Shown here: one piece after another, positions 1-64,000 of the stretch | Position numbering within the stretch: position 1 is the stretch's first letter | Layout of the letters: every line of letters begins with the position of its first letter | Assembly: GCF_006345805.1 (NCBI RefSeq) | Contig: NW_021832232.1 | Span: 434,001-498,000 of the forward strand | Direction of reading: 5' to 3' | Length of the DNA stretch: 64,000 bases | From: Octopus sinensis | Taxonomy: Eukaryota | Notes under the pieces: model-generated | The model's input: the letters and a program-made list of their open reading frames with translations, nothing else | Databases searched by the model: none | What the model was told of the DNA's origin: nothing | Position numbers and translations under genes: made by a program

Positions 1-781
1 ATGTAAAATTCCAAAATTAAAATTGATAATTGAACATTACATTGTTTCTAACTAAGCCAGAGTGATCATATCAGTGAAAGAGGAAATAGAAAAATAAATT
101 TGTTTAAAATATATAAAAATTAGTTTTACTTTTAGTATAGAATGTCGCCGGATTTTGGAAGGACCACTCAAAAAATTGCATGAATCATTTTATTTTATCT
201 TGAAAATAGTTATAAAACAAATTAGACCATGTTTTAATACTTTCTGAAGCTATTTCTGATTTTAGCGTATTTCACAAAACAAACTTACCCTTCTACAGTG
301 CTTTTTAAATAACTAATTTTATTTGATTAATACAAGCACCTCGTCCGCTCAAAAACCAGGTTCACTCAAAAACCGGTGAAATACAATAACTTCACTTTTT
401 TTATATAATTCTTTAATAATTCAATCATTTTCATGTCATAGTCAAACTCCCGAATTTACTTCAGAGAATGATATTAGACTATTCAATTGGGAAGATTAAT
501 TGGTGTTTCATACAGAATTTAAACACATCAAGGAAACTAGAAAGTTTGATTTTCTTGGCAGATTCAATTGATGAAATTGACTATTTTTATTAATTTGATT
601 ATATCTTATATCTGATTGACAGACAGTTTATCATTTACATCATGTTAAACGATTTATCAAATTGATTTTAAAACACTCAAAAATTAAAAATAAATTTTTC
701 GAAAAGACAAAAAAGTTCATTTTTACATCAAATCAGTAGTTGGCGTATAAATGCAAACATGAGTTATAAACAAATATATAA

Positions 782-2548
782 TCAGGAGAGTCCTATCACT
801 TCCACAATTTGAGACATGAAATCACCCCCCTTGACCAGTGGGACATTCTCAAATGTGTCACAATACTCCGATCTGCCTTCGTACAAGTCCTCCTGAATAA
901 ATATAGCCTCTCCACCACTACAAATAGAACATAGTTATCACCCTCCTCCCACAACAAGCATTTCTATATCGCCTGCAATATACATTTCCTGACTACACAC
1001 AGTCTGCCCTTGTCTCCTAATTCCTACCCACGGATATTTGTGCAAGGATGGATAAACAGTGAACACAAATGTCTCTCCCGTCCCATAATACCGCACAGCA
1101 CACGAATTCAGCTCAACAGGCGAAAAAAAACCAAATTTCTAAAAAAATTGCCCCAAAATCAACCTCTCCACTAGTTACTTGGAAAAGGACAAAGACACTC
1201 TCCCACTTGGCACATTTTGTGTAAAATGTCTTTAAACTCCACCCATGTTCACTGGTAGTGAATATTAGTGTAGGGTTCATGATTAGCATTCGGGATGGCA
1301 ACCAACTCCAGATTACCTTCAACTGAAATGATATCACAACCACACCTCATGTTCACTCAGAATTTGGGAGGCCACTGGTTTCATATCGGCAATATAGTAC
1401 ATGTTCAGTTGCCGATTTTCACCAACCACGGATTGATCACTTTTGTCAGACATGGATGAGTCTCTGATGACTTGTAACATCAATTTTTCCACTTTTGTCT
1501 TCGATATTGACATTTTGAATGCTTTCTACGATTTTTAGAAGATTAAACAACTCGAAATAGTCTTTCGAGTGAAATGTGGTTAGGACATTCCGGAGAAAAG
1601 TATTTTCTCCACATCAAAGGAGTACTTCCAGTCTCATATCTTCGTAGTCTCAGAAAAGAAAAAAAACCTTTTTCTTATGTAATAAGCAACCGACACTCCA
1701 AAGCGGATGATGACTTTGACCCCCTCAATGGCATAGGAATCCATAATTCGAACCTACTAGACTGTCTGTACAACTATATTACAATATAAGCAAAAGGAAG
1801 AACATAAAACAAACACGAAACCCAATCGGAACCTAGAATAAACCCATTCTAGCATATAAACAGAAATATACATTCAATCGTGCACAAAAGTATTTATGTA
1901 TACGGACAAGACGTTCATTCGAAGCACGGGAGAGACCAATTCCGAACAGTTGATAGTGAGAAAGCAGATTATAGACCACACATACTGTCCTCTCGGGGGA
2001 CAGGAAGTGGAGCAGGACAGTCGTTAGGTAATATAGTAATGGCGAATGTGAATAGTTTGGGTAAGAATAGGCCAAAAACAGTACAATTTTCTCCACATTT
2101 TCACATCCTGATTCTTTTAGAAAATAACACGTGGAGAATTTTTTATGGCAAAACTGAGAAACTCCTCGCGTTTGGCTTGGATTTAATCAGAGTCATTACC
2201 TTCAAAATTCTCAAATTCTTTCTCTATTTTTTGGGTTTCTCCTGTCAGAGACAGCCACAGAGAGACGCGGGAATTTTCATTTACCACCAAACCGGGATCA
2301 CGGATTATTTTTTTTAGTTTTGAATCTTTCTGAAAGTAGGACGTGAATGAATTATTAAAATACTAATATTTATAAATATAAATCATCACCAATTCTAGTT
2401 TATGAGAATTTTTTGGTGTTTTTTTTGGTTTGTAAAGTGAAAAATGTTCCTTTAGTTTTTCAAAGTCGACATTTTCAATTTTTGAGTTAATTTCGAGGTA
2501 ACTGTCTTTTAAATTAAAGGATTGTCTCTTTTTCGTTAAATGATTCAT
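782..2548 (-). CDS. TBC1D24: TBC1D24/Skywalker-like protein (Rab-GAP TBC domain + TLDc domain), multi-exon
   Basis: Spliced translation gives a TBC-like N-terminus (KIVLFLAYSYPNYSHSPLLYYLTTVLLHF) and a TLDc C-terminus (IWSWLPSR..LIFTTSEHGWSLKTFY..YYGTGETFVF..YPWVGI..MLVVGGG..GRSEYCDTFENVPL), joined by roughly 23-27-nt GT-AG introns. Confidence 0.85.
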
Positions 2549-2718
2549 CGACTAGATTGATATTTATATCATAAAGTACCGCCATAAATAATTTACCCAA
2601 ATTACATATTTCAAGACTTACCAATAACGACACAAAAAGAAAAACAATCTACTATTCAAAATAATTGCGGCTAACCAATAGGGAATGATTTACATTAATT
2701 AATATAATAAAAATTATA

Positions 2719-3138
2719 TTATTTTCCAACAATATTAGAAGAAATAGTTTTCATCATTTCATAACTAAATTTATCCAATCCAATAAAGAACAAAATAACT
2801 GTATGTCTCCATCCCAAATCTTGAGTAATCTCTTCAAGAAAAGCCATCAAATTCGTCTAAAAAATTAAAAAATTACTCCGACGTTTTGATCTCCAAGAAG
2901 TAATAAAGTCTCATAATCTTTTCCCATGAGATCTGAGGGTAACACTTTTTTGACCTTTTTTATTGAATAGTAACACATATACAATGTGTGATATGTTTTG
3001 TCCAGATGTGATGGTTACAGAGAGTCCATTGGTGTATTTGTGTATTATTATATTTATTTTGAGATCTTCAAAAATTATATTTTTCTATGAATTTTATTAT
3101 GTCTATAAACCAACGTGGATGGCGTTGCCTTCCATCAT
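2719..3138 (-). CDS. PSMG3: Proteasome assembly chaperone 3 (PAC3)-like, 4 exons
   Basis: Spliced product MMEGNAIH-KNIIFEDLKINIIIHKYTNGLSVTITSGQNISHI-VKKVLPSDLMGKDYETLLLLGDQN-TNLMAFLEEITQDLGWRHTVILFFIGLDKFSYEMMKTISSNIVGK* matches PAC3 size and pattern (T..LLG.D, late hydrophobic strand). Not present in the ORF track. Confidence 0.6.
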
Positions 3139-3429
3139 GATATTTTTTTATTATTTAATTACAGATTTATATCATATTTCAAATAATGAATAAAATATCT
3201 CAATCATCTATTTTTATGAATTTAATTGAGTTTTTATGCGGTTGAAAATGAATATCAATGCTGACATTTTTATTATTGTAATAAGTCACGATCGCTTTTG
3301 AAATTCCTACATTACACAATAACTTTTTATTAATCAGCACGTTCGAGTAGACAGAGGAACGTAAATGCCTAAGTTTTTGCTTGTGCCAATCACACAATTT
3401 TTCAAGAGCAAGAAAGAACAAGTAACTTA

Positions 3430-4070
3430 GTTATTCTAATTAATTCCAAATTGAGGAATTAATGAGTTTCTATTTTCTTTTGAGTTTTCTTTTTATTGGC
3501 GTGCGGCTTTTCAAAACTAGGAAGTTCATGACGTCTCATCCGAAGTCTAACTAGTATTTGGAATCCACATTTAATGAGATGTCTGTGAGGGCATCACTTG
3601 TCAAACCTAATCGGAGCTTCCGGTACGTGCAGCCTCTGGAAATCGAATGCGGGAACAAGAAAGTTAGCAACGTATCGACTAAGTCTTGGGCCTTCGAAAT
3701 GATCATGGGCTGACACTCCATGCAACCTTTTCCCTTTTTTAACTCTGTTAACCTCCATGAAGGTGCAGTTCAGCGCCTTTCGCTGACTAAATACCAGGAA
3801 AAGACTGAATTAGCAACCATCAAACGAGAAACTCTCCGAAATCCTCTTAAGAATATTGATTGCATATAACCCCGTAGAGACTTATCTACACCCAACCGTG
3901 GTATTTAGTGACCAGTCCAACTCATTTCATCATAGACGGAATCACATTGATTTTACACTCGTGCAATATGATTAATTAGGTTATTTCCTCCTTTCTCAAC
4001 TTGCACTGTCTGCAAACGATCTAGGCACGTAATGCACGCAATCACGATACAATCCTCCTCCGTGTGGTCT
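3430..4070 (-). mobile_element. Decayed 3' end of a non-LTR retrotransposon (restriction-like endonuclease type)
   Basis: Clear nucleotide similarity to 58600-58830 (aaggtgcagt.cagcgcc..tcg.tgac.aaat...tagagacttatctacaccca); frameshifts and stops. Confidence 0.65.
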
Positions 4071-4597
4071 AAAAACCTTTTCATTATATAGAAAATACTT
4101 TAAAAATCATTATTTTCCAAAAACATCTTTATTTTTAGCGATTCATTGTAGAAAGAAATTTGGTTTTGAATTTCAAAAGTTAGTCCCATTTTAACCAAAA
4201 CAGTTTCATAGGCAAAAGTTTAAAACGCCGATCAACAACACTAGTTCCTTATGTTTATTTATACAAGAGATTTGTATTTTTCTTAGTCTTGATTTCGCTA
4301 ATATCGCATTTGTCATCCAAAGATTTCACGTATCTATCACAGTTTTTACAAAATTGATTTATTAAAAGACAATGAACGAACTGAGCTGACCCTCAGGCTC
4401 TCGACTATTCTTACAGTTACTCCTCATCGTTTTAAAGTAAAACAAATTAATGAGATAAAATAGTTAACATTGAATTTTTTAAATTCCGCCCACATTATAG
4501 CTAACATAAAGTGACCCTAATAGATTAGGTCACTGAATTGACCAAAGGTGTTTAATAATAATGAAAGTTACTGTTTATTTATTAATATGACGCAAAA

Positions 4598-5949
4598 TTA
4601 TCTTCTCATTTCCTTTACGAAAAAAGTGCTTTTATCGACTAAAATATAGTTAGATTATTTTTTACTTGATCTTTTATTATGAAGATATTTTCTAACTAAT
4701 ATTCCAGAGACGAAAATAACAATTACAAACACAACAAGTGAACTGATTACTCCACTCCATTTCCGAATAAATGGTGTAAGTAAAATGATTCTGACTGATG
4801 ATGTTACTCTATAATTGATATCTTTTGGAAAGCACTGAATAGTATGTACTTTCAAAACATTTTCAAAATTTAACGTATTGCCATCATTTCCTAAATAATT
4901 GAATAAAAAATACCGATAGGCACTCCATCGGAAAACCATTGAATGGAAACACTCGTTCTGCTATTTGTTTTATACATAAAACAATAAAATGTACAAATTC
5001 CCCCCAAATAAGTATAACAGTCTTTCATTCCTGATTTGAGGGATATTTCTATCATTTTAGAAATAAATGTACCCTCATCTTGAAGAGAATATCTGAACCT
5101 TCTTGCCCTGGCCTCGAACGAGCATGTCCATATGCCAGGTTCCAGTGGCCGGTTGTAGAGTCTTTGAATGATTGTTCCATTCTCTATTTTATAGTAATTA
5201 ATATCCCATTCCCTGAAAATAAATATTTACTGATTACTGGGCCTTTGAGAAAAAACACTGAAAATAAACATCGGTCACTGTAATAATTGAATCTTGATAA
5301 ATCGGATATTGAATTTCTGTTTCTTCAGCATTTTCAGAAATATAAATTCGAAATATTTTTTGAATATTAAAATAAGTATGGCATACTATTAAAAACGTAT
5401 CTAAAATTTCAGAATATATATTATAGAAAAACATATAACCTATTAATTTTAAGAAAGACAATTTACCAGGTTCAGAATAAAAAGACACGTTGGCTTTGGG
5501 GTCAGCAGTGCAAGTTTTGAATAAATTTCTCTCGTCATCAAATTGATAAAAAACACTTCCAAATTTCCGAACTGTAAAATAATGTTCACTCACGCTGCTG
5601 TAAACTATGAAAATGGTTTTTACAAAAATATTGCCTTTGATACCGTTCAAAGTAGAAGGGCCGACTAGTCTACTGCATTTGTTTTCTGCGACGCAGTAAT
5701 ATTCTAGTTGGTTTGGATCCTTACTTTGCATCAAAGTAATATTCAATTCATTTTCATCACTTTCTACCTTCGTTGTCAAAAATTAGAAAACGTAATATTG
5801 AATGAATTGCAGTCTTTCAAATAATTTTGTGAGCCAATGAGAGGAACCCGAAATTTTAGAGGTGTGCAGCCTATTTTTGTATTCAGAAATGTCAAAAACT
5901 AACTGTGAGTAAAACAACAGTTCGATAAAAATAACAACACTCCAATCAT
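4598..5949 (-). CDS. Single-pass type I membrane protein with Ig-like motifs
   Basis: Signal-peptide-like start MIGVLLFLSNCCFTHS; Ig-type LEYYCVAENK and TCTADPKANVSF; TM segment WSGVISSLVVFVIVIFVSGILV followed by basic RKYLHNKR; tiny introns. Confidence 0.55.
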
Positions 5950-6295
5950 TCAAAAACAATTAAAAAAATGTATTATATAATAATTTTTGGATACTATTAT
6001 ATATTTTATTACATCGATTATGAAAATATAAACGTTACTTGATATGAAAACAGACGTCTTATAGTTTTAAGGATTTTTAAATCATGATTTTCAAAACGTT
6101 TTTTAAACAAATCTTGCACTCATTCAGAAAAATATTCATAACAATCTTGTTTGTATTATGTTACAAATTTTAAATCGTGTTTCAAATATTTTTACAAATT
6201 TATAATTATAAAATTTATTAATTGTTTTTTAATTATTAATATATATAACTAAACTCTAAAATGTAATCGAAATTAAATAGATTTCTGTATTTATA

Positions 6296-6925
6296 ATGTG
6301 TTTGTTAGGCGAAGAATGGCGAACCGGGATTATGTGCAATCGAAGATGGGTCAACTCAGACCTGACCCGTCAGCTTCACGGACTTTGCCGACTATGTTAT
6401 AGTGACTCTACTGGTCTGGCTGACTTCATAATAAAAAATGACACCTATATTCTCCATATATGTACCGACGATTCTGACTGGAAAGAGCGACTTGAAAATT
6501 TTAAAAAGTCTATAAATAACAAATAGTGTTAGTTTATACAAAAATGGACTTGTATTGGCTCAGGATAGTGATCGTTCTATCACTGACACCTTCTCTTTTG
6601 AAATGGGCCTCAAAGTAGTCCGTGTCACTGGCCAGGCCGGCTGTGCTCAATTTTTGTCAGAATTCGTTTCTGTTATGCCCAAAAAGTCGCCAGTTAAATC
6701 AAAGAAATTCAAATCTATGGATTATAGGGTTCTTACGTTGTTAACAAAATTGATTGGGAAAAAATGTGCTTCTGCTCTTTTGCAAAAATATTATTGTTTT
6801 TTGTTATTTTTGAATTTGCAGCAATTGAATTGATTTCGAAGGTTAGCCACGATGAATTATTATCAATTGTTGGGAAGAAAAAAGCAATAATTCTTAAAGA
6901 ATTTTTCGGATCTTCAATGGATTAA
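6296..6925 (+). CDS. FAAP24: Fanconi anemia core complex-associated protein 24
   Basis: IMCNRRWVNSDLTRQLHGLCRLCYSDSTGLADFII parallels FAAP24 IVANEKWRGSQLAQEMQGKIKLIFEDGLTPDFYL; C-terminal HhH ALLQKYYSIELISKVSHDELLSIVGKKKA; 25- and 26-nt introns restore the frame. Confidence 0.8.
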
Positions 6926-6994
6926 AATATTATAACTTTTTTTAAATATTATATAATTTTTTAATTAATTAATTCATTTTATTATTTTTTTGTT

Positions 6995-7688
6995 ATGGAT
7001 TTGTACACAGAACTATCAGAATCTACCAAAAGGAATGCAGGCGTAGAAAACATTAATGTTTTATAATTTATTAAATTTAATTAGCGAAATAATAAAACTC
7101 AATTTATCGTGGACTACCTCGATGAACACGTTTTGGATAAAAATGATAGAAAATTGAACAAAGATTGTCCTATTGCTAATGCAGTTCACTTTCTCACCAA
7201 GAGACCCCTCAAAAGAACATTTAAAAAACCCAAAAAAACCGAAGTATCTACAAGGCAAGCATGGGGACAGCTAAAAAACTCAAATAATCTTAAATATTCA
7301 TTTTTTGAGCATCTTAATTCCCTATGGATTCAATATATGCGATTACAGCTCAAGTAATTGGATAATTTATTCATTTTAGGACGTTGGACAACGCCCTTCT
7401 CCGCGGTGACTTTACTGCTTGTCATTTGTCTGTCACTAAATGTGCATGTCCTTCACAAAGAGGCAAGTCTGGGTTTGTAGTTATGGAGACAGCAAAAACT
7501 TTTCGACTAATCACAAAATTGGATTCCATTATAAGTATAATACTTGTTTATATGTATTAGCAATTCCGAAAAAATACTCGGTTTTTACATTTTCATTGGA
7601 CGACATGCATTATTTTATTTTTGGGTCGAATTTTATGTTTAGGCCTACGGATAGGGTTACTAAAAAATTCAAGTGGAAGTGTATTTGA
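6995..7688 (+). CDS. POP4: Ribonuclease P/MRP subunit p29
   Basis: LNSLWIQYMR, LLRGDFTACHLSVTKCACPSQRGKSGFVVMETAKTFRLIT, IPKKYSVFTF, IFGSNFMFRPTDRVTKKFKWK are typical Rpp29 motifs. Confidence 0.85.
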
Positions 7689-7804
7689 TTTTTAAATTAT
7701 TCTTTTTTTAAATTACTGTTTTATGTTTAAAATTTGTAGTAAGCAAACAAACTGTCGGAAACAAATTAATAATGTGAGTATATTAGTTCTGTTAGTTATA
7801 TTTT

Positions 7805-8692
7805 TTATTCTAAAAATAATATTAATAAAAGACAACCCAAGCTCTCGCATACAAATTTATTTTTCTGTGTGCAAGAAACTGCTCTCAGTGTTCCATCTTG
7901 TACATAGAAACAGTCTTTTCCTGTGTTTTTTACTTTTATAATTTCTTCCCTGTTATATGTCTAAATATTAGTAGGAGCATATTTACTATTCCTTCATCAA
8001 GTTGATTCCGTACTTGTTTTCCTCGTCCGACTTTGTAGCCCATCCATCCTTCAAATTTTTTTTCTTTGTAGAACTGCTCTTCCTCTTCGCTGTCAGGGTA
8101 TCCGATATGTCCGTTGTAGAATGCACATATTTCGGTAGCTTTTTCATATGTTAGTGGTACAGTGAAATATGAATAATACACATTATTTTTGTTGATTCTT
8201 TTACACGTTGAAAGTGGTTCTAAACAATATATATTTATGTAAACTCCTTCTATAACAAGCCGCCATTGCTTCTCCAGGACAAGTTATTGATCGTAATTGA
8301 TTTCCGACACGTTTGAGGCAGTTATTCTAACTATATATTGCAAAAAATATTCACATTTTTTGTCCAATATACTCCTCCTTCTGGAAAATATATAAATTAA
8401 TAATACCGACTGTACAATGCGTAGTTTGACCAGTTGACATTGAATTCTTACATAAATTAAGATATTCATTATTTGGCCAATTTGATAGTAATTTGGCTTT
8501 CGTGTTTGCACATAATTGTGTTGCCTCGTCTTTGGATACTGTTGCAGAAAATGAAAAGTATTCTTTTTGAATACTCTCGTGTACAAAAACTAAAAATATA
8601 CTTATAGAATTAAACAGTATATTAGTATTCCGAACATTAAAAATGTTACATATACTATTTTTTATAAATATAAAAATGCAACAGCTCATCAT
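7805..8692 (-). CDS. Protein with two C-type lectin-like domains, probably secreted
   Basis: YFSFSATVSKDEATQLC...; YSYFTVPLTYEKATEICAFYNGHI...GWMGY; DCFYVQDGTLRAVSCTQKNKFVCE. Start codon uncertain. Confidence 0.65.
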
Positions 8693-9297
8693 CAAGTGCT
8701 CTTTCTAGTATTAAATTAAACCACCTGGCCTTACTCTAAGTATTAACCAAAAACATCAAAGAAAGAAAATTGTATTGATTTTGATTATTGATTTTTTTAC
8801 TATTTTTACATTTTAAGTTAATTTATTAGAAGAGGAAGAGATCAAAAGTCTTTCAGGGTTCTCCCTTTACCTTAAACATTCTTCAATCTTTTTAATTAGA
8901 TTCTGTCCAATAAATCCAAAAATACGCGTTCTTTGCTATAATAATTATATTTCTCAATTTAATCTTTTTAACAATGCTGCAACACATTATGTAAATTAAT
9001 TTTAGAATGAACGATCGAAATATGAATTTTAGACAGGGGATTCAGCAATAACCGATAAAGTCACTCAAAAAATGAGAAAAAACAACAAAATACAAAAACA
9101 AGGACTATAACTTTGTTTGATCAGACAAGTCGTCATGCTTAATTTGCTATCCAAAAAACAGAAAATATGGTTTATTAAGTTTAAACTAAAAATGTTAGAA
9201 TTGACAAAATAAGCCAATTAATTAAAAAATAATTTACTTTTTATAAAATAACTAAATATAATATAAAATAAATTAGTTTCAGTTGGTTTTCTAGTAC

Positions 9298-9872
9298 ATG
9301 TGTTCTATGTCTGCATTGATTGCAACTGTCGATCGAATAAACAGTAGAAATAAAAAAAATAATCAAATATCAAAACGAATAAATTTCCTTTCTGGATCTA
9401 AAGTGAAAAAAACCGTTTTAAAACAAACTAAAAAAGTTGCCTGCAAAAAAATTCCGGCTCCCAGAAGAGGTCTAAAAAAACTCAAATACAGCGAAATTAT
9501 AAACAACCAAGCTTTTCAATTTATCGAAGTGGACTTAAATAATCTCCAACCTCCTGAATCTTGGTTCGGCAGAGAGTCTGTTGATGATCTTTCCTATATC
9601 CAAAGACATATATCTCGCGTACAAAGCGAAAAAAAACAAAATTGGCTGAATTCGTCACTTTTTCAAAGTCCAGTAAAAAAGCTCCCTCTTCCTGCTTTTT
9701 CATTTTCTTATCCACTGAATGGAGGTATTTTATATTTTTATTTTTAGTAAATCAAATTGTACTTGAGGGAAATGATTTGCCGCCGACTTTTTTGGGGTGT
9801 TCGATGATGGAAAACAACAGCGATTTGGTAGATGCGAAGGACATGTTTTTTTTAATGTTTGGATCGAAATGA
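9298..9872 (+). CDS. Hypothetical Lys-rich protein, 2 exons
   Basis: 149-aa ORF that can be joined by a short GT-AG intron (about 9724-9747) to the 9642..9872 frame; no recognised domain. Confidence 0.45.
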
Positions 9873-10338
9873 AAAATATTTTTAAATCATTTCAATTCTT
9901 AAATTTGTATTGATGTAGTACATATATATAAATCACAATATAATAAAGAATAGATTGATTTATTTTATATTTTAATGGTTTTGTGGTAAATTTATATAAC
10001 CAAAACAGGTATTAGATGGAAAGTTAGAAATTAATTTTGCCACGCAGAAATGACTTACACTAGTAAAAATCATATCTAGGAATATTTTAATTAACGCTAT
10101 AAATTAGGTTTGATGCAAAAATATGTAAAAAAGAATAAGACAATAAATAAAATGTTATTAAAGTCGAACATGTGCCGTTTGCTGTTTCAATCGTTTTTTC
10201 ATTAGCTCTGAACGTCTCGAAAGTTACTGATTCAACGTGATTATTTTTTTGTCTTAGCGCTGTTAGCGTTACTACTCTGATCAAATGTGATCGAGATAAC
10301 ATTTACCAACAAAAGAAACAAAGAATATCTCATTCTTA

Positions 10339-10730
10339 GGAAATTCGTGATTCCGTCGGCCTTTGCCGTTATCTCTGATTGACCGACTCGATTTTTTGCG
10401 GAAACCCGACGCCTTGAGAGCTTTTCGAACAGATTATAATGGCTAAACGAGAATGGTATGACTAATTTAATTTTCCCAGACCGCCTTTACGCCCACTGCT
10501 TTGTAAAGGCAGCCCACCACTTAGTTTTTGGAAAATTAGATTATTCTACGGAGTGAAACGTTCGGTTGGCAAAATTGCACGATTGGTTTAAACAATTCGT
10601 CGAATGCGTTGTCCAAATGGCTCACTTGCCTTCTGGCTCACTGGCGTGCGGTTCCTCTATGTTAGGGTTGGGGTTAGTACTGAAGTACTCTCTTATTACA
10701 CCGTTTCGGTCAGAACTTGAAATTCGACAA
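10339..10730 (-). mobile_element. Right arm of a non-autonomous Merlin (IS1016/ISXO2-like) element with a telomere-like insert
   Basis: Reverse complement of the transposase C-terminus at 52040-52120 (RRQVSHLDNAFDEL); probable terminus GGAAATTCGTGATTCCG at 10339; TTAGGGTTGGGGTTAG at about 10662-10677. Confidence 0.7.
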
Positions 10731-10769
10731 CTGATTCGTCAAGTTGGACTGAAAACTTGCGTTCTCTGA

Positions 10770-11496
10770 GAATAAAATTAAGAGTTCAATTTTCATAGAA
10801 ATTAATCAATTCTTCTTCGTATAGTGTCGTTGCTTAATGGAATAGTCTTCATAATATTGAAGAATCTTTTTGTAAGATATCGTTATATAAATTAAAACAA
10901 GGCGGATGACATTTTCTGCAATCGAATGGCATTACCTATAATTAAAAAATTATGCAACCAGTTTTTGCGATTATCTCTGAACTTTATATGAATAAGATAA
11001 TCCAGAGACATTTTGAGATATATTTTATTAAAGATTGACGGTAAGGTGTTTTTATTTTCAAAATTCTTTTTAATCTAGAAAAAAGTCTGGCTTTTTTCAA
11101 TTGAATTATGATGTTTTGCTTTAAATGTTCAATCAAACGAGACGGTTTCATTGCCTCATTCAAGAAAATTGTACCACATTGAAGACAAAGTGGTTTATTA
11201 GGATCTTGAGGATCTTTAATAAATCCAAGAGAAATATATTCATCTTTATAATTCTGACTTTTTTTTGAACCGACCCATAAAGATAACTAGAAATCACGCT
11301 TAGAAATTTAATTAAATATAATAAAAAATATCATATTTTAATAAATATTATTAGACTCGATTATATATCTTTATTTTTCAAAGATTATCGACTTCTACAT
11401 AAGATTTTAATTTTTAAATATTAGCAATCAGCCATCGCCCCCCTGGCAAAAAAAAATCGCCCCTAGGGGGCGAATCGCCACCGTTGAGAACCACTG
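10770..11496 (-). mobile_element. 5' part of a hAT (Buster/Charlie-type) transposon, truncated
   Basis: TIR CAGTGGTTCTCAAC ends at 11496; GGCGA(T/A) subterminal repeats; frameshifted NYKDEYISLGFIKDPQDPNKPLCLQCGTIFLNEAMKPSRLIEHL (ZBED5/Buster-type N-terminus). Confidence 0.85.
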
Positions 11497-11625
11497 CTCT
11501 AAGTACTCTCTTATTACACCGTTTCGGACAGAACTTGAAATTCGACACTCGCTTTATCGTGGTTCCTCTTTGTTAGGGTTGGGGTTAGGGTTGGGGTTAG
11601 GAAAATTAGATTAGATTATTTTACT
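11497..11625 (-). repeat. One unit of the Merlin-derived telomere-like minisatellite
   Basis: Near-identical reverse complement of the units at 51609-51980; contains (TTAGGGTTGGGG)2TTAGG. Confidence 0.85.
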
Positions 11626-11869
11626 TGATTTAAAGAATAAAAGATAATTACTGTACTTGAGTATTTGAAGTTGGTTATTTTATTAGTATGAAAATATATA
11701 TTACGTTCATATCTATTTGAGAAAGCAACACAAAATAATTCCCAAATATTAAGTAATTTGTGGTTTGGACTTGGAGATATATTTACTAAATATCGTCTTT
11801 TACTACTATATGCTAATCCTCGATTGTCCCTATTTTATTCACATGGATTAAAAATTTTCGTTTTTGAAG

Positions 11870-12330
11870 TACAGTGGGGCAAATAACTCATGGAACGCCT
11901 ATCTTTTTTTTAACTTGACATGTTTTATAATGATTAATATTTTTGATAGCTTTTATAACTTTTATAATGAAATCATGTATTCTTTTTAACCTATTTTCTA
12001 TTAATTATTTTCATGAATTTCAAATAAATATCATTGAAACTGCACTTTATTTGAAAAATATCAAATTTTATTTGGAAAAAAGTGATGGGACTATTAAAGA
12101 AATATGAATTTTTTCTGCTATAAGATATTTATCTTTTGATAGCTTCTTTCTGTATGTTATTTTATCAGTATGGCTCTATTTAATAGAGTCTATTGGATCT
12201 CTAATCTATTTCTCCGAATGATATCAAAAACAGATTCCTTTAGCCAATTTCTCCGAATGATAACTACCCTTAGATCCTATGTACTCCAGGTCGCTCTTTT
12301 GTCCAGGCAACACACCACTTGGTCATTGGA
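11870..12330 (+). mobile_element. Tc1-like transposon end, decayed
   Basis: TA followed by CAGTGGGGCAAATAA, a Tc1-type terminus; no intact ORF; right boundary is a guess. Confidence 0.35.
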
Positions 12331-12384
12331 ATTATTTTATTTAAATAAAAGAATATATTTTATTTGAATATAGTTTGTGGTGTG

Positions 12385-13789
<1,405 letters not shown>

Positions 13790-13840
13790 TTGTTAATTCT
13801 AATTAATTAAATTTTGAATAAAATAAAGTGTACCCGCGTG

Positions 13841-14746
13841 ATGTTTGAGGTCGTGCTTGAAAAGTCTTCATTGTTTAAGAAACTGTTGGACACACTGAAG
13901 GACCTGATAGAGGAGGCCTCGTTCGACTGTTCTCAGGACGGAATGACCCTACAAGCGATGGACAGTTCTCACGTGGGACTGGCATCTCTGTTGTTGAGCC
14001 CTGCGGCCTTCTCCTCATATCGATGTGACCGCAACATATCCCTGGGAGTAAAGATATCACAGTAAGAAATGAGTGGACTATCATAGACTGTGGAAAGTGT
14101 TTCGATGCATCAGCAGTGATGACAAACTGACATTAAAATGTGAGGACGAGCCCAACTGTCTCCTCATCGAGTGCGAAGATGGTAGAGGAGGGTGACATTG
14201 TAGAGTCCGAGTCCTGTTCCAGTTACGAAGTGGCACTCATCAACATCGACCAGGAGCATTTGAGTATTCCCGTTAGTGAGTCCCCACATTCTCTAGGAGA
14301 TCGAATATGATGCCCAAGTCCTCATGAGTTCTGCCAGGTTTCACAGAATCTGTAAGGACTTTACTCAGTTCTGTGACGAGGTGACCATTCGTTGTGATCA
14401 GAATACTGTCACCTTCATCTGCGGGGGTGACACTGTCAAGGGTATTACTCCTCCTTTACCACAGCCGAGGTCGCCTTGTCCCAAATCAGTCATGTCGACA
14501 AGGAGGACACTGTCACTATTGATATTGAAAATCCTGTCACTGTCAAGTTTTCTCTTCGTTTTTTGTCACTTTTCTCCCGTGCTTCCGCTCTGTCGCCCAG
14601 GATGGTTATTTCTGTGTCTAACTCCAGTCCACTTTGTAGTTCTTTTATTTATTCCAGCTGTTGAGTATGATTTGGCTACTGACGACCCCGCAGACAAGAG
14701 CGTCCTCAAGTTCTTCCTTGCTCCCAAGGTCGATGATGTTCTTTAA
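13841..14746 (+). CDS. PCNA: Proliferating cell nuclear antigen (divergent), 6 exons
   Basis: MFEVVLEKSSLFKKLLDTLKDLI..LQAMDSSHV..YRCDRNISLG..NIDQEHLSIPE..KFFLAPKVDD; introns of 25, 22, 25, 23 and 22 nt. Confidence 0.95.
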
Positions 14747-15199
14747 TTTGTACTTTTTCTACTTTACTGATTTGTTTTGGCGGCCATTTTTATTGTGAAA
14801 GTTTTCTCATTTTTTCTTTGCTGCTAGTGAATGTAGAGAATGGTTGTAATTGTTATTTTTTGTGTCGAGTTTTTGAGAACGGGTGGTCTAATATTTAATC
14901 AGATCATTATTTATATAACAACTTTATTTAAACAAACATTAGAAATCTGTATGGGTAGAAAACTGCATTAATGTTGATGTCATATCCTTAACTATATTCG
15001 GAAGAAATTTACGAACAGTTTAACAAATAATAAAAATCTTTTATTAGATCAATGAAAAATTGATTTCTAATTACATTATTAAACAACGGAAACAAGGTGT
15101 TAATTAAAGACACATAAATGCACAATGTTTTTATTTAATTCTTTCTTTTTTGTTAACTGAAAATTTTAATTGGATAAAAGAATATGCGAATTTAACCCC

Positions 15200-15360
15200 A
15201 AAAACTTACGCCCACTCAGTCTAGACAGGAAAAAACCATAGCTAGATAAAAAAGTCGTGATTCCGTCCTGCTTTTTGCCATTATTTCTGCCAAGACTTAC
15301 CGACGAGAGCTTTTCGAACAGATTATTAATGGCTAAACGAGAATGGTATGACTAATTTAA
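15200..15360 (-). mobile_element. Fragment of the Merlin right arm
   Basis: Shares tcgtgattccgtc...gagagcttttcgaacagattat.aatggctaaacgagaatggtatgactaatttaa with 10345-10470. Confidence 0.7.
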
Positions 15361-15410
15361 AAATCAAAAATTAAAAAGAAATTCAGAACCAAAATAAACA
15401 TATAAGGGGC

Positions 15411-15803
15411 GTGGCATTAGTGCGGCGTCATGCGCTTATGGATCTCTCCAAGAGCCTGAATTTAGTCTATTTTAGAGCATTTGTCAATTGTCGTGGTTCG
15501 TACGTCGACCACGTAGCCAATCAAAGGAAAAGGAGTGTAAGGATCCTTAAAAGCCTAACCAGTTTCTATGTAGGTCCGGGAACGTACATGTACAGAACGT
15601 GTGTACAGCCAGTTCTCACATATGGCTATGAGGGCTGGTTCGATACGGAAAAGAGTGACTACCTTGTCGAACAGTTGAAAAAGACAAGACGTTTTGCATT
15701 GAAACTGGCTTATGGAGTACAACTTGACGAAAGGCTAGAAGACTCGCAAAAATCCTCTGTACTTATCATTCGGATGGTCCTGAAGAAAAGTTATGTTAAG
15801 TAA
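15411..15803 (+). mobile_element. Non-LTR retrotransposon fragment (region after the RT core)
   Basis: MYRTCVQPVLTYGYEGW...QLKKTRRFALKLAYG fits the Y...RP.L.YG..W LINE motif; intronless. Confidence 0.6.
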
Positions 15804-16453
15804 TTATAATTGGAGTTAGCATGGAAAGAGACACTTCGGGGCCTTGTTTTTTTATCTCAACGTTAATGATCTTTCCTTGTTTTTTGGTTTTGGTTATGCT
15901 TGAACAATAAAAAAATATTTTAATTTCTATTAACATATAAGAATATGGCACAATGGATTCTGTTGAGAAATTCAAATTTATTATGGAAAATGATGAAGGA
16001 ATATTTTAATTTTAAAATCGCGTTGTAAAAAGTGTTAAAAGATTAAACGATGAGAGGGCCAGGGGCCTGACGGATCGCCAAACTGTTCCCCCGGATTACG
16101 GCGATGAAGAACCGTTGGAAAAGCCACAAAAATTGGCGACCTCAGTCATTTTCGGTATCCGTGCTAGAAAAATTTTAAAAACTCGAATACTCAATTGACC
16201 TTTTAGGGTAACTTAACTATCAAAGTCTAATTTTTGTTCAAATCAAAACATAAAAATGATTAAAATGTCACTTAAAAAAAATTTTATCTAAAATGAAATG
16301 TTTAAAAAATTATTTAAATATTGAACTATATCTTTGTACATATTTCTTTAATTTTTTTAATTAGAATTTTTTTAATAATTTTTATTTAAATAGTTTTGTG
16401 GTTTTTTATTACTTATTAACTTGAGCTTCATTATTAAGCATTAATTTGTTCTA

Positions 16454-17170
16454 ATGAATAACGGTTTTATAATTTTTCACATGCTTTCCTAGATTTATTA
16501 ATATGCGGCGGCTGTCACTTACAGTTTTTTTTGACAAATATTTACGACTTTATTAGACACAAAAACGACTGTTCAAATGGCAATTTATATTAATTTCTAT
16601 TTTTAGTGTCAGTCATTAACGATTCCGAATCTTTCGAAAAACATGAATCCCCTCAAAAAAATGAATTTACCCAAAAAGATGTTTTTCGCGATAAAGATAT
16701 TTCCCCGCATCTTAACCAAAACAGTGTTCCTCGAAAACACGACATAATAAATATTCTTGGTCTCGCGGAAAAACAATCGCAGGAAATGAATACAACGCCT
16801 GAAAAACCACCGATAAAAAACTTCCTCTGTACGTGGTGTAATCAGAAATTTAAACAAAAAATTCACTTACAAAAACACGAATATAAACACACCGGTGATA
16901 AGCCCTACAAGTGTTTGGAATGTGACTATTCCACAGTTGAGAGGTCTCATCTTAAGGTTCACATCCGCATTCACACTGGTAACTATTTTTTACATTGCAG
17001 GCGAAAAACCATTTAAGTGTACTTCATGTAGTTATGCCACAGCTCAAAAAGGAACTCTTAGATTACATTTAAGGAATCGGCACGGAGCTGCAGTTTATGA
17101 GTGTAACAAATGCACTCTTAAGTTTTTCTACCGCTATCAGTTGTCGACTCATCTTCAAAAACATACCTAA
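16454..17170 (+). CDS. Zinc-finger transcription factor: N-terminal BCL11-type CCHC finger plus four C2H2 fingers
   Basis: DLLICGGCHLQFFLTNIYDFIRHKNDC; FLCTWC..HTGDKPYKCLEC..HTGEKPFKCTSC..YECNKC..HLQKH; three short introns, one probably GC-AG. Confidence 0.8.
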
Positions 17171-18013
17171 ATATCGTTTATATTCACAATATTTATTTTT
17201 TGCTTAGAAATATATACTTGTGTTCTTTCTAGATAAAAATAAGAAAAAATCTGGGTTAGTATAGATTTCCAAATAAATTTCATTATGAAATTTGATTAAT
17301 TAGGTTAGTGAATTTTTGTTTTAAATTTAATTAATCAGCTTTAGCAATTAAACTCCTTTAGTTTTTTTATTAGAAGCTTCAATTTGTGGTTTTTCTATCG
17401 ACTTTGAGGTGGAATTGTATTTTACTTAAATTATTTTTGTATAGCACGTAACAAATTAATACTCTTAAAGTTAAATGATATGTTTGATATGTTAAACTGA
17501 ATTCATATAAAACAAGTTTTTATCCGGCCTAGATCCAAGTAAAGATTTCGACGTAAGCTTTACATCTTTTTAGAAGACAGCATACATTGTTATAGATAGA
17601 AACATTTTTATGACCATAGATTTCAGTAGTTTTAACTTTAATCTTTTGTTCTGAACTTGAACTTAGTTACAAAATAAAATTATAATATACCATTCCAATA
17701 ACTCAAGATAGATTCGAAGCGGAAGAGATATCTTAATTTATGATAATTAGATTAATCAATTTTCGATAATAAACTCAGTACGTATTCAAGTGCGTTGAAA
17801 TCATTGACACCCTAAGTCATTGTCTGACTTTTATCAGAAAAATGTGAATTCTATTTTATATAGATGGAGAAACAGGAATCTTGTATTATTGAATCAAGTA
17901 CAAAAAGTTTTTGATCATTTTGTGCTAATATATTTTTATCGGTCATATGCGTTATTTTAAATATTTGCCGATTCACGTCTGCCTATATATTAATTTTCTT
18001 CGATGTTATCATA

Positions 18014-19253
18014 ATGCAGTCTGCAGGAAACTTTTACAATATTCCAAACATTAAAAAGCATTCATTTTATGTGAGGTATCGTCTGAATGATTTAATGCTT
18101 TAAAATTAGAACACTTTTCTCGTTTGATCAAAAATCAACAAACTCGACTAGTAATAAATACCTTTACTTCAAATGCGGAGACATACTACACGTAATAAAC
18201 TCAACTGACATGGATTGGTGGCTTGCCTGTCATGTTGATGACGAAAATAAGGCAAATTCTTATTTTTTAATTCCCAGCCGTAATAGGTCTAATTTTTTCA
18301 ATTAGAACTTTTTAGAGCTACGAAAATGCTTAGCTGTAAAAGAAAAAAAGTGAGATTTAATTTTTCACCGGAAAAAGTTATCATTACATCAAGAATTTAT
18401 TAGGAATCGGAAGAAAATCATTCGTGCTTAGATGGACTTTTTAGTTGCTTTCCTGGAGAAAAAAGGCAAAATTCTAACGAATTGAACAGTAAGTATCATT
18501 TTTCTAATTATGCAAGTAACTTTACCAAAAGATGTCTCAACTCCGTACGTTGTTGTAACGAAAGTCAAAAGCGGTAATAACCATCATTTAATTCCTAGAT
18601 TTTAAAAGACCTTTAATCATTTATGGACCTGATACATATAAATTTTACTATGATTTAGCATCAAGTGAACCAAAAAAATATGCAGCGCCAATACCACGTA
18701 TATTCATTGTTTTTATTTAGATACGACGAGAAAGCCTAGACCTAATGAAGTTGATGGAGTAGACTATTACTTTACAAGCGAACAGACATTTAAAAATATT
18801 AATTTTATAGAAATTGGAAGATATAATAAAAATAAATATGGAATATCTGCATCAGAGATAATAAAAATCCAAAATGTACAGTTATTATTATTCACCAAAA
18901 TAGAGAAATCAAATTTGTTTTCTTTGTATTGACCCCAACTCTATGATTCACTTAATAAGTTATAAAATATACCCAATCATTTTATTCATCAGAATTCCTT
19001 CCTATGAATATACAAGGTTTTATTTTATTTTAAATAAACAGATTTTTTAACTTTACAGAGCAAAGCGCCTTTAAAGTATACTCAGAAAATCTTAATTTTG
19101 AAAAAAAATATTCACATTTATTTACGGGTGAAATTTTTTATGGATTTTATTGTAGAAATTATAGAAGAGTTGACGTATACTGACGTAATATTAAAAATAC
19201 AGGAAGCAATGATTCGACATAATAATGAAAATATCTGGATTTCTAGTTTATAA
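18014..19253 (+). CDS. Divergent DLG-like MAGUK (SH3-HOOK-guanylate kinase)
   Basis: SFYVRTLFSFD..FKCGDILHVINSTDMDWWLAC..LIPS; RPLIIYGP..TTRKPRPNEVDGVDYYF..FIEIGRYNKNKYG..YPIILFIR..ENIWISSL*. Absent from the ORF track because exons are short. Confidence 0.75.
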
Positions 19254-19599
19254 TTTATTTTTTAACATATTAATTTTTGAATAATCCCGATTAACAATAC
19301 TTATTTATTTCTTAACTGATGCAACCAAGTCTGATACATTTACTTTACTTTTTCTAATAATTAAATGTGGTAAAATTTAACGCAAAAACTATGAATAACG
19401 ATAAAATGTAATGATTTTTTATTAACCTAAGTAACCCTGCCATTTAAAACGTGCTGATAAATTATTCATGAGTTGTTAATTGTGAAAAGCACTGAGTCTT
19501 TTGCGCATTTTCTCGTTTGACTCTAATGAACTCAGTGCGGTCCTCTAGATAAAGCCTTTCTTGTTTATTGAATCATATTTTAACTCAAATGAAGTTTAA

Positions 19600-20300
19600 A
19601 TTGAGTGACAAGAGCTTGATTGTAAATAGGTACAAATTTATTATTTTAGTACTGTCTTTGTCCCACACACGTCGCCATATGTCTTTCCAGAAGTTTAAAT
19701 TCCGTGTTACATAAAAAATCAAATGAACTGTAGAATTCTGACAAAGCTGCGCCATTTGAGTTCCTTGTTTCTTTACTATGAGCACCAGTAAAATTTATTA
19801 TCCTTACGACGTGTTTTCACTTTCGCATGCCAGTCACCTGAAAGGAAAATGAAAGAAGCACGTATATCACCTATAGCCACGGCAAGATTCGAGTAAACAT
19901 TTTCGACTTCTTTAGAAAATTTCTCATTGTTAGTGCATATAGGTTAATGATTGTCTGAGCGTTTTCCCGGCATTACCTGTAAGAGACTGATGTCCTGTCA
20001 GTGATTCTCTAGCATTTGTAAATTAAGTTGACATAGCGCTTATTGATTGCAAATCCACCTCATAGTGTTTACATTCTGGTTTTGATGAGATAATTATCTA
20101 TATGATTCAACAATCTTATCAAAATCCCTGTTGGGCTTAGGCAAGCAACTAAAACTCCATATGTTCCATATGTTAGGTTTTCAGTCAATTATGTTCCTTG
20201 TAGTGAGAAGGAAATTCCTCTGACATTGAACTTCATAAGTACGAACTCTCCAGTATGTGTATTAAACATTAATGCAATAGAGAGACGTCACCATCTCAGA
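19600..20300 (-). mobile_element. Decayed RTE-type LINE, AP-endonuclease region
   Basis: Interrupted TIINLYA..EVENVYSNL..LSGDWHAKV..RNSNGAALSEF..CNTEF..RHMAT motifs; 5' sequence may extend to about 20860. Confidence 0.6.
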
Positions 20301-20989
20301 GAGTTTCTATTTAAATGGTATTTTTCGAGGTTTTATGGGATTTTAGAGATCGAGTCTCGCGGAAGATTGTCATTCCGTAGGATCTCTTACGTCACCATGG
20401 CCAACTGCTGCAAATCAAGGAGAAGTGAGCTTGTGGAGCGAGGCCTTTGGGTAAACGGAGTCCAATTTCTCCAAACCTCACCAAGAATTTTCCATTACTT
20501 TGGCAAATATCATCGAATTCAAAATTAAGGGTCAACTTAGCTGATGGTTTTAATGACTTGTCAAGGTTTGATACGATATAGGCATAAAGATAGCACGGAA
20601 AGCAGTGTGATGTGTATAAAACCATAGAAATATATTGCTCTTCAGCAAGCAGAAAGACCTGTGAGTTAACACGAAGAAGGCGATCTGTTAGTCTGTAGAG
20701 CTGTACGTCTGTTAAAGACAGGGCACACAAAAATACATGAGAACCAAAAGGAAAACCCAGAAACTCGCCTCCAACATTTCGATAACCGATAAGTCAAGGG
20801 GAAACAGATATTGAAAGCCGCACGAAACATTCACGTTCTATTTCGGTTTCCGCCAAATTTTTCGAGATAAATTAAAATTATTTTCCTAAGTAAAAGGACC
20901 TAACTTTTTGAATGCCTCTAAACATACAAAAAAACTAAGTAGATTTAATCAAAATCAAAGAACCAAGGAAAACAGAGTAACTAACAAAT

Positions 20990-23189
20990 CTAATCAACTT
21001 CCTCTAATTGAGACGGTTCTTCGACATCGGCAGCAACAGGCGCGACTTGTTCGGATGTATTCTCGGCCTCATCGATTTCAACATCTAGTAAGAATAAAAA
21101 CAATAAAATACCAAGAGCGCAGGCCACAATAGTATTAATGGCAGAAATAAACTTGGAAATATTTGGTACAGAAAATCCACTTTGTACAGCAGCTTGAGTA
21201 TGAAGCAAATCAATAGATTTAAGCAAAGCAGTAGAATTTTCGTTTTCTTTATTTTCCCTTTGCAAACCAATAATAATAGGATGGTAAGGATTAAGCTCCA
21301 TCTTCTTTTTTGCACTCATATATCCCATTGTGGACTTGTCACGAAGGGCCTGATTTTGCATGATCCTTTCCATGTTAGCAGACCACCCATATTGAGAGGT
21401 TACAATGCAGCAGGGCGACTTCTGAAGACGATTACTGACATAGACTTCTTCAATAGCTGTTCCAAGATGAGCCTTGATCTTTTCACAAAGAGGTTTAAAC
21501 TCTTCTTTCAATTCCTCTAATTTCTTCTGCTCATCCTCGTCAACCGGGAGTTTAAAGTTCTCTTTGGTAACATCAACCAAGTTATTCCCCTTATAATTTT
21601 TGATTTTCTGAACTGCATATTCGTCAATCGGATCAACAAGATACAAAACTTCATATCCCTTTCTATTCAGCTGCTCAATGGACGAGTTCAACGAAACGGA
21701 GGCAACATCCTCACCACATATATAGTAGATCTCATTTTGCTTTTCCTTCATTCTCTTCACATAGGAATCAAAATCAGTTAATTCTGTTCCTGATTTATTC
21801 GACTTGAACATTACAAGCTCAACCAGTGTCTCCTGATTGGTGGAATCCTCATGGATACCAAGCTTGACGCTCTTGTGGTACTGTTCGTAAAATTTCGCAT
21901 ACAACTCTTTATTTTGTTTCATTTCGAGTAACATGTCCAAAACTTTTTTAACAATGTTCTTTCTAATAACTTTGAGAACTGTATTGCTCTGCAACGTCTC
22001 TCTTGAAAGGTTGAGAGGCAAGTCGTTGCTATCAACCAACCCCTTCAAAAAGTTCATATATTCAGGGACAAGCTCATCACACTCGTCCATTATAAAGACT
22101 CTTCGGACATATAACTTGATTCCAGATTTCTTCTTCTTTGTTTCAAAAAGGTCAAAAGGAGCCCTCTTAGGCACATAAATGAGAATTGTGAACTCCAACT
22201 GTCCTTCCATAGAATAGTGCTTCACTGCCAAATGTTCTTCCCAATCATTTGAAATCGACTTATAGAACTCGGCGTATTCAGTCTCGGTAATATCTGAGGG
22301 ACTTCTAGTCCAAATCGGCTTGACTTTATTAAGCATTTCCATCTCATTATGCTTTTCCTTGATCTTTTTCGTCTTCTTTCCTTTATTCTCTTCAGCCTTC
22401 TCCATCTCTTCTTCGTCCAATTCTTCTATTTTCGGCTTATCATCTTCTTTCTCGCCTTCTTCCTCGTCATCAGTAACTTCAATTTCACGCTCTTTAAGGA
22501 CTCTCAAATTTATTGGGTAGGAGATGAATTCAGAATGTTTCTTTACGACTTCTTTGAGTCTCTTTTCCTCTGCAAACTCAAGTTTATCTTCTTTCAATTT
22601 GAGAATAACAGCAGTTCCACGGTTAAAACCCGGATAAGGATCACATGTGCTCACATTAAATGTCCCATCTAATGTGCTCTCCCACAAGTGTGCGTCGTCG
22701 TCGTTACTTTTGCTAATTACTTTGACATAATCAGCAATCAGAAAGGCCGAATAAAATCCGACACCAAACTGTCCAATCATGGTCAAATCGTTACCCTCCT
22801 AAATTAAAGTAATTTAGGTAATCGACCATACCGTCTGAGATTCCAAAAAGGCTCTAGTTCCTGTATGAGCGAGGGTTCCAAGATTCTTAATAAGCTCACA
22901 TCTGGTCATTCCAATTCCGGTGTCAATGATTGTTAAGGTTCCCTCGGCTTTGTCTGGAATCATCTAAACATATTTTATTAATGAAACTAACATCAATTTT
23001 GAGTTCCTCGCCAGTACTGAGCTTTGAGGGATCACTTAGACTCTGAAAGCGAATCTTGTCTAGAGCATCGGAAGAATTTGAAATAAGTTCTCTGATAGCA
23101 GTTTCGGGATATTTATAAATGGAATTGCAAAAGAGGTTCAAAATTCGCTTAGAATCAGAAGCAAATTCATAAGTCTGAGCGGCACACAT
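20990..23189 (-). CDS. HSP90: Cytosolic HSP90 (divergent), three short introns
   Basis: [65 protein letters not shown], terminal LEEVD. Confidence 0.97.
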
Positions 23190-23222
23190 GTCGAATATGT
23201 CGTTCACGCTATCTAAAATTAG

Positions 23223-23265
23223 CTTTTATAGAAAAGCACGTTGAGAAGTTTCCAGCTCATTCTAT
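23223..23265 (-). promoter_or_regulatory. Candidate HSP90 promoter: TATAAAAG plus gapped heat-shock element
   Basis: cttttata (TATAAAAG on minus) at 23223-23230, 34 nt from the ATG; aGAAgtTTCcaGctcaTTCta directly upstream. Confidence 0.5.
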
Positions 23266-23943
23266 ACTTTATATAAAGTTTCATATTTAGGTTTGCCATC
23301 AACATTTTTGAAAATATTAAATTTATATTATATCAAAAATATAAATAATTGCTTATTTATTCAATCCAGTCTCATTGCAATTCTTTTTCTATGTCCAAAA
23401 AAATACAATTTACTCTATTACATTAGCGTTAAGTTTATGACGAAGAAACAATTTCACTATTATTTTGATGGCGCAAAACCTGGCTGTTATAGCTCTAAAC
23501 AATCGATTGGAGATTTTAAAAATTCATTTTAGACAGCGCTTGTTAGACAGCTCTGGCCAATTGTTGTTGAGACTCCGTGTTTTTGGGGACAAAGTTAATT
23601 ATTTCAAAAAACTTGGTCACCCCTGTTCATTAAGCTACAAGGATCGTAGGGAATTTACTTTCCTAATTTAAAGAATCATGTTGGCCGTTGTGCTTGAGAA
23701 CAGCTGTTCCATCCACTTCGTTGACCGATTAAGTTAATTCCAAAACGCTTTTCTCCTAAATGTTTGATGTTTAATAAAATAATTTCAGACAGCTAATGAC
23801 AAAAAGTAGGTCAATCAACTAAATTCGCCTATCTATAATTTATTCTGTCGGGCCTCACGCTGGCGATCAGGGTGACCTTCATAGTTGACAACGTGACTTA
23901 CATTGTTTAAAATTCAATTAAAAACAAAAATTATTTTTTTGGA

Positions 23944-24270
23944 ATGGGAAGAGACCGGACTGGATCACTGTTTCCCTTCAACAAAGGAAAGCCACTCACC
24001 TGGGACGCCACGTGTATGGATTCATTCTTGTCTCAGAACCTGTTGATGTCCGCATCCACCTCGCTTCAACTGCTGAATGCAAAAAGATGGGGAAGTACTC
24101 TTCACTTGCGGAGAAGTATCAATTTTTCCTTTCGTTCTTGAGACTTTTTTTCATTGGGAGGAAAGGCAATCAGCTTCATTCAAGAGATCGGGTCTCGGAT
24201 GTCTACATTTACAGGTGACGTCCGCGAATCGAGATAGTTTTTGAGGGGCCTCTCTTGCAATAGTACGCTC
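23944..24270 (+). mobile_element. CRE-like non-LTR retrotransposon C-terminal fragment
   Basis: GKPLTWDATCMDSF..AECKKMGKYSSL..ET..IGSR..TGDVRES; homologous to 30550-30853. Confidence 0.7.
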
Positions 24271-24342
24271 TCTTATGTAAAATTTCCAAGGAATACCAAA
24301 TTTAAAACCTTTCTATCTACACATTTCAATTTTTATTTTTGT

Positions 24343-26125
24343 CACTGTCGGCTACATTTTCAAAGTAACTACATATTCCAAAAAAACATTGTTCAAAAAA
24401 AACGTGACCAAAATTCGATTAGTAATTAATATGCTTCCCTTTCGTCTTATATACTTCCAGAACTCGTTTGTGGAAGCTTAGAACATATTTTCTTATTAGT
24501 TCCGGGGGGAGGTTGTTCCAGATTTTCAAAACTTCTTGCTTTAAAGTTTCCTTATCAAGCCTTCCCATATTGCGTAACTGGAACTTTATATAGGCCCACA
24601 CATGCTCGATTGGATTGAGATCTGGACTTTGTGCAGGCCAATTAATTGTTTTGATTTTTTCTTCTTCAAGAAATTTCCTTGTGACTCGAGCTGTATGCTT
24701 TGGGTCGTTGTCGTGCATAAACTCAAAGTCAGTTAAACTCATTTCTCCGGCGGATTGGTTTAAATTTTGTGCTAAAATTTGCACATAATGCGCAGCCGTC
24801 ATAATTCCGTCAATAAAAACGAGCCGGCCTACTCCATTGGACGAAATACAGCCCCAAGCTAGAACACTTCCTCCTCCAAATTTAACTGTAGGTAAAAATT
24901 TTACCGAACATATTGTCAACATTTGACGGAACTAGAAGCGGATATATCTCTTAGATTCAAAGATTTGTTTGATTTGGAATTTGAAGCATGGATGATTGAT
25001 CCGTTTTCATATGTGCCAGAAGACATGAACGAAACAATCCAAGAAGAGATAATTGAATTGAAATATAATGAAGAATATATTCACAGATTTCAACAGGATG
25101 GTATCTCTAAATTTTGGCAATCAAAAGATTTACAAATGAAATTTCCAAATTTATGGAAGGAAATGAGTAATGTACTATTGACATTCCCTACCACTTATTT
25201 AGTTGAAAGTGGATTTAGTTTTGTCAATCATAATACACAATGTGAAAGAAATAGACTGGAAGTGTGTTATAGAGGCGATATACGCCTAAAGTTGAGCGGA
25301 ATTAAACCCGACATTGAATATTCAGCGAGTAAACATCAATATCAAGGGTTTCACTAATAATTTTTAATAAAAATTCAATTTTTTACATTTGATTTATTAT
25401 TTTATATTTTGATTTTTGAGTTATATACAAAAAACAACCAATTAAGGGACAATGCCCAAAAATTTTTAAATTGTATGTGGACAAGGGGGCGATAAAATTT
25501 CAAAGAGGGCGATAAAATTTCAAAGGGGGCGATAAGATATCTAAGGGGGCGATGAACAAAAAAAGGTTGAGAATGCCTGGGTAAAATGTTGGCCGAATGA
25601 TATCTTTCACCGCGAAAATATCGAACATTATTTCTTTTATTTGCTGAAAATAACTCAAATTTTGTTTCATCGGAGAAAATAATTTTGCCTAGATCTTCAG
25701 ACGAGATCCCTAAATAATTTTCAGCAAATAATTTTCTCTTTAACACGTTTACTGGTCGTAATAACGGTTTTTTACACGGTTTTCGATTTTCTAGTCGAAA
25801 AGAATATAAAGCATTCCTTATTGTTGATCGAGAAAGTCGTAAATTGTGCTCAGATTCAATGTAATTTGCAATTTCTTGTAAAGTGGAAAAAAGATTTTGA
25901 TCATATTTCGTCAATATTGCGTTTTTAATCGCCAGAGTAAGTTTTTCTGGACGACCAGAACCAACGGGACGTTCAAAAGGCAGTCCGTTTTTTATTTTCG
26001 CGCTGACTTGCTGCACAAAAGATTTTGAAACATTGAATTCTTTGGCGATTGTTCTTTGTGAGCATCCTCGCCTTAAGTGTTCCGCTATTGAATATTTTTT
26101 GATCAGGAAACTTTGAGATGACATC
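24343..26125 (-). mobile_element. Tc1-like DD34E transposase split by a hAT fragment
   Basis: HTH region, IIFSDETKF, HSANILP|TVKFGGGSVLAWG, FMHDNDPKH, WPAQSPDLNPIEHVW; the frame is continuous once 24898-25587 is removed. Confidence 0.9.
24906..25579 (+). mobile_element. 3' part of a hAT (Buster-type) transposon
   Basis: hAT dimerisation motif LLTFPTTYLVESGFS..RNRLEV..RGDIRLKLS; GGGGCGAT subterminal repeats; TIR GTTGAGAATGCCTG resembles the terminus at 11483-11496. Confidence 0.9.
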
Positions 26126-26149
26126 GTGCTGTATTTTGAAATTAATTTT

Positions 26150-26311
26150 TCTCTCGGTCCAAAAACTGAAAAGTTCCTTCGCAAGCTCGGAGCCAAAATC
26201 TCAATGCGCACCCATGATCCTCGGGAGGCGAACTGGCTAATGCAACGGCTCTCGATTGCCATTATCCGGGGAAACAGTTTGGCAATCCGCCAGGCTACAT
26301 ATCCACCATAA
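26150..26311 (+). mobile_element. CRE-like retrotransposon extreme C-terminal fragment
   Basis: FLRKLGAKISMRTHDPREANWLMQRLSIAIIRGNSLAI (QR.SIA..RGN motif). Confidence 0.65.
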
Positions 26312-26514
26312 ACATACACCCCTCGACATAAATATTGGTGAATCTTCAACTTACTTCATTCATACAAAGAATGATTTAATTTTTTCTTCAGATATATTTT
26401 AAAATCTGATAAAATTGATAAAAATTAATTTAATTATTTAAATTTTGAAATTTTGTCTAAGAAATTTGGAAAAAACAACGACTTTCATTGGCATAAAATT
26501 TGGTTATTGTGAGA

Positions 26515-27512
26515 TTAATATGTAGAATAACCTCCTTTTGCCGAATAGATCTCCCAACACCTTTTTTTCATTGACTCAACTAATTTTTCAAGTGTTTTTG
26601 ATGGAATAGAATTCCAAATATCTAATAGATTTTCCTTCAGTGCCTGAATGTTCTCATTTTTTCTTTGCCTAATTTGAACCTTCATATAAGCCCACAAATG
26701 CTTTATCGGATTTAAATCCGGAGATTGCGAAGGCCATTCTAATTTTTTAATATGTTTTTCGCAAAAATATTGAATAATCATTTTGATGGGATGGCTGGGG
26801 TGAAAAATATAGTCAACAATCCTCATTTTTTGTGCAGAATATGGCAAATTATTTGTCAAAATAGATTGATATTTTGCAGCATTAAGCGTCTTGTCTATAA
26901 ATACCAAATCGCCTACCCCATGATAGGAAAAACAACCCCACACCATGATTTTCCCTAATTTTTTATTACATCACAATTTACCTTTTTCAAATTTGACAGT
27001 TGGAGTAATATTTTAGGATTTATTTATTTAAAATTTTTTCTATACACAATTTTTCTTTTTTGGGTCGTTAATAATTAAAAAATACATTCATCAGGAAAGA
27101 TTATTGATCCAAAATAATGGTCTGAAATTTAAAGAAATTTTTTGAATCTGGAAACCATGTGTTTTTTTGTTAGAAGTGGTTTTTTCTTTGCAATTCTTCC
27201 GAAAATTCCATTTTTATTTAAATTTCGTATTATGGTTCGAGACGAGACACGTGTTCCAGAAAACTTTTATATTTCATTAGAGAGTTCAGAAGCAGTTAAA
27301 GATGAATTTTCCTCTGATGTGCGTACCAAATGATTAATTTGCACATTATTCAAAATTGATAGTCTTCCAGAACCATGTTGGCGGTCATATGATCCAGTTT
27401 TATTGTATTTCTTGATAAAATTTACGACTGTTGAATATGGAACACCGGTTTCTTTAGAAATTTTAATATATGACATATTTAAGTCGTATAGCGCAATTAT
27501 TTTCCCTTTCAT
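26515..27512 (-). mobile_element. Second, decayed Tc1-like transposase
   Basis: HTH (ISKETGVPYSTV..GSGR), MVWGCFSYHGVG, WPSQSPDLNPIKHLW; stops and deletions. Confidence 0.85.
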
Positions 27513-27894
27513 AAACGAATCGAGAGTATTATATCTAAAAATATTTTTTTATTAAGATCAATCTCTAAATACTAGCATAATTTGACGGTTAAAATTTTAT
27601 AACCAATTTTTATGTCACTAACCTAATTGCCGACATGCTTTAAATTTCTTGCAATATTAAAATTTAAATCTATTTTAATTATAAATACAAAATAAATATT
27701 ATTTTAGAAGATCTAAAGGATCTTAAAGTATGAATTTATTCGTTTTTAAATGAAAAAAAGCAAGAAAGATTAAATAACCAAATTTTTTGTCGAGGGGTGT
27801 GATTCTATCTTTTCATTGATTATTATTGATTGGAAATAGTTAATATTTATTAAAGAAAAATCAAGTAATTGTAAAAAAAAGTGTAACAAAAATA

Positions 27895-28100
27895 AGTGGT
27901 CACGTTTTTTTTGAACAAAGGTTTTTTTAAAATACTTGGTTAGCTTGGGAATATAGCCGATCATGAAATAATAAATAATGAATCATGTAGATTAAATGAT
28001 TTTAAATTTAGTATTCTTTGAAAATTTTTGAAAATAAGATACAAAAATTAAGAAAAACACATATTTTTAAGTGGTCACGTTTTTTTTGAACCGACATTAA
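27895..28100. repeat. Paired direct repeats of a Tc1 IR/DR end
   Basis: AAGTGGTCACGTTTTTTTGAAC occurs at about 27895 and 28070 and is inverted relative to GTTCAAAAAAAACGTGACCA at about 24391. Confidence 0.7.
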
Positions 28101-28322
28101 CCTGTCCGTTTTTCCAAACGTTTAATATCTCGATTAAGAAAACAAAATCAAATTCCACCATCGACTAAGTTATAATCATACTATGTTAATGGTATACAGA
28201 TATTTGATTTCATAGAAATATAATTATCGTTAAGTACATAAATCTATCATATTTCGTATAAATTTGATCCCTTCTTATTTTACTTTATATGATATATAAT
28301 GAATTATATCAAAAACCTGTAA

Positions 28323-29504
28323 ATGAATATAATATCTGTTTATACTTCTATCAATAAAAGGACATTTGATGATGATGTAATTGATCGAATGAATCATAAA
28401 ATTACTGTTATTATTCTGCTGGGATTTACCGCATTTATCACGTCTAAACAACACGTTGGGGAACCCATAAAATGTTGGTATTCTCCACAATTTAGAGGTT
28501 TAGATTCATTCTTATATTAAGTTAATTACATAAGATATGCTCAAGCAATATGCTGGATAACTAATAACCGTTATATGTCAAAAAATGATTCTGCTCGGAT
28601 ATCAGATCCAACAGTGTTTGACAATAGACCAAGTATTTTATATTATCAATGGGCTCCATTCATTTTGCTATTTTTAGCTTTTATGAACGTACTTCCAAGT
28701 TTGTTTTGGAAACACTTTCACAAAAAATATGGCCTTAATATTTCAAGTATCACAAAACATGCCAAGGCCTACAGTCTAATTGAATCCAAACCTTCCCAGA
28801 ACAAGAACATAGATATTATAATCCAAAATTTCGACAGACTTTTCAAATTGAAAAAAATACCTACAAATATCATTCAAAAACGGAAAAAATTTCGAATTTT
28901 AAACCCACTTTCTGGGCATGAATATAGAAACCATTTGAGCATACTTTATATGACTACTAAAGCAATGTTCGTTGTCAGTGTTTTGTTGCAGTTAATCTTT
29001 ATGGACGTCATTGTTGCTTATGGAAGACCAAAAGCGTTTGGCTTCCAAGTGCTTTTAAACACATTGTACAACCGTTCTATGGAAAATGAATACTTTCCAC
29101 AAATTACATATTGCAATTTTAAAATAAGAGAAATTGGAATAAGGCATCTCTATACAGTCCAATGTATATTAGCAGCAAATGCATATATCAAAGTCATGTT
29201 TGTCTTCATTTGGTTTTGGCTTAGTTTCATGTTAATTGTCAACTCAGTAAGCTTTGCTAGATGGTGTTTCTTGCTCACAAATGTCAAGTTTAAATACATT
29301 TTGAAATATTTGGGTCCCCATTTCAAAAAAAATCCCGATAATAAGAAATATTTAAGAGATTTTATAGACAACTATATGTGTTCAGATGGAATATTTCTTA
29401 TGAGACTTATTCAGGACAACTACAGCCATATATTTTTTGACAACATAATTATTCAAATGTTTTCAAATTTTGTTGAAAAAAACAAAAATGCTATTCAAGT
29501 ATAA
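28323..29504 (+). CDS. inx: Innexin (gap-junction protein), 2 exons
   Basis: DDDVIDRMNHKIT, VGEPIKCW, CWITN, YYQWAPFIL, FPQITYCNF, YTVQCIL, FVFIWFW, DGIFLMRLI; 24-nt intron at about 28498-28521. Confidence 0.95.
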
Positions 29505-29636
29505 AAACGTAATACATTAGAATTATTCTTAATTGTTTCTTTTTCAAATCTAACTTTCAAAAAAATGTTTTAAATACGTAAAACAATAGTAACTCAAAAA
29601 TTAAAAGTTTATAAAAATCCATGTTAAAGTAATTAA

Positions 29637-30480
29637 TTAGCTTAATCTTCTCTTTTTGGGCCCATAATCCAGTGACCGTATGGGTGTGTTCTCGTCGAAG
29701 CACACTCCACATTCTGAGGCCGCCCTTGGTTGACATTCCGTTTCAGCTTTCTCCTCACTAGGTATCGATATACCATGCCTCTCTTCAGCCTGCATGCTCT
29801 CCAATGTCTTCCTCAGAACCACTGTCTGAATATATGCTCTCACTCTTTCTTCCAGCTTGCGGACATCAAGATGACCCTTGAAAAATCTTGAGACAATTCC
29901 ATCCCAGGTCATTACAACAGGGATTACTTTAACTTTTGCGTGATGAATTGCTTCAAGTTCATTTGCCAATAAGTCATATTTGTGGAACTTCTCAACTTCG
30001 ACCTGCTTGAGGCAATTTTGCGAAGTAATCCCAACTTCGATAAAAGTAATTGTATTCCTCATTTTGTCATGAACAAATATATCGGGTTTGTTATTCGCCA
30101 CAGCTGTATCCGTACTAATCGTAGTATCCACACGAATCTCCACAAATTCATTGCTAACAACAGATTGAACTGAGTGTGTCTTTAGTTTCTTAGTTTTCCT
30201 TATTCCATATTGACGACAGAGATGTAAGTGAATACATCTGACTATTCGTTATGCCGTCTAAGATATGAGCTATTCAGCATTCTCCCGCACCTAGTTGCAA
30301 GGTGATCAACTGTTTTTCTTGCCGAGTTACAATGCGTGCACTTATTTTCTTCATTATCAAAAAACATGTTGCGGTCCTGAAGTAGACACAGTCTCCCTTC
30401 AGTCATGGGGGAATGATTTCCATTAACCAACCATCCAGAAGATTCACAAACATTTACTTCCGTGTCTTTCAGACATTGAA
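29637..30480 (-). mobile_element. Non-LTR retrotransposon 3' fragment: CCHC knuckle + PD-(D/E)xK endonuclease
   Basis: CTHC..TVDHLATRC..YLRRHNE; NNKPDIFVHDK..IEVGIT..EVEKFHKY..IPVVMTWDG. Confidence 0.85.
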
Positions 30481-30549
30481 AAGTTTATATATAAAAATAT
30501 TAAAATAGATAATACAGTGTTTTTCATATTATATTAACTAACTGAAGCA

Positions 30550-30853
30550 CTTTTCGCATCAGAACCTGCTGATGTCCGCATCCGCCCCTGGATCTATTGC
30601 CACAACCGCGGAATGCAAAAAGATGCGGAAGTACTCCTCACTTATGAAAAAGTTCCAATTCCTCCCATTCGCAGTTGAGACTTCCGGTTCCTTGGGCGGT
30701 AAGGCAATCAGTTCGTTCAGGAGATCGGGTCTCGCATGTCTGCTCTCACAGGCGACGCCAGCGAATCAAGATGGTTTTTCGAGCGGATATCCTTCGCGAC
30801 AGTACGCTCTAATTCTTTCTCGATCGCGTCGGCTTCTCGTGCATATTAAGTAG
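30550..30853 (+). mobile_element. CRE-like retrotransposon C-terminal fragment
   Basis: AECKKMRKYSSL..FLPFAVETSGSLG; homologous to 23944-24270. Confidence 0.7.
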
Positions 30854-30999
30854 TCTGAAAATTGGATTAGTAATCTTTAAAAATCAATAAAAATATTCAC
30901 TGAAACATACTCAAAAATTAATATAGGCCCACTCGAATATAAGCCCTATCATTTTTAATACTTATTATTATCGCACACCCCGTAGGAACATGAACAGAA

Positions 31000-31500
31000 A
31001 AAGTCATATTCCCACACGTGCCACATACGATACGACTTTCTTATCAATTTTCATCCAACTTCCGCGGTTTGAGCTGGCTGCGGTGTTTGTCCAGGTCATC
31101 ATAGTTGTTCAGGGTTCTCCGCACAGATTAAGTCATGCTGCAGAACAGTCGGCAATGTTGTTCGAGTTCGTCAACGGAATTTTGGTCCATCTGTCAGAAA
31201 GTATTCTTCCATGGCCTGGTAGGCAGGTGTAGTTGGATCCATTCTCAGGATGTGCCCGAATAGCCTCCAGCGGCCGTCTATGATGTCCCGGCTAATTGGC
31301 AGGCCAGTGTTAACCATTTAAGACACGACGTTTTTTCTTTCTTTAAAATGAGTCAAAATTCTTTAGTTCGGTGTCGGAGATTCTCCATATAGATGAATTG
31401 TACAGTAGGACGGGTTTAACAAAAGCATTGTAGTTATAGTCCGTAGTGATAAGTGCACGGACAATGTCGAAACAAGCCTTCGTGACGGCTTTAAACACTT
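31000..31500 (-). mobile_element. RTE-type LINE fragment (post-RT region)
   Basis: YNAFVKPVLLYNSSIWRISDTELKNFDSF on the minus strand; disrupted. Confidence 0.55.
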
Positions 31501-32732
31501 TTTATTGTAATTATTTATTTGGAAAAGCAATATCAATTTCAGTAAAATTAGAAGTCAAAAAAAACTATTCCGTTGTATATAAATTTAAGAGTAATAAATG
31601 GGAAAGATGAAATAAGAAAGTTTATTCAGCTAAAAATGAAGAACAATGAGAAAGGAAATCTCTTCAAATCGAATTTGTCGAAATAGCAAGTCCGGTTAAG
31701 AGAATTTAGGAGAATATTTCTGATGACTGTGTTTGTAACCCTCTTATGCCGGGTTATCTTAATTTTAGGTGCTCACTTGAAGAGTCATTTGTATTCAAGC
31801 ACAGAAGTTTGAATCTTCTGTCTCAAAAAGCTACTCGAAATCATCGAGTAAATTGATTCCACATTTTGATAGCGGCCCAAAAAATTTTTTGAACGGTAAA
31901 ATTCTCATATCTGCAAGAAGATGAATATGTCTATAAGCTAAAAATTATTACTAAAAATGCTATCAAGCTTTACAAATAATCAAAGATTTTTATAATCAAT
32001 TCAGAAATTTTGACGTTAATAGGTCTAATGGCTTAAATAAAACAAGTAAGGCTTTCACGAAAGACGAAAACTACATGATTTAGATAATTTTTATGGATTC
32101 TGTTATCCGCCATCTTCTAATAATCGCCAAATTTATAGAACTCCTATTTTTGGCGGATATGAAAGACATGTAACTATTGTCGCAAAATTTTCAATTTAGT
32201 CAACGTCGAAGATAGTGGGGATCTGTCAAAAAATTCACTCTAAAGGGATTCATTAATCAATATTTTTTTAATAAATAGCCGTAAATTCATTGATGACACC
32301 TGACATGGTTTCACCCTCAGCTATCGACATAATATGATTTTAAAATTTATTAGAAAATAATTATAAACTATTTATTATCGTTGCCATAATATAACACGAT
32401 TTTTGCCAGAGAAACCATTTTTTATGAACAATTAAAAATGAATTTTTAATATTCAAAGAAGAAAAGCAAATTCTCTTATTATAATAATTCTTATTATGTA
32501 TTTCTAGCAAAATCGAAATTTTTTAGTTAAAAAAATTATATTTTTTACTTAGTGGTGCTAAAACATGAATTGAACAGAATTTAATAATGATTTTTTCACA
32601 AAATATTTTTTTCCAATTTTAACTTAAATTAATAAAAAAACTTAAAAATATAATTTATTAATATAAAATATATTTTTTAATTGGCAAACCTTATATCACA
32701 AGATTGACAACGCAATAAATTGATTGCAAATA

Positions 32733-33233
32733 ATGGTTTTTCATTTTGCTGTGGTTATATCTTTAGGTTCTTTCTTCTGGTGTCAAAGTTAATGACGAGG
32801 TTATATCGCGCTTTAACGACATGAAACTAAAAAGGACAAAACCACATTTCCTAGTATTCGGGTACTGCAATAACTACGAACAAATCGAGCTAAAATATTC
32901 AGGAGAAGAGTTTAATGATCTCACTGATGGTAAAAATTAAATTAAGTTACTCCCTGTAGAGGAGGCTTTTGATAAGCTGTTAGACTACATTCGCTCTACA
33001 GACGATTGTTTTTATTTGGTTGTCGATATTGTTGGTAAGCTGCTCCTGATAAAATGGTTAAACTAATAAAATACAAAATTACTAGGAATAATGAAAGATC
33101 TGGTATTAAAAGCCGAATGATGATTGCTTCTTCTTTTAATGAAATGAAGATTAAGTTGCAAACCAAGAGCATTGAAGTCAATGACATAAACGATTTGAAG
33201 TACAGCGATATTGTTAGGGAAGTCAGAAAGTGA
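32733..33233 (+). CDS. ADF/cofilin, 4 exons
   Basis: M-VLSSGVKVNDEVISRFNDMKLKR..DDCFYLVVD..KLLLIKWNNERSGIKSRMMIASS..IEVNDINDL; intron immediately after the ATG, as is common in cofilin genes. Confidence 0.85.
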
Positions 33234-34153
33234 CGCCGTTTTGTTAATTTTGGATTCCTTTGTTTCTACAATAATGCAATTAATTTCATTAATAAATTTG
33301 ATTATTTCAATTCACAGTAGTTATATTTAGTTTAAATTCTGTACAAATACCACCATGAGGCTGGCTTTTAAGTGCGCTTATCGTAGTTATCTAAGATTAT
33401 TTAACTGCGAAATTTTTCTTATTTTTAATAAAGTTTTTAAGGTTTAATTAGATATATAGCCTCAAAAATGTTTGCCTCTAAATATATAATTGATTTAAGT
33501 TAAAGATATTTATTTAATAGCTTTGATATCATCTACCTGTCCATCGATCACTTTTATCATCAATTGTCAATAATATCACTCTTCAATGATGTTATAATCT
33601 ATATTATCACAGTTGGAGACGTTCAATTAAAAATAAAGTTGTGAAAAACTATATCAGCAGATGCATCACTTATAAAAGTTATGATCAATTAATCAAAAAA
33701 CCGCAAACCAAAAAATAATAATTTTCTTTTCTAGCAATTATCAACAGTAAAATTTTACAAAAGTTTCTTAAATATTTCATTTCTACTTTAAATTATTATC
33801 TAAGCCGATATTGAAAGTAATACGAGTTAATAGTTAAATTATTTAAAATTAACGATCGATTGAAATAGCAAAATACAAAAAGTAAAGTGAAACTTTTTTG
33901 TTACGATACTTAAATGTAAAAAGTTTTATAGTATATTTACGACCTGAAAAATTTAGAATCATAAATATTTAACATTTTTGTGAGAAAAAAATTGTTTATA
34001 TCTGACCTGAATACTAACGATTTTTATTTTGACAGATTGCAAATTATCCTAAAAAAGTTGATCAATCACATTAAATTGAATATAATTTTTTGGTCCATAT
34101 GTTACAATTAATGATATATTATGAAAAAAATAACATATTTTCAGGATCATTCA

Positions 34154-37100
34154 ATGCTAGGGATTATACTAATATTAGTAATCCAGTGCCAGAGGTTATT
34201 TGCTAATAATGCAGTGAATTCTTCAAGGTAATGCTTTTTTAATTTTTTAATTTAGATATTGCAACGTAACTAAACAAGTTACCGAGAAAAAAACTGATCT
34301 TTGTCGAAATTTTATTGATATGCTTTACGACAGCTGGTTCCTTGCAGAAAGTTACTCTAAATATTCAAGAAATGATTTGCTACAATTGTTAGAGACTAAA
34401 AGTGATAAATTGTGTGACTATGCCCGGTATATATTTTAATATGTCTTATAATAGAAATGTTTCTGTGGAAGTGCAAACATGTTGCGAAGGCTACACTGGA
34501 CAACTTTGCGATAAACGTAAAAATTCTCATCTCTATTATAGCTGTTTGCTCGCCAAAATGCTTAAATGGAATTTGCATAGCACCAAATGTGTGTAATTGC
34601 AAAGACGGATTTGCCGGATTCAGATGTGAAGACGATCTATCAAGTTTTTTTTACATAAAAAACAATTAAACCTCAACAGAAATAACTAATGAATTAAAAT
34701 ACTGCTATAAATACAACAAATGTTATGGGGAAAAGTACTTTGATCAAAGTGGAATTAGCAATTCAAACTCAATAAAAACATTTTCCGACTGTTGTTCATT
34801 TAATATACAGGGTTCATGGGGATATCCTGGAAACCACACTTGCTTACCATGCCAATCTGGTTTTTATAAATGTTTAATTTACACATAGATCAAACAGGTG
34901 CGACGATGAATAATTCGTATGGTATATTTCTGAAAATATATTTATAGTTTTAACAATAAAGAATAAATATGCTTTACCCTTTTCTACATGTGAGAATTCC
35001 TTTTCACACTATCGGACATTTGATGGAAGAGAATATACATTTTACAGCCAATGTTGGTACACTCTTGTTGCAAATCCTTCCAATTCGATAACAATAAGTG
35101 CCTTAGCGTCGAACTGCAAAAGTTGTCTTATGTGTAGAAAAGTTAGTTTGTATATTTAATAATTATAGGAAATGAGAATTGTCGTAGAAAAAGATCCTAT
35201 AGTCACTTTCAAAGGAAATGAAGTTCTAGTTGATGGGGTCAAGATTTCTACGAACACTACTTATTTTAGCGACAGTTTTTTCATATTTAATTAAAAACTT
35301 AAAGTGTTTGAGATATCAAAAACTCATTCCTACGTTAATTACGTTAATAAAAGAGGGATTCGAATAAAATGGGAGTCCACATCAGGGAATGTTATCCATA
35401 TTACAATGAACAAAATTTTCCAGCAATCAGAGTTTCGGGGACTTTGTGGGCTATTTGACGGGAATATTCAAAGTAAAGTTGAATAAAATACAAATTTTAA
35501 GATGATTTTACAACGATCAATAACATTGTTACTCAGGATGTCGCAAAATTTGCAAATTCTTTTAAAGAAGGTTATAGCAAAGTATCTAGTTTCTCGTAAT
35601 TTTTAGTGTCCTGATGGATACACTGGTTTGCCAAAATGTTCAGATCCTACTTTTATTAAAGAAGCTGAAATTCAATGTAGTAAAATAAATTCCAATTTGT
35701 TCTCTGCTTGTTCTCAAAGAGTGATTTTTTGTTTTCAATTACTAAAGGTTGATCCGAAAGGATTATACGAACGATGCAAAAAGGAATATTGCTATGCTCG
35801 TGAAACATCGACAATTGAAGAAGCAAATGCTCTTCTCTGTGCCACTTTGGAAGAATATTCTTCGTTTTGTTCTGAATCAGGACTTAATATTCACTGGAGA
35901 ACTTCCAAGATATGCCGTATCTTTGACTATCATATCATAAATAGCAATTAAATGTCCTGGAAATATGGAATACACCGAATGCATAAATTCATGTACAACA
36001 TGCTCATCAATGCCACATCTTCTGAAAAAGTGCAACGATGACTGCACTCCTGGATGCCAGTGTCCCAGTGGAACATTTTTTGATGGAAGAAATTGTGTAG
36101 AAGCGAAATACTGCCCTTGCTACTTTGGGAAGAAAATATATGAAAATGGTGAAATAATAAAACAAAATTGTAAAACATGGTTTCAATTAAAATTAACGAC
36201 TTATAGCGTATGTAAATCAGGTTTTTGGCAATGTCCAAATATCGAGTGTCCAGGAGAATGCCAATTAATTGGCATTGGAAACTATTTAACATTTGATCTC
36301 GAAAGCTTTAAACATTTATATAGTAATCCATGCATATACGAACTTCTTAAAGTATTTCTATAATCAACATTTTTTTAGCTAAGAGAAGAAGATCTATCCA
36401 TATCTGTTGACAATTCTCAGTGTAGTGTAGGAGATAAAAACAGTCTTTATGGAAACAATACTATTTGTCAGCGAAAGATTTTAATAACAATAAGAAAGTC
36501 GACTTCAATCCTACTTCATTCATTTAATAAGAATCCAATTGTGCAAATAAACAACATTTCTCTAAAAAATTTTCCACAACATAGCAAATTTTTCAGAATC
36601 CGTAAAATTGAACCAAATTTTATAATGCTATCGCGCTATGGCCTTCATATTCTTTGGGATTTGCAGTCCCGGATTTATATAACCTTGGGAAACTTTCATC
36701 TCCGAAAAGTATTAATATCATTTAAATGACATTTTAGTCACTTGGAATGTGTGGGACATTTGATTACAATTCAAAAAATGAATACTTGACGAGAAGTGGA
36801 AGCCTTGAATTTAACTACAAATCCTTGGCTAAGGAATACACTTTAAGTACACAAGACCAATGCCAAACTGCAAGTGCAGTGCTTCTAGAGTGTCCAATTA
36901 AAATAAAGGTTGATTTTTTAAAGATTCAATTTTTAGAATGAAGCTATTCTAAATTGTGAACCATTGATAGAAAATCAGGGCATACTGTCAAAGTGTTTCG
37001 AAGCTGTCAATTCTCCAGAATATCATCAAATGTGCATAAAAGATATATGTGCTATGAATGGGATCCAAGCTAACCAAGTTGCCTGCATTCACATTTCTGC

Positions 37101-40100
37101 TTATGTCTACGAATGCGCGAAGAAAGGAATAAATGTAACATGGGACGCACTCCGAATGAAATGCGGTGAAAAATAAAAATATTTTTGTAGGTATAAATTG
37201 TCCCGAAAACAGTGAGTTTCACAATTGCATGTCACCATGTGGACTACATTGTCACGAAAATGAAGGGAACGATGAAGAATGCAAATCAAACTGTGTTCCA
37301 GGATGTAAATGCAAAGATGGGATGATTTTTGATGCCAATGGTCGTTGTGTTCATCGGAGTAACTGCACTTGTATTGATAAAGATATCACATATAAGAATC
37401 ATGATAAATTTTCTACGTCCTCAATGAATTGGTGATTAACTTTCATTCTTAACTACAGCATTTGCATCGAAGGAGTAATTAAGTGTCACAAAAAAAATTC
37501 TTCTATATCATGCCCAAACAATTTAGTTCAAAGAATAACTAAAGGGTGTCCAAAACGTTGTGATTCGACTCAAGACGAACTTGAAGAATGTGCTAATAAT
37601 ATTTATCATGGCTGTGGCTGTAATGAAGGATATGTTTTATCTCAAATGGTATGCCGTTAATTTTTTGTAATAATATTTGTAGAATGAATGTGTTATGCCA
37701 GATGAATGTCCGTGTTTTCATGCAAATAAATTTTATAAATTCGGTGATAAAATTGGATCAAAATGTTCTAACTAGTAAAATTATAGTTTAATTTCATTTA
37801 AAAGTATCTGCAAAAATAAAGTTTGGATTAAAAATACAGATAGTCAAGAATGTGGAGGTAATTTATGCTAAATACTTTACATTTAGGCACCTGTACTACA
37901 TACGGAGATTCACATTTTGTAACATTTGATGGGAAGGCTTTCTCGTTTGAAGGACAATGCAAATATACTATTGCAAAGTCAAAAGCAAATTCCTCTTTTG
38001 TAATAAATACTCAAAATTTTGCATGCGGAGTATCAGGTAGGAATAAATAGTCACTAAATATTAAAGGTCTAACATGTTTGAAATTAGTGGAAATAATAAT
38101 TGAAAACGTTCAAATTCAACTTGGTGATAACAATGAATTTATAATAAATGGGCGTAAATTAACAAACGATTATCATGCTAAACATATTCATATCATATAT
38201 AAACATCAATCACATGTTCGTGTGATCTCCGAAAAAATTGGCTTTGAAATACTCTGGGACAAAGGAACGACAGTTTATATTTATCTAAATCGAAAATGGA
38301 TGGGAAAAGTTACCGGACTTTGTGGTGACTTTGATAACAATCAACTAAACGAATTTACAACTCCTAGTCTTGCATTTCTCAACTCGGCTGATGATTTCGC
38401 AAATTCTTGGCGTGTTCCTAGTTCGGAATGCAGTATGAATTTTAATAAAACTTCCGGAAACTTTCTGAAAATTTGTCCACATAATGTATTTGAATTATTG
38501 TAAATTTTTAGGAAAGATTTAAGTGGGCTAATGATAAATGCTCAATTATTAATTCGGGGACTATGTTCCAGACATGTCGAGATGTCTTATCAGAAGATGT
38601 TGTAGATACTTTTTTTGAAAACTGCCTATATGATGCATGCCAGTAATAAGTTGACGAATTTAATGAATAGTTGTACTGAGGGAGGAGATTGTGAATGTTT
38701 GTGTACTTCTGTAGCTGCATTTGCACAGACTTGCACTAACAACGGGGTAGAAGTATTATGGAGATCACCATCATTTTGTCGTATCAAATAGTTTTGATTT
38801 AAGTAAAAGCTTACATGTGCCAAAATGGAAAAGAATATCATTCATGTGGTAATCCTTTGACAAAAAAATGCGATTATTCGATTTCAAAGTATTTATTGCC
38901 GACCAAAGATATGGTTTGTCACGAAGGATGTTTCTGTTCCAATAATTTGCGCGAAGATGGTATTTATATATTTTAAGTTTTATAAAGTTAATGGGAAATG
39001 TGTTGAACAGCAAGATTGCGCATGCCAGTTACGAGGAGAGTACTATGATCCCGGATCCGAAATTATAATCGGATGTGAAAAATGGTTTAAGAATAAGAAT
39101 AAATTTAGTTTTTGTAAAAATGGAAAGTTTGAATGTTCTGACGAAAATTGTATTAAATGCCAGAAAGAAGAATATAGGTGCTTAAATGGTCTACAATGTT
39201 TGCCTTTAAATAAAAAATGTGATAACAAAATTGATTGCCTTGATGGATCAGATGAAAAAAATTGCGGAGGTTTCAGCATATGAATTTTATTTTCAAGTTT
39301 CGAAATGTAAAAATGGAAGTTTTTGTTGTGATAATTTCCGGATAATCGACATTTCAATGAAATGTGATGGAATTGCAGACTGTATGGATGGGACTGACGA
39401 GGAAACCTGCGGTATTTAACTTTTAAGAAAATAATTATTTACAGAAACTTGCCAGGATGATAGATTTGACTGTGGATACGGAGAATGTATTGATAACAAA
39501 TATCGATGTGACGGAACCAAGCACTGTATTACAGGAAATGATGAGCTTAATTGCAAACCTGGAATATGCAAAAACAAAACTGAATATTCGTGTAACAACG
39601 GCGGATGTGTTAAACATACTGCTATATGTGACGGTCATGATGATTGTGGGGATGGGTCAGACGAAATTAATTGCTTTGGAGGTCTGATTTAAAATTGATT
39701 TTGATTTTAGTTTGTCATTTACGTGAATTAACAAAAACGGATTTATTCAAAATTTACAGTACTAGCAACAACAATACCATAACAAATGTGTTACACGAGA
39801 CACAGTTGTGGAAGTTTGACGAATCAGATAATGAAACAACATTCCATTATATTATTCCGAGCAAAACGATCAGAATAATGAAAATACAAGCTTCTGCAAT
39901 TAACACCGATGAAGTCATCCTTATGATGGAAATAAAAGAAAACAACCCTCAGTTGTTACATTTAATGGCAGTAATTAATTGTAATTTGATAGGAAACAAA
40001 AATTACAAACAATTTTTTCACAATTAATATCCCAGAACATGCTCAGAAAAGTCAATATTTTAAAACAGTTTTCAAAAGTAATGGGAAAAAAGCAAATAAG

Positions 40101-43100
40101 GCTGAACTTAATAATCTAAAGATTTATTATTGTGGGAAGCAAATAATTAGTAGCTGCGATGGAAAGAAACTCAATGACACACATTTTATAATTTCATCGT
40201 CTTCAAATGCGATAGGTAAAACAGCAGATATGGCAAAAATGGTCCATAATTCATGGAATCCGTCTGCCATAGACCCAAACGTGCATCTAGACTTGTATTT
40301 TGGAGAGAAAAATAAACCTATAATAAAAATAATCAAATTTGATATGACGACACCATCAAGAGTAATAGTATCTACAAAGGATAACAAGGATTCAAAATAC
40401 ACAATATATAAAGTCAGTAATTTATTGTCATAACAAAATAGAACATAATATCACTAAAAATGAATTTTGAAATAGAAATGAACAATAATTTTTCAGCAAG
40501 AAATATAAAATTTGAATTTTTTGGAATAGAAAATAATTTAACAAGAAATGAAATATATATTAATCAACTAGAAGTAATAGGATGTGGAGGAAAATTAATA
40601 GGTAAATAATAAGAACAAATAAAATTAGAACAAAATAAAACAAGAGAAGAAATTAACAACACACCAACAGGTAAGAAAAGATTGAATAAAAATTAAAAAG
40701 GAAAATGTGAAAATACAACGACATTATTAGAATTGATGGGAAAATATCCAATGAACTTAGGGGAGCAAAAAAGCTATGTGGTAATACGAAATGAGAGCTT
40801 AAAAATAATAATATCAAACAAAGAAAAATGGGTGGTAGAAAGAATTTATGGAACAGTAAATGAAACAGAAAAAATAATGAAAGTAATTGTAGAAACAGAT
40901 GACATTGAAAAAGTAAAGAAAAATATTTTAAAAATTAGAGAAAAGAATTTACAAAAAATTTTGACATGCAAATAAAAAGCAAAACAAATATAATAGAGCT
41001 GACAATATTAAATACTGATACAAACCAATTGCTAAAAAACAAAATAGAAAAATTGAATATAATCGGATGTATAAGTAGGATAAAATATAAAATTAAAAAT
41101 AGGAGAATTCAATACAGTAAAACAAACGACAAAATATAGTACTGCATATACATCAGAATATAAAATACCAATCTATACAAATAAACCTAAAAACGAATCG
41201 ACAATTGAAAAAATGCCAACAATAACAAGTATAAAGATTTTTTTATTAATCACAAATAGGCAAAATAACTACTGAAAAACCAACCACTGAGCATCTTACA
41301 ACAGAGAAGACTACTGAAATTAATGTCCCAATATATACCACTGAATCCACAACTCAAAAGATGCCAACAATTACAAGTATGTTAATTTTGTACTATTTTT
41401 ATTAGAAGAAGAAATCACTAGCAAAAAACCAACCCCTGAGCATACAACACACCAAAAAACAACAGAAATCAATGTTCCAATTTATACAACTGCACCCACA
41501 ACTCAATTGATGCCGACATTACAAGTTTTTAATAATTAGATTATTTATCGAAAAGAAGTCATCACAACAGAACAACCTACCACGGAACACCCAACGACTG
41601 AAAAAACAACTCAAATTAATGTCCCAATTTACACGACCGAACCGACAACTCAAAAAATGCCAACAATAACAGTTTAAAGATTTTTTTATTAATCACAAAT
41701 AGGCAAAATAACTACTGAAAAACCAACCACTGAGCATCTTACAACAGAGAAGACTACTGAAATTAATGTCCCAATATACCACTGAATCCACAACTCAAAA
41801 GATGCCAACAATTACAAGTATGTTAATTTTGTACTATTTTTATTAGAAGAAATCACTAGCAAAAAACCAACCCCTGAGCATACAACACACCAAAAAACAA
41901 CAGAAATCAATGTTCCAATTTATACAACTGCACCCACAACTCAATTGATGCCGACAATTACAAGTTTTTAATAATTAGATTATTTATCGAAAAGAAGTCA
42001 TCACAACAGAACAACCTACCATGGAACACCCAACGACTGAAAAAACAACTCAAATTAATGTCCCAATTTACACGACCGAACCGACAACTCAAAAAATGCC
42101 AACAATAACAAGTTTAAAGATTTTTTTATTAATCACAAATAGGCAAAATAACTACTGAAAAACCAACCACTGAGCATCTTACAACAGAGAAGACTACTGA
42201 AATTAATGTCCCAATATATACCACTGAATCCACAACTCAAAAGATGCCAACAATTACAAGTATGTTAATTTTGTACTATTTTTATTAGAAGAAATCACTA
42301 GCAAAAAACCAACCCCTGAGCATACAACACACCAAAAAACAACAGAAATCAATGTTCCAATTTATACAACTGCACCCACAACTCAATTGATGCCGACAAT
42401 TACAAGTTTTTAATAATTAGATTATTTATCGAAAAGAAGTCATCACAACAGAACAACCTACCATGGAACACCCAACGACTGAAAAAACAACTCAAATTAA
42501 TGTCCCAATTTACACGACCGAACCGACAACTCAAAAAATGCCAACAATAACAAGTATAAAGATTTTTTATTAATCACAAATAGGCAAAATAACTACTGAA
42601 AAACCAACCACTGAGCATCTTACAACAGAGAAGACTACTGAAATTAATGTCCCAATATATACCACTGAATCCACAACTCAAAAGATGCCAACAATTACAA
42701 GTATGTTAATTTTGTACTATTTTTATTAGAAGAAATCACTAGCAAAAAACCAACCCCTGAGCATACAACACACCAAAAAACAACAGAAATCAATGTTCCA
42801 ATTTATACAACTGCACCCACAACTCAATTGATGCCGACAATTACAAGTTTTTAATAATTAGATTATTTATCGAAAAGAAGTCATCACAACAGAACAACCT
42901 ACCACGGAACACCCAACGACTGAAAAAACAACTCAAATTAATGTCCCAATTTACACGACCGAACCGACAACTCAAAAAATGCCAACAATAACAAGTTTAA
43001 AGATTTTTTTATTAATCACAAATAGGCAAAATAACTACTGAAAAACCAACCACTGAGCATCTTACAACAGAGAAGACTACTGAAATTAATGTCCCAATAT

Positions 43101-46100
43101 ATACCACTGAATCCACAACTCAAAAGATGCCAACAATTACAAGTATGTTAATTTTGTACTATTTTTATTAGAAGAAATCACTAGCAAAAAACCAACCCCT
43201 GAGCATACAACACACCAAAAAACAACAGAAATCAATGTTCCAATTTATACAACTGCACCCACAACTCAATTGATGCCGACAATTACAAGTTTTTAATAAT
43301 TAGATTATTTATCGAAAAGAAGTCATCACAACAGAACAACCTACCACGGAACACCCAACGACTGAAAAAACAACTCAAATTAATGTCCCAATTTACACGA
43401 CCGAACCGACAACTCAAAAAATGCCAACAATAACAAGTTTAAAGATTTTTTTATTAATCACAAATAGGCAAAATAACTACTGAAAAACCAACCACTGAGC
43501 ATCTTACAACAGAGAAGACTACTGAAATTAATGTCCCAATATATACCACTGAATCCACAACTCAAAAGATGCCAACAATTACAAGTATGTTAATTTTGTA
43601 CTATTTTTATTAGAAGAAATCACTAGCAAAAAACCAACCCCTGAGCATACAACACACCAAAAACAACAGAAATCAATGTTCCAATTTATACAACTGCACC
43701 CACAACTCAATTGATGCCGACAATTACAAGTTTTTAATAATTAGATTATTTATCGAAAAGAAGTCATCACAACAGAACAACCTACCACGGAACACCCAAC
43801 GACTGAAAAAACAACTCAAATTAATGTCCCAATTTACACGACCGAACCGACAACTCAAAAAATGCCAACAATAACAAGTTTAAAGATTTTTTTATTAATC
43901 ACAAATAGGCAAAAAACTACTGAAAAACCAACCACTGAGCATCTTACAACAGAGAAGACTACTGAAATTAATGTCCCAATATATACCACTGAATCCACAA
44001 CTCAAAAGATGCCAACAATTACAAGTATGTTAATTTTGTACTATTTTTATTAGAAGAAATCACTAGCAAAAAACCAACCCCTGAGCATACACACACCAAA
44101 AAACAACAGAAATCAATGTTCCAATTTATACAACTGCACCCACAACTCATTGATGCCGACAATTACAAGTTTTTAATAATTAGATTATTTATCGAAAAGA
44201 AGTCATCACAACAGAACACCTACCACGGAACACCCAACGACTGAAAAAACAACTCAAATTAATGTCCCAATTTACACACGACCGAACCGACAACTCAAAA
44301 AATGCCAACAATAACAAGTTTAAAGATTTTTTTATTAATCACAAATAGGCAAAATAACTACTGAAAAACCAACCACTGAGCATCTTACAACAGAGAAGAC
44401 TACTGAAATTAATGTCCCAATATATACCACTGAATCCACAACTCAAAAGATGCCAACAATTACAAGTATGTTAATTTTGTACTATTTTTATTAGAAGAAA
44501 TCACTAGCAAAAAACAACCCCTGAGCATACAACACACCAAAAAACAACAGAAATCAATGTTCCAATTTATACAACTGCACCCACAACTCAATTGATGCCG
44601 ACAATTACAAGTTTTTAATAATTAGATTATTTATCGAAAAGAAGTCATCACAACAGAACAACCTACCACGGAACACCCAACGACTGAAAAAACAACTCAA
44701 ATTAATGTCCCAATTTACACGACCGAACCGACAACTCAAAAAATGCCAACAATAACAAGTTTAAAGATTTTTTTATTAATCACAAATAGGCAAAATAACT
44801 ACTGAAAAACCAACCACTGAGCATCTTACAACAGAGAAGACTACTGAAATTAATGTCCCAATATATACCACTGAATCCACAACTCAAAAGATGCCAACAA
44901 TTACAAGTATGTTAATTTTGTACTATTTTTATTAGAAGAATCACTAGCAAAAAACCAACCCCTGAGCATACAACACACCAAAAAACAACAGAAATCAATG
45001 TTCCAATTTATACAACTGCACCCACAACTCAATTGATGCCGACAATTACAAGTTTTTAATAATTAGATTATTTATCGAAAAGAAGTCATCACAACAGAAC
45101 AACCTACCACGGAACACCCAACGACTGAAAAAAACAACTCAAATTAATGTCCCAATTTACACGACCGAACCGACAACTCAAAAAATGCCAACAATAACAA
45201 GTTTAAAGATTTTTTTATTAATCACAAATAGGCAAAATAACTACTGAAAAACCAACCACTGAGCATCTTACAACAGAGAAGACTACTGAAATTAATGTCC
45301 CAATATATACCACTGAATCCACAACTCAAAAGATGCCAACAATTACAAGTATGTTAATTTTGTACTATTTTTATTAGAAGAAATCACTAGCAAAAAACCA
45401 ACCCCTGAGCATACAACACACCAAAAAACAACAGAAATCAATGTTCCAATTTATACAACTGCACCCACAACTCAATTGATGCCGACAATTACAAGTTTTT
45501 AATAATTAGATTATTTATCGAAAAGAAGTCATCACAACAGAACAACCTACCACGGAACACCCAACGACTGAAAAAACAACTCAAATTAATGTCCCAATTT
45601 ACACGACCGAACCGACAACTCAAAAAATGCCAACAATAACAGTTTAAAGATTTTTTTATTAATCACAAATAGGCAAAATAACTACTGAAAAACCAACCAC
45701 TGAGCATCTTACAACAGAGAAGACTACTGAAATTAATGTCCCAATATATACCACTGAATCCACAACTCAAAAGATGCCAACAATTACAAGTATGTTAATT
45801 TTGTACTATTTTTATTAGAAGAAATCACTAGCAAAAAACCACCCCTGAGCATACAACACACCAAAAAACAACAGAAATCAATGTTCCAATTATACAACTG
45901 CACCCACAACTCAATTGATGCCGACAATTACAGTTTTTAATAATTAGATTATTTATCGAAAAGAAGTCATCACAACAGAACAACCTACCACGGAACACCC
46001 AACGACTGAAAAAACAACTCAAATTAATGTCCCAATTTACACGACCGAACCGACAACTCAAAAAATGCCAACAATAACAAGTTTAAAGATTTTTTTATTA

Positions 46101-48658
46101 ATCACAATAGGCAAAATAACTACTGAAAAACCAACCACTGAGCATCTTACAACAGAGAAGACTACTGAAATTAATGTCCCAATATATACCACTGAATCCA
46201 CAACTCAAAAGATGCCAACAATTACAAGTATGTTAATTTTGTACTATTTTTATTAGAAGAAATCACTAGCAAAAAACCAACCCCTGAGCATACAACACAC
46301 CAAAAAACAACAGAAATCAATGTTCCAATTTATACAACTGCACCCACAACTCAATTGATGCCGACAATTACAATTTTTAATAATTAGATTATTTATCGAA
46401 AAGAAGTCATCACAACAGAACAACCTACCACGGAACACCCAACGACTGAAAAAACAACTCAAATTAATGTCCCAATTTACACGACCGAACCGACAACTCA
46501 AAAAATGCCAACAATAACAAGTTTAAAGATTTTTTTATTAATCACAATTAGGCAAAATAACTACTGAAAAACCAACCACTGAGCATTTTACAACAGTAAA
46601 GATTACTGAAACTAATAGTCCCGTTTTCTCTTCTTTATCTTCAACCGTTAAGACATCTCCTTTTCCCAGTTTTCTTTCTGTATGTATTTTTTAGAATTTT
46701 GTCCTTCTAATTTCTCCTCTATTCCTAAATCTTTAATTGAAGCTCTTCCTTCCTCCTCCTCATTAGATCATCTTATTGTTAATATTTTTTCTGAATCTGG
46801 TTATTGGTCTCCTTCTGATTCTTTGTCTCAATACATTACTTTCCGTTTTAAAATGTTCAATCCTAAGCTTGTTTCTCTTAATATTCATCTTTCTGGAGCT
46901 GATTCTATTCGTATTCTTTCTGGTAATTATTCTGATAATTTGATATTCCATTCGGTTTATTTTTGTATTTTTATTTTAGTCTCACAATGTTGATTTTTCT
47001 TCTCATAAATTGTTTGTTAATTTTCTTTCTCCTTATACTCTTACTGCTCAGTATTTATCTCTCCAGTTTTTGTGCTCTTCTTCTAATAATTATTCTTGCC
47101 AGAATCTTAAAGTTTTGTTTGTTGACATTGTCGCTTGCTCGGATGAAGGTTTCCCTTTAATTCTTTTTTTAGATATCATCATTTCAAAAGTTTCAACTTT
47201 TTGTATTGTTCAAGTTTTTATTTTATTATAGCAACCACCACTAAGAAACCAGTTAACGTTGGAGTTCCTTGTAAATTCCCTCCTAATGGTTAATTCGTTT
47301 TTTAACGTTTTAAGAATGTTCTAATCAAGTCTTTAATATTGCCGGTCCCGAGAATTTGCACAATGTCAAAATTACTGCATCAAGTCATCTGAACGGAACT
47401 GACCCACGTTTTATATTTTCAAATGAAAATGTATTTTTATTAAAAATATATATTCAGGAATGGATTCCCATTCCGTCTGACAATAAACCCTTTATAAAAC
47501 TTGAATTTCCGTTTTATTTAAAGACTATTGTTAGCGATTTTGAACTTACAATGCCAAATCTTATTATGGTCAATATCGAAATTAAACTTTTCTATCTTGG
47601 AAATGAAATTTTTTTTGTATCTTTAGAAAAATAATTTATCATAGACTAAATTGGTTTCATTAAGTGGTCTAATTAAAATGGACTTTATAGAAAGGTTCAA
47701 TTCTACGTATTTGGTTGACACAATCTTGATTTCTTTTGATAGCCCAGATATATCTGCATACAAATTTATTGTCAATGGGTGTTTCAAAAATAGAACTAAA
47801 TGTTATTTATTTATTCATTACTTTTTAGTTGAAACTCCAACGACTATTAAATATTCTGAATGTTTAAGTTTTACTTGTTTACTTTTAGATTGCAAGCCCC
47901 TTTCACTTCTTACTCCAGAAAATTCGGATCATTTCTACCTTGAGTCATCTGAAGGATCTCCACTAGATCTTCTTAATGATGATACTTGGACCGCTAAAAA
48001 TGACAACTCCTACCTTACCATCAACTTAAAAAACAATTTACAGATTGTTGCTGTTTCTCTCAAGACTAACAATCTGGCTCTTTCTACTATTAAAGCAATA
48101 CTCGAAGGAAACGAGGGAATTAAGCACGTTCATGTTAGGCTATATACGAAATAATATTTATAGACACTCATTCCTAAGTTTCTGCAGGATTCTTCTTTAC
48201 TTTTTATGAAACCAATTTTGGCTAGAAAAATAACATTGATTTTTAAAAAAGACGAAAATCATTTGGACGGTCTAATTGAAATTAGAAATTTGAATGTTGA
48301 AATTTGTACATCTGATGGTTGTTTATGTTTATGATTTGTAGATGAAAAATGTAGTTTGAAAACAAAAACTGAAGAATTGAAAAACGATGAATGTATTTCT
48401 TTAAATAATGTTACACATTCTTATTGTCACGGAAATTGTGATTCCGGGACTAATTTAGTTTTTCGGGTATATATTCACAAGTTAAAGTTTTATTAGAATA
48501 TGACTGTACATGCTATTAATAAATGTTATTGTTGCAGTGGAATAGTAGATAAAACTAATCCATTTATTCCGGTTGAAATGAAATGCAGAAACAGTATCAA
48601 TTCAATAAAAATACCAAAATATGCAGCATGTTATTGTAGATCGTGTGGAATTCATTAA
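34154..48658 (+). CDS. Large secreted SCO-spondin/hemolectin/gel-forming-mucin-like protein: signal peptide, EMI/EGF-like, 3 vWD-C8-TIL blocks, LDLa repeats, FA58C-like domains, PTS repeat, C-terminal cystine knot
   Basis: HYRTFDG..GLCGLFDG, NYLTFD..GMCGTFD, GDSHFVTFDG..GLCGDFDNN; TIL CPGNMEYTEC; LDLa CDNKIDCLDGSDEKNC, CDGHDDCGDGSDE; terminal YCHGNCDSG..CYCCSG..CYCRSCG*; dozens of tiny introns. Confidence 0.85.
41229..46620 (+). repeat. 442-bp higher-order tandem repeat, 12 full units plus a partial; each unit is three 117-nt Thr/Pro-rich exons plus introns of 31, 29 and 31 nt
   Basis: Unit marker aggcaaaa recurs at about 41258, 41701, 42141, 42582 ... 46550; exons encode variants of KITTEKPTTEHLTTEKTTEINVPIYTTESTTQKMPTIT. 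Confidence 0.95.
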
Positions 48659-50499
48659 ACTCTAAAATTAAATTTATGTTGTCAATTAAACTAAAATTTG
48701 CTGTAATAACCAAATTAAAGTTTATTAATTTTTTATATTTAAAATTTATTAATAGCATCAATTAGTCAAAAGTGAATGAGTGATGATTGACCCTTAGCAA
48801 AATCTAATAAAAATATTTTAATCTCCAAGATTAATTTTTGCAAAGTTCGTATAGTTTAACGTTGATTTGTAATCAATATACAGTACTAATATTAAGGACT
48901 AAGTGTGTCTTAGCTTGTGTCTTACCTCCAAAAGACGAGTTATGGTTTGGCAGTTTTTAATTAAGTGACCGTTTTTGGTTGTGAATATTTTTCTTGGTTT
49001 TTAATAATTTCTGAATTTATGAGTGGGATAGTAATGATCGATTTACCTATTTATATTGTTTATAATTAATGTTGAGCACATTTTAAATCCCAATAATTTG
49101 AAATTTAAATACCACATTCATTAGAGTTTCTAAAAATATAAAAATCCCAAGTCGTTTTGAAAAAATGGAAATTTCAGAAAGAAATAATTTTTTACTTACA
49201 CAGAACCCGATTTACAATCCATGTTGCCGGGATAAATTAGTTTTTATACCATGATATATGTTTTTCATAAACTATCTTAATTAAAATTAAGTATTTTTAA
49301 TAAATCTGATATGTTTTGGATTCTTAATATATTTGTCTATAAATAAAGATCAATAAATAAAGATTAACTTGAAAATTTTTAGTTTTATTATTTTTAAAAG
49401 TGTTGGTATGAGATTCAATCAATTTTGTCGTCATTTGCCAGTCAGTGAAAATGCATAACGCTGAGTTGATTAAGATTTATTCATATGTAAATTATCGCGA
49501 ATTTTTTTAATGAAATCTCCATGGGTGTCTTTAATTGTTAAATTTATTTTATTTAGTACCAGGAAAAATTTCTATAAAGAAATTCAAATAGTACGCCAGA
49601 CTGAAACTGGAATAGTGACTCATCTATTTTTTTCTAACTTTTTATAGTTTCACCAGAAAGAAGAACGAATCAAGAAATTATGGAGTATCCTTTAATTATT
49701 GTATTTGATTATTTTAGAACGACATCAGAGAATTTAAAAATATATTTAAGAAATTTATTTCCAGATTATGAGTTGGAAAATGTGGAATACATATAATAGA
49801 CCCGAATTAATAATTACTACATTGTTGATTGATCTCGAATTTATAAACGACTTTGAATATTCTGAATTTAAGTTATGATAGAAAATCCAAATAAAATAAT
49901 ATTGGATTGGATTTATATTCATAACCTCATGATATTGTTGATAGTTTAGTGAGCCGACGACATGCTTTTTGTTCATCTTGGAGTATTTTGTTCATTTTAA
50001 CCAAAATTCAGAATTCTTAAAATTATTTTAGTGGGAAAGTTTTAAGGACCTCATCGTGTGAGTCGGAGACATTGTAATTGTTTATTTTAACAAAAATGCA
50101 GAAAATAATTTTTTTGATTTTTTAGCGGGAAGGTTTAAAGGACTTCATAATCATGTGAGTCGAGGACATGCGTGTTGCCCATTTTATCCAAAATCTAGAG
50201 AATATTTTTTTTAATTTTTGGCGGGAAGGTTTTAAGGACCTTATGATTGAGGATATTCTTGATATGTTTGTTTTTTGGATGAAAGATTTTTGGAAAACCT
50301 CATCATTTTGGGCTTGTTCCCCATTATTGGCGAATTCTGAGGGAGAAGGATTTTTACAATTTATCTTTACTTTGCCAAATTGAAGTTGGTGCATACACAC
50401 AGACAGGCAGACACACACACCATACAATTTCGAAATATTAATTTATGTAAACATTGACTTTTCTATAGTACACAAATCCAGATATTAGTTAATTAAACT

Positions 50500-50910
50500 T
50501 CTTCTGGTCGCTACATCCTCTATTCAAAAAGTGATTCAGGTAGGCAAGCCCGCCTCTTTCCCTTCGAGGTACTGACAGGCAAGGGCGATGTTGAAGACAC
50601 ACTCATTTGGTGATAAATTGAATGTATGCGTGCGTTCCCTCACTGATGTTAACCGAACGTGCATATTGTAGAAATTTTTGAGTAACCAGCTCATCCCATA
50701 TTAATACAATGGGTACTATCTTCACTTTCGCATGATAGATTAATTCCAGCTTTTTGGATAGGAGGTTATATTTCATAATTTTTTCGATCTCCATTTGCTG
50801 TAAGTTTTGGGAAGATGTTATCCCAACTTTCACCAACAAAATTTGATTCCTTATCTTGTCAAAACAAACAAATCGGGCTTGTTATGTTCCACGATGATGT
50901 CGGTCTTTCT
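50500..50910 (-). mobile_element. Decayed RLE-type non-LTR fragment
   Basis: HNKPD..VGITSSQNLQQMEIEKIMKY..IVPIVLIWD, same family as 29637-30143. Confidence 0.7.
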
Positions 50911-50959
50911 AAATGTGTTCTATACCATTTTATTATCAAGATTTTTTAATACAATAACG

Positions 50960-51440
50960 TAAATTTTGAGTAATATTGTCATATGACAATGTTTCTATAA
51001 ATTTCTAGTCATTCCTTTTTATACAACGATTTAAATGAATGCACAATCCCTTGATCAATTGATTGAATCTTAGATGTTGTCTTTGGAAAAAAAAATACAA
51101 ATCGATATTACTAAATTCTCCATCAAAATAGTGGACTGCGCATTATCTAGAAGAAGAAAAATCTTTCTATTTTCAACACTCGTTTTGGAATTTAACCGTT
51201 CAACACAGTTTTTAAAAATTAAAATGGTCATCCGGGATTATTCTTTTTAAAATCAACAACTTCCAGTTTTTGTTGAATTTCGATAAGTTATTTTTTTCTT
51301 CAATAAAAACAAAAAATTATTTTTGAATTTATCTAAAGAAAATCTTTCCTTGTTTTCTTTCGGTTTCTGTTTTTTTGATCAATAAACGACATTCCTTCCT
51401 TCCACCTAAAGAAAAATGGGTTCTTTTCTATTTCATGAAT
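50960..51440 (-). mobile_element. pogo/Tigger-type DDE transposase remnant
   Basis: IFLLLDNAQS..TTSKIQSIDQGIVHSFKSLYKK on the minus strand; frameshifted. Confidence 0.65.
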
Positions 51441-52125
51441 CACGAAAATAGGTACTAAATTAACTAATGAATTGAAGGACTACGAACTCCCTCGCTCTGA
51501 GATGGAGTCCGTAGCCTTCCTTCAGGAGGTTGGAATCATTCCAACCGAAAAGAAATGCGCCAAAAGACATCTGATGACCCTAAAGCGAGATGGTACAACT
51601 TGGGTGTGCGATAAAAGCGAGTGTCGAATTTCAAATTCTGTCCGAAACGGTGTAATAAGAGAGTACTTTAGAGTACTAACCCTAACCCCAACCCTAACCC
51701 CAACCCTAACCCCACCCTAACCTAACAAAGAGGAACCGCGATAAAAGCGAGTGTCGAATTTCAAGTTCTGTCGAAACGGTGTAATAAGAGAGTACTTTAG
51801 AGTACTTTAGAGTACCAACCCTAACCCTAAACCCCAACCCTAACCCTAACAAAGAGGAACCGCGATAAAAGCGAGTGTCGAATTTCAAGTTCTGTCCGAA
51901 ACGGTGTAATAAGAGAGTACTTAGAGTACTTTAGAGTACCAACCCTAAACCCCAACCCTAACCCTAACAAAGAGGAACCTCACGCCACTATATGGGTGAA
52001 TACTTTGCAGGTATTAAATATTTAGATTTAATTTGTAGAATTTTTATGGAGAAGGCAAGTAAGCCATTTGGACAACGCATTCGACGAATTGTTAGACGCA
52101 ATCGTGCAATTTTGCCAACTTTGAA
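51440..52125 (+). mobile_element. Internally deleted Merlin (IS1016/ISXO2-like) transposon
   Basis: N-terminal zinc ribbon ESVAFLQEVGIIPTEKKCAKRHLM..WVCDKSECRISNSVRNG; C-terminus QRGTSRHYMGEYFA|28-nt intron|EFLWRRQVSHLDNAFDELLDAI; DDE core absent. Confidence 0.75.
51609..51980 (+). repeat. Three ~125-bp tandem units containing CCCTAA/CCCCAA telomere-like tracts
   Basis: Unit: cgataaaagcgagtgtcgaatttcaagttctgtccgaaacggt-gtaataagagagtactttagagtac-(ccctaa/ccccaa)n-caaagaggaacc. Confidence 0.95.
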
Positions 52126-52155
52126 AATAAAAAGTTTATAAGCTCAGATCTTTAC

Positions 52156-52660
52156 TTGGCGACTCAGAAGATTACACGACAGAAGATTTCAGCCACAATA
52201 GCTCTCAACAAATTACAATCGATTTTATTGAGAAAAAAAGAAATTCATGCAAAGATAGGGCTGCGCTTATATAACGTATTTGTCCTTGGGAAAGTCGGAG
52301 AAAGACATAGAACAACTTTACTCTTTTCACAGAGACCAACTAAGAAAACTCTTTAATTATTCTTGGCAAAAGAAAAAAATATTTTACGGATGAATGAAGG
52401 AACACCTTCCGATTTCGCCATGGAAGAATTTTTCTGCCATAGTGAATATCCAACTTATAGAGGACCTCCAAGAGGTTGTCTTTCCGAGACAATTGCGGAG
52501 AATTATGCTGTCATCGGGGGGTCAATTGAAGGACCTGACGATCTGGACGAAATCAGAAGACAACCAAGGCAACGAAACAGATAAAAAAGACTATTGACGA
52601 GAATAGTTAAGAATACGGCACAAGCGAAACCTAAACACTGTTTATTGGCAACGCGAACGT
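52156..52660 (+). mobile_element. RTE-type LINE 3' fragment
   Basis: ALNKLQSILLRKKEIHAKIGLRLYNVFV..ILRMNEGTPSDFAM..YRGPPR; disrupted. Confidence 0.5.
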
Positions 52661-53070
52661 ACATTAACTAATTAACTAACAAATTCCTTCATCAGTATGA
52701 TCAATTTGGATAACGTAAATTGGCTTTTCGTAAATAAATTAAAATTGAATCGGCAATCAAAAAGAATGTCGTTGTTTAATATTTTATTATATTTATGGAA
52801 AATTCTTAAATAGTTGGCGACTTAGCTTCTTTTAGTTTTTACAAATTTTTAATTTAGATACAGGAAAAAATGACGCCTATTAAATTAAAATTTATTATAT
52901 TTTTCTAATATTTAATGTTTATATTATTTGGTTATAAAAATAAAATATTTTGTTAATATATTTCGTGCGTAGTTGTTTGTTTTGTTGTGTAAACTATAAA
53001 TGTTTATTTTTAGGTTTAAACAAGCTTATTTTATCTTTAATTCTTTTAATATTTTATAGATAGAACATAT

Positions 53071-56000
53071 ATGGGAGATTTTCGTCCAAATAAGTTAAAC
53101 TCAGGGGGAATTATAAAAGCTGTTATCAATATGCAAATATAACTTTTAGCCCGTAATAAAAGTGGCCAGCAACTATCCTAAAGGACAGACCTTACTGACC
53201 ACCAACATGACCAAAAATATTCTGTCAAATGATAATCGTATCGTTATATCAACTAAGCCAAAAATTCAGTTAGCTAACACAACTACCAAGTTATTTCTAT
53301 ATTTGGCCAAATCATAGGAATAATACACCAAATTTAAATCCTACTATAAAAATTAAATCTGGTGCCCTTGTTCTACCGTTTTCAAAACCTTCTATTTCTA
53401 TCGAAAAATATGATAAGCCAGTCAAAAGACAATATTTCTCAATGCCCCAGTCAAAGCCCATTCAGACTCCCTCGGACGATGATGTGATAGAAGTCGCTGA
53501 TCAATTTTATTCTAATCCCAAAATCAGAATGCGTTCTTTTGCTCCTACAAAAAAATTTACCGAGTCATTTGAAATCGAAGATGACAATCCTGAGTTTGAA
53601 GAAGACGATGATGATGACAATCTGGGATATTCTGAGACATTTGGAGATTATACTCCAGCTAGATGTGCTTGTTCTTTTTTACACATATAGTGAATTATGG
53701 TGTTAAACATCCTGACCCTGTTGTGGAGACTGCCTCCCTTTCTTCTGTCCAACCTCCTCCTATAAAATACAAACTTCATTTTGATGAAGAAATAATTAAA
53801 AAATGTCTACTTTCTTCACTCCAATTGGAAGCTGTTATTTATGCCTGTCAAAGACATGAAAAGTTTATGGAAAGTGGAGAAAGGGCTGGATTTCTAATTG
53901 GTTTGTTTTTTAAGATTATGTTTTTAGGTGATGGAGCTGGCGTAGGCAAAGGGAGGACACTTGCTGCACTCGTGTTAGAAAATTGGATTCTTGGCCGGAA
54001 AAAGGCTCTTTGGTTTGTAACATATTTTGTGTATTTTTAGGCTGAGTGTTTCCAATGATCTAAAAATTGATTGCAGAAGAGATCTTGACGATATTGGAGC
54101 TGATCAGATTCCTGTTTATTCTCTCAACAAAGTTTGTTTTCTTTTTTATTTTAGTTCAAATATGACAAAATATCATCTGATGTGAATGGAAGAGTACGGA
54201 AAGGAGTGATATTTGCCACATACTCCAGTCTTGTCAGCGAAAGCCATTCCTACGTCGATGGAAAGCCTTTAACTCGTCTCAGACAATTGCTCAAGTGGTT
54301 CGGTCCTAATTTCGACGGACTTGTAACAGCATGTCTTCTAATTCTAAGATATTGTTGGATGAATGCCACAAGGCAAAAAACCTTATTTGTAATTCAACTT
54401 CAAAGTCCTCAAAAACTGGAAGAATCGTATTAGAATTACAGAACAAATGTCCGCTTGCAAGAGTTGTTTATTCGAGTGCTACTGGAGCAACTGAGCCTAA
54501 AAATATGGCTTATATGATTAGATTGGGTTTGTGGGGACGTGGAACCCCGTTTTATGATATTGGAGCTTTCCTTGAGTCAATTGACCGAAGGTGGTCTATT
54601 TGTATTTAAACTATCGCAGAGGAGTTGGTGCGATGGAATTACTTGCAATGGATATGAAAATGCGAGGGATTTATATTGCCAGACAGCTCAGCTTCCACGG
54701 AGTTACTTTCCGTACGGAGCAATGTAATTTAAGTGGGGACTTTATCAAACTTTATAACGCCTCTGTTCGATTTGTATGCTTATATTCGATGCATATTTTA
54801 GTGGCTTCGATTGTACGACGATTTTAAGACTGCTGCAAATCTTGTTAATCTGTGTTCTAAAGGGCGTAAACGAATATGGGCTCAATATTGGGCTGCCCAT
54901 CAGCGTTTTTTCAAACACATTTGTATAGGAGCTAAAGTTGAGACTTGTGTGCAGTTGTGTCACCGTGAAATAAAGAACGGGCGGGTTTTAATGTCGAATT
55001 TTTTATTTTCAAGTGCATTGTGATCGGACTACAGTCAACTGGTGAGGCACAAATGACTGAGTCGTTCGATGATAATTCCAAGGAAATTGGAGAATTTGTC
55101 TCAAATGCCAAGTTGTTAAAAATGTATTCAAATCTGTAGAGGAATACTTCTTAATCTGGTCGAACGTCATTTCCCGACTTATGAAATGGCAAAGTCTTTT
55201 GCCAATGGCAATCCAAGCACCGAAACCAGCAGAGCTATTTCTCCCCAAGACAATTCGGACGATGATGTCATCTTTTTTGACAATGCTGATACGTCCAAAC
55301 ATATCACCTCTGGATTTAACCAAAAGAAAAATATTCTAAGTAATAAAAAGAACAAAAAAGATGATTCCGATGACTATGATTCATCGGATGCGTCGTCGGA
55401 TGATTTTGTGACTGTTGGTTCCGTTGGTTTGTAACCATGTTTATTTAACCACACAAGAAAAGCGTAAACGTGGTCGTCCCAGATTAAATGCCCCTTCTAA
55501 TACCGACAATTTCACTTCGATTGATAAATTTATTGCAGATTCTGGATTATGGAGTGATAAAAACTCAAATGGTTGTTTTCTTTGAGCATTCAACTAATAG
55601 TTATGCAATATTCTGACGTTTATCAACTAAAGCAGAGAGCTATTGATACTGTTCATAAGCTTGGACCGCTTTTACCACCAAATACTTTGGATTATCTTAT
55701 TGAAAAGCTTGGCGGGTCGAGTAAAGTTTCCGAGGTTTTACGAATTATATCTGTTATTGAAGATGACGGGGCGTCGAGGCAGGATTGTAACAAATGATGC
55801 AGGGAAGCCTGTATTCCAGCTACGATCAGCAAATGATGTTCCACTGGAAGTTCTAAACCTGACTGAAAGACAAAGATTTATGGACGGAGATAAAGTTATA
55901 TTGAAAAATGACTTTTAGCTCATTGCAATTATCTCTGAAGCAGCAAGTCAGGGAATATCCTTGCAGGCTGACAGACGAGTGTCCAATCAACGTCGTAGAA

Positions 56001-57498
56001 TACATATCACGTTGGAGTTGCCATGGAGTGCTGACCGTGCAGTCCAGCAATTTGGTATTATGTAATAATATTCATAAAAGGTCGTACTCATCGTTCTAAT
56101 CAGGTGAGTGCTCCTGAATATGTGTTTTTACTCTCTGAACTTTCTGGAGAGATTCGTTTTGCGGCCACGGTTGCAAGGAGGCTGCAGTCATTGGGTGCGT
56201 TGATGCATGGGGATAGACGAGCTACTGATGGTCAGGATTTTTCGCAGTTTAACATTGAGACTAAGGTTGATTGGTGTAATTATTTATGTAAAGCATGGGA
56301 GAACTGCTCTTGATTTGTTGATTCGTGTTATTTCTAAGATAATTCCTTCCCCTGTCCCACTCCCTTATAACTATATGGGTTCTTTTATTTCCGGTTTTTT
56401 GTTTTTTTCATTGTTAGATGCAAATGCCGCCTTTATTGGAGTCGGACTCATTTCTGGTGGTTCACAGGGAATGACTCCTGGTAAATTCCGATCTATTTAT
56501 TTGTGCTAGAAACTGTAAGCGTTGGCCGATTTTTGAATCGTTTACTTGGAATTGAAGTCGAATTACAAAATTCTGTTTTTCAGTTTTTTGCGTCTCTCCA
56601 AGAGTTTGCAATGAGACAGGCTAAACGGGCAGGAACACTTGATGAGGGAATCATGGGTGACTCATTTTTAACATATCGACAGATCTTGGATCAGAGGGAG
56701 ATAAAGTTGAAATTGTTCAAGTCAAGTCTTTTCAAAGTTCGGCTACAGACTGGAGTGGTAAAACTGAGCTCCACAAGGTTCTTACATTAATATTTTTATG
56801 ACAGGTCCGTGTGGAGAGAGGGATGCTGTGGGATATTGCATTCGACCTTTGTAGGTGTCATGGTGATATCGACAGTGGGTTTTATGTGTCGAAAGAAGTA
56901 TAATCAAGCTGTTTGTATATTATAAAGGGATCTGTATTACTGGCAGTACAGAGTGCTCCTGGAGGGATAAGGAAAGACGGAAAGGAAATGATGCAAATAT
57001 ACCGTCCTAATGTTGGAATGATAAAACGACTTGAGAGTATTAGTGTTTTGAAACAGTCCTACAATAAAGTTGCATTATATCAATCGACTGATAGATTGAT
57101 TCCATCGAGCATGCTAAACAACTTTGGACAAAGTTATACGAAATGTCTGGTTCTAAATGCACTCATGTGTTGACACGTGGGAGGTGCAAGGATGCTCACT
57201 GTGAAGTCGGACTACGTAAGAGGACATATCGTATCCTTGTTGGATCGCTCCTCAGTGTGTGGGAGACGCTTGAATCTGTTGTGGGGGCCAAGCATTCACG
57301 CCTTCAAGTAGTTAGACTTCGAACAGCAGATCGTGTACGTATAATCGGTTTGTGGAGAGTTTTATAATATATTTAGGCACTGTAATTCCTGAACAGTTTG
57401 TTGAACGTTTGTCCCAAATTTTGAGTCGGGATGCTCGAGTTACTACGGAAATAGAGGAGTCGAAAGAGGAAATTTTAAATATGCCTACTATAGTCTGA
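53071..57498 (+). CDS. SBNO1: Strawberry notch homolog (SF2 helicase-like), more than 20 exons
   Basis: [116 protein letters not shown]. Start uncertain. Confidence 0.95.
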
Positions 57499-57536
57499 TC
57501 ATTTTATTATTAAATCGATTCTTTATTAATTAAAAA

Positions 57537-58115
57537 TCATAACGTATCAGATAGTCGTAGAACAGCAGTGTCGAATGATAGAATTTCAATCTGTTAAGTT
57601 AAATAGGGATAATATACGTATCTGAGTCCACAGATGATAGGATCGACTAGGAATAGTCCTCGAGGTATAAAAATTTTCTGGTTGATGTCAAATACATAGC
57701 GTGAAAGACTACTAATACCCTAAAGAACTGATTATAATTTATTATGAATTAAACGCTGGTGAATTGGCCTTCAAAAAGAAGGAACCAATTAAAAAGAGTA
57801 ATGAAACCCAAAATACTTTCAAGAATGCTCCGCAGTGATATTCTTTGTGAGTTATAAAGAATTTGGTTTATCTTCTTCATGGTTGCTGTGTGTAAATTCT
57901 CATCGATCTACGAATACTTGGAAGTTGATTACTTTTGATGCAAGTTCGGGAGGAAGTTTGGTAACAAACTGTATATAGTTCTTCTTCGAGTATTCCCTTT
58001 CGAGAATTGTAGAACGGTTGATAGGAATTCTAAAGTCATTCTCTGTCACATTCTCTGCTTCTTTAAACATTTTACGATCAAAGCCCGACAATCGAAAACT
58101 AAACATCAATTTCAT
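57537..58115 (-). CDS. GOLGA7: Golgin A7/ERF4 (ZDHHC palmitoyltransferase cofactor), 4 exons
   Basis: ILEREYSKKNYIQFVTKLPPELASK-IDE..KKINQIL..LESILGFIT..INQKIFIPRGLFLVDPIICGLRY-IEI parallels GOLGA7 FIQRDYS..QFQTKFPAEL..LTDPIERGLRVIEI. Start could be 58070. Confidence 0.8.
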
Positions 58116-58579
58116 ATTAATATTTATTTATTTATTTTAATTAGATAATTACTTTTAATATTACGTTTATGTTTTTATAATTATTATTGAGTTAGAAAAA
58201 TGTTGAATTATTGACTTTTAAATTAATAAACTCAATAGTCTCCTTACTTGAGCTCTTCCCTTCTGATATTTAATTTTTGTCATCAAAATTACTATGGAAA
58301 ATTTCCACTTGGCAAGCCAATATCTTTATTCTTGACTTCCCGGCGGCCAATTAATATTGGAATCCAGAGATATTTATCTCTATTTAGTATAGATCATGGT
58401 TATTATTGAAATTCAGAATAAGATGCTCTTTGGAATAGATTTCATTAGGTTTATTGCACTCCTAGCTGTTATGAAACTGTTATCAATAAAATGAAACCAA
58501 TTACTGCAATGATATTGACACCGCCTAATGAAAAAACACCTCAATTTATGCCAAATCAAAGACTACTCAGACTACTTTT

Positions 58580-59210
58580 TTTCCTTCCTTTCTTCTTTGG
58601 CTCTTTAGACCTCAGAGAAGGTGCAGTCCAGCGCCCTTCGGTGACCAAATGTCAAGAAAAGTCTAGATCGGCGAGGATCAAACGAGACACTCTCTCCAGA
58701 GTTCTCTTAAAAACAGTTGACTGTATATAAGCCTGTAGAGACTTATCTACACCCAGCTGTTTTAAATACCGCTTGTGGTATTTTGTGACCGGTCCATCCA
58801 ATGCCATCACACACGAAATGACATGGACTTTGCACTAGTGCATTCGGGAAGTACTTCGTTTAAAGTCGAACCAACTCCAGCTGGTTTCACTAAACTGCGC
58901 TTGTCAGCCGCATACTGAATACATTTCTCACTTCCACTGTCTGCAAACGTGCAACTTCCACCATAACAATCTTCCCGGTGACCTTATCGTATACCACAAT
59001 ATCGGGTTTGTTGTGTTGGACAACAATCGAGGTGCTCACACACCGATTGAACTCGATGGGTTCGCAACTTTCTTGACCGCCACAAGCCATACGTATTGCA
59101 GAGCAGAAGATAAAGGGACCTCATTACCTTTTTATGTTTCCATGTGTAATCCTGGTAAAGCAACGCTAACCATTACAATATGTCGCGAGCTATGCTGGCG
59201 ACCAAGGTGA
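58580..59210 (-). mobile_element. Decayed RLE-type non-LTR fragment
   Basis: HLGRQHSSRHIVM..QHNKPDIVVYDKVTGKIVMVEVA..; homologous to 3430-4070. Confidence 0.7.
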
Positions 59211-59760
59211 CCTACATAGTTGACAGGGTGACCTACATAGTTTGACACTAATTACTGACTCAAGATAATTGCTAAAAATTCAAAAAACTTAACATTTTTA
59301 AACTCTATTCATAGTAACTATTTTGGTTTCATTTCGTAATTCGATCTAAATGTTAGGAAAGACAACTAACCATTAATCTGTTATTAGACATTATATTTTT
59401 TACTTTCCCCTTTCTTCGTATGAGGATTCAAATCTGTGTAGCTTCAATGACGGATTCGTCCCACAATCTTTTAAGATTCGAACCTAAACTGTTATTATTT
59501 AATTATACCTCATTCCCTATTTCAAAATCATATTTTTACCTGTGTAGTCCCATCTTTTTATTCATTCTCATGAATCACAGTGTTAATTCCAGAAATACCC
59601 CTAAACTTTTTGAAGGGAGTCTCATTGATCGCCGAGTGGTGTGTCGTATTATAGGAAAGTTACTTTGTCTAAAAATTGTTTCCAATTTTTAGTTCCTTCT
59701 TCATCCATACCCCGTGTCAATGTTTGGTTAAAGCGCTCAATTAGACCCTGATTTATTTCA
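59210..59760 (-). mobile_element. Ginger-like (rve integrase) DNA transposon remnant
   Basis: QGLIERFNQTL..NWKQFLDKVTF..NTTHHSAINETPF; short terminal repeats ggtgacctacatagttgaca, also seen at about 23870. Confidence 0.55.
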
Positions 59761-60553
59761 ACCTAAGTATATTTAATTAAAAATACTTTTAAAGGCCCAG
59801 CAAATTTACAAATTTTGCAGTATTTTATAAATTGTTCGATAATAGGGCGTTTCACAGTAAAATAAAAAAGGAGTAGTTCTGGTAGATATAGATCCCATTT
59901 TTGTAGGATTAAACATTTGAGTTATTTATTACAGAAATTGGAATTCAAAAAATTAGATAACCAAAATTCATTAATTTTATATTTTTTCATTGTGTAATTA
60001 GATATATCTCTTTAACCATTTATTTTTTCCAATAAATCTTAATGATATCTTATAAGGAATCATCAATGAATTGAGAAGATTTGTTATAGTTTTTATCACA
60101 CTGAGAAAAAATTTTAATCCAAAATATAATTTGTACATTTCAAAAAATTCATGACTAGTTTTGATTTATGTTCATACTAATTATTTCTTCGCTGTTAATC
60201 AGACTTTGAATTCTCAGAGACAAGTGTTCATTATTTATTTCCAACTGAAAGAATAAGACGAATTCTTTGTCAAATAAACTCTAATTGCTTGAATACAAGA
60301 TTTATTACCACATAAAACCAAAAGCAGTTATAAACCTAAAACAGAATTAACACCGCTTTGGGATATCACTGACACGAATATTTCGACCATAAGATTTAAA
60401 TCCTTATTTTAAAATAATGAAACATAAAACACTCAATTCCTATTGATACTCACCGCAGCATTACGTTCCTTAAATACAAGCTAAGAATTACTTGACATAA
60501 AAACAAAATATCCAAAAAAATCTCAAGAACAAAAAATTGTGAAAATTAAGTCC

Positions 60554-61509
60554 TTATATTATTTTCTCCAAGATGTTGGCATAATTAATAAACTGCTGAG
60601 CCAAAGAAACTGACTGTGAGTCAGTAGAATGAGATTCAGCAGGTTTTTTATTGAAATAAACTAACCCATTCTCAACCTCAATCGTCGACTTTTAAATTTT
60701 AAAACAAAAAATAAAACCTTAAATTGAATCAACTCTTCCAGAGAATTTAAAAAAAGCATTTTCACCGCCTCATCAACCGGTAAACAATTTGAACTGAATC
60801 CACTAACAATCTCTTCACTAAAAATACAAAAAAAACAATAAAACCGAATAGAATTGATAAACATATCCATTAAAGGACCGTACACGTCAGAAGGAAGGGC
60901 AGACCGAGCAAACAATATTTTATTATAACTCCCAATAGTCATATAACGTTCCAAAAGCACAACATGACGGATATAAACATTATTTTCAATAGCACCTCGA
61001 GGAAGTAATTCAAGTTCCTTAAAAATAACAAAATATTCAACTCACTGTATGGAAAGCTGATATTTTTGAGGGTCCTGAGGCTAGGAGTAGTAGAAGGTAC
61101 AGTCCATGTGTGTGATAGAACTGTGGGGAGTCCGGAAGGTGACTTTTGACATATTTTTGTAAAGAAAAAACCGATTTTCATTGTAGTGGGTTTTAAGCTG
61201 TGTCATGTAACGAGTGAAGGCGTCGACATCGACTGTCATGGCAGTCCATTGGACGGCAACCTCCAAAATGTCCCCTAAATATATATTTGGGTCAAAAAAA
61301 CTAAAACTGAGTTGCATTTGAGACTCGTTGTAGGAATTTGAGCTATTATCCAACAAATAAGCAGACATTAGTATTTTCTAATATTATTGAGGATAAAAAC
61401 ATACATTTACGTCTCCAACCAGTTCGGATAACTGAGAGGTATTGGTTGGGGTCCCGCATTTCCAGAGTGATAAGAGTTTTGTGTGAAACTCGGAGATTGC
61501 TTGTGCCAT
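60554..61509 (-). CDS. PSMD8: 26S proteasome lid subunit Rpn12
   Basis: DILEVAVQW..DAFTRYMTQLKTHY; NVYIRHVVLLERYMTIGSYNKI; DMFINSIR; INYANILEKII*. Confidence 0.85.
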
Positions 61510-62082
61510 CTACAACAAGAAAACTTATTATATATTATTTTTTTATTAAAATTAATTAATTAACCAAATATGTATAAATAATTAGTTTAAGGAGAAACGA
61601 TTTTTTAAAAGAGACATGGTTATAAAATTTAGTTTTGAATTTTGTATTAAAATTATTATAAATTCTATTATTGTTATTAACATATTCTTCATAGTTTTAT
61701 TAATTATATTTCTTTAATAGTAAAATTTTTATTTCTGGATCTCCTTTCTAACTGAGGGGATCTCGTGCCCCACCCAGCCGGGGTAGGATCATTCTGACTA
61801 GCCTTAAATGTTAGTTTCAGTTATTAACGTTATAGAAAATTAACAAAAAGAGGTCCAAATTTAACTTATTATTTTATTAATTATTATAAACAAAATTTTT
61901 AAAACAATTAATGATAATCTATATCTAATTCAATTGATTTGTCGTGGTTTGCGGATCTGGTCACTTTTAAAAAGAATTAATATTCCCGCGCCTTTCCCTC
62001 AATCAATATTATCATGGGAACATATATATTGATTACCCTCAACCACCAGCCATATTATAAATTAAATAAAAATATTCATAAC

Positions 62083-62837
62083 TTAAAATTCATTAAAACA
62101 ATCAAATATTGTTTCATTATCTTGCATCTTAAATGAATAGTCAACGTTGGCTGTAGGCATTAAAATGTCAGAATTGCTTTTCAAAACTGATTTGTTCATA
62201 TTTTTAGACGCCTCGTCCAATAAAATGACAGAAATAGGCCCTGAATCACAAAATATTCTTAATTTTGCCCCTTTCCGGTCCTAAAGATAGCAAAACAAGG
62301 GCAAACCATTGTTTTGGGAAATGTCAATTGAGCGTCAGGTGGTGCATGGATTACAAAAACCGTTTTTTGGTCAAAACTCTCCTGTAGTTCATTAGTACGG
62401 ACAAATGTGAGTCTTTGTGGCTCATCCATTCCCTGCCATACGTGGGTATTGCACTGCTTTGCTGATCGGAGGTCTCTGTCCATGTCACTGTCGAGTTTCT
62501 GCAGAGATTCGATTTCAAATCTTAGACGTTGAGCTTCGTCAACACAACTATTTTTCTCTGCCCTGAAATTGTTATTTGACAGCTTTACCGCCATTTTATG
62601 CAATTTTTTGACTTTTTTTCTAGTAGGCCAATTCCTTCTAGAACGTTGGTTATGTCGTAGATGCGACGTTTCTGTTTGACCGATAATTTCCAGGCTGCCT
62701 AGGAATTTGGGGTTATTTGGACTTAAAATAACCTCTCGTAAATCAAGTAAGCCATTTTTTGAGGATTTTATAAGGTCTATGAATTTTGATGTCAATAATC
62801 CTAGACTTTTCTCGCGTCTCCTACCAGTAAATTCCAT
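62083..62837 (-). CDS. E2F4: E2F4/5-like transcription factor
   Basis: [46 protein letters not shown]; marked box [15 protein letters not shown]; pocket-protein-binding tail [16 protein letters not shown]. Confidence 0.9.
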
Positions 62838-63769
62838 CACAAAGACTTTAGCCTTATTTTCGCGTCATATATTATATGTTTGCCATTCTAAAATAATTAT
62901 TTAATTATAAAATTAATTTATAATATAGTTATCAAAGATTAATAAAATAATAATTCCAAAATTGCATTTTTTAAAATATTTTCTTATACAATATTGTACT
63001 CTAACTTGAATCTAATTACATGTAAATATATTTTCTTAATGGAAACAAAATTTTTCAAGAACTAAAACAAAAATTAAACTATAAGTATATGCAGGAATTT
63101 TTCATATGAACTATTGTTATAGAAACATGAATTTTTAACTTTTAATTTTATTGTTTCAAACAATAACAACTATTATTTCATTTTCGCCAGAAATTATAAT
63201 TATATTAAAATCAAACCTTTAAATCTCTTTATTTTTGAGACCAACCAAATCCTGCCGAGATTTAGAATTTGCCGAGCAACAGATGTTTTGCATTTCGGAT
63301 TGTTTACCAAAAAATGAAATTTATATACCTAATTTTTTTGTCTGTAATCCAAATAATTTTTGTCTCTAATTTTTTTGTCTGTGATCTATATACGTAATTA
63401 AATTATGATTAACTATTTAAAAATTTAAAATTGTAAAAAAATTAAGAAATTCTTGTCAACGGCTGAGAGTGATACCAGGCTTAGAACGATCGCGCAAAAT
63501 CGATTTAGCCCGAGTGTCGTAACACCGATAGTTAACGGCAAGCGACCAAAAGGGTTAAATACTATCCATATCTACTGTGACCATCTTTTCTGATATTTGA
63601 GACTCCATGTCACAATGGGGAAACTAAATGACTGACAACTCAGAAATCGTGATTACGTGATGGCTGATGTGGGGTTGAATTTTGCTGTGAATAAGCAAGA
63701 AACTTTGATGCTTACGGACAACGACAATGAAGAAAAATGCATGTTGTTAAGTGAAACTATCATTCCGAA

Positions 63770-63960
63770 CATCATTCCAAAAAGAGAGAACACGATATGC
63801 TCTTTCTGCGAACTGAGCAACAAACGCCGGTTTGGCATGAACTGTTCATCTTGCGGTGAATTTTTCCATCTTTCATGTATTAAAATCACCAACAAAGCAG
63901 CAAAGACGCTATACAAATGGGACTGTCGTCGATGCATGAGTTCTTGTACAAACCGAAATT
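63770..63960 (+). mobile_element. Intronless PHD-finger fragment, probably from a retrotransposon ORF
   Basis: ICSFCELSNKRRFGMNCSSCGEFFHLSCIKITNKAAKTLYKWDCRRC (C4HC3 pattern); no ATG-led ORF; a piggyBac-like end (AAAGGG|TTAA) lies at about 63549-63558. Confidence 0.5.
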
Positions 63961-64000
63961 TCAATCCTCCTGAAATAAATATTGCGCCTAACCAGCCTGA

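What the first reader, a model, noticed from the sequence alone, without database searches (positions are those of the whole stretch)
40400..47250. Mirror-image strand skew flanking the tandem array
Seen: about 800 bp before the array is extremely A-rich and C-poor (introns such as gtaagaaaagattgaataaaaattaaaaag; Ile/Lys/Asn/Glu-rich exons), while about 650 bp after it is extremely T/C-rich (introns such as gtttatttttgtatttttattttag; Ser/Leu/Phe-rich exons). Both flanks are the same strand of one gene and encode similar domain types, and the skew fades with distance. Transcription direction cannot explain the flip. Inference: the array is a persistent origin, fork barrier or break/resection centre whose mutation bias has rewritten the protein composition.
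Basis: partly seen in the sequence, partly recalled or inferred. Interest (0 to 1): 0.7.

Follow-up and report, generated by a model that had tools for sequence, protein, structure and literature searches.

The report
Mirror mutation scar around mucin array
On either side of a tandem exon repeat in a parasite's mucin-like gene, silent sites are almost all purine on one side and almost all pyrimidine on the other, likely a scar of error-prone DNA repair that starts in the repeat and that appears to have changed the protein's amino-acid make-up.

Summary
In one intact mucin/SCO-spondin-like gene of a compact-genome animal (likely a dicyemid co-assembled with its host), four-fold sites read 52 purines:3 pyrimidines before a near-identical 12 x 441-bp exon array and 9:75 after it. 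Introns read 83:32 and 18:66. The skew decays over about 1 kb, and short-read contigs show the same letters. The array's edge units drifted from the interior copy in mirror directions. A 77%-identical copy of the gene has no array and keeps only about half of the skew, roughly what decay since the split predicts. The flanks are not specifically complementary. However, none of 23 other arrays in 1.85 Mb flips (most are short or mobile-element-borne), and one array-free gene (CID domain, Pcf11-like) shows a same-polarity flip. So an array is neither sufficient nor necessary. Best reading: strand-biased mutagenesis in repair tracts of about 1 kb that run outward from a constantly recombining array. 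An origin fits the polarity but not the short reach. It works like break-flanking asymmetry at recombination hotspots, but is near fixation, has a different spectrum and lowers GC. The mechanism is inferred, not shown.

The parts
33999..48658 (+). Mucin/SCO-spondin/hemolectin-like gene (VWD, LDLa, F5/8-C-like domains, Thr-rich array, C-terminal cystine knot); start codon not fixed
   Evidence: Curated 48-intron model outside the array, open to the stop at 48656-48658; Pfam VWD E 6e-18, LDLa E 1e-19, Cys-knot E 0.0017 below cut-off; aligns over 33999-41086 and 46687-48682 with a copy on C2292. Family names beyond Pfam are recalled.
40001..41193 (+). Purine (A)-rich left flank, core 40401-41193
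   Evidence: Four-fold sites 52R:3Y and introns 83R:32Y in the core; 31R:12Y at four-fold sites in 40001-40400
41075..41259 (+). Left edge unit: diverged copy of the array's third subunit
   Evidence: Against interior unit 4: Y>R 25 of 76, R>Y 13 of 97, p 0.003
41194..46622 (+). Tandem array of 441-bp units, each three Thr/Pro-rich exon+intron subunits (71-73% alike)
   Evidence: TRF; 12 whole units differ from their majority by 5 substitutions in all, plus 25 indel positions, likely long-read errors; subunit identity
46552..46694 (+). Right edge unit: near-identical to the repeat for about 60 bp, then diverged towards T/C
   Evidence: R>Y 21 of 76 (A>T 14, A>C 5, G>T 2), Y>R 3 of 67, p 0.0002
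46623..47650 (+). Pyrimidine (T)-rich right flank, core 46623-47250
   Evidence: Four-fold sites 9R:75Y and introns 18R:66Y in the core; 13R:27Y at four-fold sites in 47251-47650
39713..41070 (+). Three Cys-bounded domains before the array; the middle one F5/8-type-C-like
   Evidence: boundaries, cross-similarity z up to 4.6; Atlas 0.94
46700..48307 (+). Three Cys-bounded domains after the array; the middle one F5/8-type-C-like
   Evidence: Atlas 0.95

Best explanation
The two flanks carry a mirror-image purine/pyrimidine bias at near-neutral sites, likely left by strand-biased mutation in repair tracts of about 1 kb that start inside the constantly recombining array and run outward. Shown: the strand running 5'->3' away from the array is depleted of A and G and enriched in T on both sides; the A:T ratio at four-fold sites shifts about tenfold each way (46:3 left, 7:65 right, 167:144 far); edge units changed in these directions; the array is highly homogenised. 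Inferred: breaks or slipped, unequal exchanges in the array trigger resection and re-synthesis (single-strand annealing, synthesis-dependent annealing or short break-induced replication). In that geometry the outward-running strand is the one re-made, so A>T, G>T and A>C on it would come from pyrimidine-pyrimidine mispairs or lesion bypass on the single-stranded template, or from purine lesions on the nascent or displaced strand. Interior units would see both polarities and be reset by homogenisation; unique flanks would see one polarity only and accumulate it, pushing tolerant domain positions to Lys/Asn/Ile/Glu or Ser/Phe/Leu. The polymerase or lesion is unknown.
For: Neutral-site flip across all 8 four-fold codon families plus introns, Mantel-Haenszel OR 16.5, p 1e-27. 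Polarised edge-unit changes. Left introns are A-rich up to the acceptor, against the genome-wide T excess in predicted introns. Decay of 0.75-1.2 kb is on the scale of the 1-2 kb resection and strand-asymmetric flanks in human hotspots (PMC7615360, section 4 read). The array-less copy on C2292 keeps 0.60 (CI 0.42-0.77) of the four-fold excess and 0.44 (0.19-0.67) of the intron excess, against 0.73-0.76 expected if the bias stopped at the split. GC at four-fold sites is low in the flanks (6 of 55, 12 of 84, far 111 of 459), which fits mutation more than GC-biased conversion. Strongest flip in 1.69 Mb, min z 7.8. No flank complementarity.
Against: 0 of 23 other arrays flip (range -0.19 to +0.06), including a 57-bp x 13 coding array in a single-copy gene; none is as long and homogeneous inside a gene, so the test is weak. 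An array-free gene shows a same-polarity flip (OR 15). Recent changes in the right flank are balanced: 7 R>Y and 7 Y>R transversions among 32 of 38 polarised differences to the 95% relative in run X2, which is compatible with equilibrium but gives no positive support. Four-fold divergence between gene copies is not raised in the flanks (0.32, 0.43 vs 0.42). The human hotspot spectrum (C>N and A>N on the forward strand) matches only for C. Direction of the array's loss or gain is unrooted, and the leftover linker exon matches only 1 of 3 subunits weakly (20 of 1000 shuffles).
Confidence: 0.5

Rival explanations
1. The site is a recombination or break hotspot in its own right; the array is a by-product of it, not its cause.
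For: A same-polarity flip without any repeat in a CID-domain gene at C9300:591573-593703, kept in copies about 91-94% alike (69R:26Y vs 21R:80Y). The array-less gene copy still flips at the same point (37:7 vs 22:50). Human hotspots bias tandem repeats towards expansion (PMC7615360 passages).
Against: The array-less copy has decayed at least as far as a full stop of the bias predicts. The array-free site is GC-rich (four-fold GC 0.56) while these flanks are GC-poor, so the two may have different causes. 69 local GC peaks show no flip on average.
Confidence: 0.18
2. The array is a fixed replication origin (or fork barrier), and leading/lagging-strand error bias made the skew.
For: In yeast, Pol epsilon favours T-dT and Pol delta A-dA mispairs, giving one AT-to-TA bias around origins (PMC4216917 passages). 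By my derivation this gives A>T on the + strand right of an origin, as seen.
Against: A reach of about 1 kb is far shorter than replicons (own knowledge). Only 2 strong flips in 1.85 Mb, fewer than origins should give. MutS homologues occur on 5 non-chromosome contigs, so mismatch repair is probably present. A barrier would give the reverse polarity under the same signatures (inference).
Confidence: 0.12
3. Not mutation but biased repair of heteroduplex DNA: purine-purine and pyrimidine-pyrimidine mismatches are fixed unequally on each side of exchanges starting in the array.
For: Would give exactly a purine/pyrimidine, mirror-symmetric bias without raising divergence; all four transversion types go the same way at the left edge.
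Against: Needs allelic heterozygosity in the flanks; GC is lowered rather than raised; no direct test.
Confidence: 0.1
4. Selection on the protein or the RNA (domain charge, splicing across the array, flank-to-flank pairing that loops the array out).
For: Amino-acid bias is equally strong in both gene copies.
Against: Skew is strongest at four-fold sites and introns. Left flank vs reverse complement of right: 137 of 300 shuffles score as high; duplex energy -91.6 vs shuffled -96.9+-7.2.
Confidence: 0.07
5. Long-read or assembly artefact beside an unpolished repeat.
For: The array holds indel errors.
Against: Short-read contigs match both flanks; reading frames are intact; a relative in run X2 and the second gene copy share the pattern.
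Confidence: 0.01

Closest known systems
Strand-asymmetric mutagenesis flanking meiotic double-strand-break hotspots (human; PMC7615360, section 4 and passages read)
   Same: Rotational symmetry about a centre, 1-2 kb reach, loss of C on the strand that would be single-stranded, link with tandem-repeat instability.
   Different: Here the bias is near fixation at silent sites and reaches amino acids; the main change is T>A on the inward-running strand, not A>N; the centre is a 5.4-kb coding array; breaks are not shown.
Purine-to-pyrimidine skew across mouse DMC1 hotspots (Smagulova et al. 2011; recalled, paper not held)
   Same: As recalled: purine-rich 5' of the centre and pyrimidine-rich 3' of it, the same polarity.
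   Different: As recalled, a small average over thousands of short-lived hotspots; here one locus with a tenfold A:T shift and low GC.
Replication-origin skew jumps and polymerase-specific strand bias (yeast; PMC4216917 passages read)
   Same: Sign flip at a centre; predicted A>T polarity matches.
   Different: Origin bias spans whole inter-origin distances; here it is gone within 1-2 kb.
Gel-forming mucin / SCO-spondin / hemolectin family with PTS tandem repeats (recalled)
   Same: VWD, LDLa, F5/8-C-like domains, Thr/Pro-rich array under concerted evolution, terminal cystine knot.
   Different: The repeat unit includes three tiny introns; I found no report of such flank skew in 8 skew-directed searches of an incomplete library.

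Membership tests
Break/recombination hotspot with strand-asymmetric flanks | Mirror (rotationally symmetric) base bias at near-neutral sites | tested here: met
Break/recombination hotspot with strand-asymmetric flanks | Reach of about 1-2 kb | tested here: met
   Decay 1232+-249 and 748+-176 bp
Break/recombination hotspot with strand-asymmetric flanks | Human spectrum: C>N and A>N on the single-stranded strand | tested here: not met
   Left edge: C>A 6 and C>G 4 agree, but T>A 12 dominates
Break/recombination hotspot with strand-asymmetric flanks | GC-biased conversion signature | tested here: not met
   Four-fold GC 6 of 55 and 12 of 84 vs 111 of 459
Break/recombination hotspot with strand-asymmetric flanks | Ongoing asymmetric substitution | tested here: inconclusive
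   7 vs 7 transversions among 32 polarised differences, right flank only
Break/recombination hotspot with strand-asymmetric flanks | Mapped breaks or ssDNA at the centre | not testable with these tools
   Needs END-seq or RAD51/DMC1 ssDNA sequencing
Replication origin skew jump | Sign flip with replicase-error polarity | tested here: met
   Polarity derived from PMC4216917 passages; an inference across distant organisms
Replication origin skew jump | Skew extending across the replicon | tested here: not met
   Background within about 2 kb
Replication origin skew jump | Nascent-strand or Okazaki switch | not testable with these tools
   No such data
General property of tandem arrays in this genome | Flip around other arrays | tested here: not met
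   0 of 23 arrays of 300 bp or more; 15 belong by period to one 94/95-bp family
Mucin/SCO-spondin/hemolectin-like protein | VWD and LDLa domains | tested here: met
   Pfam over cut-off
Mucin/SCO-spondin/hemolectin-like protein | F5/8 type C domains on both sides of the array | tested here: inconclusive
   Atlas 0.94-0.95 for 2 of 6 domains, the only two tried; Pfam blank

The most novel reading that the evidence does not exclude
A self-homogenising coding array acts as a permanent repair centre whose outward tracts impose a tenfold purine/pyrimidine transversion asymmetry, strong and lasting enough to rewrite neighbouring protein domains in opposite directions. The skew is then a fossil record of tract length, strand and array history that can be read from sequence alone, and array-free flips mark other long-lived break sites in the same genome.
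Probability: 0.4. Interest if true: 0.8.

Novelty: new variant of a known kind. Interest (0 to 1): 0.62.

Why it matters
If repair tracts cause it, the concerted evolution of a repeat has a measurable cost to its neighbours: a directional mutation pressure on about 1 kb each side that overrides intron composition and shifts amino acids. That would make testable how tandem arrays are homogenised in a germ line (which strand is re-made, over what length, with which errors). It would also give a sequence-only way to map long-lived break sites in unculturable animals, and it warns that local composition or amino-acid shifts beside arrays need not be adaptive.

Tried and rejected
Transcription or gene-position gradient: rejected, 134 of 268 chains positive, mean -0.02. 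GC-rich peaks as general flip centres: rejected, 69 peaks with four-fold GC of 0.5 or more; without the top locus 28 of 68 positive. Flank pairing: rejected. Raw-skew peaks elsewhere that I inspected lay on Lys/Glu-rich or mobile-element ORFs; not all peaks were inspected. The 14-kb array on C9300 is diverged (74-90%), looks non-coding and borders retroelement ORFs, so it is uninformative. Polyubiquitin arrays: +0.15 (one locus present twice at 98.9%) and +0.06 on a host chromosome; not counted among the 23. Searching the genome with the repeat exon returned only this array. No RNA holder listed, so introns are predicted, not seen in transcripts. Whether the C2292 copy is a paralogue or a second species is unsettled: neighbours are not syntenic and a neighbouring exon has one copy, which favours a paralogue; read depths differ (about 50 vs 62-78). 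The first automatic gene model overcalled introns and was replaced by a curated one. Eight skew-directed paper searches listed no report of such skew around a tandem array; the library lacks most subscription papers. Five papers were not held. Earlier scan notes: none for this genome; two bacterial analogues. No supplements were read.
Full report
Setting. The window is G000:C8703:434001-498000, a 552-kb contig in a 2.7-Gb assembly. The six contig slices first analysed have GC 0.35-0.37, and 2269 predicted introns in them have a median of 26 bp. Such short introns are reported in animals only for myxobolids and a dicyemid (PMC13644364, passages); the dicyemid genome has GC 36.7% and many repeats (PMC6736024, passages). 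I infer a co-sequenced dicyemid-like parasite; no phylogenetic test was run.

The observation. The array spans 41194-46622 (441 bp x 12.3). Purine skew is +0.39 in the 600 bp before it and -0.39 after it, against sd 0.07 and extremes of -0.24 and +0.18 in 1086 other windows. Short-read contigs of run X1, possibly the source DNA, match 40031-40864 with 1 difference and 46560-47460 with none. A curated model with 48 introns outside the array reads 1996 aa without a stop, then 594 aa to the stop. Pfam finds VWD and LDLa over cut-off and a weak cystine knot (14 exons tried). Six Cys-bounded domains flank the array; the two tried in the Atlas look like F5/8 type C.

Neutral sites. Four-fold sites read 52 purines:3 pyrimidines at 40401-41193, 9:75 at 46623-47250 and 247:212 in the far gene (left vs right p 6e-25). 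Intron interiors read 83:32, 18:66 and 266:316 (p 8e-13). The direction holds in all 8 codon families and introns (OR 16.5). Decay lengths are 1232+-249 bp and 748+-176 bp. Four-fold GC falls in the flanks. The domain just before the array has Lys+Asn+Glu+Ile 0.48 and Ser+Phe+Leu+Pro 0.15; the one just after has 0.20 and 0.46.

Direction of change. The 12 whole units differ from their majority by only 5 substitutions, so homogenisation is strong. Taking an interior unit as stand-in for the ancestor (an assumption), the right edge unit shows purine-to-pyrimidine changes at 21 of 76 purines against 3 of 67 the other way; the left edge shows pyrimidine-to-purine changes at 25 of 76 against 13 of 97. 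The three subunits inside the repeat differ from each other without such bias (12/15, 11/15, 13/13). Against this, of 38 differences to a 95% relative in run X2 (right flank only), 32 could be polarised, and their transversions were 7 each way. That fits equilibrium but shows nothing. The T>C excess there (13 vs 2) may be parsimony bias.

A natural control. A second copy of the gene on C2292 (73-78% identity) has one short exon where the array stands. It flips at the same point but more weakly: four-fold 37:7 and 22:50, introns 63:38 and 33:46, the last not different from the far gene. It keeps 0.60 and 0.44 of the window's excess; 0.73-0.76 is expected if the bias stopped at the split (assumes the ancestor was as skewed as the window). 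This fits loss of the array followed by decay, but it is unrooted, and the copy may be a paralogue.

Generality. I scanned 1,848,228 bases of seven contigs chosen through a shared repeat or a gene hit, a small part of the parasite genome. None of 23 other arrays of 300 bp or more flips (-0.19 to +0.06). Fifteen belong by period to one 94/95-bp family, mostly beside multi-copy sequence; one is a 57-bp x 13 coding array at 86% identity with flat four-fold sites. None matches this array in length, homogeneity and genic position together. A strand-symmetric gene finder (45 of 48 curated introns recovered, 46 predicted) allowed a neutral-site scan of 1.69 Mb. The top flip was this locus (min z 7.8), the second an array-free CID-domain gene at C9300:592270 (5.9), the third 3.4; the best opposite-polarity flip was 3.8. 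A further 160 kb gave at most 3.3 in this polarity and 4.2 in the opposite one, on a related statistic. The second site (OR 15) is GC-rich and persists in related copies. GC peaks in general do not flip, and genes have no 5'-3' gradient.

Mechanism. Shown: a rotationally symmetric bias, centred on the array, about 1 kb in reach, removing A and G from the strand that runs away from the array. Inferred: repeated repair events that begin in the array. After 5'-3' resection, single-stranded DNA lies left of a break on the forward strand and right of it on the reverse strand, over 1-2 kb, and human hotspot flanks carry strand-asymmetric mutations (PMC7615360, section 4 and passages). In that geometry the outward strand is the re-made one. 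The human spectrum agrees for C but not for the dominant T>A. An origin would give the same polarity by yeast polymerase signatures (PMC4216917, passages; my derivation) but not this short reach or rarity. Specific RNA pairing between the flanks is absent. Biased heteroduplex repair cannot be separated from mutation with these data.

Known and new. It works like break-flanking asymmetry at recombination hotspots; a same-polarity purine/pyrimidine skew in mouse hotspots is recalled from a paper I could not open. It is not filed as a member: two features were tested and not met, and breaks are not shown. Eight searches (listings only) gave no report of such skew around a tandem array. Two earlier AI notes describe skew switches at repeats in bacteria; I did not test them and they are not support. 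Verdict: real, strong and unusual; a new variant of a known kind; mechanism about 50%; interest 0.62.

Noticed in passing
G000:C9300:591573-593703 (L106:1573-3703): CID-domain gene (Pcf11-like, name recalled) with a sharp purine-to-pyrimidine flip at silent sites near 592270, mostly G vs C, four-fold GC 0.56, no tandem repeat; kept in copies on C12433 and C4017.
   Followed up: partly
window 12427-14740: GC-rich AAA-ATPase (VPS4-like) and PCNA-like genes (names by look); a weaker same-polarity flip near 13130 (OR 3.2, p 2e-5, site picked after scanning).
   Followed up: partly
G000:C8703:168668-169756: Another GC-rich gene with a moderate same-polarity flip (F 3.7-3.9).
   Followed up: no
window 46560-46689: Short-read depth on the repeat is about 860 vs 48 on the flank in X1, suggesting about 18 units against 12.3 assembled; the relative in X2 has 191 letters where the window has 93 at the right boundary.
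   Followed up: no
whole contig C8703, and C2292, C2502, C6303, C8591, C8702, C9300: Gene-dense contigs with about 26-bp introns inside a 2.7-Gb assembly: likely a co-assembled parasite genome, with haplotigs and 91-94% related copies of one gene.
   Followed up: partly
window 49988-50250; e.g. C9300:333624-335499: A dispersed family carrying 94/95-bp tandem arrays (up to 21 copies) at one end of a multi-copy element.
   Followed up: partly
window 51676-51979 and 11497-11601: Telomere-like hexamer runs inside a short dispersed repeat found on many of these contigs.
   Followed up: no
G000:C9300:443207-457594: A 14-kb diverged satellite-like array with strong internal GC skew (+0.5), interrupted by a retroelement-like ORF.
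   Followed up: partly
window 20993-23213 (-) and about 32700-33230 (+): Hsp90-like and cofilin/ADF-like genes (names by look, not scanned).
   Followed up: no
G000:C8901, C10412, C6303, C9075, C8597: MutS_V matches on non-chromosome contigs, suggesting the parasite keeps several MutS homologues.
   Followed up: no

Follow-up and report, generated by a model that had tools for sequence, protein, structure and literature searches.

A core-deleted Merlin transposon carrying a telomere-like filler tract on a contig of probable dicyemid origin in an octopus assembly

Introduction

A transposase reading frame that breaks off, passes into telomere-like hexamers and then resumes raises the question of where the hexamers came from and whether they serve any purpose. 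Such a frame lies within the stretch analysed here, a 64-kb piece (C8703:434001-498000, hereafter the window) of a 552-kb contig in a 2.7-Gb assembly filed under the name of an octopus. An initial annotation, made from the letters, had read it as a Merlin transposon whose catalytic core was replaced by alternating TTAGGG/TTGGGG repeats, possibly at a break healed by telomerase, and had proposed that the product was amplified and now seeds interstitial telomere-like tracts. We therefore asked what the element is, which part of the junction is foreign to it, how often the junction occurs, what else in the assembly carries the same hexamers and which organism the contig belongs to.

Results

Judged by its sequence characters, the window element is a member of the Merlin superfamily, as had been proposed. 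Merlin elements have been described as having a PF12762-type DDE transposase, TIRs of 24-462 bp that begin with 5'-GG, and TSDs of 8-9 bp (PMC8101967), and full-length relatives in the assembly have all three. When positions 51440-52140 were searched as DNA, with 40 of 322 candidates scored, the family was matched 58 times, on 33 small contigs and on none of chromosome size, and 113 relatives of the transposase were found, nearly all of them with PF12762. In the full-length copy L006 the central exon matches PF12762 (DDE_Tnp_IS1595) with an E value of 1.7e-7 and 31.8 bits (cut-off 27), and the DDE motifs stand at 1953 (VDES), 2133 (HSDKW) and 2302 (TVER). TIRs of ~37-56 bp starting with GG are present at both ends of L002, L006 and L020. 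An 8-bp TSD matches at 7 of 8 positions in L006 and in L002, and that of L020 falls within a homopolymer, with 7 positions visible. The same insertion is repeated across several contigs (L004-L006; L003/L020).

GG-starting TIRs, the 8-bp TSD and PF12762 are thus what the full-length relatives share with the Merlin superfamily (IS1016/IS1595-related), in which families with internal tandem repeats have already been described (PMC8101967). Unlike the superfamily, the family found here has a transposase split by several introns: the gene (L006:1461-2537) contains about six or seven GT-AG introns of 27-34 nt, a size that matches the miniature introns of the organism and so suggests long residence or intron gain. 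Intron 1 of L006 is 28 nt long (1681-1708) and begins GTGTAATAAGAGAGTACTTTA, and its removal joins SVRNG to TWLEG. On a profile built from 61 Merlin-type transposases (289 positions), full-length L006 covers positions 7-286 in intron-separated pieces.

The window copy also differs from the superfamily in that it is without the catalytic core, the ATG and the right TIR (Table 1). Its transposase frame stops at SVRNG (51469-51651) and restarts at QRGTSRH (51968), and on the same profile it retains 7-68 and 260-287, with a weak match to 248-261 (iE 1.6). By reference to L006, the D, D and E residues all lie within the 687 bp that are missing, so the deletion of the core, as first read, holds. About 148 bp upstream, including the ATG, are deleted as well (147-149 bp by comparison). 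The right TIR is absent from the window and from 10 kb on either side, and TIR matches number one in the window and none in L134/L135. The junction lies in a repeat unit of 124-130 bp that is present three times, each consisting of 42 bp of N-terminal coding sequence, the junction and 13-15 bp of C-terminal sequence, which agrees with the triplication and the variable tract length noticed at first reading; one contig built from short reads agrees with 51902-51968 except for an additional T. No intact protein is encoded at the element, and it has no predicted function.

Table 1. Parts of the Merlin copy and of its scattered fragments in the window (window coordinates)
Feature	Position	Strand	Basis or remark
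Left TIR, starting with GG	51419..51471	+	L002, L006 and L020 carry this TIR at each end
Remnant of transposase exon 1 (…SVRN-G)	51472..51649	+	97-98% to L002/L003/L006; profile 7-68
5' part of the native 28-nt intron 1 ('gtaataagag' and first hairpin arm)	51650..51670	+	Comparison with L006
Locally templated 7-bp insert; completes the tandem copy of AGAGTACTTT and makes the hairpin	51671..51677	+	
Filler tract 1, foreign, (AACCCT AACCCC)n; its final AC also belongs to the element	51678..51726	+	G4 motif on the minus strand; stands for L006 1702-2388 (687 bp)
Tandem unit 2	51738..51861	+	Restart at 2-bp GC microhomology; three AGAGTAC copies; tract 51817-51850
Tandem unit 3	51862..51968	+	Tract 51941-51968
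C-terminal transposase remnant (QRGTSRH…)	51967..52119	+	96-98% to full-length copies; profile 260-287; 28-nt intron at 52011-52038; element truncated past 52119
TIR-less fragment: tract, tandem-type junction and N-terminal piece	11497..11601	-	92-94% to units 1-3
Fragment lacking TIRs: N-terminal piece, tract of 17 bp, C-terminal part with an internal deletion, 3' UTR	10538..10729	-	

Junction pieces recur on the minus strand at 10.54-10.73 and 11.50-11.60 kb, close to where they had been placed before. The second of these is cut at 11496 by what we take to be a hAT-like end. A shared sequence of ~17 bp flanks the two scrambled pieces (10525-10545 and 11602-11622), as if they had been circularly permuted or had come from serial template switches.

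Reading across the junction, 21 nt of intron 1 are followed by GAGTACT, then by the tract, and the element is rejoined at ACAAAGAGG. Since the stretch GTGTAATAAGAGAGTACTTTA (51650-51670) is the 5' part of the native intron 1 and is present in the full-length copies, most of what had been called filler belongs to the element itself: 'gtaataagag agtact' is its own intron 1, and the telomere-like tract is foreign. The hairpin described beside the tract does fold (-3.7 kcal/mol, z -2.6), but one of its arms is native and the other exists because the palindrome-containing 10-mer AGAGTACTTT was duplicated in tandem. The sole foreign DNA is (AACCCT AACCCC)n, which measures 49, 34 and 28 bp in units 1-3 with the shared AC included, ~31 bp at 11.6 kb, ~17 bp at 10.7 kb and 33 bp in L002. 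It is flanked by 2-nt overlaps, CT on one side and AC on the other, and the tandem unit restarts at a GC common to the C-terminal and the N-terminal piece. In the intact element, AACCCT and AACCCC are absent from both flanks. The tract is beyond chance, with four matches to the 16-mer AACCCTAACCCCAACC at no more than 1 mismatch against 0 in 100 of 100 shuffles, and all four G4 motifs of the 64-kb window lie inside these tracts.

Helentrons and Helitrons end in subterminal inverted repeats and a 3' hairpin, and a hairpin that adjoins a microsatellite-like tract speaks for the alternative of a Helentron-type element inserted in the Merlin together with its microsatellite. However, one hairpin arm is native intron, the foreign part comes to about 40 bp and has no element ends, and hairpin plus tract occur nowhere outside this Merlin junction (6 matches). 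What survives of the idea, and of the check set beforehand whether the filler exists outside Merlin, is that the hexamers by themselves do lie inside independent mobile families, the miniature elements described below, which goes part of the way to what the initial annotation had itself named as refuting its reading. We give a Helentron-type insertion next to no probability.

An exact census of the junction across the assembly returned six left and five right junctions, all on C8703 and C2502, the right-junction count missing unit 1 through a 1-nt difference. The copy on C2502, L002, has two TIRs, the same junction once and a TSD of 8 bp; the flanks of the window copy are different ones. Six junctions on only two contigs point to one repair event with little spread, and the genome has not been seeded with interstitial tracts as was suggested. 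Similarly, the supposed amplification comes down to three tandem units, but at one site only. In run X1 the contigs over the junctions have a depth of 26-53, as against 290 for the shared N-terminal and 527 for the shared C-terminal part, a hint and nothing stronger that the junctions are real and rare: those contigs fall short of the 31-letter rule for bridging, depth does not measure copy number, and the assembly may have been made from X1 itself. At the tracts X1 lists neither joints nor loose ends, with 51600-51729 and 51813-51856, and one joint and one loose end there, left out of the listing, and contigs cannot show ends; runs X2 and X3 gave only scattered pieces over the stretch and were not counted as evidence. 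The tract-bearing derivative L002 also has another Merlin, of a different kind and with TIRs of ~37 bp, inserted in its C-terminal part (L002:~617-1458).

The look of the window is unlike that of the assembly's large chromosomes. Simple microsatellites number 0 per 10 kb in the window, 0.03 in the loci selected by Merlin or MITE matches and 6.4 in large-contig loci. A strawberry-notch-like gene has 24 introns of 23-32 nt (median 28, by a heuristic, homology-free splice model), the presence of an innexin marks the contig as animal, and the HSP90 of the contig, filed under the octopus name, is at most 57% identical to others, molluscan ones included, among the best 120 of 7878 listed. In dicyemids, which are parasites of cephalopod kidneys, the median intron length is 27 bp (PMC6543705) and the genome is one of 67.5 Mb that is 49% repetitive (PMC6736024). 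We infer that C8703 is likely dicyemid co-biont DNA inside the host assembly. Dozens of small contigs of up to 1.3 Mb (examples are C8703, C2502, C1794, C8702, C12459-C12471 and C12597-C12605) seem to belong to a co-biont animal with tiny introns, probably a dicyemid; their genes are filed under the host's name, which makes them a source of mis-annotation and also a usable parasite genome resource.

The window has other features of note. A 441-bp unit repeated 12.3 times at 98% (41194-46622), with three ~148-bp exon-plus-intron modules per unit, encodes a Thr/Pro/Glu/Lys-rich, mucin-like repeat. Another repeat, at 49900-50370, has a very high summed X1 contig depth and many internal joints. 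On the minus strand, 25402-26355 and 29637-30248 hold what is left of a Tc1-like transposase (PF01498) and an ORF that matches no Pfam family and presumably resembles the endonuclease end of a non-LTR retrotransposon.

The hexamers of the filler occur in two families of miniature elements. Family A (~630-920 bp, TGTCAC…GTGACA; e.g. L133:1946-2578) was reached through a match to CCCCAACCCTAACCCCAA on C8223, and 82 of the 84 matches to its tract pattern lie on 14 small contigs. The 16-mer AACCCTAACCCCAACC is present without mismatch in each of the 14 young copies, and one copy matches the filler perfectly over 27 nt; older subfamilies exist as well, and 18 older loci have other hexamers and a filler match of just 10-14 nt. 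Family B (~1.1 kb, with TGTCACAG ends; e.g. L163:2190-3352) alternates AACCCT with AACGCC or AACCCC; the tract is present in 4 of 12 loci, with a perfect filler match of 23 nt in one and of 13 in the others. First-look candidates numbered 550 for family A and 710 for family B, 40 of each having been scored. One family A copy shares a contig with L002, and neither family has left a piece that could be found in the window, within 10 kb of its two ends, at the ends of C8703 or in L002 itself. The hexamer vocabulary of the tracts varies by MITE subfamily, and a copy on C3547 has a tract of ~330 bp.

Both families have TGTCA ends, and a 5-bp direct repeat accompanies 5 of 6 two-ended loci in family A and 6 of 7 in family B (L173 and L174 share flanks). 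An autonomous Ginger2/Tdd element would have a transposase related to Gypsy integrases. In their ends the two families are like Ginger2/Tdd elements such as TDD-4/5, with TGTNR termini and 5-bp target duplications, whereas animal Ginger2 elements are described with 4-bp TSDs; the likeness is one of ends and TSDs only, and the consulted parts of that description do not mention internal telomere-like tracts (PMC2836005). Titles and abstracts of the literature searched held nothing specific on telomere-like tracts in MITEs.

Another suggestion was that the 12-mer is the real telomere repeat of the organism, and this was not borne out. No array of the form (TTAGGGTTGGGG)n was found in the assembly, and none of the 82 co-biont contig ends examined has a telomere-like terminal array. 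A run of three perfect 12-mers occurs three times in 2.7 Gb, one of them being the present tract and the other two lying in a degenerate TTAGGG array of host type; of 19 matches to CCCCAACCCTAACCCCAA, 16 are on large or host-type contigs, two on C8703 and one in the MITE on C8223. An 18-mer telomere pattern gave 216 matches, and the 30 loci inspected among the 100 matches listed were host TTAGGG-degenerate with no Merlin match, the remaining 116 being covered through sub-patterns only. The TTAGGG-ended small contigs examined (C7099, C10227, C10460 and C12761) match host repeats and not co-biont ones, as do C10327, C12113 and C8325. The TERT families PF12009 and PF21399 score above cut-off on the large contig C28 only, in a search of low sensitivity for a divergent tiny-exon gene. 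No dicyemid telomere data were found in the titles or abstracts searched. A host-type dispersed repeat family (L035, L053, L058, L059 and L071) also holds CCCTAACCCCAACCCTAA, so telomere-like tracts sit within dispersed repeats on both the host and the co-biont side.

Discussion

We are left with the source of roughly 33 nt of alternating hexamers at a deletion junction. The reading put forward first was that telomerase had healed a double-strand break within the Merlin by adding repeats to it. On this view the alternation would reflect a variable or 12-nt telomere, or else a T>C change followed by slippage of the 12-mer. The polarity of the tract fits, with the G-rich strand extending the right fragment's 3' end …TTTGT and GT in register, and a deletion with a small addition is the commonest pattern among mammalian ITS, for which the chance of at least 2 nt in register is at most 6.25% (PMC2246262). 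The present tract shares with mammalian short ITS at double-strand breaks (PMC2246262) its place at the junction of a deletion and the 2 nt that are in register; unlike them, it alternates strictly between TTAGGG and TTGGGG and has a non-telomeric source at hand. But 2 nt in a single event weigh little, and template switching would be expected to leave such a microhomology too. The strict alternation does not appear to be the product of a simple TTAGGG template, and an unusual template or later mutation would be needed. AACCCC makes up 3-8% of hexamers in host-type TTAGGG arrays versus about 40-50% in the filler. The absence of a 12-mer array from the assembly and of telomeric co-biont ends counts against telomerase as well, and a ready-made dimer is present in the MITEs. 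Taken together, we consider a telomerase-healed break unlikely.

Slippage has evidently been at work, since the 10-mer is present in two or three copies, the tracts range over 17-49 bp and a 124-bp unit is in tandem, and the tract might on that account have grown in place from a seed of a few nucleotides left by end joining, with no specific donor. Yet the flanks of the intact element hold no AACCCT or AACCCC, and at least 12 untemplated bases would therefore have had to coincide with a repeat of which the MITEs of this genome hold many copies. Growth in place seems to us decidedly improbable.

On balance we favour, with some reserve, a deletion with template-switch capture of filler during gap repair, followed by one move or copy and then by local tandem duplication. 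As comparison with the full-length copies shows, a two-TIR Merlin copy lost L006 1702-2388 together with its D, D and E residues. Repair added 7 nt copied from just upstream, and ~33 nt of AACCCT/AACCCC were joined through the CT and AC microhomologies visible at the junction, presumably by a template switch to a donor that was likely one of the organism's TGT…ACA miniature transposons. The derivative, which is found at two sites, may have got to the second by transposition in trans or by conversion. In C8703 the unit was duplicated in tandem at the GC microhomology, with slippage of the tract and the 10-mer, and the ATG and right end were lost, leaving the scrambled pieces at 10.5-11.6 kb. 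One may speculate that a G4-stalled fork triggered the tandem duplication.

Template-switch capture with ~2-bp microhomology has been documented for TIR elements (PMC8277862, PMC3814204), and since abundant templates already carry the TTAGGG-TTGGGG dimer, capture with a little slippage is the most economical account. Internally deleted non-autonomous elements with filler DNA, formed by abortive gap repair or by Pack-TIR gap-filling/FoSTeST (PMC3814204, PMC8277862), are similar to the derivative: they too combine a deletion inside the element with short microhomologies, the scar of a small insertion and sequence captured from elsewhere. The difference is that the piece captured here is only a telomere-like tract, ~33 nt long and without unique donor sequence. 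Some observations run against capture from a MITE. No donor spans the ~33-nt ancestral filler (family A usually matches 16 nt, and only 1 of 12 family B loci matches more than 13 nt), so that slippage after capture must be assumed, and the tract brought along no unique MITE sequence by which a donor could be proven. Gap-filling also favours nearby donors, yet no MITE A or B was seen near the element, and the 2 nt of in-register GT would fit telomerase equally well.

Whatever its source, the tract could in principle act as a site of breakage, telomere addition or elimination borne on a mobile element. The contig looks dicyemid, chromatin elimination and circle formation have been reported in dicyemid somatic cells (PMC6543705, citing Noto 2003 and Awata 2006), and every G4 motif of the window is in these tracts. 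However, the six junctions are confined to two contigs, the copies are decaying, TIR-less or truncated, tract length and sequence vary freely, and both contigs continue through the sites. Nothing in the present data supports such a role, and we hold it to be exceedingly unlikely. Very unlikely, too, is the broader conjecture that the dicyemid telomere is a variable hexamer (TTAGGG/TTGGGG/TAAAGG) borne by the Ginger-like MITEs and the Merlin derivative, where it would mark sites of somatic break, telomere gain or circularisation in chromatin elimination. The defective, low-copy Merlin is likely a case of ordinary transposon decay and not a telomere or a DNA-elimination signal.

On the favoured reading, the locus is a well-resolved small example of a non-autonomous DNA transposon forming, capturing filler and decaying. 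It also carries a warning, that telomere-like filler need not mean telomerase where its hexamers are also present in other mobile elements. Of more use than the feature itself is its setting: dozens of contigs of a tiny-intron animal within a host assembly, and on them telomere-like tracts in two MITE families or more. If the MITE tracts were indeed dicyemid telomere or elimination marks, they would provide a sequence handle on dicyemid chromatin elimination.
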